A DNA stretch of 59,266 nucleotides from Patescibacteria group bacterium (GCA_018818965.1 JAHJQX010000020.1:1-59266); one strand, 5' to 3'. Shown: positions 1-59,266, counted from the first letter of the stretch. The notes: a model not told the origin generated them from the letters alone. A program made the numbers and translations.

Positions 1-306
1 GTCACCAGCCCCTGATGTTCCTCTCTGAATACCACCATCAATACGAACATTATCCCCAAAGGTAACTGGATTATCAACTCCACCACTACCAGTAGTACTA
101 TTTACAATACTACCATTAAAGTAGGTTACTCCCCCTGTACCTTGAGAGCCTATTCTGATCGAGGGAACTACTACTGTCTCCGAGTAGGTAATGGTACTGG
201 CCGGTTGGAGGGAGTTGGCAGTACTAGCTGAAGCCACCAGGCTCAGTGAGAGGCAGAAGGCGAGGGTGAGGGTGGTTATTGTTAGGGTTTTAGTTAGAGT
301 AACCAT
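1..306 (-). CDS. N-terminal fragment (102 codons, runs off the window start) of a secreted fibre-like protein; third paralogue of the 9831 and 12632 genes
   Basis: My own reverse-strand translation from the ATG at 306-304 gives MVTLTKTLTITTLTLAFCLSLSLVASASTANSLQPASTITYSETVVVPSIRIGSQGTGGVTYFNGSIVNSTTGSGGVDNPVTFGDNVRIDGGIQRGTSGAGD. It has a signal-peptide-like start. The motifs (I/L)QPA, GTGGV.F.NGSI.N and PVTFGD.VRIDG.I.RG align with residues ~35-115 of both large ORFs. It is missing from the ORF track because it has no stop in the window. Confidence 0.6.
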   Translation of the reverse strand, partial: MVTLTKTLTITTLTLAFCLSLSLVASASTANSLQPASTITYSETVVVPSIRIGSQGTGGVTYFNGSIVNSTTGSGGVDNPVTFGDNVRIDGGIQRGTSGAGD

Positions 307-345
307 AAGTTAATTTTATTTTACGGGCTTATTTTAGCACACTTT

Positions 346-903
346 CTAAACTCTCTCCACATATTTCCCGTCTCTAGTATCAATCCTTATTGTATCGCCC
401 TCTTTGACAAATAGGGGAGTATTCACTTTCAGGCCAGTTTCCAATTCCACTTCCTTAGTACCACCATCAGCCGTATTCCCTTTGACACTGGGAGGGGCTT
501 TCACTACCTTGAAGTCTATTTTGATTGGCAGCGCAATATTTACCGGCTGGTCGTTGTAATAAAGAATATCTACTTTGGTGTCTTCGATAAGATACATGCC
601 TTTGTTGCCAACAACGTTTTTCGCCAGAGAAAACTGATCGTAAGTTTCGTTGTCCATGAAACAGTAATTACTTCCTTCTTGATACAAGTAGAGACATTTT
701 TTACTGTCTAGAGACGGCTCGCCGAATTTATCACCATCTTTGAAATTTTCTTCTAAAACGTTACCGTTCAAAATATTTTTCAGTTTTGTTCGCACTACGG
801 CTCCGCCTCGTCCGATCTTGGAGTGTTGGGATTTAATGACTTCGTAAGGCTCGTCCTTGTATTCAATTTTAGCACCTACTTTGAGGTCAGTGATGTTTAG
901 CAT
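346..903 (-). CDS. efp: translation elongation factor P
   Basis: 185 aa with full-length EF-P architecture. The N-terminal KOW-like domain has the loop SKIGRGGAVVRTKLKN, followed by two OB-fold domains. Confidence 0.95.
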   Translation of the reverse strand: MLNITDLKVGAKIEYKDEPYEVIKSQHSKIGRGGAVVRTKLKNILNGNVLEENFKDGDKFGEPSLDSKKCLYLYQEGSNYCFMDNETYDQFSLAKNVVGNKGMYLIEDTKVDILYYNDQPVNIALPIKIDFKVVKAPPSVKGNTADGGTKEVELETGLKVNTPLFVKEGDTIRIDTRDGKYVERV

Positions 904-906
904 GAT

Positions 907-3294
907 TTAATCTTCTCCCCTCTCAATCTCCAACACTATCGGCTCCATCGTTCGATAAGGAAACTTATCGCCATAGGCGAAAGAATCGGGAAACTTAATC
1001 TTAGCGCTAGCTTCTTTCATGTCATAAATTATTCCATCACCCAAGCCGATATCGTTGTATTCTATTGGATCAGTTTGTTCATTAACAGTCACTCCCATTA
1101 CGGTACAATTTCCTTGCCAAGGGTCGTAGTGGACAGCAGTGTCACTTACTTCAGTAGAAAAAGTATCTCCTTCTTTTACGGAACTCAAATTAAACTTGAA
1201 AGTAGCAGTGTGGGTTGTTTTTCCTGGTTTAGTTGTGCATAAACCTAACTTGGCTTCAGGGTTTATGTAGAAATTAAATGAATCCCATTGTTCTTCGTAG
1301 TCTAACTTTGCTTCCCATTTGGCTTGGTAGCCGTATTCTGCCTCTTTCCCAGCCGGTTCAGTGATATTTCCTTCTGTTTTGACTTTAATATTTGAATCAA
1401 CTGTAGAAGTAGTGGCTACAGCTGGATTCATTTTGGCCACTTCTATTTTGGCTGCAAGCTTATCTTCTTGGTCGATAGTATAACAAGATTCAGATTTCGC
1501 TTCGACGGTAATATTAGTAGCGTCAAGCTTCTTTTTTGTCTCGCCATTGCTAAAGATAATAGTTATGTAATCAATATTTTCCTTAGGATCTTCGAGGCAA
1601 AATCTTCTTTTCTCTTTATCGGTCCATTCTTCGTCAAGATATGGATCCCCGTTTTTAGGATAGACAACAGCTTTGATGGCAGCTGCCTCCGATTTATCAG
1701 TGAAGTCTTTTAAGTCTTTGAAAACTATTTGTCTTACTTCTTCAGACTTTGTTTCATTCTTGACATCAAAAAGCTGGGTGGAAAGGTGTTCGAGACCACT
1801 CTCCAACTTAATCGGGATAGAATCTACTTTTTTAATGTTAACTACACTGGCGGCTGCAGCTGAAGATTTATCTGGGAAACCGCCATCATCTTGGTATAAC
1901 TTAACTGGCTTTTTGTTATAGTTCCAGAGAGTAAATTCTCGCCAGTGATTTTTAAAACCACCTTTTATATTATTATCTATAGAATTAAGACAGGAACCAT
2001 AGCTGCCGCACCCCTCCCATATTTTCCTAATAATATCATCCTGATAGATGCCCGGTTGAGTTAAATAGAAAGGGAAAAGGTAGCCGCCGTAATAAAACAG
2101 GAGATCCGCATCTTGTTTATTTATTGATGTTGTAGGCTTGTATAAATAATATTCTAATCTATTTTGTTCAGTGTTGCGGGTGGGGAAAATATAATCTTCA
2201 GCCCAAGTTGCGGTAGACTCTTCCCACCAGTAATCTGTTGTGGTGTTATGCTTAAAAGCAAATTGAAAAGCGTGAAATATTTCGTGAGCAGTCGCCACAT
2301 CAGAATCTTTTCTGGTGATAGCGTTTATCAATATGAAAGCGGAAGAGGGAACAATGGTTTTTTGATTATCAGTAACCGTAGCTCCAGCTAAGTTACCTAG
2401 GCCACTAATATAGTAAATATCCAAACTATCATCTCCCCCCAATTGACCATCGTTGATGGGCTCTCTCCTTAGTAGATTTTTGATCTTATTGTATACATCT
2501 ACTGGTTGTTCTATTTCTTTTTTCAATGTTGCAACTCTCTTTTTGATTTGATTTTCATCGGCTGTTACCACCCTTTCTCTTTTGCCACCAGATATTAATT
2601 CATACGATAAACCATTTTTAGGGTACCATATCTTAATTTTGCCGTTTGCTGCTTTGATGTAGTCAAGCGGCCCGTATTCTTCTTTTATAGTATCTTCTAC
2701 CTTTCCACGAGTATTGACTGGGTTTTTAGTGGGGCTATTGGTCGTTGAAGCTTGAGCTGTTTTAACGAAGACATTCTCTTCGTTAATAGACAATTGTCCT
2801 GTTCTTTGATCCCACCAACTTCCTTTCTCATCCGGCCGTTTCAAAAAAGGATCGATTATTTTTTTGTTCTCGTCGCTGAAACTGTCATAGTTTTCTTGTA
2901 TTCCGGCAAATACGTGGTTGGCCTCAAAAGCCATCACGTCACTTCTATATTCCTCTGGCAATCTCTCATCTCCAAAGGCAGCATAAGCTCCATATACGAG
3001 AGAGGTTTCTTTATCTACCTTGCCCTCTTCATAGGCCTTATCTATTAGATCAAAGCTAGTATTTCCCTCTTGAGCAAAGAATTCTTCCATTGTCATTTCG
3101 CCTCCCGCTAGTTCATCAGACCCACTGTTAAACACATCAAAATGGGCCAGTAACATTCCGCCACCGACAGCTACCATAGCCAACATAGCTACAATGGTTA
3201 TTTTAAGACCGCGTCGCCGTTTTTTCTTCGGTTTTGTTTTGTCAGCCCCCGGCATTTGATTGCCGTAAGGAGAAATTTCTGAGTGTTTACTCAT
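907..3294 (-). CDS. membrane-anchored putative zinc metallopeptidase (gluzincin-like, HExxH...E)
   Basis: There is an N-terminal basic stretch KPKKKRRRG followed by the TM helix ITIVAMLAMVAVGGGMLLA. The motif is ATAHEIFHAFQF, followed ~19 residues later by WWEESTATWAEDY, resembling HExxH-x18-E of MA-clan gluzincins. The ORF track starts at a TTG at 3312; the first ATG is at 3294, so the start is uncertain. Confidence 0.65.
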   Translation of the reverse strand: MSKHSEISPYGNQMPGADKTKPKKKRRRGLKITIVAMLAMVAVGGGMLLAHFDVFNSGSDELAGGEMTMEEFFAQEGNTSFDLIDKAYEEGKVDKETSLVYGAYAAFGDERLPEEYRSDVMAFEANHVFAGIQENYDSFSDENKKIIDPFLKRPDEKGSWWDQRTGQLSINEENVFVKTAQASTTNSPTKNPVNTRGKVEDTIKEEYGPLDYIKAANGKIKIWYPKNGLSYELISGGKRERVVTADENQIKKRVATLKKEIEQPVDVYNKIKNLLRREPINDGQLGGDDSLDIYYISGLGNLAGATVTDNQKTIVPSSAFILINAITRKDSDVATAHEIFHAFQFAFKHNTTTDYWWEESTATWAEDYIFPTRNTEQNRLEYYLYKPTTSINKQDADLLFYYGGYLFPFYLTQPGIYQDDIIRKIWEGCGSYGSCLNSIDNNIKGGFKNHWREFTLWNYNKKPVKLYQDDGGFPDKSSAAAASVVNIKKVDSIPIKLESGLEHLSTQLFDVKNETKSEEVRQIVFKDLKDFTDKSEAAAIKAVVYPKNGDPYLDEEWTDKEKRRFCLEDPKENIDYITIIFSNGETKKKLDATNITVEAKSESCYTIDQEDKLAAKIEVAKMNPAVATTSTVDSNIKVKTEGNITEPAGKEAEYGYQAKWEAKLDYEEQWDSFNFYINPEAKLGLCTTKPGKTTHTATFKFNLSSVKEGDTFSTEVSDTAVHYDPWQGNCTVMGVTVNEQTDPIEYNDIGLGDGIIYDMKEASAKIKFPDSFAYGDKFPYRTMEPIVLEIERGED

Positions 3295-3343
3295 TAGTTT
3301 ATAGAAAATCAACTAGAAATTAAACATTTATCGTTCACCCCTA

Positions 3344-4396
3344 TTATATCTTAAATTCAATAATATCTCCATCTTGGACAATATAATCTCGTCCGCATAA
3401 TTTAAGTAATCCCTGATCCCGAGCCGCACTTTCCGAGCCGACAGCCACAAAATCTTTATAGGCCATTATCTCTGCCCGTATGAATTTCTCGGTAAAATCA
3501 GTATGGATAGCGCCGCCAGCCTGTGGTGCAGTTGAGCCCTTTACGATAGTCCAAGCTCGTGTCTCGTCGGAACCGGTAGTAAAGAAAGTAATTAGACCTA
3601 GAAGTTCGTAAGACTTTACTACTAGCTGATCAAGTTCGGATTTGACGCCGAGCTCAGTTACTTCCTCTGGCTCCATTTCCAGTAAATCTTCTTCCGTCTT
3701 TATATCTAATTTGACATGATCACGACCAGTCAAATCAGCTGGCAGATCTTCATCTATATCCGCCACATTATAGACATACAGAACTGGTTTCATTGTTAGC
3801 AACGATAGTTCACATACAATTGTACGAGTAGCTTCGTCTTTTTCATCTAATTCTACTTTTTGAGCTAATCCACCCTCTTCTAATTCGCGCTTGATTTTTT
3901 GCACCACCGCCAACTGCGCGGTCGCCTCCTCATTTTGCCCACGGGCATCTTTTTCCAGTCGCTCAATCACTTTTTGGGTGGTCTCTAAATCAGCTAAGAT
4001 TAATTCAGTATTAATTGTCTCAATATCACTAGCCGGATCAACTTTTTCATTAACATGGACAATATTGTCATTAGCAAAAACTCGTACTACCTGCACGATC
4101 GCGTCAACTTCCCTGATATTAGCCAAAAATTTGTTGCCGAGGCCTTCGCCTTCCGCTGCGCCTTTGACTAAGCCAGCGATATCAACAAATTCGATAACAG
4201 TTGGAATAATTTTGGCTGGTTGGGAAATATCAGCAATCTTTTGCAAGCGCTCATCTGGTACTTCCACAATTCCCACATTAGGTTCAATAGTACAAAAAGG
4301 GTAGTTATTGATATCTACCGGATTTTTAGTTAAGGCTTTGAACAAAGTCGATTTGCCGACGTTGGGCAGACCGACTATCCCAATCGAAAGAGACAT
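3344..4396 (-). CDS. ychF: ribosome-binding ATPase YchF
   Basis: 350 aa. The P-loop is GIVGLPNVGKSTLFKALT, with YchF-type G-domain motifs and a C-terminal TGS-like domain (RAWTI.KGSTAPQAAG.IH.DF). Confidence 0.95.
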   Translation of the reverse strand: MSLSIGIVGLPNVGKSTLFKALTKNPVDINNYPFCTIEPNVGIVEVPDERLQKIADISQPAKIIPTVIEFVDIAGLVKGAAEGEGLGNKFLANIREVDAIVQVVRVFANDNIVHVNEKVDPASDIETINTELILADLETTQKVIERLEKDARGQNEEATAQLAVVQKIKRELEEGGLAQKVELDEKDEATRTIVCELSLLTMKPVLYVYNVADIDEDLPADLTGRDHVKLDIKTEEDLLEMEPEEVTELGVKSELDQLVVKSYELLGLITFFTTGSDETRAWTIVKGSTAPQAGGAIHTDFTEKFIRAEIMAYKDFVAVGSESAARDQGLLKLCGRDYIVQDGDIIEFKI

Positions 4397-4460
4397 AAAT
4401 TTAATTATTCACTGCTTATACACCGCCCATCCTCCACGAATCTATTGCTTCCTATAATAC

Positions 4461-4483
4461 CTTGTGCTACAGTATTGCACAAG
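4461..4483 (+). promoter_or_regulatory. hairpin in the rpsF leader (candidate S6:S18 autoregulatory structure)
   Basis: A perfect 7-bp stem CTTGTGC/GCACAAG with a 9-nt loop lies 29 nt upstream of the rpsF ATG. A TATAAT box at 4453-4458 lies just upstream. Confidence 0.3.
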
Positions 4484-4511
4484 AAACTAGTAATTAGTTT
4501 ATTTTTTTCTC

Positions 4512-5000
4512 ATGAATTACGAATTAATTTACATTCTGACACCAAAGTTGTCAGAGGCCGATGCTGCAAAAAAAATAGCTGAGATTTCTAAATCTATCGA
4601 GAAAGAGGCCGGCGAAATTGTTATGGAAGATCTTTGGGGGAAACGCGAGTTAGCCTATCCTATTCAGAAGTTTACCGATGGTTATTATGTAGTGCTCCAA
4701 TTTATTATTGAGCCAGAGGTTATTAGCAAAATAGAGAAAGATCTCAAATTAACAGAAGAGGTGATTCGTTACCTGTTAGTTAAGAAGGAAAAATTGGCTA
4801 AAAGCAAAGACGAGATTAAGGCTCCTACTGTCCCAGCCGAAGAGAAAGCGGCGGGTGAACCAGCCGAAGCGTCGAGAAAGCCGCTAGCCACCAAGAGTTC
4901 TCCGACTGAAGAGAAAAACAAAGACAGGAAAGAAAAGACTAAGATCAGTGATTTGGATAATAAGTTGGACGATATCTTAGAAAAAGGCTTGGATGATTAA
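4512..5000 (+). CDS. rpsF: 30S ribosomal protein S6 with a charged C-terminal extension
   Basis: MNYELIYILTP...WGKRELAYPIQKF..GYYVV is the canonical S6 core. It sits in the rpsF-ssb-rpsR gene order and has a ~65-aa K/E/P-rich tail. Confidence 0.9.
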   Translation: MNYELIYILTPKLSEADAAKKIAEISKSIEKEAGEIVMEDLWGKRELAYPIQKFTDGYYVVLQFIIEPEVISKIEKDLKLTEEVIRYLLVKKEKLAKSKDEIKAPTVPAEEKAAGEPAEASRKPLATKSSPTEEKNKDRKEKTKISDLDNKLDDILEKGLDD

Positions 5001-5036
5001 GTTCATTTAAATATAATTAAAAAAGGAGGAAGAATT

Positions 5037-5555
5037 ATGGATCTAAACAAAGTAATGATTATCGGGCGCCTAACCCAGGACCCGGAAGTGAGGACAACCC
5101 CCAACGGCCAGAGTGTGGCATCTTTTGGGGTTGCTACCAATCTTACTTGGAAGGATCAGCAAGGGCAAAAGCAGGAGAAAGTAGAGTTCCACAACGTTGT
5201 TTGTTGGCGGAAGTTAGCCGAAATTTGCGGACAGTATTTACAAAAGGGCAAGCAAGTTTATATCGAAGGTCGTTTGCAAACCCGACAGTGGGAAGGTCAG
5301 GACGGTGTAAAACGTAGCCGCACGGAAATAGTAGCTGATAATATGATTATGCTAGGTGGTCCGGGTGGACCTGGTAACACTACTGGCGCCACTGGTAGTA
5401 ATAACACTCCAGCTGAGGAAACACCAGTTATTCAAGTAGAAGATGAGGTAGGATCAGCGCCGGCTGGTAAATCCGCTGCTAAAAAAGATGATGCTGCTAC
5501 CATCCAAAAAGGAGATGACAAGGAAAAAGTAAGCATTGAAGATATTCCGTTTTAG
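5037..5555 (+). CDS. ssb: single-stranded DNA-binding protein
   Basis: The OB fold is [28 protein letters not shown]...W.D, followed by a Gly/Pro-rich linker and an acidic C-terminal tip IEDIPF. Confidence 0.95.
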
Positions 5556-5570
5556 TATTTTAGTAAAATT

Positions 5571-5786
5571 ATGGCTTATCGAGAAAAAAAATGTCGTTTG
5601 TGTGAGCAACAAGCTCAAGAGGTGGATTACAAAGATGTCAATCTCTTACGGGGGTTTGTTTCTTTTCAAGGGAAGATAATAAATCGCAAACGAACAGGCA
5701 ACTGTGCCAAGCACCAACGGCTAGCAACTCGGGCGATTAAAAGAGCTCGTTTCTTAGCCTTGTTACCGTATGTTGGAGATCAGTAG
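5571..5786 (+). CDS. rpsR: 30S ribosomal protein S18
   Basis: 71 aa. The motifs are KKCRLCE....[11 protein letters not shown]....[27 protein letters not shown]. Confidence 0.95.
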
Positions 5787-5788
5787 AG

Positions 5789-6166
5789 ATGTCTAGTGGA
5801 GGGAAAAGAATTGGCATTTTAGGTGAGGAGGTGGCCGCCCGGTATCTAGCTAACCATGGCTACCAAATCATCGTGCGAAATTATCGACAGAGAGTAGGGG
5901 AAATTGACATTGTCGTCCTTGATCACCATCGAGCAGAGTTGGTTTTCTGTGAAGTTAAAGCTAGAACTGGTATCAGTTATGGAGTGCCGGCAGAAGCAAT
6001 CAGTGCCTATAAACAATACAAGGTTATCCAGACAATCCAGCATTTTCGTCAGGAATACTCAGCTTTATCCGACCAGCCCTATCGTTTTGATGTCCTGGCT
6101 ATCATGGTTGATTTGTCTAATCGGGAGGCTGAGGTTGAACATCTCAAAAACGTTTTTATTCAGTAA
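5789..6166 (+). CDS. YraN-family (UPF0102) endonuclease-like protein
   Basis: GEEVAARYL...GYQII.RNYR...GEIDIV......LVFCEVKAR matches the YraN/UPF0102 pattern (restriction-endonuclease-like fold). Confidence 0.85.
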   Translation: MSSGGKRIGILGEEVAARYLANHGYQIIVRNYRQRVGEIDIVVLDHHRAELVFCEVKARTGISYGVPAEAISAYKQYKVIQTIQHFRQEYSALSDQPYRFDVLAIMVDLSNREAEVEHLKNVFIQ

Positions 6167-6188
6167 GATTCATATCTAAAGTAAACGC

Positions 6189-7496
6189 ATGCCAACAGAA
6201 TTCGAATTCGCCGTTGATCAAATTTGCGAAGAAAAAGGAATTTCCAAAGAAGCTGTAATCGAAACAATCGAAGCAGCTTTAGCCGCTGCCTATCGTAAAG
6301 ATTATGGTGAGAAGGGACAAAATATTGAGGCAACGTTTGATGTCAAAACTGGTCAAACGCGGGTTTTTGATGTCCAGGAGGTAGTTGAGGAAGTAGAGAA
6401 TCTAAAGAGAGAGCTGACAGAAAAAGAAGCGCAGAAGCTAAAAAAGGGTGCTAAAGTGGGTGATGAAATTAAAACTGAGGTTACCCCCAAAGAAATAAAT
6501 TTTGGTCGGATTGCCGCCCAAACGGCCAAGCAAGTTATCGCCCAGAAAATCAGAGAAGCGGAGAAAGACGCTATCTATGATGCTTTCAAGGATCGGGTGG
6601 GTGAGTTGGTCAACGGCGTGGTACAACGGGTTGAGGGCGGTTTGCTTTTTATTGACCTGGGTCAAGCAGTTGGCGTGTTGTCGCCACCCGAACAAATGCC
6701 TCGCGAACACTATCAAATAGGCGATAGACTTCGAGTCTTAATTGCTGATGTTAATATTACTCCTAAGGGTCCGGAGGTAGTATTGTCTCGTTCTCGTCCC
6801 GAGTTTATCAGCAAATTGTTCGCCATGGAAATACCGGAATTTGGAGCTGGGGCTATCGAAATCAAATCAATCGCGCGTGAGGCTGGTGCACGGTCTAAGG
6901 TGGCGGTCAAAGCTTTGCAAGAGGATGTTGATCCCATTGGTGCTTGTGTTGGTCAACGTGGAGCACGTATCCAAACCATTATTTCAGAACTAGGTGGCGA
7001 GAAGGTCGATATTATTTCCTGGGATGATAATATTGTTAAGTATATTACCAATGCTCTTTCACCAGCCAAGGTGTTAAGTGTTAAGATTGATGAAAAGAAA
7101 ATGCACTCTGTCGTAGAGGTGGCTGATGATCAGTTATCCCTCGCTATTGGCAAAGGTGGACAGAATGTACGACTAGCAGTGAAATTAACTGGTTGGAATA
7201 TTGATGTGGTTGGAGAAAGCCAGGAAGTAAAAACTAGTGGTACAGAAGAGACCGAAAAAAAGAAAGTGGCGTCTGACGATGAGACCAAAAAAGAGAGTAA
7301 AAAACCCACAGCTAAAGATACAAAAAAGTCGAGTCAGAGTAAGACTACAAAGGAAAAAAAGGATGTAGCTAAATCTGCTACCGCGGTCAAGAAAGCTAAG
7401 CAGAAACCAGCGGCTAAGACTAAGAAAAGCAAAAGCGGAGTGAAGCCAACGAAGAAAGCTGGGACAAAAAAGAGTAGCGAGTCAAAGAAAAAGTAA
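6189..7496 (+). CDS. nusA: transcription termination/antitermination factor NusA with a Lys-rich C-terminal tail
   Basis: It has an N-terminal NusA domain, an S1 domain (GELVNGVVQRVE.G.LFIDLG), and two KH domains (GACVG.RG.RIQ.I..EL.GEK.DII.W; IGK.GQNVRLA..LTGW.IDV). The last ~95 aa are K/T/S-rich. Confidence 0.95.
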   Translation: MPTEFEFAVDQICEEKGISKEAVIETIEAALAAAYRKDYGEKGQNIEATFDVKTGQTRVFDVQEVVEEVENLKRELTEKEAQKLKKGAKVGDEIKTEVTPKEINFGRIAAQTAKQVIAQKIREAEKDAIYDAFKDRVGELVNGVVQRVEGGLLFIDLGQAVGVLSPPEQMPREHYQIGDRLRVLIADVNITPKGPEVVLSRSRPEFISKLFAMEIPEFGAGAIEIKSIAREAGARSKVAVKALQEDVDPIGACVGQRGARIQTIISELGGEKVDIISWDDNIVKYITNALSPAKVLSVKIDEKKMHSVVEVADDQLSLAIGKGGQNVRLAVKLTGWNIDVVGESQEVKTSGTEETEKKKVASDDETKKESKKPTAKDTKKSSQSKTTKEKKDVAKSATAVKKAKQKPAAKTKKSKSGVKPTKKAGTKKSSESKKK

Positions 7497-7503
7497 AATT
7501 AAT

Positions 7504-7570
7504 CTAGAGGTGAGACAAAAAGTTTGTGGATTATTTCTGACAGAAATCGTTGTTCATCTCTAGTTTTTTG
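7504..7570 (+). terminator. structured intrinsic terminator after nusA
   Basis: The outer 10-bp stem CTAGAGGTGA/TCATCTCTAG has one G:U pair and encloses an inner ATTTCTG/CAGAAAT hairpin. It is followed by TTTTTTG. Confidence 0.55.
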
Positions 7571-7623
7571 TTAAAATAGGTAGGAATTTCTTATTTAATC
7601 AAAAATTAATTAACCTATCAATT

Positions 7624-9615
7624 ATGCAGTTAGAAATCTATCCAGTTGTTGCCTCGTTGATCGCTCTTGTCTTTGCTGTCATTCTGGCCATGCGAATTAA
7701 AAAGATGAAAGATGGCACTGAGGAGATGAAGAACATTGCCAACTCTATCAAAGAAGGAGCCATGGCCTATTTATCCCGACAGTATAAAGTAATTGCCTTA
7801 TTTGCAATTGTTTTATTTATTGTCCTGTGGTGGGCGATCAATTTTGAAACTGCCATCGGATTTTTGGCTGGAGCGTTCTTGTCAGCTTTGGCGGGCTATA
7901 TTGGCATGAGTATATCGGTGCGGGCTAACGTTAAAACAGCTGAAGCGGCCAAGTCTGGCCTTGATAAAGCTTTATCCGTTGCCTTCAAAGGTGGGACGGT
8001 AACTGGCATGTGCGTAGTTGGTATGGGTCTACTCGGCGTTTCCGTTTTTTACCTTTGGTTTAGGGATCCAATTTTGTTAGTTGGTTTTGGTTTTGGAGCT
8101 TCTCTAGTTTCTCTTTTCGCTCGTGTCGGTGGCGGTATTTACACCAAGGCAGCTGATGTCGGAGCAGATTTAGTAGGTAAAGTAGAAGCTGGAATTCCCG
8201 AAGATGATCCTCGTAATCCAGCCACTATAGCTGATAATGTGGGTGATAATGTAGGTGATTGCGCAGGGATGGCCGCTGATTTATTCGAGACTTACGCGGT
8301 GACAGCTATTGCAGCTATGATTTTAGGTCTTGGTATGGCTAATGGTGCAACCTATCCCTTAGTTTTAGGGGCGGTGGCTATTATCGCTTCGATTGTCGGT
8401 GCTTTCTTTGTCCGACTAAAGGGTGAGAAAATTATGGAAGCCTTATACAAAGGGATGTTTGTGGCGGCTGGACTCTCCATTATTGGTTTTTACTTTGTTA
8501 CGAAATGGATGGTAGGTGATATGAAACTTTTCTGGGCAGCCGTGGTTGGTATCGCTGTGACAGTTATCATCACCGTCGTTACTGAATATTTCACTTCTAC
8601 CAAATACAACCCAGTTAAAGCAATCGCGGAAGCATCCAAGACTGGTCCAGGGACAAATATTATTTCTGGTTTGGCAGTTGGCCTTAAAAGTACCTGGCCG
8701 ATGGTAGTAACCATTTGTGTTGGTATCCTTCTGGCGTATTACTTGGCTGGTGTGTACGGGATTGCTATCGCGGCAGTCGGAATGCTTTCTATTACTGGCA
8801 TTGTGGTTGCTCTCGACTCTTATGGACCAATTACTGATAATGCTGGTGGTATTGCCGAAATGGCTAAATTGCCCGAGAAGGTGCGTCGGAATACTGATGC
8901 TCTCGATGCCGTGGGTAATACTACTAAAGCTGTTACTAAGGGTTATGCGATCGGTTCAGCTGCTTTAGCTGCCTTAGCCCTATTCTCAGCCTATACTGAT
9001 GAGATTGCCAAGGCAGTGGAAGAACTCAAGTTAGACACAGAAATGATACTTAATATCGATAATGTTTTTGTCTTGATTGGTTTACTGCTTGGTGGTTTAC
9101 TGCCCTTTGTTTTCTCAGCTTACGCCATGCAAGCTGTTGGCCGGGCTGCCTTTAAAGTAGTGGAGAATGTGCGCAAGCAGTTCAAAGAAAAAAAGATTAT
9201 GGAAGGAAAAGACAAGCCAGATTATGGTCAATGTGTAGATATTGTGACTAAAGCGGCGCAAAAGGAAATGATCTTACCAGCTATCTTAGCCGTTGGTTCA
9301 CCCTTAGCCGTTGGTTTTCTCTTGGGTCCCAAAGCTTTGGGTGGCTTTCTGATTGGTATTATTATCACTGGTCTTTTAGTAGCTATCCAAATGACTACCG
9401 GGGGAGCGGCTTGGGACAATGCCAAGAAGTATATCGAGGATGGTAATCATGGCGGTAAGGGTTCGGAGGCGCACAAGGCGGCCGTGGTTGGCGATACGGT
9501 CGGTGATCCCTATAAAGACACCGCTGGACCAGCTCTTAATTCCTTAATCAAGGTAATTAATACCATCGCCTTGATATTCGCAGCCTTAATTGTTGGTAAT
9601 CACTGGTTAGGTTAA
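7624..9615 (+). CDS. hppA: membrane-integral proton-translocating pyrophosphatase (K+-independent type)
   Basis: 663 aa and multi-TM. The motifs are [38 protein letters not shown] and [18 protein letters not shown]. The Lys/Thr in GNTTKAxT is the K+-independent signature. Confidence 0.95.
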
Positions 9616-9638
9616 TTGTTTAAGTCATCTTTTACTAA

Positions 9639-9666
9639 AGCGGGTTGTTAATTAGCCCGCTTTTTG
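9639..9666 (+). terminator. intrinsic terminator after hppA
   Basis: The stem AGCGGGTT/AGCCCGCT (with one G:U pair) has a 7-nt loop and is followed by TTTTTG. Confidence 0.65.
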
Positions 9667-9682
9667 TGTGTAGCAAAAGGTA

Positions 9683-9711
9683 TTGATTTATGTTTAAGTT
9701 TATGGTAGTAT
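9683..9711 (+). promoter_or_regulatory. sigma70-like promoter candidate for the fibre operon
   Basis: TTGATT-N17-TAGTAT. It would give a ~110-nt 5' UTR ending in an A-rich tract before the ATG at 9831. Confidence 0.4.
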
Positions 9712-9830
9712 TAAGCAAAGAGATCAAAGCACGAATATCAGCGGATAGTCGCAGTCGGGCGCGGTAGAGGAATTGGCTCAAAGTTGCCAAATACTCCTCA
9801 AAAAAAACAAAAACCAAAATAAAAAACAAG

Positions 9831-12563
9831 ATGACCGAAGTATTTATCGTAAAAAGGATAGCTTTTGTTGGTAGTTTAGCTGTTCTTTTATTTTTGATCG
9901 CATCGGGAAACTCACAGGCTGCTAATGGTTCAGATATTCAACCGGCGGATGATCTTATTTATTACGAAAGACTACGAGTCAACAGCTCTATCCATGTCGC
10001 TGACTCTAGTTATTATCCCCGCGGCGTTCATCTCGGTAGTATCGATGGTACGGGCGGGGTGATATTCACCAACGGTTCAATTATTAATGCTTCCGATGGT
10101 AGTGTACCAGTTACTTTTGGCGATGATGTGCGGATCGATGGTCGCATCTGGCGTGGCCCGAGTGCGGGTCCAGGTGATAGTTTCCCGGTCAAGATTTATG
10201 ATGATTTGCGGGTAGATGGTCAAATTTGGGCCGGACGCAGTAGGGGCAACACTGCCGATGGTCAATCGATAGTGATAGCTGATACAGTGCGCCCCGCTTT
10301 GGATAATATTAATGACTTTGGTTCTCCAGGTTTCCGGATGCGCGATGGCTTTTTTTCCGGCTCAGTTAATATGAGTAATTTAGGGGGAGCAAATGTTGTT
10401 CATGAAGATAATCTTAGTACAACTAATGATCCCCAAGCCGGGTACGTATTAGCTTATGATAGCGATAATAGATTCCAGTGGGTGCGAGCTTCAACCAGCA
10501 GCTCTGGTACATTGTCAGATAATGATTGGACCGGAGCGGGTAGTGGAAAGATGTATGCCACTTCTGAAGATGACTATGTCGGAATCGGACTTACCGATAC
10601 CAATAATATTACTGCTAGATTACATGTAGTTGATAATACTAATACAAATTCCACTGTATATGGAGAAGCGAATGGGATTGGTAGTGCTGCTTTGTACGGT
10701 TTAGCAACCGCACCAGGTAGTACAGCAGTTTATGGTTCTGGGGATGCCTATGGTGGAGATTTTAGTGGTACCGAAGCCAATGGAGTAGGTGTTAGTGGCG
10801 AAGCCAATGGTGTGTCTGGAATTGGTGTAGAGGGTAAAGCTGCTCATATTTCCGGCACTGGCGTTAAGGGCGAGGCGTCTGCTACGGACAGTGGTACTAA
10901 TTATGGTGGTGATTTCTCCGCAGCCGGTACAACTGGAGTAGCTGTTAGAGGACAAGCTACTTCTACTAGCTCAGATACTAGCTATGGCGGGTATTTCTCC
11001 GCTGCTGGTTCTGCTGGGATGGGAGTGCGTGGTGAAGTTAGTGATACGAGTCTGTTAGCAGCCTCATATGGCGGATATTTCTCTTCGGCTACTGGGTTGG
11101 GTAGAGGTGTTTATGGCTATGCAAGCAATACTCTTGGTATAAATTTCGGTGGATATTTTAAATCTGATAGTGTTCTAGGCAGTGGTGTCTATGGTACCAG
11201 TCCATATTTTGGCGTGAACGCTTACGCCACCCCGGCTGCTGGGGCAACAACTAGTGCGGCCGTGGTTGGCCAAAATTATGATAGCACTACGGCCATTAGT
11301 CTACCTATACCAGTCGGTAATTATGGGGCCTTCCTTGAAACTACACATGATACTGGTACTGGAGTTTACGGTCATGCAGCAGATACTGACGGTGTCAATT
11401 ACGGTGGTACTTTTATTAGTGAGAGTAGCAATGGTTATGGCCTTTTCGCTAGCGGCGGTACTAGAGGCGGCTCTTTTATAGCCAGTGCGGGGGTAGGTGT
11501 TAGCTCTCTTGGCACAACTCATGGCGGTTCTTTTATAGGTTCTGCTGGTCCAGGGGTTTATGCTCTGGGTGCTACCAATGGGATTGAAGCAACCGCTGCC
11601 GCTGGTGCCGGGGTATCTGCCACTGGTACTGCTTATGGCGTTGAGGCAACAGCTAGTGCGGGGGCAGGAGTAAAGGGGACTGGTACTACTTATGGCGGCG
11701 ATTTTTTAGCTAGTAGTGGTACAGGCGTAAGGGGTATAGCGACTACCGGGACTGGAGTCAGTGGAACAGGTGATACAGGTGGTGGTAGTTTTACTGCTAG
11801 TAGCGGTACTGGTGTTTATAGTAGAGGCACCACTTATGGAGCATATCTTACTACTATTACAGCGGGAGGAATTGGCGTAGAGGGGTATGCTGGTACTACG
11901 GGGTCATCAGCTAACTATGGAGTGTTAGGTCAGACCATAGATAGTGGCGCCGGTACAACTGTTTGGGGTGATTCACTTTCTGGCGGTAGATTTTATACTA
12001 ATTACGCTTCGGGTATCGGAGTTGAGAGCTATACTGATGGTGATGATAGCTCAGCTGTTTATGGATATACTAGTGGAGGTGGCACAAGCTACAGCGGAGA
12101 GTTTAGTGGAGCTAATTTTAAGGTTTCTTTAGGCCCTTCCTCAAACAATTTTACTGTTGAGAATTTGCCCATTGCTGGCAATACTACTGATGTTCAAACT
12201 GATGGAAATGGCAATTTTATTGAAGTTGGCTCTTCCCGTAGATATAAATATGATATTCAAGATTTGGTCGTTGATAAAGACGCTGTTCTAGATTTGCGGC
12301 CGGTAAATTATAAATATAAAAGAACTGACGAGAGAGATATTGGGCTAATTGCTGAGGAGGTGTATGAAGTTTTGCCAGAGCTTGTTGTGCTGGATAAGGA
12401 AGAAAAACCGAAATCAGTAAAATACGATCGTGTTCCAGTGTATCTTCTCGAACTAGCCAAAGAGCAACAAGCAACAATCGAAAGCCAGGAAACTCGCATC
12501 CAGCAATTGGAAGATACTATTTGTAAATACCTACCACAAGAAGAAATGTGCTCGAGTGACTAA
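9831..12563 (+). CDS. secreted glycine-repeat fibre protein with a C-terminal tail-fibre S74 intramolecular-chaperone domain (paralogue 1)
   Basis: 910 aa. It has a signal peptide (IAFVGSLAVLLFLIASGNSQA), a conserved ~230-aa N-module (GDDVRIDGRIW, YDDLRVDGQIW), a VGIGLTD...ARLHV tail-fibre-like neck, ~490 aa of G/S/T/A/Y repeats (YGG(Y/D)F...G.GV.G), and a C-terminal SSRRYKYDI...DLRPVNYKYK......IGLIAEEV.EVLPELV......V.YDRV.VYLLE.AKEQ. Confidence 0.85.
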   Translation: MTEVFIVKRIAFVGSLAVLLFLIASGNSQAANGSDIQPADDLIYYERLRVNSSIHVADSSYYPRGVHLGSIDGTGGVIFTNGSIINASDGSVPVTFGDDVRIDGRIWRGPSAGPGDSFPVKIYDDLRVDGQIWAGRSRGNTADGQSIVIADTVRPALDNINDFGSPGFRMRDGFFSGSVNMSNLGGANVVHEDNLSTTNDPQAGYVLAYDSDNRFQWVRASTSSSGTLSDNDWTGAGSGKMYATSEDDYVGIGLTDTNNITARLHVVDNTNTNSTVYGEANGIGSAALYGLATAPGSTAVYGSGDAYGGDFSGTEANGVGVSGEANGVSGIGVEGKAAHISGTGVKGEASATDSGTNYGGDFSAAGTTGVAVRGQATSTSSDTSYGGYFSAAGSAGMGVRGEVSDTSLLAASYGGYFSSATGLGRGVYGYASNTLGINFGGYFKSDSVLGSGVYGTSPYFGVNAYATPAAGATTSAAVVGQNYDSTTAISLPIPVGNYGAFLETTHDTGTGVYGHAADTDGVNYGGTFISESSNGYGLFASGGTRGGSFIASAGVGVSSLGTTHGGSFIGSAGPGVYALGATNGIEATAAAGAGVSATGTAYGVEATASAGAGVKGTGTTYGGDFLASSGTGVRGIATTGTGVSGTGDTGGGSFTASSGTGVYSRGTTYGAYLTTITAGGIGVEGYAGTTGSSANYGVLGQTIDSGAGTTVWGDSLSGGRFYTNYASGIGVESYTDGDDSSAVYGYTSGGGTSYSGEFSGANFKVSLGPSSNNFTVENLPIAGNTTDVQTDGNGNFIEVGSSRRYKYDIQDLVVDKDAVLDLRPVNYKYKRTDERDIGLIAEEVYEVLPELVVLDKEEKPKSVKYDRVPVYLLELAKEQQATIESQETRIQQLEDTICKYLPQEEMCSSD
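10641..12111 (+). repeat. in-frame glycine-rich repeat array (~27-aa YGGxF units, then ~19-aa G.GV units); coordinates approximate
   Basis: Reading the protein gives units such as NYGGDFSAAGTTGVAVRGQATSTSSDTS / YGGYFSAAGSAGMGVRGEVSDTS.. / YGGYFSSATGLGRGVYGYASNTLGIN. Later units are TTHGGSFIGSAGPGVYALG / TAYGVEATASAGAGVKGTG / TTYGGDFLASSGTGVRGIA. Confidence 0.5.
12231..12560 (+). other. Peptidase_S74-like intramolecular chaperone (autoprocessing) domain plus a C-terminal coiled coil and Cys loop, paralogue 1
   Basis: SSRRYK (a Ser-x4-Lys dyad pattern) begins at 12231. GLIAEEVYEVLPELV and VYLLELAKEQQATIESQE match the endosialidase-chaperone pattern. The protein ends in CKYLPQEEMC. Confidence 0.7.
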
Positions 12564-12631
12564 TCTTTAATTTTCTCTGGTTTAGTGTTAAAATAGTTAA
12601 CAAGCAACAGTAATATGGGAGTAGTTTACTA

Positions 12632-15385
12632 ATGAAAATGAAAACTACAATGTTGCCGGCGATAATCACAATTAAAAGAATAGCTTTCAGTTTGGGAGTG
12701 GCTGTTTTGACGTGCCTGACTGTTACTAATCTGGCTCAAGCCTCAGACGCCTCTGACATTCAACCCGCCTCCGATGTGGTTTATGGTGAAAGACTGCGAG
12801 TCAACAGCTCCGTTAGTGTGGCTGACTCGAGTTATTATTATCGTGGCATTCATTTAGGTAGTACAGACGGCACTGGTGGCGTGATATTTGCTAATGGTTC
12901 AATTATTAATGTTTCTGGTGGTAGTACTCCAGTTACTTTTGGTGATGATTTGCGGATTGACGGTCGTATTTGGCGCGGACCAACGGCTGGTCCGGGTGAT
13001 AATTTCCCGGTCAAGATTTATGATGATCTACGCGTAGATGGCCAAATATGGGGAGGACGGAGTAAGGGAAATACTGCTGATGGCCAATCTATAGTGCTAG
13101 CTGATACTGTGCGTCCAGCTTTGGATAATATTAATGACTTTGGTGCTCCAACTTTCCGGATGCGAGATGGCTTCTTCTCTGGCACGGTCAATGTGGGAAA
13201 TTTAGGGGGGGCTGGCGTTGTTCACGAAGATAATTTAAGTGCAACCAATGATCCGCAGGCCGGATATGTGTTGGCATACAATAGCAATAACCAATTTCAG
13301 TGGGTTGCTGGTTCGGGCGTTGGTGGTTCAGATACTGACTGGACGGGAGCGGGCACGGGCACAATGTATGCTACTACTACTAGTGATAATGTAGGGATTG
13401 GTTTAAGCACTGGCTTGAATGCCAAGCTTCATGTTTATGATGCCAGCAATACAGTTGTAGAAGGACAAAGTGTTTCAGCAGCCGGAGTAGTAGGGAGAAG
13501 TTCTACTGGCGATGGGGTAAAAGGTCACAGTACTTCTAGTGAAGGTGGTTGGTTTGAGACGGCCAGTGGCACCCGTGCTGTCTATGGCCAAGCGACTGAC
13601 ACTGGTAGTGGTGTTCACTATGGTGGTTATTTTACCGCTGGCAAGAATAGCGGCATTGGGGTTCTCGGATCATCTACTGGTTCTGACGGAGCCGGTGTTT
13701 ATGGTAGTTCCACCGGAACGGGCAGTAGCGCCACCGGTGTTTCGGGAATGGCGGCTTCCTATGGAGGTGATTTTGCAGCTACCGGGACAAGTGGACTTGG
13801 AGTGAGGGGACAGGCAGTTGGTACTAGTGGTGTTGGGATACAGGGCATTGGTGGATATTATGGCGGTCAGTTTTCTAATAGTGGCACTGGTGGTGGAGTG
13901 GGTATGCAAGCGGCTGTAACTAGCGGTTCAACTTTTTCTTCGGCGGTTCTGGGGATTAATAATTCAACTGGTTTGATTTTACATCCTACCGGTCATTATG
14001 GTGGATATTTTAGTAATTCTATTGCTTCTGGCTATGGGGTTTATGCGACTGCTTCAGGTTCTAGTGGCATCGGAGTTTATGGCTCATCTAGCCATACAGG
14101 AGTAACGGGCACCGTTTCATCAACGGGTCAGGCGACTGGCTATGGCGTGTCTGGTACCTTGACTGATACCAGCTTGCCAGCTGTGGTTTATGCTGGGCTA
14201 TATGGGGGATTGTTTACCACCAATTATGCTTCTGCTACAGCATTATCCGGATCTGCTAGTAATTCTACTAGTACTGGTGTCTATGGCTACGGCGGATTAT
14301 ATGGTGGTGATTTTTATGCTGCGAATAATAATGGGGCGGGAGTAAGGAGTAGGGTTATAACTGGTTCGGGCGCTGCTTCAGCAGCGGTGTTTGGGTTAAA
14401 TAATACAACTGGCACAGTTCCGGCATATACTGGGCATTATGGAGGATATTTCCAATTAGAAAGTAGTGCCGGCTTTGGTGTTTATGCTAAGACGGATGCT
14501 GCTAATAGTACAGCTGTCCATGCTTACAATTCTTCCACCGGAGTTAATGCCACTGGCGGATATTTTGAAACGGAAAGCGATACCAGTTACGCTGTTTATG
14601 GTTTAGCTGATGGTGGTGGGACGGGGACAAATTATGGTGGATATTTTAAGGCTGATGCATCTTCCGGTACTGCTGTTTATGGCACTACTTCTGGAACTTC
14701 GGGAACGGGCGTTGATGGTATTGCCTCTGGATCTTCAGGGACAGGTGTTGCTGGAACTGGATATAAATATGGCGGATATTTTATTGCACAAGATACTTCA
14801 AATGGCTACAGCGGGGTTTTTTCAGGTGGTAATTTTTCTGTTGGATTGTCCACCACTTCTAATAAGTTTAGGATTACTGCGGGTCCTACATACACCGGCA
14901 TAGGTCTTGCGTCGGGCTCTTATCATGATGTTCAAATTTTAGCCGATGGTACTTTAGCTGATGGCGGCGCTTCTTCAATCCGCCTTAAAGATAATGTTGA
15001 AAATTTAACTTTTGATACTGCAAGTGTTCTCGATCTGCAACCTGTTAGCTTTACTTACAAAGAGAGTGGTGAGGCTGGTGTTGGTTTAATCGCTGAAGAT
15101 GTTGAGCAAATTATGCCCGAGTTAGTTACTTATGACGAAGAAGGTAGGGTTGATGGAGTAAGATATAGAAACATACCGCTGTATCTATTGCAAATAACCA
15201 AGGATCAGCAAACTAAAATAGAGGTTCAAGAAAGCAAAACAATTACGCAAGAAAACAAAAACACTGCCCAAGACAAAACCATCGAAGAACAAAAAAATAA
15301 AATCACCGAACTAGAAAATGAAGTCAGTAGTCTTAAATCAGCTTTTTGCCGGTATTTACCCCACGAAGATATTTGCCAGGAATAA
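12632..15385 (+). CDS. secreted glycine-repeat fibre protein with a C-terminal tail-fibre S74 intramolecular-chaperone domain (paralogue 2)
   Basis: 917 aa with the same architecture as 9831..12563. The N-module looks roughly 80% identical at DNA level by eye (e.g. 12940-13150 vs 10110-10320). The central repeats are diverged. The C-terminus is SSIRLKDNVENL...LQPVSFTYK...GVGLIAEDVEQIMPELV...VRYRNIPLYLLQITKDQ. Confidence 0.85.
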   Translation: MKMKTTMLPAIITIKRIAFSLGVAVLTCLTVTNLAQASDASDIQPASDVVYGERLRVNSSVSVADSSYYYRGIHLGSTDGTGGVIFANGSIINVSGGSTPVTFGDDLRIDGRIWRGPTAGPGDNFPVKIYDDLRVDGQIWGGRSKGNTADGQSIVLADTVRPALDNINDFGAPTFRMRDGFFSGTVNVGNLGGAGVVHEDNLSATNDPQAGYVLAYNSNNQFQWVAGSGVGGSDTDWTGAGTGTMYATTTSDNVGIGLSTGLNAKLHVYDASNTVVEGQSVSAAGVVGRSSTGDGVKGHSTSSEGGWFETASGTRAVYGQATDTGSGVHYGGYFTAGKNSGIGVLGSSTGSDGAGVYGSSTGTGSSATGVSGMAASYGGDFAATGTSGLGVRGQAVGTSGVGIQGIGGYYGGQFSNSGTGGGVGMQAAVTSGSTFSSAVLGINNSTGLILHPTGHYGGYFSNSIASGYGVYATASGSSGIGVYGSSSHTGVTGTVSSTGQATGYGVSGTLTDTSLPAVVYAGLYGGLFTTNYASATALSGSASNSTSTGVYGYGGLYGGDFYAANNNGAGVRSRVITGSGAASAAVFGLNNTTGTVPAYTGHYGGYFQLESSAGFGVYAKTDAANSTAVHAYNSSTGVNATGGYFETESDTSYAVYGLADGGGTGTNYGGYFKADASSGTAVYGTTSGTSGTGVDGIASGSSGTGVAGTGYKYGGYFIAQDTSNGYSGVFSGGNFSVGLSTTSNKFRITAGPTYTGIGLASGSYHDVQILADGTLADGGASSIRLKDNVENLTFDTASVLDLQPVSFTYKESGEAGVGLIAEDVEQIMPELVTYDEEGRVDGVRYRNIPLYLLQITKDQQTKIEVQESKTITQENKNTAQDKTIEEQKNKITELENEVSSLKSAFCRYLPHEDICQE
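13457..14867 (+). repeat. in-frame glycine-rich repeat array of paralogue 2; coordinates approximate
   Basis: Recurrent units include HYGGYF...G.GV.GSS, SYGGDFAATGTSGLGVRGQA, YYGGQFSNSGTGGGVGMQA, HYGGYFSNSIASGYGVYATA, LYGGDFYAANNNGAGVRSR, NYGGYFKADASSGTAVYGT. Confidence 0.5.
14972..15382 (+). other. Peptidase_S74-like intramolecular chaperone domain plus an extended coiled coil and Cys loop, paralogue 2
   Basis: SSIRLK begins at 14972. A 137-aa C-terminal module ends in a Q/E/K-rich heptad-like stretch and CRYLPHEDIC. Confidence 0.7.
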
Positions 15386-15426
15386 TCTCTTATCAATTCA
15401 TTATTGGAAAATATTAACCTAGCAAA

Positions 15427-16845
15427 ATGCAAAACCAAAACCAAAATCAAAACGTGAATCAACCACTAGCTCCAGGAACTGGTCTCACTAGCGCCGTTAT
15501 GGGACAACCGCCACGACCGCCAGCCTCTAGTCCTCCCCAGCAACCGCCTCAGCCTCAACCGCAGCCACAGGCGGCCAAGCCCAGTCCTCCTCAACCAGCC
15601 AAGGTAAAACCCTCTAAGCGTAAAGAAGGCAAAGGAAGCAAGATAATAATGCTAGCCATGATTGTTTTGCTTGTCGGTGTAGCTGCCGCCAGCGTTTATT
15701 TCTTTCTGGGGCTATCTAACAAAGACAGCAAACTAGAAGGCAAGATCAACGAGAATCAGAGTGCTGTCACTGATCATAAAGACAAGATAGACAAATTACA
15801 GACCACAGCCTCCGAGGTTGATACTCTCAAGCAAAAAGTAAGTACAATCGAAGAGAAATCAGCTGGATACGCGGAGAGTAGTGAATTAGAAGCTATTATT
15901 GATTATTTAAAAACAGAAGACAGTGATAGCGATGGCTTGTCTGATTATGAAGAGGTGACAGTATATAAATCTAGTCGTTACAAAAAGGATACTGATGGTG
16001 ATGGCCATGATGATAAGAGTGAAGTTGACAAAGGCTATAATCCTAACGGTCCCGGTAAATTAAGCGATGCTGACAGTTCGGCAGCTGATTCCACCACTAT
16101 AAATGGTGAGTGGGCAGGATCTTTGTCTTCAACTTCAGCCGAAGCGAAAGATTTTAGTATCGAAGTGGATGAAAATGGCAAGGTCAGTGGTAGTTTCGGC
16201 TTTACCAATAAAGATGACGGGAAAATCCTCAGCAGTCGAGTAACAGGGACATATACCTACAAAGATAACAAACTTGATGCTATCTTAATTAATTATCTGA
16301 CGATCAAGGACGAAGATACCACTGGCAGTGATAGCACCACTGATTCAGCCGATGAAGTGCAATACAAAATGGAGCTAACTGGTTCTCTTTCGAAGGAGAC
16401 CAAGGAAATTGTCGGTAGCTGGAAGATTACAGGCGACGCGCCAGCTAATTGGCCAGCGGGTCCGAGCGGTTCGTTCAAAGTAACCAAAAAAACCACCGAG
16501 AAGAACGAAAAACTGGAAGACAGCACAAGCGACAGCACTTCTACTGATGACTCTACGGCGGTGACTAAAAAAATATCAGTCAAGGCCTTCAGTTATGGCT
16601 TTTTGCCCACCGCAATTACTTTGACTGAGGGTGAGAAGGTGAAATTTGAAGTAACCAGTCTTGATGTTGACCACACTTTCACTGTCGATGAGCTCGGCAT
16701 AAACGTTCAAGTGAAAGGTGGCCAGACTTCCACTTTGGAATTCACCCCGAGTAAGACCGGAACCTATGATTATTATAGTTCGATTTCCGGCCAGAAAGAT
16801 TCGGGGATGAAGGGGACGATAACGGTGGAGGAGAAGAGTAGTTAA
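15427..16845 (+). CDS. single-pass membrane protein with a Q/N/P-rich N-terminus, coiled coil, thrombospondin-type-3-like Ca-binding repeats and a degenerate C-terminal cupredoxin-like domain
   Basis: The N-terminus is MQNQNQNQN..PPQQPPQPQPQPQ. The TM helix is IIMLAMIVLLVGVAAASVYFFLG. The Ca-binding-like repeats are DSDSDGLSDYEE...DTDGDGHDDKSE. The C-terminal FSYGF.P..ITL.EGEKVKFEVTS.DVDHTF.V.ELG......GGQTS.LEFTPSKTGTYDYYSSISGQKDSGMKGTITV resembles a cupredoxin with Cys->Ser and His->Gln at the copper ligands. Confidence 0.8.
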   Translation: MQNQNQNQNVNQPLAPGTGLTSAVMGQPPRPPASSPPQQPPQPQPQPQAAKPSPPQPAKVKPSKRKEGKGSKIIMLAMIVLLVGVAAASVYFFLGLSNKDSKLEGKINENQSAVTDHKDKIDKLQTTASEVDTLKQKVSTIEEKSAGYAESSELEAIIDYLKTEDSDSDGLSDYEEVTVYKSSRYKKDTDGDGHDDKSEVDKGYNPNGPGKLSDADSSAADSTTINGEWAGSLSSTSAEAKDFSIEVDENGKVSGSFGFTNKDDGKILSSRVTGTYTYKDNKLDAILINYLTIKDEDTTGSDSTTDSADEVQYKMELTGSLSKETKEIVGSWKITGDAPANWPAGPSGSFKVTKKTTEKNEKLEDSTSDSTSTDDSTAVTKKISVKAFSYGFLPTAITLTEGEKVKFEVTSLDVDHTFTVDELGINVQVKGGQTSTLEFTPSKTGTYDYYSSISGQKDSGMKGTITVEEKSS

Positions 16846-16871
16846 AGTTTCATTGCCAGTTTTGATAAAAA

Positions 16872-16899
16872 AGAGCTGCCGGATTGGCAGTTCTTTTTT
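16872..16899. terminator. bidirectional intrinsic terminator between the fibre operon and thrS
   Basis: The 9-bp stem AGAGCTGCC/GGCAGTTCT (one G:U pair) has the loop GGATT. It is flanked by AAAAAA upstream and TTTTTT downstream, between convergent genes. Confidence 0.7.
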
Positions 16900-16950
16900 G
16901 ATTTGTGTGGTCGCTTTCGAGGTATATCCTAAAGCGATCATGACAAAAAA

Positions 16951-18705
16951 CTAACTTCTCGTCTTATTTGTTATCTCTTTCCGTAACTTTTCAACGAATC
17001 TTTCCACTTCCATATTCTCAATTTCCTTTTTGCCTCTGGTGCGGACGGCTAGCTGCTGGCTTTCTATTTCCTTTTCGCCCACCACAAGAGCGTAGGGAGT
17101 TTTGTCTTTGATGTTGTCGGAGATTTTTTTACCGACGGACTCGGTACGGTCGTCTATTTCCACGCGGATGTTGTGGGCATCTAATTCTTTTTTAACTTTC
17201 CCGGCATAATCGAGGAATTGATCAGAAACTGGAATGATTTTTACCTGAGTAGGGGAGAGCCAAAGCGGGAAAGCGCCAGCGTAATGTTCGACTAAGATGC
17301 CCAGAAAGCGTTCGATGGAACCGTAAATAGTGCGGTGGATCATCACTGGGCGTTGTTTGGAGCCATCTTCGGCAATGTATTCTAAAGCAAAATTTTCCGG
17401 CTGGGCAAAGTCGAGCTGAATAGTGGCGCATTGCCAGGTGCGACCAATAGTATCCTTGAGATGAAAATCAAACTTTGGCCCATAAAAAGCACCATCGCCT
17501 TCATTAATCTGGTGAGCGATGTTGTTTTCTTTGAGTACTTCACGCATGGTTTGTTCCGCTTGCTCCCAGATTTCGTCCGAGCCAATTGATTTTTCCGGAC
17601 GAGTGGATAATTCCAGATGATCAAGCTCCAAACCAAAAGTGTCATATATTTCAAAACAGAGATCAATTACTTTTTTTAACTCGTCTTTGACTTGCTCTGG
17701 CAAGCAATAAAGGTGAGCGTCGTCCTGAGTGAACTCGCGGGGGCGAATAATACCGTGAAGCTCGCCTGAGCTTTCGTAACGATGGACAACACCAAGCTCT
17801 CCTACCTTGATCGGGAATTCTTTATAGGAGTGAGAACTATTATTGTAAATCAGCATGCCACCATCACAGTTCATTGGTTTGACTAGCATATTCCACTCTT
17901 TGGCGTCGGGGGTGGTGACTTTGTACATTTTGTCGAGGAAATTTTCGGTGTGACCGCTTCGCTGCCATATTTGCTTGGTCATGATTTCGGGAGTGCGGAC
18001 TTCCTGATAGCCTTCACGACGGTGGATTCCTCGCCAGTAATCAATCAACTCCTTGAAAACTGTGTAGCCCTTATCGTGCCAGAAGACATCACCCGGTGCT
18101 TCAGGATGGAAAGAGAATAGATCTAGCTCTTTACCTAGCTTGCGGTGATCGCGCTTTTTGGCTTCTTCCATCATAGCTAAGTATTGGCGAAGTTCTTTGG
18201 GGCTAGCGAAAGCCACGCCGTATATTCTCTGCAACATGGGGCGTTTTTCGTCTCCTCTCCAGTAGGCACCAGCGATATGGGTGAGTTTTAATGCTTTAAC
18301 ATTGATCTCTCCAGTTGAGTCCAGGTGTGGTCCGCGGCAAAGATCAACGAAGTCCCCCGATTTATAGAGGCTGACTTTTTTTTCACCTTCTTTTTTAAGA
18401 TCTTCAATCAATTCGACCTTATAATTCTGCTTAGCTTTCTCAAAAAGCTCGCTCGCTTTATCAATTTCTATCTCCTCCCGTTCAAAAGGATGGTTATCCT
18501 TGATAATCTTAGCTATTTTTTTTTCGATCAGCGGCAAATCTTCCGGAATCAACGTACGAGGTAATTCTAAATCATAGTAAAAGCCGTTTTCGATATCGGG
18601 ACCAATGCCAAACTTAGCCTCCGGAAACATTTCGAGGACGGCCGCGGCCATGACGTGGGCAGTGGAATGCCGGAGGATTTCTATTTGCAGTTTTTTGTCA
18701 GACAT
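16951..18705 (-). CDS. thrS: threonyl-tRNA synthetase (no N-terminal TGS domain)
   Basis: 584 aa. It starts directly in the editing domain (HSTAHVMAAAV; DLCRGPH), followed by class II catalytic motifs and an anticodon-binding domain. About 60 aa of N-terminal TGS domain are absent compared with E. coli-type ThrRS. Confidence 0.95.
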   Translation of the reverse strand: MSDKKLQIEILRHSTAHVMAAAVLEMFPEAKFGIGPDIENGFYYDLELPRTLIPEDLPLIEKKIAKIIKDNHPFEREEIEIDKASELFEKAKQNYKVELIEDLKKEGEKKVSLYKSGDFVDLCRGPHLDSTGEINVKALKLTHIAGAYWRGDEKRPMLQRIYGVAFASPKELRQYLAMMEEAKKRDHRKLGKELDLFSFHPEAPGDVFWHDKGYTVFKELIDYWRGIHRREGYQEVRTPEIMTKQIWQRSGHTENFLDKMYKVTTPDAKEWNMLVKPMNCDGGMLIYNNSSHSYKEFPIKVGELGVVHRYESSGELHGIIRPREFTQDDAHLYCLPEQVKDELKKVIDLCFEIYDTFGLELDHLELSTRPEKSIGSDEIWEQAEQTMREVLKENNIAHQINEGDGAFYGPKFDFHLKDTIGRTWQCATIQLDFAQPENFALEYIAEDGSKQRPVMIHRTIYGSIERFLGILVEHYAGAFPLWLSPTQVKIIPVSDQFLDYAGKVKKELDAHNIRVEIDDRTESVGKKISDNIKDKTPYALVVGEKEIESQQLAVRTRGKKEIENMEVERFVEKLRKEITNKTRS

Positions 18706-18707
18706 AA

Positions 18708-19850
18708 TTATTTCTCCACCGTTATTTCAATGTGATCTTTTAAACTGGGTACGCTTTTGACCCAGAAAGGGGAGAAAGAAACTTCTATTTTTTCGATGTC
18801 ATCCATCACGGCGTAATATTTTTCTACTTCTTCTTTATTCCGGCCAGCTAGTTGTTCTTTATCGAAGACCTGATTGCCTAATTTGGAGATAGCAGAGCCG
18901 ACTAAGTTAACCTTCACTTTTGCCCAACCTTCCTCTGGGTGGTATTCAATTATTTCATAGGTTGTTTGGTCGGCATCGGAGCTGGTAAATTCTTTGCTAG
19001 CGGAAATTTTCTTTTTAATGCGGGCTACCCCCAGGTCGATCAAGGTTTGTTCATCGAATATCACCGCTATTAACTTGAGTTTTACTTTCATTGCAAATTC
19101 TTCGGTCGGTGTATCAGGCTTAACGGAAGCTTCGCTAATGACGATTTCTTTTTTTATTGCTTTCTCGTTTATTTCTTCTTTTGGTTTAAGTTGGGTACGT
19201 AGATTTTCTAACCCTTTTTGGTAGAGACTATCAATCACTTGTTGTTGTGCTTGGTCGATTACTTCTTGGGTAGCTACTTTTACTTCTTGGGTACCGCCAG
19301 TGGTGGCAGCAGATGTTTCTCCGTAGTAGGAACTTTGCCAATTTTGCCAGATCTTAACGATGGTAAAGTGAGTAGGCTCGATATTGCCCTGAGCACCAGC
19401 CTGGTCAGCGGTGATCCCCACTTCAGCTTTGCTGTGGGCAGGGATGACTACGCGAGCATCAGTACGAAACAGAATTCCAGAGTCGGAGAGCATTTGAGAG
19501 TGGGGGAGTAATGATTGGCTTTCGTCGAGTTTGTTGTAAATAGTGATAGTACCCGTAGCTCTGGTGTCGATGGTCTTAAGACCAATATCGGTGATCGTCT
19601 GGGTTTCTTCAGCCTCGGTCTGGATCATCCGTCCCTGGATATTTTGCAGTTGTGTGAGATCAAGATCTTCATTGGGCTTAATACTTACTTCATATTCGGT
19701 ATTAATAATTTCTTTTTTAGGAGTGATCTTGATGTCAGCCTTGGAGAAGGAAGCGTACAAAACAAAACCAATCAATAGTAGACTAATGACTGCGAAAATA
19801 AAAATTATTTTTTTGTATGATTTTCCAGTTTCGATTCGTCCGACGTACAT
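18708..19850 (-). CDS. membrane-anchored hypothetical protein, possibly baseplate-J/gp47-like
   Basis: There is an N-terminal TM helix (IIFIFAVISLLLIGFVLYASF). The segment TGTITIYNKLDESQSLLPHSQMLSDSGILFRTDARVVIPAHSKAEVGITADQAGAQGNIEP resembles, from my memory, a pattern in CPR proteins annotated as baseplate J family. The CDS call is solid; the family call is tentative. Confidence 0.5.
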   Translation of the reverse strand: MYVGRIETGKSYKKIIFIFAVISLLLIGFVLYASFSKADIKITPKKEIINTEYEVSIKPNEDLDLTQLQNIQGRMIQTEAEETQTITDIGLKTIDTRATGTITIYNKLDESQSLLPHSQMLSDSGILFRTDARVVIPAHSKAEVGITADQAGAQGNIEPTHFTIVKIWQNWQSSYYGETSAATTGGTQEVKVATQEVIDQAQQQVIDSLYQKGLENLRTQLKPKEEINEKAIKKEIVISEASVKPDTPTEEFAMKVKLKLIAVIFDEQTLIDLGVARIKKKISASKEFTSSDADQTTYEIIEYHPEEGWAKVKVNLVGSAISKLGNQVFDKEQLAGRNKEEVEKYYAVMDDIEKIEVSFSPFWVKSVPSLKDHIEITVEK

Positions 19851-19980
19851 AAGAATTTAATATAAAAACACGAATTTTCTCAATTCTAGTTATTAGTTTA
19901 ACATTTTTGGTAAAATATTCAACTTAAACTCTAAAAACTATCAATAATCTTGATGGCCTGGGGGCTATAGACATTCCGAA

Positions 19981-21126
19981 CTAGAGTCCTTGTTCACACC
20001 TTGTTAGTCTTTCCTGAAGTTCGTCGTTTTTTTCTTGGAGTGCTTGCATTTCTCCCCTTAGCTCTTCGATTCTAGCTTCTAGGTCATTCTTTTCTTTTTC
20101 TAGCAATTCAGCTCGACCACGGGGAGATATTTCGGCCGTTAATTTAGCATCTGATCCTTCGTTGCTTTCCCAGCGAGCCATTTTACGGACTTCTTTGTTT
20201 TCTAAGGCATGGCCATCGCTAGTTTCGTAGAGCTGAGCCCGAATTTTGCCGATCACAGTTTCGAATGTTTCTCCCGTTTCGTCTATTGTCACTTTCTCAG
20301 CAATATCCTTTATGGAGGCGTAACCAATACTAACTCCAGATTCCATTAAGAAACCTTCTGGTAGGGTCACTCCCGCAGGGGGCTCTTTAAGGCGGGGAAA
20401 TTTCAACTCGCCTCCTTCAGTAGTTTCAGCAATTACTTCCTTGAATTTTGCCGCTACTTCTGCCTGTAGTCGATGGGTAAATTCAGCAAGTATTTCCTGG
20501 CGTTTAGTAGACGAAGTACCTTTTTTAAATACAATTAGTCCGCCAAATTCTTCACCACCCTCAACGGTGAATTCAACGGCGGAGGGTTGGTTTTCATCAC
20601 GAGCTGTTAAGACGTCTTGCTCTCTTAACCAACTGACAGCCTCGCCATTTTTTAATGTTTCAGAAAAGGTGTGTAATATATTGTCACCAGCCTTATGACC
20701 ATAATAATCATTGAATGTTTTAAACTCATCAAGATCTAGATCAAGACGAACAACTCGATCAAGGTCATCAAGAGTTGGCTCTTGCTCACTAGCTAGAATT
20801 ACATCCAATACTTCATCACGGAGGCGACCGTTAGCATATGCCCGATTGCCAAGTTCGATGTAGGGGCGAGGATCTTGAAGAGTGGTTTCTAAATCGCTAG
20901 CGTGCTCGCTCGCTAATTCCATTACAACCTCATCGGGGACTCCAGCCTCCTTCAGTCTATCTTCATAGTTATGAAGTCTTACTCGCAGTGGTTCTATGAG
21001 ACGATATTCGCTGGGTTTTTTCGCTCTTTCTGGATCTGGTCTATTTTCACTAAGAAATCTTAGAATACTGATTGGATTGGATTCCGCTGCCTCCGGGCTA
21101 GCATCTGGTGGATTATCTGTTACCAT
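19981..21126 (-). CDS. GGDEF-domain protein (putative diguanylate cyclase) with an unknown N-domain and a C-terminal coiled coil
   Basis: LDLDLDEFKTFNDYYGHKAGDNILH matches the D.D.FK..ND..GH..GD..L pattern, and VEGGEEFGGLIVF carries an intact GGEEF. The C-terminus LLEKEKNDLEARIEELRGEMQALQEKNDELQERL is heptad-like. Confidence 0.7.
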   Translation of the reverse strand: MVTDNPPDASPEAAESNPISILRFLSENRPDPERAKKPSEYRLIEPLRVRLHNYEDRLKEAGVPDEVVMELASEHASDLETTLQDPRPYIELGNRAYANGRLRDEVLDVILASEQEPTLDDLDRVVRLDLDLDEFKTFNDYYGHKAGDNILHTFSETLKNGEAVSWLREQDVLTARDENQPSAVEFTVEGGEEFGGLIVFKKGTSSTKRQEILAEFTHRLQAEVAAKFKEVIAETTEGGELKFPRLKEPPAGVTLPEGFLMESGVSIGYASIKDIAEKVTIDETGETFETVIGKIRAQLYETSDGHALENKEVRKMARWESNEGSDAKLTAEISPRGRAELLEKEKNDLEARIEELRGEMQALQEKNDELQERLTRCEQGL

Positions 21127-21228
21127 ATGTATTTTTTAGTTAATAAATAGCTCTATTCTTCGCTCGCTTGTTCGGGAAAGTAAATAATTTTACTCTTCAC
21201 CCGTTCACTGCGCAAATAAAAAAGGGAA

Positions 21229-21432
21229 TCAGCTCGGATTGTCGTGGGAGCTGTCCCCAGAAGGTTCATCGTCAGTGTCGAGCTCGTCATCAGGCTCATC
21301 GCTGAGCCCGAGTTCCCTTTCGGCGTCGAGGAAATCCATCTCCTCGTCGGTCAATTCCCCCAAGGTGCTACCTGGATTTTGAGCCAGTCTTCGAAGACCC
21401 CCCTTCTTTACAAGATCAGCTAGCGTAGCCAT
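21229..21432 (-). CDS. small highly acidic protein (67 aa), unknown function
   Basis: There is a strong SD (AAAGGAGAAGCC immediately before the ATG) and a promoter upstream. The C-terminal half is D/E-rich (DEEMDFLDAERELGLSDEPDDELDTDDEPSGD). By eye the locus is GC-richer than its neighbours. Confidence 0.6.
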   Translation of the reverse strand: MATLADLVKKGGLRRLAQNPGSTLGELTDEEMDFLDAERELGLSDEPDDELDTDDEPSGDSSHDNPS

Positions 21433-21461
21433 GGCTTCTCCTTTGTTTTGTCAGACTTACT

Positions 21462-21490
21462 ATTATGATTAGTATCCATTATATTGTCAA
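21462..21490 (-). promoter_or_regulatory. sigma70-like promoter for the small acidic ORF
   Basis: The reverse strand reads TTGACA-N17-CATAAT. The -35 is at 21490-21485 and the -10 at 21467-21462, about 30 nt upstream of the ATG at 21432. Confidence 0.5.
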
Positions 21491-21518
21491 CATTTGTTAA
21501 TAAAAACCAGTGGATAAC

Positions 21519-24500
21519 CTATGATAGTTGCTTTTTCAACTTCTCCGCCATCTCCTCACTGTAATCAACTAAATAATTCGTCTTCACCTCTTTAATGTTA
21601 CCATTTTCTTCTGGTACTCTCAATATCACCCTTTGTTTGCCTTGATGAGCAGTGAAGATTTCTTTTAGTTGGTGGAATAGGGCAGGGGAAGCGTTGGCAG
21701 GAATTTTTATTTTAACAACAGTGCTGGCTGCTGATTCACTATCATCTTGGTTATCTTCTGGTTCAAAGTCTATCTCATTACTCCGATTGCTACTCGCTTG
21801 CCGCATTGATTGTACCGTTTCCCACTTGTCGATTAGCTCTCGATTAATTTCTCTAACCTCATCACCCAGGATTTTCATTTCTCCATCACGGTCGTTTAAC
21901 TTACCTTCTACCAATACAATTTTTCCCTCTTGCCAAATATCGTGGTTTTTTTCTAGTAAAGAGGGGAATACAATTACCTCGATTTTATCCAAACCATTTT
22001 CCAATTCAACAAAAAGCATCGGCTGGTTCTTTTTGGTTATTATCTTCTTAGCTTTGTTAACCACGCCACCTACTTTGACAGTTTGGTCTGATTTCTGCTG
22101 GGGGATATCTTTAAAAGGCACCGTGCTGACGGCCAAAAATTCTTTATATTCTTCTAGCGGGTTTTCGGAAACATATAGACCCAACAGCTCCTTTTCCCAG
22201 GCCAATCTTTCTTTCTTAGTGGCCGGCTCTACTGGTTCCAGCTTGAGACTGGGAGCGGCCTGGCTATTAGATCCCAAGCTACCGAACAAATCAGTCTGCC
22301 CGGCAGCATTAGCCTTGCCGGTAGATTTAATATATTCCAAAATCCTGTCCATGTTGGCCAGCACCTGCTTTCTTTCTTCTAACTGGTCGAGAGCACCGCT
22401 CATAGCCAAGCTTTCCAACGATTTTTTATTTAAACCAGTAGAACTAGTTCGCTTCAGAAAATCATTAAAATTGGCAAATTTCCCGCCCACCTTACGCTCT
22501 TCAATTAGCTGTTCAATAATGTTGTTGCCAAGATTTTTGATGGCACTAAAAGCAAAGCGGATGTTTTTAGTCTCGGGTACCACTGCAAAAGTATCGAAAC
22601 TTTCATTGATATCCGGCGGTAACACTTCTAAACCCATTTGCTCGCACTCGGTAATCTCAATTGCTACACGGTCAGTGTTTTCTTGATCGGCAGTCAGAAG
22701 GGCAGCCATGAATTCGGTCGGGTATTTGGCCTTGAGGTAAGCGGTCTGGTAAGCGATCATGGCGTAGCAAGCAGCGTGCGATCTATTAAAGCCGTAACCG
22801 GCAAAAGGTTCGATAAAAGTGAATATTGCTTGAGCTGTTTTACGGTTGATCTCATTAGCGACACAACCGTCGATAAATTTTTTCTTTTGTTCCAGTAGCA
22901 GTTTTTTAATCTTCTTTCCCACCGCTTTGCGGAGAACATCAGCTTCGGCTAAAGTAAAACCAGCCAAATCCCGACCGATTTGCATTACTTGCTCCTGGTA
23001 GATGGCCACCCCGTATGTGTTCTCCAGAATTGGTTTAAGTTTGGGATGGATATAATGTGCTTTTTTCTTACCGTGTTTACCAGCGATGTAGTCAGGAATC
23101 CAATCCATCGGCCCGGGGCGGAAGAGAGCTACCATCGCGATTAAATCCTCAAATTCGGTTGGTTTAAGTTGTTTAAGATAGCGTTTCATCCCCGCTGATT
23201 CAAATTGGAAGACGCCGGTTGTTTGTCCTTTTTGAAAAAGTTCGTACGCTTTTTTATCATCAAGAGGAATAGTTTGAATATCAATATTAATTTTTTTCAC
23301 CTTATCAATAATACGCAGAGCATTTTGGATAATAGTGAGATTTTTCAAGCCGAGAAAGTCCATTTTTAGTAAACCGAGATCTTCTACCGCGTGCATCTCG
23401 TATTGAGTAATGGTTGATTGATCGTCTTGACTGGCATGTTGGAGAGGAATATAAGTATCGAGTTCTTCGGGAGAGATCACTGTCCCACAAGCGTGAGTGG
23501 AGGCGTGGCGAGCGACACCTTCCAATTTTTTTGAGTAATCGATGAGCTTTTTAGCTTGTGGATCGCTGTTGTATAATTCTCGTAACTCTGGTTCGGCGCG
23601 CAGAGCTTCCTCCAAAGTGTTAAACATGGGGATCAATTTAGCGATCTTGTCACAGTAATCATAAGGGAAGCCCAGAGCTCGGCCACAATCGCGAACAGCA
23701 GCGCGGGCGGCCATAGTCCCAAAAGTAATAATTTGCGCAACTTTATTTTTACCGTATTTATTTTTGGCGTATTCAATTACTTCGTCGCGGCGGACGTCAG
23801 CGAAATCAAGGTCGATATCAGGCATACTGATTCGTTCTGGGTTGAGAAAGCGTTCGAAAAGAAGATTGTATTTAATGGGGTCAACGTCAGTAATATTTAA
23901 TAAGTAGGATACTAAACTACCGCCAGCACTACCTCGACCGGGACCAACAACGATTCCCTCACCTTTAGCCCAATTAACTAAGTCTTGAACTATCAAAAAG
24001 TAGGAAGAGAAATTGGTTTTGGCAATGACTGATAACTCATAATTTAAACGTTCGTTTATCTCCTTTTCCTCCTTCGAGAGGGGGTTAGCTGGGTCTTTAA
24101 TTTTATATCTTCGATCTAGACCTTTAAAACATAGTCCACGCAAATAATCATCAGTCGTTCCCTTTCCCGGAACTGGGAAAAGAGGAAGTTTACTTTCTCC
24201 TAGCTTGATTTCCAGGTTGCATTGCTCAGCGATTTTAAGAGTGTTCTCAGTCGCTTGCGGGAAATCTTGAAAACTAGTAATCATATCTTGGGGGTCGCGC
24301 AGAGAAAAGTCAGTCCCGATCATTGATAGCCTATTCTCGTCAGTAACGGTTCGTTGAGTTTGGATACACATCAAGACGTCATGGACTTTATCGTCATCGG
24401 CATTGAGATAATGAGTATCGTTGGTAGCTACCAGAGGAGTATTGGTTTTTTGAGCTAAATTAGCAATGGCCTCGTTAGCTGTTTTTTGTTTGGAGATGTT

Positions 24501-25064
24501 GGGGTGGTTTTGGATCTCGAGATAAAAATTTTCTCGGCCAAAGATATTCTGGTACCTCTTAATAGCTTCTTGTGCTTTTGAAAGTTGGCCGCTGAGAATA
24601 GCGACTGGTATTTCACCTTGCAGACAAGCGGAGAGAGCAATTAAACCCTCGTTATGTTTTTCGAGCAGTTTAAAATCTACGCGTGGTTTATAATAAAAAC
24701 CTTCGAGGTGGGCCTTGGTAGTTAATTTTAGGAGATTCCGGTAACCAATTTCGTTTTTAGCCAGAAGCACGATGTGATATGGGCTGATATCCAACTTGGG
24801 TCTCTTTTGGGTGTGACCGTGACGGGCGATATAAGCCTCAACTCCAATAATCGGCTTGATGCCCAACTCTTTTGCTTTTTGATAAAATTCGATTGTCCCA
24901 TACATCGTGCCGTGGTCGGTGAGAGCGAGAGATTTCAGACCCTGTTCTTTGGTTTTATTTAAGAGCTCGTCTATTTTGGCGAGTCCGTCAAGGAGAGAAT
25001 AATGACTGTGGACATGTAGATGGACAAACATATTAAAATTTGGTTTTTGATTTAGCGGAAACAT
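21519..25064 (-). CDS. dnaE: DNA polymerase III alpha subunit
   Basis: It has a PHP domain (FVHLHVHSHYSLLDG), polymerase core motifs, an OB fold and a C-terminal tail. A more canonical start (MFVHLHVH) is at 25031; the track start at 25064 adds 11 residues. Confidence 0.95.
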   Translation of the reverse strand: MFPLNQKPNFNMFVHLHVHSHYSLLDGLAKIDELLNKTKEQGLKSLALTDHGTMYGTIEFYQKAKELGIKPIIGVEAYIARHGHTQKRPKLDISPYHIVLLAKNEIGYRNLLKLTTKAHLEGFYYKPRVDFKLLEKHNEGLIALSACLQGEIPVAILSGQLSKAQEAIKRYQNIFGRENFYLEIQNHPNISKQKTANEAIANLAQKTNTPLVATNDTHYLNADDDKVHDVLMCIQTQRTVTDENRLSMIGTDFSLRDPQDMITSFQDFPQATENTLKIAEQCNLEIKLGESKLPLFPVPGKGTTDDYLRGLCFKGLDRRYKIKDPANPLSKEEKEINERLNYELSVIAKTNFSSYFLIVQDLVNWAKGEGIVVGPGRGSAGGSLVSYLLNITDVDPIKYNLLFERFLNPERISMPDIDLDFADVRRDEVIEYAKNKYGKNKVAQIITFGTMAARAAVRDCGRALGFPYDYCDKIAKLIPMFNTLEEALRAEPELRELYNSDPQAKKLIDYSKKLEGVARHASTHACGTVISPEELDTYIPLQHASQDDQSTITQYEMHAVEDLGLLKMDFLGLKNLTIIQNALRIIDKVKKINIDIQTIPLDDKKAYELFQKGQTTGVFQFESAGMKRYLKQLKPTEFEDLIAMVALFRPGPMDWIPDYIAGKHGKKKAHYIHPKLKPILENTYGVAIYQEQVMQIGRDLAGFTLAEADVLRKAVGKKIKKLLLEQKKKFIDGCVANEINRKTAQAIFTFIEPFAGYGFNRSHAACYAMIAYQTAYLKAKYPTEFMAALLTADQENTDRVAIEITECEQMGLEVLPPDINESFDTFAVVPETKNIRFAFSAIKNLGNNIIEQLIEERKVGGKFANFNDFLKRTSSTGLNKKSLESLAMSGALDQLEERKQVLANMDRILEYIKSTGKANAAGQTDLFGSLGSNSQAAPSLKLEPVEPATKKERLAWEKELLGLYVSENPLEEYKEFLAVSTVPFKDIPQQKSDQTVKVGGVVNKAKKIITKKNQPMLFVELENGLDKIEVIVFPSLLEKNHDIWQEGKIVLVEGKLNDRDGEMKILGDEVREINRELIDKWETVQSMRQASSNRSNEIDFEPEDNQDDSESAASTVVKIKIPANASPALFHQLKEIFTAHQGKQRVILRVPEENGNIKEVKTNYLVDYSEEMAEKLKKQLS

Positions 25065-25073
25065 ACCACTACT

Positions 25074-25164
25074 GCGGGATTCGTGAATGTCCCGCTGGAC
25101 TTCGGGACAAGTGTTTGCCCACTAGCATTGGTGGGTTTCGAGAATGGCCGGGAGCGAAGAAACC
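25074..25164 (-). other. GC-rich multi-hairpin element with mutually exclusive stems, immediately upstream of dnaE
   Basis: GCGGGA (25074-79) pairs with TCCCGC (25090-95). The overlapping GTCCCG (25089-94) pairs with CGGGAC (25103-08). There are also CCCAC/GTGGG (25118-22/25131-35) and GGTTTC/GAAACC (25134-39/25159-64). Confidence 0.35.
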
Positions 25165-25169
25165 GATAA

Positions 25170-25820
25170 TTAGTTTTTCTCAATCCTCAATTTACTTCTC
25201 TTTTTTCGGCTTTCGAAGTAGAGCACGCCACCGACAACGATAATAACTACTCCCAAGATAAGCAGAAGGGTAAGTAACACCCAACCGAAGAGAATGTGGG
25301 AGGTTTTGACCAGCGCTGATACCACCCAACGACCTGCGCTGGTGCTATCGAGAATAAAGATAATGAAAAAGAATGAAATGGTGCCTAGGGCAGCCCTTTT
25401 TAATAGTTTACGGGGAGCATTTATATAATGTCGGAAAAATAAAATTATTTTATCAAAGAAACTCAGCTCTTTCTCCTCTATCTTAGTAAGATCTTTGACA
25501 GCCTGATGGTAGGCAGAAAGTATTTCCTTGATATCTGTTATTTTAATATCAGCGGCTACCTCTAGGGATAATTTTTTATAGACATCACGAGCTAGTTGAA
25601 GAGCTTCATAATCAGAAAAGACGCCACGGGCGTTGTGTATGCGCTGGTCAGTGGTTTTCCCCGGGAAGTTTCTTCTTTTTAAAACCTCGTCAAAGATTTT
25701 TTCTGTTTCGATTACTGCCATCGCTGCGCCACCTTTGTCTTTTTCGTTGACGTAAGCCTCAACTTTTTCCCAATTAAGAGTCGGTTGTTTGAGGATTTTT
25801 TCCTCTTTTCTCTTTTCCAT
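25170..25820 (-). CDS. hypothetical membrane protein (soluble N-domain, two C-terminal TM helices)
   Basis: 216 aa. The TM segments are ALGTISFFFIIFILD and ILFGWVLLTLLLILGVVIIVVGGVLYF. I recognise no family. Confidence 0.7.
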   Translation of the reverse strand: MEKRKEEKILKQPTLNWEKVEAYVNEKDKGGAAMAVIETEKIFDEVLKRRNFPGKTTDQRIHNARGVFSDYEALQLARDVYKKLSLEVAADIKITDIKEILSAYHQAVKDLTKIEEKELSFFDKIILFFRHYINAPRKLLKRAALGTISFFFIIFILDSTSAGRWVVSALVKTSHILFGWVLLTLLLILGVVIIVVGGVLYFESRKKRSKLRIEKN

Positions 25821-25904
25821 ATTAAATTTTACCTTACATAGACTATAGTTATTTTATGACATAGAATCAAGGGCTCTTTTGGTATTTTACTTACGACACC
25901 ACAA

Positions 25905-25930
25905 ACAAAAAACTCTGCTGGGTAGCAGAG
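25905..25930 (-). terminator. intrinsic terminator after the YtxH-like gene
   Basis: The reverse strand has CTCTGCT-ACCC-AGCAGAG followed by TTTTTTG. Confidence 0.65.
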
Positions 25931-25946
25931 TTTCATTTTATGAGTT

Positions 25947-26228
25947 CTAGCCTTTCCCGTCTGACTTTAGTTCCTTGGCTGCTCGCTGAGCTTTTTCTTT
26001 TAGCTCATCAACCTTTTCCGCCGCTTCGCCTTTTACTTTCTCCATTTTTTCCAGGGCTTCCTTCTTCATAGCTAAACCTTTTTGCTTGGCTTCTTCAGCT
26101 TTGGCCTTAAGTTGCTTTCTGGTCTCTTCACCAGACTGAGGCGCATAGAGCAGGGCGACCCCGGCGCCAACTAAGGCTCCCAGAATTACGCCAGTCAGAA
26201 AACCTCCGGCACAATTACATCTATTCAT
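25947..26228 (-). CDS. YtxH-domain protein
   Basis: GFLTGVILGALVGAGVALLYAPQSGEETRKQLK followed by a K/E-rich helix is typical of a YtxH domain. Confidence 0.85.
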   Translation of the reverse strand: MNRCNCAGGFLTGVILGALVGAGVALLYAPQSGEETRKQLKAKAEEAKQKGLAMKKEALEKMEKVKGEAAEKVDELKEKAQRAAKELKSDGKG

Positions 26229-26243
26229 ATTTTTATATTTAAT

Positions 26244-26555
26244 TTATTTCTTTTTGTCGGTAAAAATCTTTGCAGCCGAGCGAACATTCTTGATCACCTG
26301 AGAAAAAGAAGCCACCGGCTTGAGAATACCATTATTAATGCTGTCGATAGTTTGCATCAGCGAAGAAACTGTATTGCTGGTGGAATCAACCACCGGATCA
26401 ATTTTTTCCAATTTTTTATTGACATCCTCGACTGTTTTTTTGGACTCTTGCACTACTTTAGCCAGTGCGTAGATTAGGTAGCAGATAAAAGCTGATACCC
26501 CAACTACGGAAATGGCGATTGCTCCGAGGAGGAGGTCAGTACTGTTGTCAATCAT
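26244..26555 (-). CDS. DUF948-like small membrane protein
   Basis: It has a single N-terminal TM helix and then a helical region (VQESKKTVEDVNKKLEKIDPVVDSTSNTVSSL..TIDSIN). It pairs with a YtxH gene, as in the Firmicutes ytx loci. Confidence 0.65.
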   Translation of the reverse strand: MIDNSTDLLLGAIAISVVGVSAFICYLIYALAKVVQESKKTVEDVNKKLEKIDPVVDSTSNTVSSLMQTIDSINNGILKPVASFSQVIKNVRSAAKIFTDKKK

Positions 26556-26668
26556 GATTTTTAGTGATTTATTTTAGTTTTTGTTATTCGAAAACGCACC
26601 ATAAACAATCCTATTTCTTTTTCATTATAGCATATTTCTCTATCTTTGTTAATAGTGTTTTTCCGCTA

Positions 26669-26696
26669 ATTTTGTGTTATATTAGACACAAAATTT
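26669..26696. promoter_or_regulatory. perfect 10-bp inverted repeat centred on a -10-like TATATT (candidate operator)
   Basis: AATTTTGTGT-TATATTAG-ACACAAAATT ends 22 nt upstream of the ATG at 26719, in a divergent intergenic region. Confidence 0.35.
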
Positions 26697-26718
26697 ACCA
26701 TCAGGTAATAATTTAAAG

Positions 26719-27630
26719 ATGAACCAAAATCAAGGAAATCTTACCCCCGAGGAAATCCGTCAACAGAGGGTTGAAGCAGAAAAAGCCAAAATTGCCAAAG
26801 ATTACGAACGTAAGCTTTTTGTGATCAAACACAAGAAAAAAGCAATGGCTTGGTTGAAGATGATTGGCCTAGCTTTATTGGTGGCCGGAATAATAGCTGG
26901 ATTAACTACTATCACGGTTAGGATAGTGCAATTCTTCAGTGATGGTGAGAAACCTGAACCAGAGGTGGTACAAGTAATAGATGAAACAGAAAAACCGCCA
27001 GCTGATTTTGCAGTTAAAATGACAGAAATTAAGCTGCTCCAACCGGTGGAGGGGACGACTACTTATGATGTCATGGCTAGAATTGTCAATGAAAATTCTG
27101 ATTGGGGAGTAAGCGAATTGGATTATACTTTCATTCTCAAAGATCGTTTTGACAAAGTGGTAGCGGAGAAGAAAGGGAGTTCTTACGTTTTGCCGAATCA
27201 GAGTAAACACTTGATCGAAGTAGGAATTAATACGGAGAGAATTGCGCAAAAGGTGGAATTGAAGATAAAAATGGAACAGATCCAAAAATTAAAGCAATTC
27301 ACCCTGCCAAATATGAAAGTAGTTGATAAAAGTTATCAAGTCGTTAACAAAAAAGGTAAAGTCTTGGGCGATGTTCTCAATGATAGCCCTTATTCTTTCA
27401 ATGAAGTTGAAGTGGGAGTTATTTTATTTGATAGCGCTGGGGAAATAATCGGACTGAATTTTACTAATATCAATTCGTTCGGAGCTGGTACTAAACGGTC
27501 ATTTGCTGCTGGTTGGAGTGAAGAAATTACTGGAGAGGTGACTCAGATTTATATTGAACCACAAATCAATATTTATAGTTCGGATGTGTTTATGAGTAGT
27601 TATGGCTTGGGCCAGAGTTTAGATTATTAG
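26719..27630 (+). CDS. hypothetical single-pass membrane protein
   Basis: 303 aa. The N-terminus is charged, the TM helix is MIGLALLVAGIIAGLTTITV, and the extracytoplasmic part looks beta-rich. I recognise no family. Confidence 0.75.
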   Translation: MNQNQGNLTPEEIRQQRVEAEKAKIAKDYERKLFVIKHKKKAMAWLKMIGLALLVAGIIAGLTTITVRIVQFFSDGEKPEPEVVQVIDETEKPPADFAVKMTEIKLLQPVEGTTTYDVMARIVNENSDWGVSELDYTFILKDRFDKVVAEKKGSSYVLPNQSKHLIEVGINTERIAQKVELKIKMEQIQKLKQFTLPNMKVVDKSYQVVNKKGKVLGDVLNDSPYSFNEVEVGVILFDSAGEIIGLNFTNINSFGAGTKRSFAAGWSEEITGEVTQIYIEPQINIYSSDVFMSSYGLGQSLDY

Positions 27631-27677
27631 TATCTCATCTTGCTTAGGGCGAGCGGTTCTCCACTGATAGTAAAATT

Positions 27678-28787
27678 ATGATTCAAATTACTAAACTAAT
27701 AAAAAAGTTGGACTGGTTGCTAGTGGCAGCTGTCGTTTTGTTGATCAGTTTGAGTATGGTGCTGATATATAGCACCTCGGGATCCACCACCGGCGAGTTT
27801 GATTTCTCCAATCTAAAAAAACAAATAATTTTTGCCGTTGTTGGCTTACTGTTTTTTATCCTAGCCTCTGTTTTTGATTACCAATTATTCAAAAATTATG
27901 CCTATCCTCTTTATGTCGCAATGATGTTGGTGTTAGTGGGGGTGTTGTTGTTTGGCACGGAGATCCGTGGCACCAAAGGCTGGTTTACTTTCGGCTCTTT
28001 CCAGATCCAGCCGGCGGAGATAGCCAAGGTAGTTTTGTTAATTATCCTCGCTCGTTACTTTGCTAGCATCACGGGCAAGATGAATACTCTCCGCTACGTT
28101 GTTATTTCTGGACTTATCACACTGATTCCAGCAGGCTTGATTATTTTGCAACCGGATTTTGGCTCGGCTTTAGTGCTAATTTTTTTATGGCTGGCCATGC
28201 TTCTTATTTCTGGCATTAAACGAATTTATGTAGCCGCCTTAAGCGGAGGCGGTTTTGCTATCGGGTGGATTTTGTGGAAATTTATTTTTAAGGATTACCA
28301 AAAAGAAAGAATCCTCACGTTTTTAAACCCAACCCGAGATCCACTTGGTTCTGGTTACAACATCATTCAATCTAAAATAGCTGTCGGCTCAGGGGGATGG
28401 TTAGGCAAAGGCTTAGGTTATGGCTCGCAAAGCCAGCTCAAGTTTCTCCCGGCGCAGCAGACTGATTTTATTTTTGCTGTCTTAGCGGAAGAGCTAGGAC
28501 TTTTGGGAGCATCACTGTTGTTGACTTTATTTTGTTTTCTATTACTGCGAATGATATTAATTGTTCGGCGAGCCCGTGATGACTTTGGTCTAATGTTAGG
28601 GGTGGGAGCCATCTTAATATTTCTCTTCCAAGTTATTGTAAACGTGGGGATGAATGTAGGTCTTTTACCGGTTACTGGTATCCCCTTACCATTGGTAAGC
28701 TATGGCGGTAGTTCACTTATTAGTATGTTAATATTAGTTGGAATATTGCAAAGCGTAGCTATCAGAAGTAAGAAATTGAAGTTTTGA
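27678..28787 (+). CDS. SEDS-family peptidoglycan glycosyltransferase (FtsW/RodA)
   Basis: 369 aa and ~10 TM. The motifs are FQIQPAEIAKVVLLI.LA, LQPDFGSAL, GSGYN..QS.IA.GSGG..GKG.G.G.Q..L.FLP...TDFIFA...EE.G and GLLPVTGIPLPLVSYGGSS. Confidence 0.9.
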   Translation: MIQITKLIKKLDWLLVAAVVLLISLSMVLIYSTSGSTTGEFDFSNLKKQIIFAVVGLLFFILASVFDYQLFKNYAYPLYVAMMLVLVGVLLFGTEIRGTKGWFTFGSFQIQPAEIAKVVLLIILARYFASITGKMNTLRYVVISGLITLIPAGLIILQPDFGSALVLIFLWLAMLLISGIKRIYVAALSGGGFAIGWILWKFIFKDYQKERILTFLNPTRDPLGSGYNIIQSKIAVGSGGWLGKGLGYGSQSQLKFLPAQQTDFIFAVLAEELGLLGASLLLTLFCFLLLRMILIVRRARDDFGLMLGVGAILIFLFQVIVNVGMNVGLLPVTGIPLPLVSYGGSSLISMLILVGILQSVAIRSKKLKF

Positions 28788-28852
28788 GTGATAATAATAG
28801 CCTTAAATATTATTACTTTTACCCATTTGTTGATAACTACGGACAAAATGTC

Positions 28853-28880
28853 TTGAAAAACTCTCCAGCTCTAGTAGAAT
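28853..28880 (+). promoter_or_regulatory. sigma70-like promoter candidate upstream of rplY
   Basis: TTGAAA-N16-TAGAAT, about 70 nt upstream of the ATG at 28953. Confidence 0.45.
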
Positions 28881-28952
28881 TGAGGATTGATATTTCACGA
28901 GCAGTGGAAACCAAACTTTTAGCTTCAATAAAAAGTGAATAATCTAAAATAA

Positions 28953-29687
28953 ATGTCAGATTTACAAATAAAAGCCACGGTTAGAGAAGAGGTTGGTAAA
29001 GGGTTAGTAGGGCTGAGGGCGGCCAACCAAATTCCGGGGATTTTTTATGGTGCCAAAAGCAAACCAGTTTCACTATCAGTTGGGTATTTGCCTTTTAAAG
29101 AAGTTTTTCAGGAAGCAGGGGAAAATACGATAATTGATTTGGATGTCGATGGCCAGAAGAAAAAAGTACTAGTGAAAGAAGTGCAATATCATCCTACTAC
29201 TAGCAATTTTATTCACATCGACTTTTTTGAAGTAGATGTCACCAAGAAAATTACGGCGGCCATTCCGTTGGAATTTACCGGTGAATCCAAGGCGGTTAAA
29301 GATAAGGGCGGTGTGTTGGTGAAAAGTATTGACGAATTAGAAGTAGAATGTCTGCCAGCTGATTTGCCCAAGAATATCACGGTTGATATTAGCTCACTTA
29401 ATACCTTTGATGATGTTATCAAGATAGGTGATTTAGATATATCAGCCGCTGTCAGTGTCTCGCTGGATAAAAAGAATGTTATTGCTACCGTCACCCCACC
29501 GCGGTCGGAGGAAGAATTGGATGAGCTGGATGAGGAAGTCAAGGGAGATGTTGAAGATGTTGAAGGCGTCAAGAAAGAAGAACCAGCCGAGGGCGAAGAA
29601 GGGGCTGAAGAAGGTGTTGCTGACAAACCGACCGAGGAGAAGCCAGTCGAGGAAGCCAAGAGCGCTGATGACAAAAAGAAAAAATAA
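28953..29687 (+). CDS. rplY: 50S ribosomal protein L25/general stress protein Ctc, with an acidic tail
   Basis: The N-terminus is LQIKATVREE.GKG....R.A.QIPGIFYG, followed by a two-domain Ctc form and a C-terminal E/K/D-rich extension. Confidence 0.9.
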   Translation: MSDLQIKATVREEVGKGLVGLRAANQIPGIFYGAKSKPVSLSVGYLPFKEVFQEAGENTIIDLDVDGQKKKVLVKEVQYHPTTSNFIHIDFFEVDVTKKITAAIPLEFTGESKAVKDKGGVLVKSIDELEVECLPADLPKNITVDISSLNTFDDVIKIGDLDISAAVSVSLDKKNVIATVTPPRSEEELDELDEEVKGDVEDVEGVKKEEPAEGEEGAEEGVADKPTEEKPVEEAKSADDKKKK

Positions 29688-29705
29688 TTTATATTTTTTA
29701 CAATT

Positions 29706-30020
29706 ATGGTTAAAAAGTCTATTACTAAGATAAAGGAAGCAGAAAACAAAGCCGAGAAGACTGTGGCCGAAGCCGAGAAGGCAGTGACCAACGATGTTGT
29801 GGCCGAAAAAAGGAAGTGGGAGAAAGAATTAGAAAGAATAAAAGAAGCCGAAGAAGTTAATTTGGTCAAAAAACTAGAAGTTGCCAAGAGGGAAGCCACC
29901 AGCCTAAAAAAGGAACGAGAATCAGAAATTAGCGGTAAAATATCAGCCGTAGAAGATAAGGCCAAAACCAACGTGGACAAAGCTGTTCAACTCTTGGTTG
30001 ACAAGATGCTGGCAGTTTAA
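29706..30020 (+). CDS. V/A-type ATPase peripheral-stalk subunit (G/H-like)
   Basis: This 104-aa all-helical K/E/A-rich protein (IKEAENKAEKTVAEAEKA...) lies directly upstream of subunit I. That is the position of the small stalk subunit in G-I-K/L-E-C-F-A-B-D operons. The assignment rests on position and composition. Confidence 0.55.
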   Translation: MVKKSITKIKEAENKAEKTVAEAEKAVTNDVVAEKRKWEKELERIKEAEEVNLVKKLEVAKREATSLKKERESEISGKISAVEDKAKTNVDKAVQLLVDKMLAV

Positions 30021-30023
30021 GAT

Positions 30024-30051
30024 CGCGGTTTGTAAGTAGCCGTGTTTTTTT
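30024..30051 (+). terminator. weak hairpin plus T7 tract between the stalk-subunit gene and ntpI (attenuator or terminator candidate)
   Basis: CGCGGTT/AGCCGTG forms 7 bp including two G:U pairs, with a 7-nt loop, followed by TTTTTTT. Confidence 0.35.
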
Positions 30052-30077
30052 GTAAGTAAGATCGTAAAAATATTACC

Positions 30078-32065
30078 ATGGCAGTCGCCGAAGTAAAAAA
30101 AATAGGCATCGTTGCCCATAAGAAAGACAAAGAAAAAGTCGTCGACTTTTTGTATGGCACGGGTCTCTTAGAGGTGACTAATTGGCAGGGTAAGGCAGTT
30201 AAGGTAGAAGCAGCTGAGTCTGAAGAAGATGCCAGCCAACTGGAATATAAGTTATCAAAGTCTCAGTTCGCGATTGGCTTTCTAGAAGAATATAAAGATG
30301 AGGAGAAGGTAAAATTAGTTGATAAACTAATTAGTGCTAAGCTACCAATGTCAGCTAGTAAAGTAGAAAGAATCGCTAAAGAATTTCCGATTGATAAAGT
30401 AGTGGATCGTTGTAACGAGTTGGAAGAAGAGATCAACCAGAAGCAGTCGGGAATCGATAGCTCAACCGAAGAAAAGGAACTCCTAGAGAAGTGGGTGAGT
30501 TTGGATGTGAAAGTTGCTGAAGCTCGCGAGACCAAGACTACCAAGGCTATTTTTGGGATGGTAGATAGTGAGCAATATTTAGCTTTCATTCGTGAGCTGG
30601 AAAAGAAGGTAACCCAAGTTGATATCCGAAAAGTGACTAATGATGAACAGCAGAATTATGTTTTGGTGATTTTTAATAAGAATTTTGAGCGGGAAGTTAG
30701 CAAAATTTTGTTCAAATATGGGCTGGAGAAAGTGAGTTTACCTTCCGCCGATAAGACTCCCCGTGAACTGTTGGAAGATTTGTCAGAACGCAACCGAGCT
30801 CACCGCAAAGACATTAAGAAGCTAAAGTCTGAAGCGAAGAAACTGGCTAAAAAATACTTAGCGGAGCTCAAAGTATTATTCGATCATATCACTTGGCAGG
30901 TTGATAAGACCGCCGTTCAGAAAGATTTTAAAGAGACTAATAGCACATTCATAGTAACTGGTTGGATGAGGAAAGATGATATTAAGCGGGTGAAGATAGG
31001 ATTAGAGAAGATCACAACTAACTTTGTTATCGAAGAGATGGAGCTAGAAAAAGGCGAGGAGGCTCCCGTGATTATCCGGAATTCTTCCTTTATGCGACCG
31101 TTTGAAGCGGTGACTAGTATTTATGGCTTACCTAAGTCTTCAGAAGTGGATCCAACCCCTTTCTTATCAATATTTTTTATAATCTTTTTTGGTTTGTGCC
31201 TGACTGATGCTGGCTATGGTTTAGTTTTGATGGTTCTGACCTATTTAGCAATTAAAGTTCTCAAGATCCCCAAGGAAAATCAGCGACTACTGCGACTTTT
31301 GATGTATGGCGGGTTTGTTACTTTCATTATTGGTGCTTTGACTGGTGGCTGGTTTGGTCTAGTTTTAGATGAGCTGCCAGCCAGTTTGGGTTGGTTGAGT
31401 AAAGGTCTGATAGCGATTAGACTGATTAATCCGATCGAAAATCCAATCGTGATGCTGGGACTGTCGTTCGCCTTAGGTTATATCCACATTATCTATGGCA
31501 TTGCGATTGATATGTGGTGGAAGATCAAAAATGGCGATGTTAAGGATGGTATTTTAGATAGTGGCACCTGGATTTATTTTTTGTTGGCTATGGGTTTCTA
31601 TGGCGCAACGGCAGCTGGCGTCCTACCCGAGAGTCTGAAGTCGGTTTCATTGTATCTATTGTTAGCCGGTGTAGTGGTATTAATATTGACTCAAGGACGT
31701 AAGCAGAAGAATCCGATTATGAAGTTGCTGGCGGGTGTTGGTAGTTTGTATGGCTTAGTGGGATATATGAGTGATATTCTGTCCTACTCGCGCTTGCTGG
31801 CCTTGGGATTAGCAACGGGTGTAATCGCCATGGTGATAAACTTGATCGCCGTGATGTTCAAAGATATGGTGCCAGTATTTGGCTGGGTACTGATGGTGCT
31901 GATTATTATTGGTGGTCACATTTTCAATATTGTGATTAATGTGTTGGGTGCTTATATTCACTCCGGACGATTGCAGTTTGTGGAATTTTTCCCCAAGTTT
32001 TTCCAAGGGGGCGGTAAGATTTTCCGACCATTCAAGCGGGTGAGTAAGTATGTGGATTTGAAGTC

Positions 32066-32069
<4 letters not shown>
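30078..32069 (+). CDS. ntpI: V/A-type ATPase subunit I (membrane a-subunit)
   Basis: 663 aa. The N-terminal half is a cytoplasmic coiled coil and the C-terminal half is multi-TM, with LSYSRLLALGLATGVIA (the essential Arg helix) and HIFNIVINVLGAYIHSGRLQFVEFF. Confidence 0.9.
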
Positions 32070-33009
<940 letters not shown>

Positions 33010-33022
33010 TTCTAGTCAGTTC

Positions 33023-33193
33023 GGCTAGTCGTCTTAGTATATCTAGAAAACATGTCAGATTTCCCCAGCCTGCCTGCCGGCAAGCAGGCTGGGGAAATCC
33101 AACTCGGCTTCCGGCCTTGCTCTCCCGCCGAAGGCGGGAACCGTGCCTGCAAGGTCTCCAGACAGTTTTCTAAATACACCAAGGCGACTAGCC
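33023..33193 (+). repeat. GC-rich palindromic/structured insert A (CCTGCCTGCCGG family) between ntpK and ntpE
   Basis: The outer arms are GGCTAGTCG (33023-31) and CGACTAGCC (33185-93). A 42-nt near-perfect palindrome GATTTCCCCAGCCTGC-CTGCCGGCAA-GCAGGCTGGGGAAATC spans 33058-33099. A second hairpin is TCCCGCC-GAA-GGCGGGA (33123-39), nested in GGCCTTGC/GCAAGGTC. Confidence 0.55.
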
Positions 33194-33227
33194 ATCCAAT
33201 TTTGGAAAAGTTGTAATTATATAAAGA

Positions 33228-33794
33228 ATGGCATTAGAAGATATTACAAAAACAATTACAGAGGAAGCTCAGGCAGAAGCGAAAAAGATCAAATCGGCTG
33301 GCGATAAACAGGTGGCTGAGATTGTGACTGAGGGTAAAGAGAAAGTAAAAGCTGAGGAAGTCAAGATCAATCAACGGATTGAGAAAGAAGTGCAGAAGGT
33401 CATGGAACGGGTTAAGTTTCAAACCAACATTGCGGAGAGAAATCAATTAGTGGCAGCCAAGCAGAAAATCGTTGGCGAAGTTTTTGCTAAAGTTCTTGAG
33501 CAAATGAGTGGTCTCGATGAAAATAAGTACGTTGAGTTTGTTACTGGCCTAGTCAACGGACTACCTGACGTGGCTGAGGGTGAGATTGTACCGGTCGCCG
33601 GCAAAGAAGAGTTGACTAAGCGGATTATTGATGGCAGTCAGAAGAGTTTTGCCGTGTCAGCTGATTCTATTCCGGGTGTAGGCGGATTTATTTTTCGCTC
33701 GGAGAACATCGAGATCAATAACACCTTTGCTGCCCTGCTAGATGAGAAAAAAGGTGATTGGGAGATCGAAGTCTCCAAGATTTTGTTTGCTTAG
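33228..33794 (+). CDS. ntpE: V/A-type ATPase subunit E
   Basis: 188 aa. It has a long N-terminal K/E/A helix (ITEEAQAEAKKIKSAGDKQVAEI...) and a globular C-domain, in the operon position after K. Confidence 0.85.
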   Translation: MALEDITKTITEEAQAEAKKIKSAGDKQVAEIVTEGKEKVKAEEVKINQRIEKEVQKVMERVKFQTNIAERNQLVAAKQKIVGEVFAKVLEQMSGLDENKYVEFVTGLVNGLPDVAEGEIVPVAGKEELTKRIIDGSQKSFAVSADSIPGVGGFIFRSENIEINNTFAALLDEKKGDWEIEVSKILFA

Positions 33795-33804
33795 TATTCT
33801 TTAG

Positions 33805-34809
33805 ATGATGACTAAATCCCAATATTTATACGCTACCGGTCGAATACGTAGCCTAGAAACTAAGCTACTATCCACCAGTGATATGGAGCGCATGATTGAT
33901 GCCAAGGACGCCACCATGGCTTTTAAGGTCTTTAATGATCTTAGCTATGCGGACGAGCTAGCTGACATCGAGAAGCCAGAGGAATACCAAGCGGTTCTCA
34001 ATCATGACCTGCAGCAGGTAAAGGATGTCTTAAAGCAAATAACGCCAGATTCTAGGGTGATGGATCTACTCTTTTCTCGCTATGACTATCATAACATCAA
34101 GCTTTTTCTCAAGGCTAGGATTTTAGAAAAAGATCTAAGCAAATATGAGTCTAATCTTGGCAATATTGATCCGGAGCGTTTACGAGACTATATTATTAAA
34201 GACACCAAAACAGCTATTCCAGCCGAGATTGAGGAGGTGATTCGGGAAGCCAAGAAGGAATTTGATAAGAAGGACGTTGGTGGCTACATAATTGATTCAT
34301 ATATTGACGGAAAGTATTTTGCCAGGTTAAAAGAATTAGCCGAAAAGTTAAATAATAGCTTTACTACCAGTCTAGTCAGGAACTGGATCGATATCGCCAA
34401 CGTGAAGTTATTTCTGCGTGCCAAGAGATTAGAGTTAGAATTAGAAAAATTCCAGAGCTATTTTATTGCGGGCGGTAATATTTTAGCTTCTAGCTTGGTG
34501 AATTATTATGGCAAAGATCTGAAAGAGGCAGTGACGATTTGTTCACGCGGTTTTGAAGACGCGGCAGTAAAAGAGGCGATCAAAGATTATGCCGAAGGTG
34601 GCGAGCTGTGGAAAATGGAAAAAGCTTTCGAGAACTATGAGATTAAGTTTATTCAGCAGGCCAAATACATTGCCTACGGACCAGAGATTGTATTGGCCTA
34701 TTATTTGGCGAAGAAAAACGCCGTGCGCAACGTACGTTTGATTTTTACGGGCAAGTTAAATGATTTGCCTAGCGGTGAGATTAAAGAACGTGTCAGAGAA
34801 ATATACTAA
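33805..34809 (+). CDS. ntpC: V/A-type ATPase subunit C (eukaryotic d homologue)
   Basis: 334 aa. YLYATGRIRSLETKLLS, DYHNIK.FLKA and N.VRLIF.GK are typical AtpC/NtpC features. Confidence 0.85.
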   Translation: MMTKSQYLYATGRIRSLETKLLSTSDMERMIDAKDATMAFKVFNDLSYADELADIEKPEEYQAVLNHDLQQVKDVLKQITPDSRVMDLLFSRYDYHNIKLFLKARILEKDLSKYESNLGNIDPERLRDYIIKDTKTAIPAEIEEVIREAKKEFDKKDVGGYIIDSYIDGKYFARLKELAEKLNNSFTTSLVRNWIDIANVKLFLRAKRLELELEKFQSYFIAGGNILASSLVNYYGKDLKEAVTICSRGFEDAAVKEAIKDYAEGGELWKMEKAFENYEIKFIQQAKYIAYGPEIVLAYYLAKKNAVRNVRLIFTGKLNDLPSGEIKERVREIY

Positions 34810-34810
34810 A

Positions 34811-35134
34811 ATGGAACACAAAATTGGTATAATCGGCAGTCACGAAGAAATACTCGGATTTAAAACCTTGGGTCTGGTGCCTTTGGCCGTGCGCAAGAAA
34901 GAAGAAGTTATTACCAAGCTTGATGAGTGCATTGAGAAGAAAGAATACGCGGTGATTTTTGTTGTCGAAAACTGGGCCGAGCAGGTAGAAGAAGAATTAC
35001 TCGAACGCTCACGGGGTGCTTTGCCAGCCGTGGTGACAATCCCGGGTTATGCTGGCAGCAAAGGCATGGGCGAGAAGAAACTACGCAAGATTGTGGAACA
35101 AGCGGTAGGTAGTGATATATTATTTAAAGACTAG
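34811..35134 (+). CDS. ntpF: V/A-type ATPase subunit F
   Basis: MEHKIGIIGSHEEILGFKTLGL....V......KL.E......YAVIFV.E matches subunit F. I take the start at the ATG at 34811; the track's 34760 start would overlap ntpC by 50 nt. Confidence 0.85.
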   Translation: MEHKIGIIGSHEEILGFKTLGLVPLAVRKKEEVITKLDECIEKKEYAVIFVVENWAEQVEEELLERSRGALPAVVTIPGYAGSKGMGEKKLRKIVEQAVGSDILFKD

Positions 35135-35138
35135 CCAT

Positions 35139-35249
35139 TTATTACTTTATCATAACCACTTTGCTGGCAGTAAGCTTTTTTAGAAGGAAACTTGCGATGT
35201 CCGCCTGCCTGCCGGTAGGCAAGGCTCAGCGATTATGACAAAGTAATAA
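35139..35249 (+). repeat. GC-rich structured insert B (CCTGCCTGCCGG family) between ntpF and ntpA
   Basis: The outer 17-bp arms are TTATTACTTTATCATAA (35139-55) and TTATGACAAAGTAATAA (35233-49), with one mismatch. The core contains CCTGCCTGCCGGTAGGCAAGG (12-mer at 35204-35215). Confidence 0.55.
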
Positions 35250-35281
35250 AAATATATAAACAACTAATTCATTATTAAGAA

Positions 35282-37072
35282 ATGAACGAAGATACAAAAC
35301 AAGCAGAGACAAATCCTGACCAAGGAATTATTACTAAAGTTTCTGGTCCATTAGTCGTTGCCAAAGGCATGAGTGAGGCCAAGATGTATGAGGTGGTCAA
35401 GGTGAGTGAAGAAAAGCTCATTGGTGAGATCATTGAGCTGGAAGGTGACCGCGCTTCTATCCAGGTATATGAAGAGACGGGCGGTCTTGGACCGGGTGAC
35501 CCAGTTTATCGAACTGGCAGTCCACTATCAGTAGAATTGGCTCCAGGATTGATGGAATCTCTTTATGATGGTATCCAGCGACCACTGAACTTAATTCAAG
35601 AAAAAGCGGGCGACTTTATCACGCGTGGTATTGAAGTGCCAGCGATTGATCGCGATAAGAAATGGGGATTCAAACCGGTGGTGAAGGTTGGCGATGAGGT
35701 AGTTCAAGGCGACACTCTAGGGACAGTTGATGAGACCACTCTAGTTGAACACCGGATCATGGTGCCTAAGGGGGCAGTGGGCAAGATCAAGGAAATAAAG
35801 AGTGGCGAATTTACAGTCGAGGAGACAGTAGCCGTAATTGCGGGCGAAGATGGTCAGGATGTTGAGGTTATGATGCTGCAAAAATGGCCGATTCGTGAAC
35901 CGCGACCGGTAGCTTCTAAGTTAGTTCCGACCGAGCCCCTGATTACTGGTCAACGCGTAGTAGATACTTTCTTCCCAATCGTAAAGGGTGGTGTGGGTTG
36001 TGTGCCGGGACCGTTTGGCGCGGGCAAAACAGTAATTCAGCATCAATTTGCCAAGTGGGCCGATGCGGACATTGTGATCTTTATTGGTTGCGGCGAGCGT
36101 GGTAACGAAATGACAGATGTGTTGATGGAATTCCCGGAACTTAAAGATCCTCGCTCCGGTGAACCACTAATGAAACGAACAGTTCTAATTGCTAATACTT
36201 CTAATATGCCAGTGGCGGCGCGTGAAGCTTCGGTTTACACTGGTATTACTTTGGCCGAATATTATCGGGACATGGGTTACAAAGTAGAGCTGACAGCTGA
36301 TTCGACTTCTCGTTGGGCGGAAGCGCTACGAGAAATCTCGGGACGACTAGAAGAAATGCCCGGCGAAGAAGGTTATCCAGCCTACTTAGGTTCGCGGACG
36401 GCAAGTTTTTACGAACGAGCGGGCAAAGTACGGTGCCTGGGTGGTGAGAAGCGGGAAGGATCACTCAGTGTCATCGGTGCTGTTTCTCCTCCAGGTGGTG
36501 ACTTGTCCGAACCGGTGACACAGAATACTCTACGCGTGACCAAAGTATTTTGGGGGTTAGATGATGATCTAGCTAACCGACGACATTTCCCGGCTATTAA
36601 TTGGTTGAATAGTTATTCACTATATTTGGAAGATGTTAATGACTACATGAAAAAAGAAGCGGGCAAAGATTGGCCCGAGATGCGTGGACAGGCGATGCAA
36701 ATTCTTCAGGAAGAAGCCAGTCTGGAAGAAATCGTTCGCTTGGTGGGTATCGAAGCCTTGTCTCCGAAAGAACAGTTGTTACTTGATACCGCCAAGGCTA
36801 TTCGCGAAGATTATCTGCAGCAGGACGCTTTTGATGACGTTGATTCCTACGCTTCGCTGAAAAAGCAATACTGGTTGCTTAAAGCGATCATGACTTTTCA
36901 CAACAAAGGTACGGAAGCAATTGAGAAGGGCGCTGAGCTTAAGAGTCTACAAGAATTACCGATCAAAGAAAAAATTGCTCGGGCGCGATTTATTCCTGAG
37001 GAAAAATTGGCCGAAATAGAAAAATTGGTTGATGAGGTAATGAAGGGGATTGAGGGTGTAGCGAAAAACTAG
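35282..37072 (+). CDS. ntpA: V/A-type ATPase catalytic subunit A
   Basis: 596 aa. The Walker A is GPFGAGKTV. It also has the A-subunit non-homologous insert, GERGNEM and [10 protein letters not shown]. Confidence 0.97.
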
Positions 37073-37123
37073 GTTATAGGTGTTAGGCATTAGGTTTTAG
37101 GTTAAATAAATTTTGAAAAATAT

Positions 37124-38521
37124 ATGTTAAAAGAGTACAAGACTATTAAAGAAATTGCTGGCCCGTTGATGATTGTAGAGAAAATTGCCGACGTTAAGTA
37201 CGACGAGCTAGTAGAAATCGAAATGTCTACGGGCGAAAAGCGTCGTGGTCGGGTTCTAGAGGTCACCGACGAGTTTGCCGCTATTCAAGTTTTTGAGGGC
37301 ACTCGAGGGCTGGGTACCAAAGGCGTAAAGGCCAAATTCCTCGGACGGGGGATTGAGCTGCCGGTTTCTAAAGAAATGCTGGGTCGAGTTTTTGATGGTT
37401 CTGGCCGACCAAAGGATGATGGCCCGGAGATTGTCCCGGATCAGAAGAAGGACATTGCGGGCGCGCCGATCAATCCTTACGCCCGTGATTTTCCTAACGA
37501 TTTTATTCAGACGGGCATTTCCACTATTGATGGTATGAATACTCTCGTGCGTGGTCAGAAACTGCCGATTTTCTCGGGCGCTGGCTTGCCTCACTCGGAA
37601 GTAGCGGCGCAGATTGCCCGTCAAGCTAAGGTGGTCGGTGAAGGGGGTCAAGAAGACGATGCACCGTTTGCCGTGGTTTTCGCGGCGATGGGCATTACCT
37701 TTGAAGAGTCTGAGTATTTTATTAATCAGTTCAAAGAAACGGGCGCGATTGAGCGAGCGGTAATGTATATGAACTTGGCTGATGACCCAGTGGTCGAGCG
37801 TATTATTTTGCCACGCTTGGCTTTAACTTGCGCAGAATATCTAGCCTTCGAGCTTAATATGCACGTTTTGGTAATTCTCACTGATCTCACTAATTATTGC
37901 GAAGCGCTGCGAGAAATCTCTGCTTCTCGTAAAGAGGTTCCTGGCCGTCGTGGTTATCCGGGATATCTTTATACCGATCTCTCAACTCTCTACGAACGAG
38001 CTGGCCGAATAAAAGGGAAAACTGGTTCAATTACACAGATTCCAATTTTGACTATGCCCGAAGACGACAAGACTCATCCAATCCCCGATCTTACTGGCTA
38101 TATCACTGAGGGACAGATTATCTTGTCTCGGGAACTACATCGTAAAGGTATCTATCCTAGCATCGATGTATTACCTTCATTGTCGCGATTGTCACAAAAG
38201 GTGATGAGTAAAAGAACGCGTGAAGATCATTCTGGTGTGGCTAATCAGCTGTTCTCTTCTTATGCTCGTGGTAAAGAAGCTAAGGAGCTAGCGGTGATTT
38301 TAGGTGAAGCGGCTCTCTCCGAGGCTGATAAGAAATTTGCCCAACTAGCCGATGAATTTGAAGATAAATTTGTCCGGCAGGCGCATGATGAAAATCGCAG
38401 TCTGGAAGAGACATTGAACCTGGGTTGGGAATTGATTAATATTTTGCCTAAGTCTGAAATGAAGAAAGTGAAACCAGAGCAGATCGAGAAGTATTTGCCG
38501 AGGAAGGAAGAGCCAAAATAA
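37124..38521 (+). CDS. ntpB: V/A-type ATPase subunit B
   Basis: 465 aa. The motifs are [23 protein letters not shown] and [21 protein letters not shown]. Confidence 0.97.
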
Positions 38522-38543
38522 TCAGCGCGATTAGAATATATAA

Positions 38544-39170
38544 ATGGCCAAAAAATTAAACGTCAATCCAACTCGCATGGAGCTCTTGCGACTCAAGAAA
38601 CGAGTCAAGACGGCCAAGCGGGGATATAAATTACTCAAAGAAAAGCGTGATGGGCTGATGAAACAGTTCATGGCGATTATTCGTGAGGCCAAGGGAATGC
38701 GTGAGCAAGTAGAAGGCAAGATGCCGGAAGCGCTCAAGAGCTTTCTTTTTGCCTCGGCTGATATGCGACCAGAAGCACTCGAGGAATCGCTAGCTATGCC
38801 TTCACAAAAGGTGTCACTGGAGTCTGAGATCAAAAACGTCATGAGTGTCAACGTGCCGCAGTTTACTTTCAAACAAGAAGGCAAGTTTCTTTGCTATAGT
38901 TTATCTTCAACTAGCTCGCAGCTAGATGATTCGCTACGAACTTTTTCTGATTCATTGCAGGATATGATCAAGCTAGCGGAGATCGAGCATTCAGCTGCTT
39001 TGTTGGCGGAAGAAATTGAAAAAACCCGCCGCCGCGTAAACGCTCTCGAATACGTAATGATCCCAGACCTGGAAACAACGGTGCGATTTATTACTCTCAA
39101 GCTGGGTGAGCAGGAAAGAGCCGGTATTGCGATGGTGATGAGAGTTAAGGAGATGATTAAGGATCAGTAA
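38544..39170 (+). CDS. ntpD: V/A-type ATPase subunit D (central stalk)
   Basis: 208 aa. The motifs are NPTRMELLRLKKR.K.A.RGYKLLKEKRD.L and RRVNALEYV.IP.L. Confidence 0.93.
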   Translation: MAKKLNVNPTRMELLRLKKRVKTAKRGYKLLKEKRDGLMKQFMAIIREAKGMREQVEGKMPEALKSFLFASADMRPEALEESLAMPSQKVSLESEIKNVMSVNVPQFTFKQEGKFLCYSLSSTSSQLDDSLRTFSDSLQDMIKLAEIEHSAALLAEEIEKTRRRVNALEYVMIPDLETTVRFITLKLGEQERAGIAMVMRVKEMIKDQ

Positions 39171-39309
39171 CAGTAAATCCCAATTAACAATTTTCAAATT
39201 CCAAACAATATACAAATTCCAATAACCAAACTATAATAGAAAAGTGTTTGGTTTTTTGTTTATTGTAGTTTGTTTGTTATTTGTGATTCGTAATTTGGAA
39301 TTTATAAAA

Positions 39310-39987
39310 ATGCCCATCCCGCAAATATTCTACAATATCGGTTACGCTGTTTGCCACCAACTTCCGCACCGAACTTTCCATGTCCACGATCAAGCGTTGC
39401 CTTTATGTTCACGCTGCACTGGGATTTATCTCGGCATGTTTTTGACGTTTGCGTTTTATTTTGTCTGGTATTGGTTGCGTGGCCGGCGACCTACTATTCC
39501 GCCCGCCTTACCAATCATTGTCATGTCGGCTTTATTTTTTCTGGCTATGCCCTTCAATGCTATCTCACCCCACTTTGGTGTACCAACGCACAACATCGCC
39601 CGACTCATCACTGGAATATTATTTGGTTTTTCCGTCCCTTTGTTTTTGCTGCCAGTCTTCAACGATAGTCCACGCGGGAAAAATAGCGAGGAAAGGATCA
39701 TCAAAACGGGTGAGTATTTATTTTTATTTTCCGTAGTGATTTTAGTCACGGCACTAATAATTATCGAGAACGTTCTCACTCTCTATTTCGCCGCCTACGC
39801 CTCAACAACTGGCTTAATTATTTTTGCCAGTTTTCTTAACGCCACAGTCGTGAAAGAGATTTTTGAGCATTACCAGAAATTTCTCCGTAATTACTGGTAT
39901 GTAGCAATGGGAGTTATGCTAGCGGCGGGAGAGTTTACTATTCTCTTTCTCAGCCGCACTTATATCGAGCAGCAACTATTACCGTAA
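39310..39987 (+). CDS. DUF2085-family membrane protein
   Basis: GYAVCHQLPHRTFHV.DQALPLCSRCTGIYLG is the DUF2085 signature, and the protein has 5-6 TM. I prefer the ATG at 39310 over the track's GTG at 39244, whose extra 22 codons lie in AT-rich sequence that looks non-coding. Confidence 0.75.
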   Translation: MPIPQIFYNIGYAVCHQLPHRTFHVHDQALPLCSRCTGIYLGMFLTFAFYFVWYWLRGRRPTIPPALPIIVMSALFFLAMPFNAISPHFGVPTHNIARLITGILFGFSVPLFLLPVFNDSPRGKNSEERIIKTGEYLFLFSVVILVTALIIIENVLTLYFAAYASTTGLIIFASFLNATVVKEIFEHYQKFLRNYWYVAMGVMLAAGEFTILFLSRTYIEQQLLP

Positions 39988-39993
39988 ATATAT

Positions 39994-40497
39994 ATGCCAG
40001 ACAAATACGTATTCCGAAAATATACTCCGCTGTACCAGAAATATTTTGCGCAGGAGCGGAAGTTACTAAAAGATGTTCTTGGCGAGAGCGCCAATATCGA
40101 ACACGTTGGTTCTACCGCTGTGCCTGGCTTAGGTGGCAAAGAAATTGTTGATATTTTGCTTGGTGTCTCCCGCAGCGGGATAGAGACAGCTAAAACAAAA
40201 CTTGAAAAGGCTGACTATGAATTTCGCCCGCAGGCTAGCACGCCGGAGAGATTATTTTTCCGCCGAGATTATGTTGCTGGCCAACAAAAAAGGCGAGTTC
40301 ATCTTCATCTAGTAGAGCGGGTTGGGTCAGAATGGCAACAGTTTATATTTTTCCGTGATTATTTGCGGGAAAATCCCATCGCGGTCGAGGAATATATCAA
40401 AATCAAAAAAGAAGCGGTGAAAATGGCCGGCGGGGATGGGAAGAAATATCGGGAGCATAAAGAAGAATTTATCGTCAATGTGTTGCAGAAAATTTAG
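39994..40497 (+). CDS. GrpB-family protein (nucleotidyltransferase-fold, UPF0157)
   Basis: IEHVGSTAVPGLGGKEIVDILLGV, R.VHLHLVE.GS..W....FRDYLR and EY..IK match the GrpB pattern. Confidence 0.85.
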   Translation: MPDKYVFRKYTPLYQKYFAQERKLLKDVLGESANIEHVGSTAVPGLGGKEIVDILLGVSRSGIETAKTKLEKADYEFRPQASTPERLFFRRDYVAGQQKRRVHLHLVERVGSEWQQFIFFRDYLRENPIAVEEYIKIKKEAVKMAGGDGKKYREHKEEFIVNVLQKI

Positions 40498-40513
40498 TCA
40501 GACGTTCGCCAAA

Positions 40514-40547
40514 CAAAAAAAGCCCACTTTCCCAGTGGACTTTTTTG
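40514..40547. terminator. bidirectional terminator-like hairpin between convergent genes
   Basis: AAAAAAA-GCCCACT-TTCCC-AGTGGAC-TTTTTT; the 7-bp stem has one mismatch. Confidence 0.5.
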
Positions 40548-40561
40548 TTAACTAAGCGTTC

Positions 40562-40894
40562 TTAGTAAGAACTTATATCACCCAAGCCACCAGCGATTGA
40601 TCCAGTTAGAATCAAGATATAATAAACACCGCAGCAAAGGCAATAGCAGAGCATGGGGATTAGTCCCAGTAGTAAACAGACTTTACCGAATTTTTTCACT
40701 TCTTCGTTGTTTTTGCCTTTGGACATGTAGATGGCTCCAAAGATGATGCCGAAGATGCCGACCACAAAAGACAAAATGTAGAACAATACCTTCGGTTCTG
40801 GTATTGTCTCTGCTTGTGGTGCCGGCGGAGTGGCCGGAGCCTCTGGGGCGGGGTTGACTGGAGCGGGTGCGCCAGCGTTGGTTGTTTCTGCCAT
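40562..40894 (-). CDS. small two-TM membrane protein with a Pro/Ala-rich N-terminus and a Cys-rich TM2
   Basis: 110 aa. The N-terminus is APAPVNPAPEAPATPPAPQ, TM1 is FYILSFVVGIFGIIFGAIY, and TM2 is CLLLGLIPMLCYCLCCGVYYILIL. Confidence 0.65.
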   Translation of the reverse strand: MAETTNAGAPAPVNPAPEAPATPPAPQAETIPEPKVLFYILSFVVGIFGIIFGAIYMSKGKNNEEVKKFGKVCLLLGLIPMLCYCLCCGVYYILILTGSIAGGLGDISSY

Positions 40895-40903
40895 TTTTAT
40901 GTG

Positions 40904-41716
40904 TTATTTTTTATACTCTGGTTTTAGATTTTCCTCGTGAAAGCGACGTTGTTGATCTGGAACCGCGGCAATTTCTCGAGCTGCCTGGTCAAGTAGGTAA
41001 GTACCAACAGTTTCTTTTTCGGTACCGTCAAATCCCTCATCAACAGCCGCCGTCATTTCCATTAAGCTTTCCGCTGCTTCTATAATTCTACTCCGGCTTA
41101 ATCTAATTTGTCCCAGCAAAAAAGCACCATGTTTTTTCATACGTCCTCGAGCTTTATCTTCCTTTTCTCTAAGAACAGCCAAGGCTTTTAACATTTGCTC
41201 CCCTGTTTCACCCAAAGAACCTTGTTTTTGTAAGGTTTCCAGTCTTTCTTCCATCCCGTGAGCGTAGTTATTTATCGCTATCCTGAGAGCATTATCTAGT
41301 CTTTCGTAGGAACCAATTTTTCCCGGCTGAAAGCTCTTTTCTAATTCATGTTGCACCTCAACGATGGGCTTAGGAACCTCAGCTAATTTTTGTCCCAACT
41401 CAGCCGCCCCTTTTCTTCTTTCCACCCTTTCTGGATCTTGATTTTTTTCTGCTAGAATATCTAGATATAATTCCTGAGCCTGCGCTGCTAGCTCAGGATG
41501 TGTTTTTAAATTCTTTCCCGCTGGACTATTAATACTCTCTTCTACCTTCTCAGGTTTAAATATCCTACCTTCATCCAAAAACTCTCTTTGCGAAGGACAA
41601 ACAAACGGCATCCAGCCTTTTACTGTATCTCGCTCTAAGCTGACTTCAATACTTTCACCTTCTGGTTCAGCGCTTTCAGTTTCTCTCGAAGGATTCATGG
41701 GGGGATTTTCGGACAT
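40904..41716 (-). CDS. hypothetical soluble helical protein
   Basis: 270 aa with no TM and no motif I recognise. It lies 9 nt upstream of the 40894 gene, so the two probably form an operon. Confidence 0.7.
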   Translation of the reverse strand: MSENPPMNPSRETESAEPEGESIEVSLERDTVKGWMPFVCPSQREFLDEGRIFKPEKVEESINSPAGKNLKTHPELAAQAQELYLDILAEKNQDPERVERRKGAAELGQKLAEVPKPIVEVQHELEKSFQPGKIGSYERLDNALRIAINNYAHGMEERLETLQKQGSLGETGEQMLKALAVLREKEDKARGRMKKHGAFLLGQIRLSRSRIIEAAESLMEMTAAVDEGFDGTEKETVGTYLLDQAAREIAAVPDQQRRFHEENLKPEYKK

Positions 41717-41838
41717 TCTATACTAATTATGCTAATAAAAACACTGAACTTCCTTGCTCTTTTGACATTATACACTAGAATGGTGGAAAAATTAATTAAT
41801 CCTTATCCACATAAGTTATTTATTAATTAAACTGGCTG

Positions 41839-41847
41839 TGGTATAAT
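41839..41847 (+). promoter_or_regulatory. extended -10 promoter element (TGgTATAAT)
   Basis: TGGTATAAT lies 45 nt upstream of the ATG at 41892. Confidence 0.4.
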
Positions 41848-41891
41848 CTTATGGAATTTGTGACTAGATAGTAATAAGTAAATAAAAAAAT

Positions 41892-43025
41892 ATGGTTAGT
41901 GACATTAAAAAGGTTGAACCCAAGATAGAAAAAGCAGTCAAAGATAATTGGCTCAAGAAGCTTGGCCGTAAACTAAAAACAGACCGTAAGACCCAGATTA
42001 TTTTTATCGTGGTAGTTGCCGTATTAGCAGCTGGATCAGTTTTAGGTTACTATGCTGTCTCTGATGGAAATCTTAAATTCACCGATTTACAAAAAAGGGA
42101 AAAAACGGAAGATGACAGTGGCATGAAAGCTCGTCGGCTCGATGGCGTGATGGTAGAAAGTGCCGAGGCAGATAACTGGCCGGTGGCTGTAATGATTGAA
42201 AATATTACTACTGTCCGACCACAGTCAGGTTTATCAGATGCCAACGTAGTATACGAGGCTTTAGCGGAAGGTGGTATTGCTCGTTTTATGGCAATATTTG
42301 ACAAAGGTGGCACTGCAGCCAAAATTGGCCCGGTGCGTTCCGCTCGCTCATATTATCTGGAATGGTTGTCAGAGTATGATGCTCTCTATGTTTTTAGCGG
42401 TGCTTATCCACCAGTTCTGTCAGCTGTTGAGGGCTTAGAGATTAAGAATATTAATGCGATGTATTCTGGCTCCCAGTATTACTGGCGTGATAATGAAGCT
42501 TCGGCTCCACACAATATGTTTACCAATGCGGAAAAGTTGAGCTTTGCTTTGCGTGATCAGGAGCTAGATCAGAAAAAAGCGAGCTTCAAATCCTGGAAAT
42601 TCGAAGATGAAGTTGAGAAAGCCGATCGATTTGCCGGTGAGCAGGAAATCAAAATTGATTTTTCCAGTGATGGCTACAAAGTTGTCTATAAATACGATCG
42701 TGAATCTAACACTTATTTACGGTATAATCCTGAGGGAGCGGAACACACCGATCGCAATACTGGCAAGCAAATAGCTCCGAAAAATATAGTGGTAATACGC
42801 GTACCTAATAAAGTTATTGATGATCAAGGTCGTCTGGAAATGGACGTTCACGGCGAAGGAGAAGCAGTTATGTTTGCCAACGGTGAAGCTACCAAGGGCA
42901 CTTGGAAAAAGAAAGATCGCACTGATCGAACAGTTTTCTATGATGAAGGTGGTAAAGAATATAGCTTAGTACGAGGGCAGACTTGGGTAGAAGTAGTGCC
43001 ACCGGAGCGGAGCGTAACGTATTAG
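41892..43025 (+). CDS. DUF3048-domain protein (YerB-like), membrane-anchored
   Basis: The TM anchor is IIFIVVVAVLAAGSVLGYY. WPVAVMIENITTVRPQSGLSDANVVYEALAEGGIARFMAIF...IGPVRSARSYYLEW matches the DUF3048 core. Confidence 0.8.
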   Translation: MVSDIKKVEPKIEKAVKDNWLKKLGRKLKTDRKTQIIFIVVVAVLAAGSVLGYYAVSDGNLKFTDLQKREKTEDDSGMKARRLDGVMVESAEADNWPVAVMIENITTVRPQSGLSDANVVYEALAEGGIARFMAIFDKGGTAAKIGPVRSARSYYLEWLSEYDALYVFSGAYPPVLSAVEGLEIKNINAMYSGSQYYWRDNEASAPHNMFTNAEKLSFALRDQELDQKKASFKSWKFEDEVEKADRFAGEQEIKIDFSSDGYKVVYKYDRESNTYLRYNPEGAEHTDRNTGKQIAPKNIVVIRVPNKVIDDQGRLEMDVHGEGEAVMFANGEATKGTWKKKDRTDRTVFYDEGGKEYSLVRGQTWVEVVPPERSVTY

Positions 43026-43116
43026 TTGGTAAGTTGTAGTGAGTAGATCGTAGTCAATTAAAAGACATTCTTTGGTGCTCGCCCTGCTTGGTGGGCACTA
43101 TTTGTCAGCGAAATAT

Positions 43117-44391
43117 ATGCACGAATTAAAAAAACAAGACCCGGAGATCTATAATCTTATCCAGCAAGAAACAGCCCGGCAAAATGATGGTTTAGAGATG
43201 ATTCCGTCAGAAAACCATACTTCGCCCGCGGTACTGGAAGCCTTAGGTTCACGTCTTACCGATAAATACTCAGAAGGATATCCAGGGATACGTTATTATG
43301 GTGGATGTGATATTGTTGACCAGGTAGAAAATCTAGCTCGCCAGCGCGCTTGTGAACTTTTTGGCTGCGATCATGCTAATGTACAGCCTTATTCTGGCTC
43401 ACCCGCCAACATGGCAGTATATTTTGCTTTGGCTGATCCAGGCGATACGATCATGGGATTGAAATTGTTTCATGGTGGGCACATGACCCACGGTCTGAAA
43501 GTCAATTTTTCAGCTAAATATTACAATAGTGTACAATATAGCGCACGCCAAGATGGCTATCTGGATATAGATAATATGCGAGAGTTGGCCCGTAAGCATA
43601 AGCCCAAAGTTATCATTGTTGGGGGGACAGCTTATCCACGGATATATGAGTGGGATAAATACAAAGTGATTGCCGATGAGGTGGGGGCATATCTTCTCGC
43701 TGATATTAGTCATATAGCTGCTTTGGTGATTGGCAATGTACATCCCAATCCTATCGGAGTAGCTGATGTGGTGACTTCTACGACGCACAAGACTTTACGT
43801 GGTCCGCGGGGAGCGATGATCCTCTGCAACGGCCAGCCAGCAAAACCTTTGCGACCAGCCGAGCGAACCAAAGAAAATATTCCCACTTTAATTGATCGAG
43901 CAATTATTCCCGGACTGCAAGGTGGACCGCATAATCATCAAACAGGTGCGATCGCGGTGGCACTCAAAGAAGCGATGCAGCCGGAATTTAAAGAATATGC
44001 CCAGCAGGTAGTAAAAAATGCAGCGGTGTTAGCGGGGGAGTTGTTGAAAAAAGATTTTGACTTGATAACCGGCGGCACCGACAATCACCTAATTTTAATT
44101 GATATGAGTAATAAGAAAATTAGTGGCCAGCAAGCGGAGAAAGCTTTGGGTGAAGCGGGGATTACGGTTAATAAAAATACGATTCCTTTTGATAAACGTA
44201 AGCCGTTTGATCCTTCGGGAATTCGTCTAGGTACGCCAGCCTTGACAACGCGGGGAATGAAAGAGGGGGAAATGAAAACTATAGCCGGTTGGATTGATGG
44301 AGTTATCAGAAATATTAGTGATGGTAAAAAGATTGCCGCGATCAGGCAAGAGGTTTTAGAATTGACTAAAGAATTTCCTATCAGTATGTAG
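43117..44391 (+). CDS. glyA: serine hydroxymethyltransferase
   Basis: The motifs are LEMIPSENHTSPAVLEALGS.LT.KYSEGYPG.RYYGG, TSTTHKTLRGPRG (the PLP lysine) and GLQGGPHNH. I take the start at the ATG at 43117 (MHELKKQDPEIY); the track start at 43072 is a non-ATG extension. Confidence 0.95.
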   Translation: MHELKKQDPEIYNLIQQETARQNDGLEMIPSENHTSPAVLEALGSRLTDKYSEGYPGIRYYGGCDIVDQVENLARQRACELFGCDHANVQPYSGSPANMAVYFALADPGDTIMGLKLFHGGHMTHGLKVNFSAKYYNSVQYSARQDGYLDIDNMRELARKHKPKVIIVGGTAYPRIYEWDKYKVIADEVGAYLLADISHIAALVIGNVHPNPIGVADVVTSTTHKTLRGPRGAMILCNGQPAKPLRPAERTKENIPTLIDRAIIPGLQGGPHNHQTGAIAVALKEAMQPEFKEYAQQVVKNAAVLAGELLKKDFDLITGGTDNHLILIDMSNKKISGQQAEKALGEAGITVNKNTIPFDKRKPFDPSGIRLGTPALTTRGMKEGEMKTIAGWIDGVIRNISDGKKIAAIRQEVLELTKEFPISM

Positions 44392-44417
44392 CGGAATAGA
44401 TTGAAAAAGTTATTCTA

Positions 44418-44447
44418 AACGGCTAAGATTAAGTGTAGCCGTTTTTA
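44418..44447 (+). terminator. intrinsic terminator-like hairpin after glyA
   Basis: AACGGCTA-N10-TAGCCGTT followed by TTTTAA. Confidence 0.55.
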
Positions 44448-44456
44448 ATTATCCGC

Positions 44457-45764
44457 ATGAACTACCGACAAACAACTGAATATCTTTTTGGCCTGCAGCG
44501 CTTTGGCAGTAAGCTGGATTTAATCAATATCACTAAGTTGTTGGAGCTGGTAGGCAATCCGCAGCGCCAGTTCAAGTCTGTCCATGTTGGCGGCACCAGT
44601 GGGAAATTTTCGGTGGTGCAAATGACGGCCGCTATTTTGCAGGCGAGTGGTTATAAAGTCGGGACATTTATTTCACCTCATTTGTCGCGATATACGGAAA
44701 GATTTTGTATTAACGGGAAAGAAATTGACGAGACTGCGGTCATCAAATTAACAAGTCAGCTAAAAGTAGCCGCTGACAAAATGGTCGCGCTACCAGATTT
44801 TCGTCACCCGACGTTTTTTGAGATGTCGACCGCGCTGGCGTTTTTATATTTTGCCCAGCAGGAGATTGATGTGGCGGTGGTAGAAGTGGGGATGGGGGGA
44901 CGATTGGATGCGACTAATGTCTTAGAGCCACTGGTGTCGGTGATCACACACGTGGACTTGGAACACACGCATGTATTGGGGGAGACAATCGAGGCGATAG
45001 CAGGCGAGAAGGCAGGGATTGTAAAAAAGGGAGGAATATTGGTGACGGGGGAGCGAAATGAGCAAACCCTAAATGTTTTTCGCAAAGCTTGTTGGCAGCG
45101 AGAGGCCGATTTTTTGGCTTTAGATAACGATTTTACGGTTAAGATTGGGAGGCAAGATCTGGCCGGGCAGGAATTTTCGTTAAAATTTAATGAGCAACGG
45201 TATAATTTGTCTACGCCGCTATTGGGTAATGTACAAATAAAAAATGCTGCACTGGCAGTGGTGACCGCTTTGGTTTTACGTGATAAGAATTATAAAATTT
45301 CTGAGGTAGCAATCAAAGCTGGTCTCAAAGCAGTAAAATGTCCCGGCCGATTAGAAATAGCCCAAAAAAATCCTTACGTTGTTTTTGATTGTGCCAAAGA
45401 TCCGGGGGCGATATTAGAATTAAGTAAAACAATCGAGCATTTTTTTTATTTTAGTAGGTTGATTTTAGTAATGGCGGTATCTGATGATAAGAATATCAAA
45501 CAAATGGCAAAAAATATTGCGCCGCTGGCAGATTTGGTAATAGCAACCAGACATGGAGTCAAAGAGCGGGCGCTTGATCCCAGAATCATCCAAAAAGAGT
45601 TTATTGTCTGCGGTGTTGACTCAATTGTTGCCGATGATGTCAAAATGGCAGTTGCCGAATCGTTAGATCAAGCTAACGTGGATGATCTTATCCTTGTGAC
45701 TGGTTCTGTATTTACCGTTGGAGAGGCGCGGGATGTTTGGTATGATGAGGTAAGGTCGAAATAA
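44457..45764 (+). CDS. folC: bifunctional folylpolyglutamate synthase/dihydrofolate synthase (Mur-ligase family)
   Basis: 435 aa. It has the P-loop-like VHVGGTSGKFS, VVEVGMGGRLDATNV and H.DLEHT..LG.T...IA.EKAGI.K. Confidence 0.9.
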   Translation: MNYRQTTEYLFGLQRFGSKLDLINITKLLELVGNPQRQFKSVHVGGTSGKFSVVQMTAAILQASGYKVGTFISPHLSRYTERFCINGKEIDETAVIKLTSQLKVAADKMVALPDFRHPTFFEMSTALAFLYFAQQEIDVAVVEVGMGGRLDATNVLEPLVSVITHVDLEHTHVLGETIEAIAGEKAGIVKKGGILVTGERNEQTLNVFRKACWQREADFLALDNDFTVKIGRQDLAGQEFSLKFNEQRYNLSTPLLGNVQIKNAALAVVTALVLRDKNYKISEVAIKAGLKAVKCPGRLEIAQKNPYVVFDCAKDPGAILELSKTIEHFFYFSRLILVMAVSDDKNIKQMAKNIAPLADLVIATRHGVKERALDPRIIQKEFIVCGVDSIVADDVKMAVAESLDQANVDDLILVTGSVFTVGEARDVWYDEVRSK

Positions 45765-45772
45765 TAATTTTC

Positions 45773-46645
45773 ATGCAAAGATATCTCGACATAGTCGCCA
45801 ATATCCTTAAAAATGGCCATAAAAAAGAGGATCGTACCGGTACGGGCACGATTGCGATTGCCGGAGCAATGTTCCAGCACGAGATGGCCGACGGGTTTCC
45901 ATTATTGACGACCAAAAAAGTACCTTACCGCTTGGTAGCCAGCGAACTCGAGTTTTTCATCAGGGGAATCAGCGACAAAAAATGGCTCCAGGAGCGAGAT
46001 AATCACATCTGGGATGAATGGTGTACGCCGGAGAAGGTGCCTTACGCCCACGACGAAGAAACAAAGCAGAAAATGCTTAAGGAAAGAGATCTCGGCCCTA
46101 TCTACGGTTGGCAGTGGCGACATTTTGGCGCGGAGTATAAAGGCCATGATAAAGATTATACCGGCCAGGGAGTAGACCAGTTAGCTCGAATAATCCGGGA
46201 GCTCAAAGAGAAACCACACAGTCGTCAGATGCTAGTGCTAGCTTGGAATCCAATGGATGTAGAGAAGGTTGTACCACCATTTTGCCACTATGGCTGGCAA
46301 GTAACGGTAATGGATGGCAAACTTAACCTTTTCTGGAATCAACGGTCAGTGGACGTGGCGCTTGGCTTACCGTTTAATATTGCTAGTTATGCGACACTTT
46401 TACATTTATTATGCTTAGAGACAGGCTACGAAGAAGGAAGGCTAACTGGATTTTTAGCAGATACCCATATTTATCTAAATCAGATTGAAGGACTAAAAAA
46501 GCAGCTCCAACGGGATCCGAATAAATATGCTCTGTCGCAGCTCAAGACTGAAAACTTCAAATCCATATTTGACTGGGAGTACACTGATTCAAGGGTTGAG
46601 GGCTATGAGAGTTATCCAGGCATTAAATTTCCTATCGCAGTTTAG
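45773..46645 (+). CDS. thyA: thymidylate synthase (ThyA type)
   Basis: The motifs are EDRTGTGT, IWDEW, DLGPIYG.QWR, VDQL, SR.M.V.AWNP, FCHYGWQ (catalytic Cys), NQRS.DV.LGLPFNIASYA and DTHIY. There is a ~15-aa insert after WDEW. Confidence 0.95.
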   Translation: MQRYLDIVANILKNGHKKEDRTGTGTIAIAGAMFQHEMADGFPLLTTKKVPYRLVASELEFFIRGISDKKWLQERDNHIWDEWCTPEKVPYAHDEETKQKMLKERDLGPIYGWQWRHFGAEYKGHDKDYTGQGVDQLARIIRELKEKPHSRQMLVLAWNPMDVEKVVPPFCHYGWQVTVMDGKLNLFWNQRSVDVALGLPFNIASYATLLHLLCLETGYEEGRLTGFLADTHIYLNQIEGLKKQLQRDPNKYALSQLKTENFKSIFDWEYTDSRVEGYESYPGIKFPIAV

Positions 46646-46676
46646 AGATTTGGAGTTTAGTATTATTATTTTTGCA

Positions 46677-46734
46677 GCTGTGAGTGTTTGAGGAGTCATC
46701 CCGGTTCTACCGGGAGGGCGACGAGTTTCACAGC
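46677..46734 (+). other. GC-rich nested hairpin in the thyA-folA spacer
   Basis: The outer stem is GCTGTGA (46677-83) / TCACAGC (46728-34). The inner stem is CCCGGT-TCT-ACCGGG (46700-14). It sits in a 155-nt gap that is otherwise AT-rich. Confidence 0.35.
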
Positions 46735-46800
46735 CAGAAAAAGAATAACGCCAACCCTCCACCAAACCTGTAAAAGTTTATCACAAATTAACTATTCACC

Positions 46801-47280
46801 ATGATCGCTTTAATCTGTGCCGTTGCTGAAAATAATTGTATCGGCCTTAAAGGCAAACTTCCCTGGAATATCCCCGCTGATCTTAAACACTTTCAGGATA
46901 TTACTGATGGCCAGGTAGTGATTATGGGCGACGTGACCTATGAATCTATTATTGGCTATATTGGCAAGCCGCTACCGAATCGGCGCAACGTTGTTTTGTC
47001 TTTTGATAAAAACTATCAGGATAAAGTTCCAGCCGAAGTTGAGGTTTATCATAGTATTGAAGATGCGCTTAAGGCTCATGAGAGCGACGATGTCTTTTTT
47101 TGCGGTGGCGCTAGTATTTATAAACAAAGCATTGAACTGGCCGACACACTTTATATTACTCACGTTCACCAAACAGTAGACGGGGACACTTTTTTCCCCG
47201 AAATCGATCCCAAAAAATGGCAGGAAATTGAACGGGAAGATCACGAGAAATTCTCCTTTGTGGTTTATAAGCGTAAATAA
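46801..47280 (+). CDS. folA: dihydrofolate reductase
   Basis: 159 aa. The motifs are MIALICAVA.NN.IG..G.LPW.IP.DLKHF...T, MG..TYESI..PLP.R.N.VL and GGASIY. Confidence 0.93.
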   Translation: MIALICAVAENNCIGLKGKLPWNIPADLKHFQDITDGQVVIMGDVTYESIIGYIGKPLPNRRNVVLSFDKNYQDKVPAEVEVYHSIEDALKAHESDDVFFCGGASIYKQSIELADTLYITHVHQTVDGDTFFPEIDPKKWQEIEREDHEKFSFVVYKRK

Positions 47281-47282
47281 CT

Positions 47283-49997
47283 ATGGGCACAACCAAAACA
47301 CAATACTATCACCTTTCCGCGGAGGATGTATTCAAACAACTACAGAGTAGTCGAGAGGGACTATCTGCTAGTGAAGTAGCTAAGAGAGCAGTTGAGTATG
47401 GCTCTAATACTTTACCGAAAGAGAAGCCACCCACTTGGCTGGCTTTATTACTGTCGCAGTTTAAAGGGATTTTGATATATATATTGCTGGTAGCGGCGGG
47501 AATAAATTTTGGTTTAGTTTGTCGCGAGCACAATGGCTTGACATTTGGCCTGTCTGAGCAAGCTGATACTTATATTATTTTGTTAGCAGTTTTAGTTAAC
47601 GTTATAATCGGTTTTGTTCAGGAAGGACGAGCCCAGAAATCACTACAGGCGTTGGAGAAAATCATTACCTTAAAAGCGCGAGTTGTCAGAGACGGCCGAG
47701 AACAGATGATTGACGCTAAGGAATTAGTACCTGGCGATATCATTATCATAGCAGCCGGCGATAAAGTGCCAGCCGACGCCCGACTATTTGAAGTAGAAAA
47801 ACTGGCGATAAACGAAGCGCCTCTGACCGGAGAAAGTGCACCGGAGGATAAGGTGACAGATGAACTGAAAAAAGATTTAAGTTTGGGCGATCAGGCGAAT
47901 ATGATATTTACCGGGACGACTATTACTAAGGGTCAAGGAGTGGCTGTGGTTGTAGAAATTGGAGAAAAAACGGAAATTGGGCACATCGCTAAGCTTCTCA
48001 AAGAAACGAAAGACGAAGAAACGCCGCTACAACAAAAGCTGAATGTTTTTTCCAAGAATATCGGATTAGTCATTTTAGGGGTTACGATTTTACTGGTGAT
48101 AATCGGGTATTTGCAGGGAGATCCTTTTATTGAGATATTCACTGTCTCGGTGGCGGTGGCCGTCTCAGCTTTACCAGAGGGGCTAGCAGTGGCCGTGACC
48201 GTTATTTTGGCAGTGGGGATGAGGCGTATTTTGGGACAAAAGGCTCTGGTTAGAAAGTTAGCCGCCGCGGAAACTTTAGGCTCGACGACAGTTATTTGTA
48301 CTGATAAAACTGGGACATTAACTGAAGGCAATATGCGAGTAACTAATTTAATAACTTGGAGTAAAGATTTTGACATTGGCCATACCGAAAAAGAACATCG
48401 TGATGAGAAAAATGAGGAGCTAATTTTTGCCCTGCATGCGGGTATGCTAAATAATGATGCCCGCATAGATAATCCAGATGATAATTTGGAAAAATGGGTT
48501 ATCTCTGGCAACTTAACGGAACGAGCGTTGCTCTCAGCAGCTATTCAAGCTGGCATAGATTACAAGCAGGAAAGAGCCAAATATCCCCGTTTAGATTCAG
48601 TCCCTTTCGACTCCTCAATTAAGTATATGGCGACCTTGCATAAGCTCAGTGAGGAGCAAAATATTGTTTATTTCAAAGGTGCCTCGGAAAAGGTTCTGGC
48701 TCGTTGTCAAAAGATTAGAGTAGGTAACCAAACAGAAATATTTGACGAGGAAAAAAAGAAAAAATTCCAAGAAAAATTTATTGCTTTAAGCGGCAAAGGT
48801 CTCAGAGTAATAGCAATCGCTTATCAGAAGGTGGATCGAGAGCAGCAGAAATTAACGGACGTTGATTTGAATGAGCTGGTTTTTATCGGCTTCTTTGGCA
48901 TCAAAGATCCCCTGCGTTCTACCTCCAAAGAGACCGTTCATCTTTGTCAAAAAGCAGGCATTAAGATCGTGATGATTACGGGAGATCATAAGCTGACTGC
49001 TCAGGCGATTGCCCAGGATTTAAAGTTGCCAGCTCAGGAGGAAAATATTTTAGAGGGAGAGGATCTTGATAAAATGAGCGATGATCAGCTGAAAGAAATT
49101 GTGGACAAAATTTCTGTCTACGCGCGGGTAAGTCCAGAGCATAAGTTGCGTATTGTCCAAGCCTGGTTCAAAAGGGGTGAAGTAGTGGCGATGACCGGCG
49201 ACGGAATTAATGATTCGCCAGCTTTGAAGGCGGCTGATATTGGGGTGGCTTTAGGGTCGGGGACACAAGTGGCCAAAGAAACAGCTGAGATGGTTATCCT
49301 CGATGATCATTTTAAAAGTATTGTCGGCGCTGTTAAAGAGGGTCGGGGAATATTCGATAACATCAAAAAAACCGTCCTGTATTTAATTTCGGACTCTTTT
49401 TCTGAGGTGATATTGGTTATTGGCACCATGATCTTGGGACTGCCTTTGCCACTTACGGCCGCTCAGATTTTGTGGATTAATTTGGTGAATGATACCCTGC
49501 CCAGTTTATCTTTGACTCAAGAGCCCCGAGAGAAGGAAATTATGGATGAACCACCCCGCGGTCGGAAGGCAAAAATATTAGACAAGGAGATGAAAATATT
49601 AGTGGCTATTGCTAGTGGCGTTAATGGTTTAATGAATATTGTCCTCTTTGTCTGTTTTTATAAATTTACCGGAGATATTGTTTTAGCTCGGACAGTTGTT
49701 TTTGCGGCTTTAGGCGTTGATTCTTTAGTCTATATCTTTAGTGTCCGCTCACTACGGCATTCAGTTTTAAAGTTTAATCCGTTTTCTAATAAATATTTAA
49801 TTGGTGCATTGATTATAAGCTTTGGGTTTTTATTGGCTGCTATCTATTGGCCCTTCATGCAGCAGATTATGAAGACTAAATCTCTCGGTCTATTCGAGTG
49901 GGTGATAGTAGCGAGTATGAGTATCGTGGTTGTATCTTTGATCGAGCTAGTTAAGTATGTTTTCTTGCGTCGGGGGAACAGAGCGGTTAAAAATTAA
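47283..49997 (+). CDS. cation-transporting P-type ATPase (type IIA/Ca2+-ATPase-like)
   Basis: 904 aa. The motifs are TGES (LTGESAPE), PEGL in TM4, the phosphorylation site ICTDKTGTLT, KGA.E, MITGDH and TGDGINDSPALKAADIGVA. It has 10 TM. Confidence 0.93.
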   Translation: MGTTKTQYYHLSAEDVFKQLQSSREGLSASEVAKRAVEYGSNTLPKEKPPTWLALLLSQFKGILIYILLVAAGINFGLVCREHNGLTFGLSEQADTYIILLAVLVNVIIGFVQEGRAQKSLQALEKIITLKARVVRDGREQMIDAKELVPGDIIIIAAGDKVPADARLFEVEKLAINEAPLTGESAPEDKVTDELKKDLSLGDQANMIFTGTTITKGQGVAVVVEIGEKTEIGHIAKLLKETKDEETPLQQKLNVFSKNIGLVILGVTILLVIIGYLQGDPFIEIFTVSVAVAVSALPEGLAVAVTVILAVGMRRILGQKALVRKLAAAETLGSTTVICTDKTGTLTEGNMRVTNLITWSKDFDIGHTEKEHRDEKNEELIFALHAGMLNNDARIDNPDDNLEKWVISGNLTERALLSAAIQAGIDYKQERAKYPRLDSVPFDSSIKYMATLHKLSEEQNIVYFKGASEKVLARCQKIRVGNQTEIFDEEKKKKFQEKFIALSGKGLRVIAIAYQKVDREQQKLTDVDLNELVFIGFFGIKDPLRSTSKETVHLCQKAGIKIVMITGDHKLTAQAIAQDLKLPAQEENILEGEDLDKMSDDQLKEIVDKISVYARVSPEHKLRIVQAWFKRGEVVAMTGDGINDSPALKAADIGVALGSGTQVAKETAEMVILDDHFKSIVGAVKEGRGIFDNIKKTVLYLISDSFSEVILVIGTMILGLPLPLTAAQILWINLVNDTLPSLSLTQEPREKEIMDEPPRGRKAKILDKEMKILVAIASGVNGLMNIVLFVCFYKFTGDIVLARTVVFAALGVDSLVYIFSVRSLRHSVLKFNPFSNKYLIGALIISFGFLLAAIYWPFMQQIMKTKSLGLFEWVIVASMSIVVVSLIELVKYVFLRRGNRAVKN

Positions 49998-50708
49998 ATG
50001 TCCAGCGCTCATCAGAAAATTATCGTATTTGATGTTACAACGCAGTGTAATTTAGATTGCGCTTTCTGTTTTGGACCGGAGAGTGGTGAGGATGAACCCA
50101 CCAATCAAGAGGCGAAAGAAATTATTAAGCAAGTTGCTGCTAGCGGAGCTGATAAAATTGTTTTCACGGGCGGAGAGCCACTACTGCGGAAAGATATTTT
50201 TGAACTGGTAGAATATGCTAGTCAACAAGGTCTGTATACTATATTACATACCAATGGGTTGCTATTTGATGAGGTTGTTCTAGAAAGGTTACGGGGTCGG
50301 CTTGATCAGATAAATTTACCCCTAGATGGAGCGGATGTGAGAGCCAACGATAGCCAACGAGGCGCTGGTCATTTTAAAAAAGTGTTATCGTCCTTGAAGT
50401 TGTTAAAGGACGAGAATATTTTGGTGGTAATCTCTAGTGTGGCTACAGCTAGGAATCAATCATTTCTACCAGCTGTTGGAAGAGTCTTGCAAAATCTAGC
50501 TGGTCAAGATAAAGCGCGAATAGATAAATGGCGGGTTTTCCAGTTCAGATCTGAGGGAAAAGCAGTCGAGGCAGAAAAGCAGTTGCAAATATCTAAAGCA
50601 GATTTTGCTGGTCTGATTGCAAAAATTACTAGTCAGAAGTATCCATTTTCGGTACAGTTCATTACCAGTAATGATGAAGAATTTTATAGTTCGTATAAAT
50701 TAATATAA
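49998..50708 (+). CDS. radical SAM protein, compact and viperin-like
   Basis: The CX3CX2C motif is TTQCNLDCAFCF, followed by KIVFTGGEPLL, ILHTNG, LDQINLPLDG...ND.QRG.G, VVISSV.T..N and KWRVFQF. From memory, this series aligns along the length of viperin (TRQCNYKCGFCF, INFSGGEPFL, IVSNG, LDILAISCDS..EE.N...GRG, FKINSVIN..N, RWKVFQC). Its ATG abuts the P-type ATPase stop. Confidence 0.8.
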   Translation: MSSAHQKIIVFDVTTQCNLDCAFCFGPESGEDEPTNQEAKEIIKQVAASGADKIVFTGGEPLLRKDIFELVEYASQQGLYTILHTNGLLFDEVVLERLRGRLDQINLPLDGADVRANDSQRGAGHFKKVLSSLKLLKDENILVVISSVATARNQSFLPAVGRVLQNLAGQDKARIDKWRVFQFRSEGKAVEAEKQLQISKADFAGLIAKITSQKYPFSVQFITSNDEEFYSSYKLI

Positions 50709-50718
50709 GGACAATATT

Positions 50719-51393
50719 ATGAAATTTTCTGGGCGAAAAGTTTTATTTCTTGTTTTGTTTATTGTGCTCGGGTCGGTTGCTTTGCAGATCCCGCTGGTAA
50801 ATATTGTGGGATCAGCGAGAAAGTTTACGGTGCTAGAATTATTCGGGCCATCAGCCGGCATGTTAGCTGGGCCGGTAGTCGGCACTATTTCTGTACTAGC
50901 CGTGAAGATTATTAGTGCTTTGATAACTGGAGCTTCATTTGATGTGGCCAGTATGTTACTACTTCTGACCATGCCGTTAGCTGCTCTCTATTTTGGTTCT
51001 AAATCTAAGTTGGTCGCGGTTATCCCTGTTGTTTGTATGACTTTATTTATTATGCATCCAATTGGACGCGAAGTTTGGTATTTCTCACTTTATTGGTTGA
51101 TCCCTATTTTGGGAGTATTCAAGAAAAAATTTCTCATTCTTAATAGTTTGGGATCCACCTTCACTGCTCACGCAGTTGGCTCGACCGTCTTTCTTTATGC
51201 CTTTGGCCTGCCAGCTGCCGCCTGGGTTGGTTTGATTCCGCAAGTGGCCCTCGAGCGAGGTTTTTTCGCCGTCGGTATTTGGTTTAGTTACCTAGTAATG
51301 AATAATGTATTTAATTTACTAGCTAGCAGTTGGTGTTTCCGGTTTATGGGGAAATTGGTTAACGATAAATACGTTTATTTTTTAAAAAGCTAA
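50719..51393 (+). CDS. polytopic membrane protein (about 6 TM), possibly transporter or S-component-like
   Basis: 224 aa and hydrophobic throughout (e.g. VLFLVLFIVLGSVALQIP, GPSAGMLAGPVVGTISVLAV, LLLLTMPLAALYF). There is no family motif I can name, so the transporter idea is only a guess from topology. Confidence 0.65.
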   Translation: MKFSGRKVLFLVLFIVLGSVALQIPLVNIVGSARKFTVLELFGPSAGMLAGPVVGTISVLAVKIISALITGASFDVASMLLLLTMPLAALYFGSKSKLVAVIPVVCMTLFIMHPIGREVWYFSLYWLIPILGVFKKKFLILNSLGSTFTAHAVGSTVFLYAFGLPAAAWVGLIPQVALERGFFAVGIWFSYLVMNNVFNLLASSWCFRFMGKLVNDKYVYFLKS

Positions 51394-51396
51394 GTA

Positions 51397-52473
51397 ATGG
51401 CTAGCCAAGAGAGACCAGTTGGGGATGTAGCGAAAGACACTCAGGGATCATATGAGAAATATGGCCTAGGAGACGATGAGGATTCATCAGGTATTATTAA
51501 GAGATTAGAGCAGGGTGAGCTATCTCCCGAGTTGTTTATTAAGGAACAGGATGAGCTAAAAGGTGTTGCTGGTTTTTCGCAGGTGCTAGAGGTAGCTGGG
51601 GCAAAATTATTAGAGAGAGTGCAAGGTGATTATACCCAAGCGAGAAAATTTTTTAGTCTTCGTGGATATAATGCTGAGCAGGTAGATAAATTTCGTCGCC
51701 TGAAAAATTACGAAGACTTGTTGGCAGCTGGAGCAAAATTACTCACCGATGAGGGAGAAGCAAAATTAGCTCGTTTGTATGAAAATGATGACGCGCCAGT
51801 GCCAGTCGGCACATATTTTTTGCGGGCGACCTTTTTTGATCGAGATGGAAATAAAAAGGAGCAAAGAGGGATGGTTGGGCATATATATGAACCTACTACC
51901 CAAGCGGTATTAGAAAAAAAAGCTCGAGCAGAAATATCGGCGATGGGTCTGCATAATTTTGGTATGGCGGTGGGTGGTGAAAAGTATCCTCTGGGACAAA
52001 AAGTTGACTTTATTATCACTGACGAGCGGGGAACACCAGTGGGAGAACCTTCATATGTAACTGTCGATGGCGCCGGATATCCAGTAAAGCGAAACAAGCA
52101 AGAATTTCACCCGGTGTGGTTAGCGGAAATTGCCGAACATGAGAGGGAAAAAAGTCTTACACCCGATGAAAGGTTTAAAGAAGCGATATATAAGTTAGTT
52201 TCTGATTTGCCAGCGGAAGCAGTCAAGTACGATAACAAATTATCAGATTTGCTTGGTAATGGTGCCGGTAATCTAAGTATTTATGGTTGGCTGTCACTGT
52301 TACGTGGTCTGGCAGATAACAAGGTAATGTCGTATTTGCCAAGTGATGAGGTAGCGATCAAAAAGGCGGAAAAACTAGAAGATGCTTGGAAAATGATGCG
52401 TGGCGGAGTTGGTGAATCAGCTGAGGAGGCAGAAGAATTAGTTTATAGAGTTATTGAAAAAATAGTCGGTTAA
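51397..52473 (+). CDS. hypothetical soluble protein
   Basis: 358 aa with no recognisable motif. It is spaced 3 nt from the upstream gene and 2 nt from the downstream gene. Confidence 0.7.
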   Translation: MASQERPVGDVAKDTQGSYEKYGLGDDEDSSGIIKRLEQGELSPELFIKEQDELKGVAGFSQVLEVAGAKLLERVQGDYTQARKFFSLRGYNAEQVDKFRRLKNYEDLLAAGAKLLTDEGEAKLARLYENDDAPVPVGTYFLRATFFDRDGNKKEQRGMVGHIYEPTTQAVLEKKARAEISAMGLHNFGMAVGGEKYPLGQKVDFIITDERGTPVGEPSYVTVDGAGYPVKRNKQEFHPVWLAEIAEHEREKSLTPDERFKEAIYKLVSDLPAEAVKYDNKLSDLLGNGAGNLSIYGWLSLLRGLADNKVMSYLPSDEVAIKKAEKLEDAWKMMRGGVGESAEEAEELVYRVIEKIVG

Positions 52474-52475
52474 AT

Positions 52476-53213
52476 ATGCAGAATCCCATTTGCCTCTCTA
52501 CCGGGTCAGTTCACGAATTTGTTCCTGATTTCAACGAACGCATTACTAAAGTTCGGGAATTTAAGCCTGATGGAGTAGAGATATGTTTAGCTCGTCCGAC
52601 TGAGTTGTTGGGTTTTGAAATTACCAGCGAGAACTTAAAATATTTACTAGGACTGGAATTTGTTTCAATTCATGCCCCAGTTATCGATATCACGTATCGT
52701 AATGATGAATTGAGCAGGAAAGTATTGGCCAAAGTCGAGAAGCTATCCCAGCAAATTGGAGCCAGAAATGTTGTTTTCCACCGCAAAGAGATGGAAGATC
52801 CTCAAATATTAAATGATTATAATTTTATTGCTTCTCTAGAGAATTTAGATTTTCGTAGTCCGGGTTGTATGCAAAATGTGGCCGAAGTGGAAAAAGAATT
52901 GGCTAAAGATAATAATTTAAAGCTCACTTTTGATTTTGCTCATGCCTTTAGCATTGATCCTAATTCAATCTCTAGTTTTGTTAAAGAATTTCGAGACAAA
53001 ATAGTAGAATTTCACGTTGCCTTTCTCGATCAAGACACCAGCGGACGTCCATCTTACCACTGGTTTCTGTATAAAAACGACAGCGAACAAATTAGGTCAT
53101 TTTTAAAGTTCTTAGATAACCCTAACATACCGATTGTTATCGAAAGCACGGCTGCTGAGCCAGAAGAGATGAGTTGGCTGGGGGAGGAAATAGAGTATTT
53201 AAGAGAGATTTAA
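52476..53213 (+). CDS. xylose-isomerase-like TIM-barrel (AP endonuclease 2 family) protein
   Basis: The beta-strand-end motif series is GVEICL, VSIHAP, NVVFH, SLENLD, LTFDFAHAF, VEFHV and VIES, typical of sugar-phosphate isomerase/epimerase-type TIM barrels. Confidence 0.6.
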   Translation: MQNPICLSTGSVHEFVPDFNERITKVREFKPDGVEICLARPTELLGFEITSENLKYLLGLEFVSIHAPVIDITYRNDELSRKVLAKVEKLSQQIGARNVVFHRKEMEDPQILNDYNFIASLENLDFRSPGCMQNVAEVEKELAKDNNLKLTFDFAHAFSIDPNSISSFVKEFRDKIVEFHVAFLDQDTSGRPSYHWFLYKNDSEQIRSFLKFLDNPNIPIVIESTAAEPEEMSWLGEEIEYLREI

Positions 53214-54067
53214 TCAGCTTCGATAACCAAGACCCGCTCTTTTCCCGCGAAGTCTTTTTTTATTTGCGGATAGCTGGGTGGGAAATATTTTTGGGCTAAC
53301 TGGACTAGCTTCTTGGTAAATGTCGGGTCGATTTCTAGAAAAATCAGTGCTCCCGGTTTGAGATGTGGTTGTGTCTGGCTTAGTAATTTCTTATATATCT
53401 CTACTCCTCCTTCTCTAGCCAGTAGGGCGATCTTAGGCTCAAATAGTCTGATGTCCTTACTGACTCCCCTGGCTGTGTTTTTTAATCTCTCCGGAGTAAC
53501 ATAAGGGAGGTTGGCCACTATAATATCAACTTTTTCTGGCAGGGGTTCAAGCAGGTTACCTTGTAAAAGTGTGACTTGTTTTGGCATTTTGTACTTAGCA
53601 ACATTAATCTCAGCCACTGCCAAAGCTTCTGCAGAAATATCAACCGCATAGATTTTAGCGACCGGTAGATTCTTTGCCAAGGCCACCGCAATGCATCCCG
53701 AACCCGTGCCAATATCGGCAATAATTTTTTGCTGGGTGGTGTCACCATATTTTTCGATAACTGTCTCAACTGACACTTCCGTATCTGGTCGGGGGATTAG
53801 CACTCTTTCGTCAACGTGGAAATCCAACCCGTAAAATTCTTTGTGCTTGGTAATATAAGCTATTGGTTCGTGCTTTTGCCGGCGGGTGACTAATTGCCAA
53901 TATTTTTTCTGTTGTTCAGCCGGCAGTTCTTGATCCAACTGTTCGTACAATTTTTCCTTAGTAACACCAAGCACAAAACACAAAAGCACCTCCGCGTCGA
54001 GGGCAGAGGAATCAGAAATTGCCTGAAGAGATTTTAATGCCTTTTGAAGTACCTTTTTAATAGTCAT
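53210..54067 (-). CDS. prmC: release-factor glutamine N5-methyltransferase (PrmC/HemK)
   Basis: The motifs are EPIAYI......F.GL.F.V...VLIPRPDTE, the SAM motif I DIGTGSGCIA, and motif IV IVANLPYV (NLPY instead of the canonical NPPY). It is in the same transcription direction as prfA. Confidence 0.9.
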   Translation of the reverse strand: MTIKKVLQKALKSLQAISDSSALDAEVLLCFVLGVTKEKLYEQLDQELPAEQQKKYWQLVTRRQKHEPIAYITKHKEFYGLDFHVDERVLIPRPDTEVSVETVIEKYGDTTQQKIIADIGTGSGCIAVALAKNLPVAKIYAVDISAEALAVAEINVAKYKMPKQVTLLQGNLLEPLPEKVDIIVANLPYVTPERLKNTARGVSKDIRLFEPKIALLAREGGVEIYKKLLSQTQPHLKPGALIFLEIDPTFTKKLVQLAQKYFPPSYPQIKKDFAGKERVLVIEAD

Positions 54068-54083
54068 CGTCGTTAATCAAAAT

Positions 54084-54163
54084 AAGGTTAATCATGGTTG
54101 GTGAGTGAACCCGGCCCCGATCTGATCGGGGCTAAGGTGAACGAACTAACCATGATTAACCTT
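54084..54163 (-). other. structured element D: a perfect 16-bp helix enclosing a 48-nt core (candidate cis-regulatory RNA) upstream of prmC
   Basis: The arms are AAGGTTAATCATGGTT (54084-99) and AACCATGATTAACCTT (54148-63). The inner stem is 9 bp, GCCCCGATC/GATCGGGGC (54114-32). The reverse complement of the core is 29/48 identical, ungapped, to the core of element E. Confidence 0.55.
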
Positions 54164-54167
54164 GTAC

Positions 54168-55397
54168 CTACCCTACCCAATAAGTATTAACAAACATGGT
54201 AATAAAAAGTGCGGAGAGCATGGAGCAGAGAATGATGGTAGCATAATTAAGAGTCTGATTGCGTCCCCACTTGGCCAACAGAATAAAGGCGGGGAAGAGA
54301 GCCAACGTAAATCTGCTCATGCTCATAAAAGTGCCGGTGATGGCAGGGATAAGCAAGTAAAGCAGCATATACAATCCGTAAGAACGACGCATGGAAATCA
54401 AGACGATGATAGATAAAGCAGCAAAAATTACAAAAAAGAGAAAGTCGAGGGAGTTAGTAAGGTAGAGGGCAAAATTTTCGTGCTGGGGATTGATAAGTAT
54501 GTTGGAATAGTGCGAGAGGGTGTTCCAAAAATGAGAGAAAGAAATCGAAGTTTGGCGACCCCAGGCGTCTTGAGCAAAGGCAAAAAGATAAGGGTTGTCG
54601 AATTTTTGGTAAAGATAATACATGTAAATACCCAATCCACCTGGGATGAGAAGGAGGTTAAGTGAATTAGCTTTGATTTTGAGGGGATTAAATTTGCGTT
54701 GTTCTAAATATTCCACCAGTAGAATGCCAAGCATAATGATACCAGCGGGGCGGGTGAGACTGGCTAGCATACCCCAAATAGAGGCAGCATACCATTGTCC
54801 CCGCCGGGCGTGGTAAAAACTTGCTACTACCGTGAGTAAGAAAAGTGATTCAGAATAGATGGAAGCCAAAAAAATAGAAGTAGGGAAAATTAACATATAC
54901 AAAACCGAACGCAAGGCGGTGCGCTGGCTGATTTCTATTTTAACTAAATAATAAAGATAAAAGCAGGTGGCCAGAGTACAAAGGCTGGAAACAATTACTC
55001 CAGCCAAGGCGTATTGGTTGTTGGTAATAAAAGAAAAGAGTCGAATTAGTTGGGGGTAAAGGGGGAAAAACACGACACTCGACCATTCTCCAGGAGCGGT
55101 CCAATAGTAACCTTTTTCGGCGATGCTAAGGTACCAACCAGAATCCCAACGAGCCCAGTATTGTAAATATGAGGGAATTTTTTCTAGCCAGGTCTGGCCG
55201 GCGTCAGTGGACCAACTATAAGCTGGATCATTAGTTAAGCCGAGTCGTCCTTTGGCCAGGAAAGCCATCAGCCAAATAATCAACCGCCAAGCAGTGAATA
55301 GACCCAAAATAGATAAAACCTCCCGCCAGTTTATTCGTTGTTTTTTTACCCGCACCTTCACCGGGTGGTGGTCTTTGTGTCGCCTGATCAAATCCAT
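54168..55397 (-). CDS. GT-C-type integral membrane glycosyltransferase, PIG-V-like mannosyltransferase family
   Basis: 409 aa and ~10 TM. The WARWDSGWYLSIAEKGY motif is characteristic of the PIG-V family. It lies between prfA and prmC. Confidence 0.7.
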   Translation of the reverse strand: MDLIRRHKDHHPVKVRVKKQRINWREVLSILGLFTAWRLIIWLMAFLAKGRLGLTNDPAYSWSTDAGQTWLEKIPSYLQYWARWDSGWYLSIAEKGYYWTAPGEWSSVVFFPLYPQLIRLFSFITNNQYALAGVIVSSLCTLATCFYLYYLVKIEISQRTALRSVLYMLIFPTSIFLASIYSESLFLLTVVASFYHARRGQWYAASIWGMLASLTRPAGIIMLGILLVEYLEQRKFNPLKIKANSLNLLLIPGGLGIYMYYLYQKFDNPYLFAFAQDAWGRQTSISFSHFWNTLSHYSNILINPQHENFALYLTNSLDFLFFVIFAALSIIVLISMRRSYGLYMLLYLLIPAITGTFMSMSRFTLALFPAFILLAKWGRNQTLNYATIILCSMLSALFITMFVNTYWVG

Positions 55398-55398
55398 T

Positions 55399-56463
55399 TT
55401 AGTTTTGCGATAGTTTACGTTGTTGATCTTCGGCAGTCAACTTGCCTATCAGTATAGCAAGATTTCCGTCTAACACCTCGGAGATATTTTTGACACTAAA
55501 CTTGATACGGTGGTCAGTAATACGATCCTGGGGGAAATTATAGGTACGGATTTTTTCACTGCGGTCGCCGGTACCAACTTGAGTATTACGGGCGTCTCCA
55601 CGTTCCTTTCTTTGTCGTTCCTGTTCTTCAAATAGTAGACGAGAACGTAACACCTTCATCGCTTTATCACGATTTTTATGCTGTGATTTCTCATCCTGGC
55701 AGGAGACAACTACGCCGGATGGCTTATGAGTGATTCGGATAGCAGAATCTGTTGTATTGACACTTTGTCCGCCAGGGCCAGAAGAGCGGAATGTATCGAT
55801 TTCTAGATCTTTGGGATCAATCTCAATATCTACATCCTTGGCTTCCGGTAGCACTGCTACCGTAGCGGCTGAAGTATGGATGCGACCACTTTTTTCTGTT
55901 TCTGGTACGCGTTGAACACGATGGACGCCACTTTCATATTTGAGTTGTTTATATGCGTTCTCACCCTTGACGGCAAAAATTATTTCTTTGAACCCACCGA
56001 TGCCAGTGCGGCTAGAGTTTATCAATTCCAGGTGTAATCTATTTTGTTCAGCGTAACGAGAATACATTCGGTAAAGATTGGCGGCAAAGAGAGCAGCTTC
56101 TTCGCCACCCACCCCCGCTCGGATTTCCATAATAACGTTTTTATCATCATTGGGGTCTTGGGGAAGCAGAGTGACTTGTAATTTATCTTCTAATTCTCTT
56201 TTTTGTGCCTGTAATCCAGTCAACTCTTCTTCAGCCATAGCTATCAGGTCGTTGTCATTTTCCGAGGAGATGATTTTTTTGTCTTCTTGGATACCCTGGA
56301 TAATTTCGTGGTACTTTTTGCCCAGATTGTTAATATCTTCTAAAGCAGCCTGGCGCTGAGAGAGTTCTTTTAATTTCTGCGGATCAGAAGAAATCTCAGG
56401 TCGATTGAGCTGGTCAGCAATATCTTGGTATTCTTTTTCTAATTTAGCTAATTTCTCTAGCAT
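55399..56463 (-). CDS. prfA: peptide chain release factor 1
   Basis: 354 aa. The RF1-type tripeptide region is [17 protein letters not shown] (P-x-T), the GGQ motif is [14 protein letters not shown], and there is also DHR. Confidence 0.97.
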
Positions 56464-56500
56464 ATATACTATTAAACCACGAAACTATGGTACACAGCAA

Positions 56501-56529
56501 ACAAAAATCAGAGCCGAAAAGCTCCGATT
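56501..56529 (-). terminator. intrinsic terminator after rpmE
   Basis: The reverse strand reads AATCGGAGC-TTTTCG-GCTCTGATT (9 bp, one mismatch) followed by TTTTGTTTG. Confidence 0.5.
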
Positions 56530-56548
56530 TTATTAAACGCCATTTTAG

Positions 56549-56899
56549 CTACTTGCCTTTTTTGGTGGCTTTGGCTTTCTTTTTATCCTGCTTTTTGGGT
56601 TTAACTAGTTTATCTTTTTCCTTATCAGCCTTTTTCGTTTCCCCTTGGCTCTTTTCGGTGGCTGGTTTTTTCTTAGGCTTCTTAGCAGCACTCATCTTAG
56701 CTGCTTTTTCCTGCATTGCTTTGAAGCGGTCTACCCGGCCGGCGGTATCAACATATTTTTGCTTACCAGTATAGAAAGGATGACACAACGAGCAAACTTC
56801 CACGTTTATTTTATCAACGGTGGAGCCAGTTTCAAAAGTGTTGCCGCAGGCGCAAGTAACGGTTGTTTTGCCGTATTTGGGGTGAATCTTTGGTTTCAT
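56549..56899 (-). CDS. rpmE: 50S ribosomal protein L31 (Zn-ribbon type) with a Lys-rich C-terminal extension
   Basis: MKPKIHPKY....V.CACGN.FET.ST......[22 protein letters not shown] is followed by a ~50-aa K-rich tail. I take the start at the ATG at 56899; the track's 56926 start adds 9 codons that look non-native. Confidence 0.9.
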
Positions 56900-56975
56900 G
56901 ACATTTTTACATTTATAAAAATACACGTAAAGAAATTGTAATGCTTTTTTAGCGGAGAGGCAAGGGGATTTGCCG

Positions 56976-58679
56976 CTACTTCACCATCTTCACCATATAT
57001 TCTCCCCTTAGCCGATACCCAAATTTGCGATAATAATCTCGCACGCCCACACCAGAAATAACAGCGATTTTATCCAGTTTAAATTTTCGCCGGGCGATTT
57101 TTTCTGCTTCCTGCACTAGTTTTTTCCCCAATCCAGCGTGTTGCACAGCTCCCTTTTTTTTGGTGGCGACGGGGATCAATTGACCATATGAGTGAACTTC
57201 GCGAATCAGAGCCGAACCTTCGAGCACAGGCAAAAAGTGTTTTTGGCCGGAAAAATGTTGCGAAGGAATCCGCAAGCGTAAAAAGGCTAATATTTTGTCA
57301 TTTTTCACGTCCTCGAAAGATAGAAATATCTCTTTGCCGCCCGAGGCATCATAGTCACGCCGCGTTAGCTTCATATTGCCTGGCTGGTAATCTTGCCCCT
57401 TTATTTCTCGACACCGTATGCATCGACACTCCACTTTTACCGTTGCCATCCTTGCTTGTACATCCTGTCGGATATTCGAGATTTTATTGCCGGCGATGAT
57501 ATCAGTGGCCGGGATATCACGTCCTAGTCGCATAATACGAACGTAAGGCGGTATAATCGCTTTGATTTTTACTAGTAAACTGATGAGTTGGTTATTTGCA
57601 TACGGCTTATATTTACCTTGCTGGTACATTTGAGCCAGCTTAGAGTCCCGCGTAAGTACACAGGGATAAATTTTTAGCATGTCGGGTTGGAAGTCAGAGC
57701 TAGAAAATATTTGCTTAAATGTTTTTAAATCTCGCGCTGGTGTGCTGCCGGGCAAATTAGGCATTAAGTGGTAGTTGATTTTGCAGCCAGCGTCTTTGAG
57801 GAGTTGGGTAGCTCTAATAGTTTCCGCTATCCCATGTCCGCGTTTGGTTTGACGTAAAATATTATCATCGGTACTTTGTACACCAAGCTCAACCCGCGTC
57901 ACTCCTAATCGGCGCAGGCGAACAATTTCTGACTCGTCAATCAAGTCCGGTCGAGTTTCGATGGTGATACCAATAATGCGCTGCCGCGCTTTTTCGTTGC
58001 GCCTTTTTTCTGCCGCCAAGCAAATATATGTTTTTGGTAGCTCAAAACTTTTAATTTTCCGTAAGGCTGCCTCCGTTTTTGCTTTGGAATTTTTAATTTT
58101 CTCCCTTGGTTTACCACCTGCCTGCCGGCCGGCAAGGCTTGTAACTTCAAACTTAAAATCATTACAGGCTTTAAAACACCGCGCCACAAATTGACTTTGA
58201 TATTTCCCTGGAAGGGAAGAAAAAGATCCACCCAAGATAATAAGTTCAATTTTATTTGTTGAATGACCGGTAATATTCAGCGAATTTAGTCGCGCTGTTA
58301 CTTGTTTATAGGGCTCAAAGCCAGTCAAAATTGCGCGCATCACGGCTGGCTCATCGGAGAAGTAGCTTTTGGGCATTTTTTTCTCTGTCGGGCAATAAAT
58401 ACACTGACCAGGACAAGGATGGGGTCTGGTTAAGACAGAAATTGACGCAATTCCTGATAAGGTACGTGTTTTTTGTTTTTTCAGTAAGTGTTCTAATTCT
58501 GAGCTTGGCGCCACTTTTTTCGCTTTGACTAACTGTCGATAACACTCTAAGATTTCTATATTAGAAGGACAGGCGCCGCCATACTGGGCTGCCCAAGCGT
58601 GCTTGATGGACTCAAACGATTTGGTATTGAGTCTAGGGAGCTTAAGGGCTTGTTTTACGATTATTTCTACTGGATTCAT
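56976..58679 (-). CDS. elp3: Elp3-like radical SAM/GNAT tRNA-modification enzyme
   Basis: 567 aa. The radical-SAM cluster region is [13 protein letters not shown], followed by [19 protein letters not shown] and C-terminal GNAT motifs (REVHSYG......QH.GLGKKL..EAE.IA). Confidence 0.85.
58117..58140. repeat. third copy of the CCTGCCTGCCGG palindromic repeat core, in frame inside elp3
   Basis: CCTGCCTGCCGGCCGGCAAGGCTT. The central TGCCGGCCGGCA is a perfect 12-nt palindrome. On the coding (minus) strand it reads SLAGRQAGG (Elp3 residues 181-189). Confidence 0.55.
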
Positions 58680-58715
58680 GTGGCATTAATATTGTAACTG
58701 TTTGTGTTATATATC

Positions 58716-58799
58716 TTGCGACTAGCTATAGTTACCTCTCTCACCACAGCTCAGCCAGAAGCGGAGCCGGGTTCGATCGGCAACTATAGCTAGTCGCAA
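58716..58799 (+). other. structured element E: a perfect 18-bp helix enclosing a 48-nt core (candidate cis-regulatory RNA) upstream of the PP-loop gene
   Basis: The arms are TTGCGACTAGCTATAGTT (58716-33) and AACTATAGCTAGTCGCAA (58782-99). The inner stem spans 58749-58767 (GCTCAGC..GCGGAGC). The core is homologous to element D in the opposite genomic orientation. Confidence 0.55.
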
Positions 58800-58832
58800 C
58801 CAAACGATAAACTTTCGCCATAATATATCAAG

Positions 58833-59266
58833 ATGCTCAATAAATCTAAGTATAAAAGGCAATTGGAACAAAGTATAGTCCAAACCGTCGAAAAGTCTCT
58901 AGTGGGTAGAGATAAAATCGCTATCGCCTTTTCTGGTGGATTAGACAGTTCCTTGTTGGCCAAAGTTTGTCAGAATTTAGGCAAAGATATAACTCTGCTT
59001 ACTATCGGTTTTCCGGGTGCGAGTGACATTGAGTGGGCCGAGCGGATAGCGGCTGAGCTGGATCTTCCCCTGATAATGAAAGAGCTGGATAAAGAAGATC
59101 TGGAAAACGGTATTAAAGAGCTAGCGGATATAATAGATTTTCCCGGTGTGCGGGATTTTGAAATTGCTCTTTCGCTATATATAGTATTTGAATTTACCGC
59201 TGAGCAAGGTTTCAAAGTAGTCTTAACAGCTACTGGGCTTGATGCTTTGTTTTGTGGTTTTGATAA
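58833..59266 (+). CDS. PP-loop ATP-pyrophosphatase superfamily protein (asparagine-synthase-C / LarE-like), partial; runs off the window end
   Basis: My own translation is MLNKSKYKRQLEQSIVQTVEKSLVGRDKIAIAFSGGLDSSLLAKVCQNLGKDITLLTIGFPGASDIEWAERIAAELDLPLIMKEL.... SGGLDS is the PP-loop motif. It is not in the ORF track; the track's minus-strand ORF at 58970..59215 is antisense to it. Confidence 0.7.
   Translation, partial: MLNKSKYKRQLEQSIVQTVEKSLVGRDKIAIAFSGGLDSSLLAKVCQNLGKDITLLTIGFPGASDIEWAERIAAELDLPLIMKELDKEDLENGIKELADIIDFPGVRDFEIALSLYIVFEFTAEQGFKVVLTATGLDALFCGFD

Follow-up and report, generated by a model that had tools for sequence, protein, structure and literature searches.

A small family of rod-shaped hairpins from the gene junctions of two related Parcubacteria species

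The window analysed here, a stretch of 59,266 nucleotides from a Patescibacteria group bacterium, contains two long hairpin elements, D and E, in a type of genome (tiny and gene-dense, as in CPR bacteria generally) in which, to our knowledge, non-coding elements are almost undescribed. Element D, of 80 nt, occupies positions 54084..54163 and scores 99 bits; its ortholog lies at the matching junction in MAG JBDRPV01 (L199, 6633-6712). Its informative strand, hereafter the GA strand, is the plus strand and runs antisense to the radical-SAM/L31/prfA/mannosyltransferase/prmC operon. Element E, of 84 nt, occupies positions 58716..58799 and scores 97 bits. Its GA strand is the minus strand, which is sense to a radical-SAM (elp3-like) operon, and E lies in the predicted 5' leader of that operon. 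A promoter-like site for the same operon (TTGATA-16 nt-TATCGT, 58804..58831, minus strand) is kept in relatives that lack E, as seen in the aligned spacers, and E lies immediately downstream of it. Judging from this site, the transcript of the radical-SAM operon would start within a few nucleotides of the first base of E.

The original prediction described D and E as two homologous cores, each clamped by a perfect helix of unrelated sequence. The perfect arms are present (16 bp in D, AAGGTTAATCATGGTT / AACCATGATTAACCTT; 18 bp in E, TTGCGACTAGCTATAGTT / AACTATAGCTAGTCGCAA), and both enclose a core of 48 nt. The reverse complement of the D core aligns without gaps to the E core with 29 of 48 positions identical, a value that none of 20000 shuffles attained, against 13 of 48 identities in the other orientation. 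The distances to the nearest start codons are also as described, being 16 nt from D to the prmC ATG and 33 nt from E to that of the PP-loop gene. The supposed lack of relationship between the arms holds for the outer 7–10 bp, which are unique to each locus, but not for the 9–12 bp beside the core, which are semi-conserved (AT.RTTG.. / ..TA...AT); the inner 12 nt of the E 5' arm on the minus strand (GCTATAGTTGCC) are the same as in copy L100, one of the further copies described below. The unit that is homologous between copies extends over approximately 62–66 nt.

Pairing runs past the arms, and the core itself is mostly paired, such that the entire 80–84 nt form a single unbranched rod hairpin, with folding z-scores of −7.8 to −13. 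The homologous unit comprises an ACC/GGU helix and a GC-rich apical hairpin of 9 bp, together with a 1x2 loop, two 2x2 loops in each of which GA faces GA, and two conserved G.U pairs. In D the lower helix is formed by 54084..54102 and 54145..54163 on the plus strand; its outer 16 bp are all Watson-Crick, and a conserved G.U is the third pair counted from the core. The conserved module of D (54103..54144, plus strand) reads GA-GU-GA-ACC-C, the apical hairpin (54113-54133) and AA-GGU-GA-AC-GA, with the two GA/GA loops at 54103-4 / 54143-4 and 54107-8 / 54139-40. In E, read on the minus strand, the 5' arm of the lower helix (58779..58799) pairs with 58716-58736, and the module (58737..58778) reads GA-UC-GA-ACC-C, the apical hairpin (58768-58748) and GU-GGU-GA-GA-GA. 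The 2-bp helix that separates the two GA loops covaries between the elements, being UC/GA in E and GU/AC in D. The GA/GA loops, which are invariant in four of the five full copies, probably form tandem sheared G.A pairs. A K-turn consists of a three-nucleotide bulge followed by tandem G.A pairs, and box C/D RNAs carry boxes C (RUGAUGA) and D (CUGA). An assignment to either class was rejected, as the loops are symmetric, lie between Watson-Crick pairs and lack the 3-nt bulge.

The pairing is supported by real covariation. Two-sided changes occur in 20 of the 35 pairs and 97% of the cells are paired, against 24–40% in controls with slid partners; both compensatory pairs proposed for the apical hairpin are genuine, and correspond to alignment columns 35:49 and 39:45. 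The strand that had been proposed, sense to prmC and to the PP-loop gene, is not the one favoured by the data. In all six distinct copies the opposite strand, D(+)/E(-), is the more stable, by 2.4 to 14 kcal/mol. The GA strand contains 13 G.U pairs, and A.C in two cells only, both in the pair modelled farthest out (columns 1:84), which falls outside the true helix end. Within the helix all non-Watson-Crick positions of this strand are either G.U or part of the two conserved 2x2 loops.

Additional copies exist beyond D and E (L034, L100 and L193), with the same module and different closing helices, and the family comprises at least five loci in two related Parcubacteria species. Copies measure 74–84 nt. 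Those other than D and E are situated at the junction of pheA/tyrA with aroA, of an ABC ATPase gene with its permease gene, and of a NUDIX gene with an ABC permease gene. L201 and L202 hold orthologs of the copies at aroA and at the ABC junction, and a contig of MAG JBDRPV01 terminates directly beside the ABC-junction copy. On either side of the aroA and ABC copies, the neighbouring stop and start codons are 10–20 nt away. Relative to transcription, E and the aroA and ABC copies are sense and D is antisense; L100, which lies 6 nt past the stop codon of the convergent permease gene, is probably antisense. The sites of D, E, aroA and NUDIX are free of the element in five related lineages, and relatives that have the same operon but no element show MT-prmC spacers of at most 3 nt. 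The same junctions are filled by different hairpin families from lineage to lineage; the E site of the other species, for example, holds a different hairpin. A scan of the whole JGI metagenome gave one extra match only, and a search of viral contigs gave none. As anticipated, no known family was recognized in the window at gathering level (Rfam 15); below it, the hits were confined to generic miRNA-hairpin noise of at most 22 bits, and ARAGORN reported no tRNAs. D and E are real members of a small, previously undescribed hairpin repeat family at gene junctions.

This distribution bears on the proposal that the elements are riboswitch-like cis-regulators, possibly responding to SAM or SAH, in sense leaders of prmC and the PP-loop gene. 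Such a role was suggested by the conserved structure and by the location of each element, in the orientation first proposed, 16–33 nt 5' of an ATG. However, on that strand the fold is less stable and the G.U pairs become C.A mismatches. The genes that adjoin the copies (prmC, aroA and genes for ABC transporters, a NUDIX protein and a radical-SAM protein) are unrelated housekeeping genes, lie upstream or downstream and in both orientations, and the same genes occur in relatives without any leader. The fold, moreover, is an unbranched rod without an expression platform, a junction pocket or a sequestered ribosome-binding site, and the examination of D and E for a terminator-like site or a U-tract gave none. 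With the E site occupied by another hairpin in the other species, and with copies that are not recurrently 5' and sense to functionally related genes, a SAM riboswitch or dedicated regulator of prmC or the PP-loop gene is very improbable, and the riboswitch leader was rejected as a class assignment.

The copies are strongly conserved between the two species. D differs from its ortholog at 4 of 80 positions, among them a fully compensatory double change from A-U to G-C, and the aroA copy is identical at 84 of 84 positions, whereas fourfold-degenerate sites of flanking genes show an identity of only 47%, 65% and 75%. Even at the average coding divergence of 19%, the probability of at most 4 differences in 80 positions is 3e-4. 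Judged from these comparisons, purifying selection is keeping both the pairing and the unpaired nucleotides of the copies, where the constraint on unpaired positions rests on two orthologous pairs and is statistically thin.

A serious rival to an RNA function is that the elements are non-autonomous mobile DNA, similar to REPs, MITEs or IS200/IS605 ends, which would be recognised as folded single-stranded DNA by a transposase or recombinase encoded elsewhere and would be essentially selfish; the strand asymmetry would then mark the strand that is handled. The multiple, invariably intergenic copies in both orientations, the differences in presence and absence among lineages (at least five loci in two species, empty in five related lineages), the sharing of junctions by different hairpin families and the contig end at the ABC-junction copy are all in keeping with mobility. 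DNA hairpins also tolerate stable G.A and G.T pairs, and the outer helix is all Watson-Crick, without wobble. On the other hand, the classical MITE that had been offered as an alternative has no counterpart in the data, as no terminal repeat is common to the copies (the outer 7–10 bp are wholly different between loci) and no target-site duplication or other flanking direct repeat was observed in the 7 copies examined. A transposase was not found in that part of the window ORFs that was scanned, and the viral contigs were free of matches. Orthologous copies, including their locus-specific arms, are conserved far above neutral sites, which is not expected of a decaying selfish insertion. We regard this explanation as possible, though on the unlikely side.

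Alternatively, the elements may be sites in double-stranded or extruded DNA that are bound by a nucleoid, topoisomerase or replication-associated protein, for which orientation with respect to the genes would be irrelevant. The mixed orientation and the conservation of D despite its antisense position agree with this, the perfect outer arms would favour cruciform extrusion, and the duplex holds GNNGANNGA twice in direct orientation, at a distance of 38 bp. The restriction of mismatches to G.U, and the fact that one strand folds more stably than the other, point instead to a single folded strand, and a duplex binding site would not call for compensatory stem changes. A site of this kind is considered quite unlikely. 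A comparably low probability is assigned to an independent small RNA gene of approximately 80 nt, acting in trans or sequestering a protein, with the GA strand transcribed from each locus. This would account for the GA-strand features, which are kept at all loci whatever the direction of the neighbouring genes, and for the conserved unpaired nucleotides. Against it, D (plus strand) is not bracketed by promoter-like or terminator-like sites, none of the hairpins precedes a U-tract, copies lie within operons only 4–20 nt from the flanking genes, the lower helix differs from copy to copy, and sister lineages lack the family.

Since TIGR-Tas systems occur in Parcubacteria, and since the elements combine tandem G.A motifs with palindromic stems of variable sequence, they were also considered as box C/D-like or TIGR-type guide RNA units. 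TIGR stem-loop units, which occur in CPR bacteria, have variable palindromic stems around short conserved motifs, and are defined by their tandem arrangement next to a Nop-domain Tas gene and by two unpaired spacers of 8–12 nt with box C/D flanks (PMC12045711). The present copies are single and dispersed, their cores are paired over nearly the whole length and leave no such spacers, and their motifs differ from the UG and CCA of TIGR. With the G.A pairs in symmetric loops and not in a K-turn, and with no Nop-domain gene found among the window genes scanned, this identity is the least probable of those considered.

The reading that we prefer, at a probability of roughly 45%, is that the family consists of lineage-restricted, duplicating rod hairpins of about 80 nt that would act as generic cis-acting RNA stem-loops in the mRNAs of the host. 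Before the two species diverged, the elements would have been duplicated or inserted into the little free space that a compact genome leaves, at gene junctions and in one 5' leader, and they would have been under purifying selection since. They would function as a folded single strand, most probably RNA carried in mRNAs, and the hairpin may shield transcript ends or may provide an RNase III-type cut that separates cistrons. RNase III-type enzymes need a helix of about 19–21 bp, or at least approximately 20 bp of coaxial double-stranded RNA, and the lower helix runs uninterrupted for 19–21 bp in each full copy, a length that includes the 7–10 locus-specific bp. Hairpins of palindromic repeats can affect mRNA processing and stability via RNase III or RNase E. 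Where the GA strand is transcribed, the G.A/G.U module could serve as a protein-recognition mark.

Two observations limit this preferred RNA role. The mixed orientation to transcription counts against it: since D is conserved with its GA strand antisense, and a promoter-like site for D(+) was looked for and not found, a function in the mRNA sense cannot explain the GA loops and G.U pairs at every locus. In addition, G.U is absent from the outer 13–18 bp in all copies, which is not predicted by selection purely at the RNA level and agrees with an origin at the DNA level or with a need for a perfect duplex. A further, unlikely option is that a dedicated protein of these reduced Parcubacteria recognises the module (two tandem G.A loops two bp apart, two invariant G.U pairs and the ACC/GGU helix, on a long perfect helix). 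The family would then be a new RNA-protein or ssDNA-protein system that copies itself into gene junctions, leaves no duplication there and surrounds each new copy with an inverted repeat specific to the locus.

The results imply that the few gene junctions of CPR genomes are repeatedly filled by long hairpins, and that at least one such family is under strong selection on pairing and unpaired bases alike. They also correct a tempting but wrong riboswitch annotation 5' of prmC. A common central module within perfect, locus-specific outer helices and without target duplications is unexplained by standard transposition models. If the family acts at the RNA level, it would give access to the study of operon processing and mRNA stability in organisms that are not culturable alone; if it acts on DNA, a new mode of hairpin spread may come to light.

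Several known systems share part of this architecture. The elements resemble integron attC recombination sites, which operate in folded, single-stranded form, carry strand-specific unpaired bases and are very divergent from copy to copy, but attC has its conserved boxes on the outside and a variable centre, the reverse of the present arrangement, and neither an integrase nor a cassette array accompanies the family. REP and REPIN sequences are likewise short, GC-rich, strand-asymmetric extragenic hairpins, presumably processed in single-stranded form, and their pairing is kept through compensatory change (PMC3116915). REPs measure 20–40 nt, carry a conserved tetranucleotide on the 5' side, number tens to hundreds of almost identical copies and flank a RAYT gene, features not seen here; with a length of 74–84 nt, another architecture and the single extra metagenome match, membership of this class was rejected. 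ERIC/IRU, the Neisseria Correia elements and the Rickettsia palindromic elements are similar as imperfect palindromes of approximately 80–150 nt that lie in operon spacers in either orientation and vary in presence between related genomes, and transcribed intergenic palindromic repeats can fold as long RNA hairpins with effects on the processing and stability of mRNA (reviewed in PMC3184786). Unlike these, the present family has a conserved hairpin centre with locus-specific ends, no common terminal inverted repeat, no duplication of TA or another target, and a very low known copy number in one small clade, with orthologs under strong purifying selection. The hairpins cut by RNase III, such as the phage T7 intercistronic signals and the intervening sequences of rRNA, resemble the elements in having about two turns of unbroken duplex below a looped upper stem; we know of no counterpart of the GA/GA and G.U module among these substrates. 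As candidate substrates, the elements share with them a location between cistrons and, with the intervening sequences, a sporadic occurrence among relatives.

The 59,266-bp metagenomic contig (ENA ERZ27247117 k141_353167) derives from a host within the Parcubacteria (candidate phyla radiation, CPR), and among named relatives, MAGs labelled 'Parcubacteria group bacterium' are the closest. A minus-strand operon comprises a radical-SAM/elp3-like gene, L31, prfA, a PIG-V-like mannosyltransferase gene (MT) and prmC. Hairpin D (54084-54163) occupies most of the 100-nt MT-prmC spacer, and hairpin E (58716-58799) lies within the 153-nt spacer that separates the radical-SAM gene from a divergent Asn-synthase/PP-loop gene. 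The first gene of the operon (56976-58679) encodes a bacterial Elp3-like protein with Radical_SAM and Radical_SAM_C domains, and the order Elp3-like/L31/prfA/prmC is kept in all relatives examined. An assembly artefact is excluded for D and E because the same elements are present in independent assemblies (ENA, NCBI, JGI and Logan). Elsewhere in the contig, two adjacent paralogous proteins of ~910 residues (9831-12563 and 12632-15385) have a Peptidase_S74 (endosialidase chaperone) domain at the C-terminus as their sole Pfam match; they are candidate surface fibres or phage-tail-like proteins of this CPR bacterium.

The perfect arms (16 bp in D, 18 bp in E) and 48-nt cores of the original prediction are all present. 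The cores match at 29 of 48 positions in one relative orientation versus 13 of 48 in the other, and none of 20,000 shuffles reached 29. Folding, with z-scores of -7.8 to -13, gives a single unbranched rod for each element. On the strand carrying paired GA motifs (the GA strand, plus for D and minus for E), the rod contains a lower helix of 19-21 bp, a first 2x2 loop (GA facing GA) followed by 2 bp, a second GA/GA loop followed by an ACC/GGU helix, and a 1x2 loop leading into a GC-rich 9-bp hairpin with a 3-nt loop. The prediction had read the elements in the opposite orientation, sense to prmC and the PP-loop gene; the GA strand is the informative one, being more stable by 2.4-14 kcal/mol in 6/6 distinct copies. 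All non-Watson-Crick pairs inside the helix are G.U on this strand (13 cells), and the only two A.C cells are both located at the outermost column pair, past the real helix end. The G.U pairs at columns 19:66 and 32:52 do not vary among the four copies from which the model was built, and the 2-bp helix separating the GA loops covaries (GU/AC, UC/GA, GC/GC). From established RNA thermodynamics, the sequence context of these loops would favour sheared tandem G.A pairs.

Two pattern scans, of genomes and of metagenomes, were based on GAnnGAACCCGGC...GGTGAnnGA. The matches listed are mostly chance occurrences from GC-rich genomes, with some genuine copies: those in contigs L034 and L100, both from one MAG (species J; JBDRPV01 = GCA_043826745.1), and one in contig L193 of a JGI metagenome. 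A scan of viral contigs found no family copies. Copy counts from the genome scan are to be read as 'at least'. The patterns required an exact core, so that the size and range of the family are underestimated. A covariance model search, as originally proposed, was performed with a model of four copies applied to further contigs. It revealed the D ortholog of species J (L199), a copy at the pheA/tyrA-aroA junction (the aroA copy) in L202 and in L201, a contig of the window's own assembly, and a degenerate 74-nt variant in L193 and L201. The shared assembly and similar divergence suggest that L201 and L193 are from the same organism as the window. The family shows compensatory changes: in the four-copy alignment, used for all pair counts in place of a six-sequence MAFFT alignment that misaligned the 74-nt variant, both partners differ in 20 of 35 pairs and pairing holds in 97% of cells, versus 24-40% in slid-partner controls. 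At both gathering and permissive thresholds, Rfam returned generic hairpin noise only, and the reading of a new structured element holds.

Family members are found at the MT/prmC junction (D, both species), the pheA/tyrA-aroA junction (both species), an ABC ATPase/permease junction, the radical-SAM operon's 5' leader (E, in the window species only) and the spacer where a NUDIX and an ABC-permease gene converge (species J). At three loci the copy has the same sense as local transcription; D is antisense, as the L100 copy probably is. Relatives with prfA 77-91% identical at the protein level have the same gene order without the family. In these relatives MT and prmC overlap or are separated by 2-3 nt, the pheA-aroA gap is 1-14 nt, the E-site spacer is 41-45 nt with an unchanged promoter, and the NUDIX/permease spacer holds a small terminator hairpin only. 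No copies are present in ~55 kb of one outgroup. The lineages are about equidistant (75-81% nucleotide identity), and the simplest history would be that the common ancestor of the two carrier species acquired the family. A two-gene insertion just upstream of pheA/tyrA (L193 2766-4263, L201 7061-8558), with one gene for a nucleotidyltransferase toxin of AbiEii type (type IV toxin-antitoxin) and one for an unannotated partner, is absent in L034 and separates the window-like lineage from species J.

The family comprises small, duplicative, strand-asymmetric structured hairpins under purifying selection, inserted at gene junctions and tied to no gene function. A dedicated association with prmC or the PP-loop gene, as first suggested, does not hold, as copies adjoin aroA, ABC, NUDIX and radical-SAM genes and the relatives' junctions are empty. 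The proposed riboswitch-like regulator, with SAM or SAH as ligand, is likewise not borne out by an unbranched rod of this distribution. Target-site duplications, expected for the MITE alternative, are absent from the flanks of the copies.

Between the two species D differs at 4/80 positions, including one fully compensatory replacement of A-U by G-C in the arm specific to this locus, and the aroA copy is identical at 84/84; fourfold-degenerate sites are 47% identical in prfA, 65% in the radical-SAM gene and 75% in aroA. Since only 1/28 unpaired positions changed across the two orthologous pairs together (n=2), sequence and pairing are both constrained. Paralogous copies have ~62-66 nt in common; the apical hairpin is common to D and the aroA copy, and 12 nt of inner arm to E and L100. 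The outer 7-10 bp are unrelated among copies, yet perfectly paired without any wobble. Arm sequences do not recur systematically in the flanks; the one case is the 8-mer GTTAATCA of the D arm (54087-54094), repeated in the 16-nt spacer just 5' of the prmC start codon (54068-54083) and retained in species J, where it includes one G.U. This repeat could provide an alternative pairing beside the start codon, and nothing comparable was found at other family copies.

We infer that the element acts as a folded single strand, and tentatively (probability about 0.45) that the hairpin is carried as RNA inside mRNAs. Its role would then likely be generic, in protection of transcript ends or intercistronic processing, and the G.A/G.U module might serve as a recognition mark. 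RNA is favoured because E starts within a few nt of a transcript start predicted from a conserved promoter-like site 5' of it (TTGATA-16-TATCGT), because most copies sit tightly between cistrons, because the lower helix (19-21 bp) has the length needed by RNase III-type enzymes, and because tolerance of G.U and G.A is typical of RNA. A DNA-level hairpin remains a serious rival because D is conserved though its GA strand runs antisense to the operon and a search for a promoter-like site for that strand found none, because copy orientation is mixed and because the outer helices are free of wobble pairs. Such a hairpin could be mobile, which is rather unlikely, or protein-bound, which is less likely still. 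One GA and one G.U are lost from D in species J, and its stem is strengthened; these changes, within a set of four substitutions, fit a loosening of constraint on the GA features where transcription uses the other strand.

Several known identities were considered and rejected. Mimicry of tRNA or its T-arm was prompted by GGGTTCGATC on the strand opposite to the GA strand; ARAGORN found nothing, and the putative T-loop in D is without the conserved A58 and C61. In a K-turn register the 3-nt bulge beside the G.A pairs cannot be placed, and box C/D RNA was rejected as an identity for the family. A U-tract, as in intrinsic terminators, follows no copy on either strand. The TIGR stem-loop unit, which requires arrays next to a Tas gene along with spacers of 8-12 unpaired nt, is ruled out by architecture (PMC12045711).

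Other hairpins occupy the same or similar junctions. The E site of species J holds a different GC-rich clamped hairpin, and the D site in the L196 lineage an unrelated ~150-nt element. A second GC-rich clamped family lies in a V-type ATPase operon spacer of the window (33040-33185, core palindrome 33058-33099), with the sequence GATTTCCCCAG...CTGGGGAAATC followed by CTCCCGCC-loop-GGCGGGAACCGTGCC; related cores are located in L196 (6850-7005) and L199 (~1965-2050) at junctions that hold D or E in the window, and this family has no Rfam match. A third clamped hairpin, between V-ATPase genes (35138-35250), combines 23-nt AT-rich arms (87% complementary) with a GC-rich stem-loop, CCGCCTGCCTGCCGGTAGGCAAGG. 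Downstream of shikimate-pathway genes, species J and an outgroup share a conserved 98-nt hairpin, AAAACCCCATTCCTACCTACAGT...ACTGTAGGCGGGAGTGGGGTTTT (L034 5143-5240, L203 3836-3930), with wobble pairs consistent on the minus strand only. In L200, from a more distant relative, two further long hairpins (8770-8887 and 8895-8970) lie within the spacer after the MT gene, and the stems at their tips (CCCGAT-nnn-ATCGGGG) are similar to D's apical hairpin. This sequence likeness hints that hairpin tips may be reused modularly between families.

A literature search on patescibacterial repeats or MITEs turned up no relevant report. The nearest analogues are the transcribed palindromic intergenic repeats ERIC, Correia and RPE, and the REP/REPIN elements (PMC3184786, PMC3116915). 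Unlike these, the D/E family has a conserved centre with unique ends, is without terminal repeats or duplications, and combines a low copy number with strong conservation of orthologs. In kind, it is a dispersed intergenic palindromic or structured repeat.
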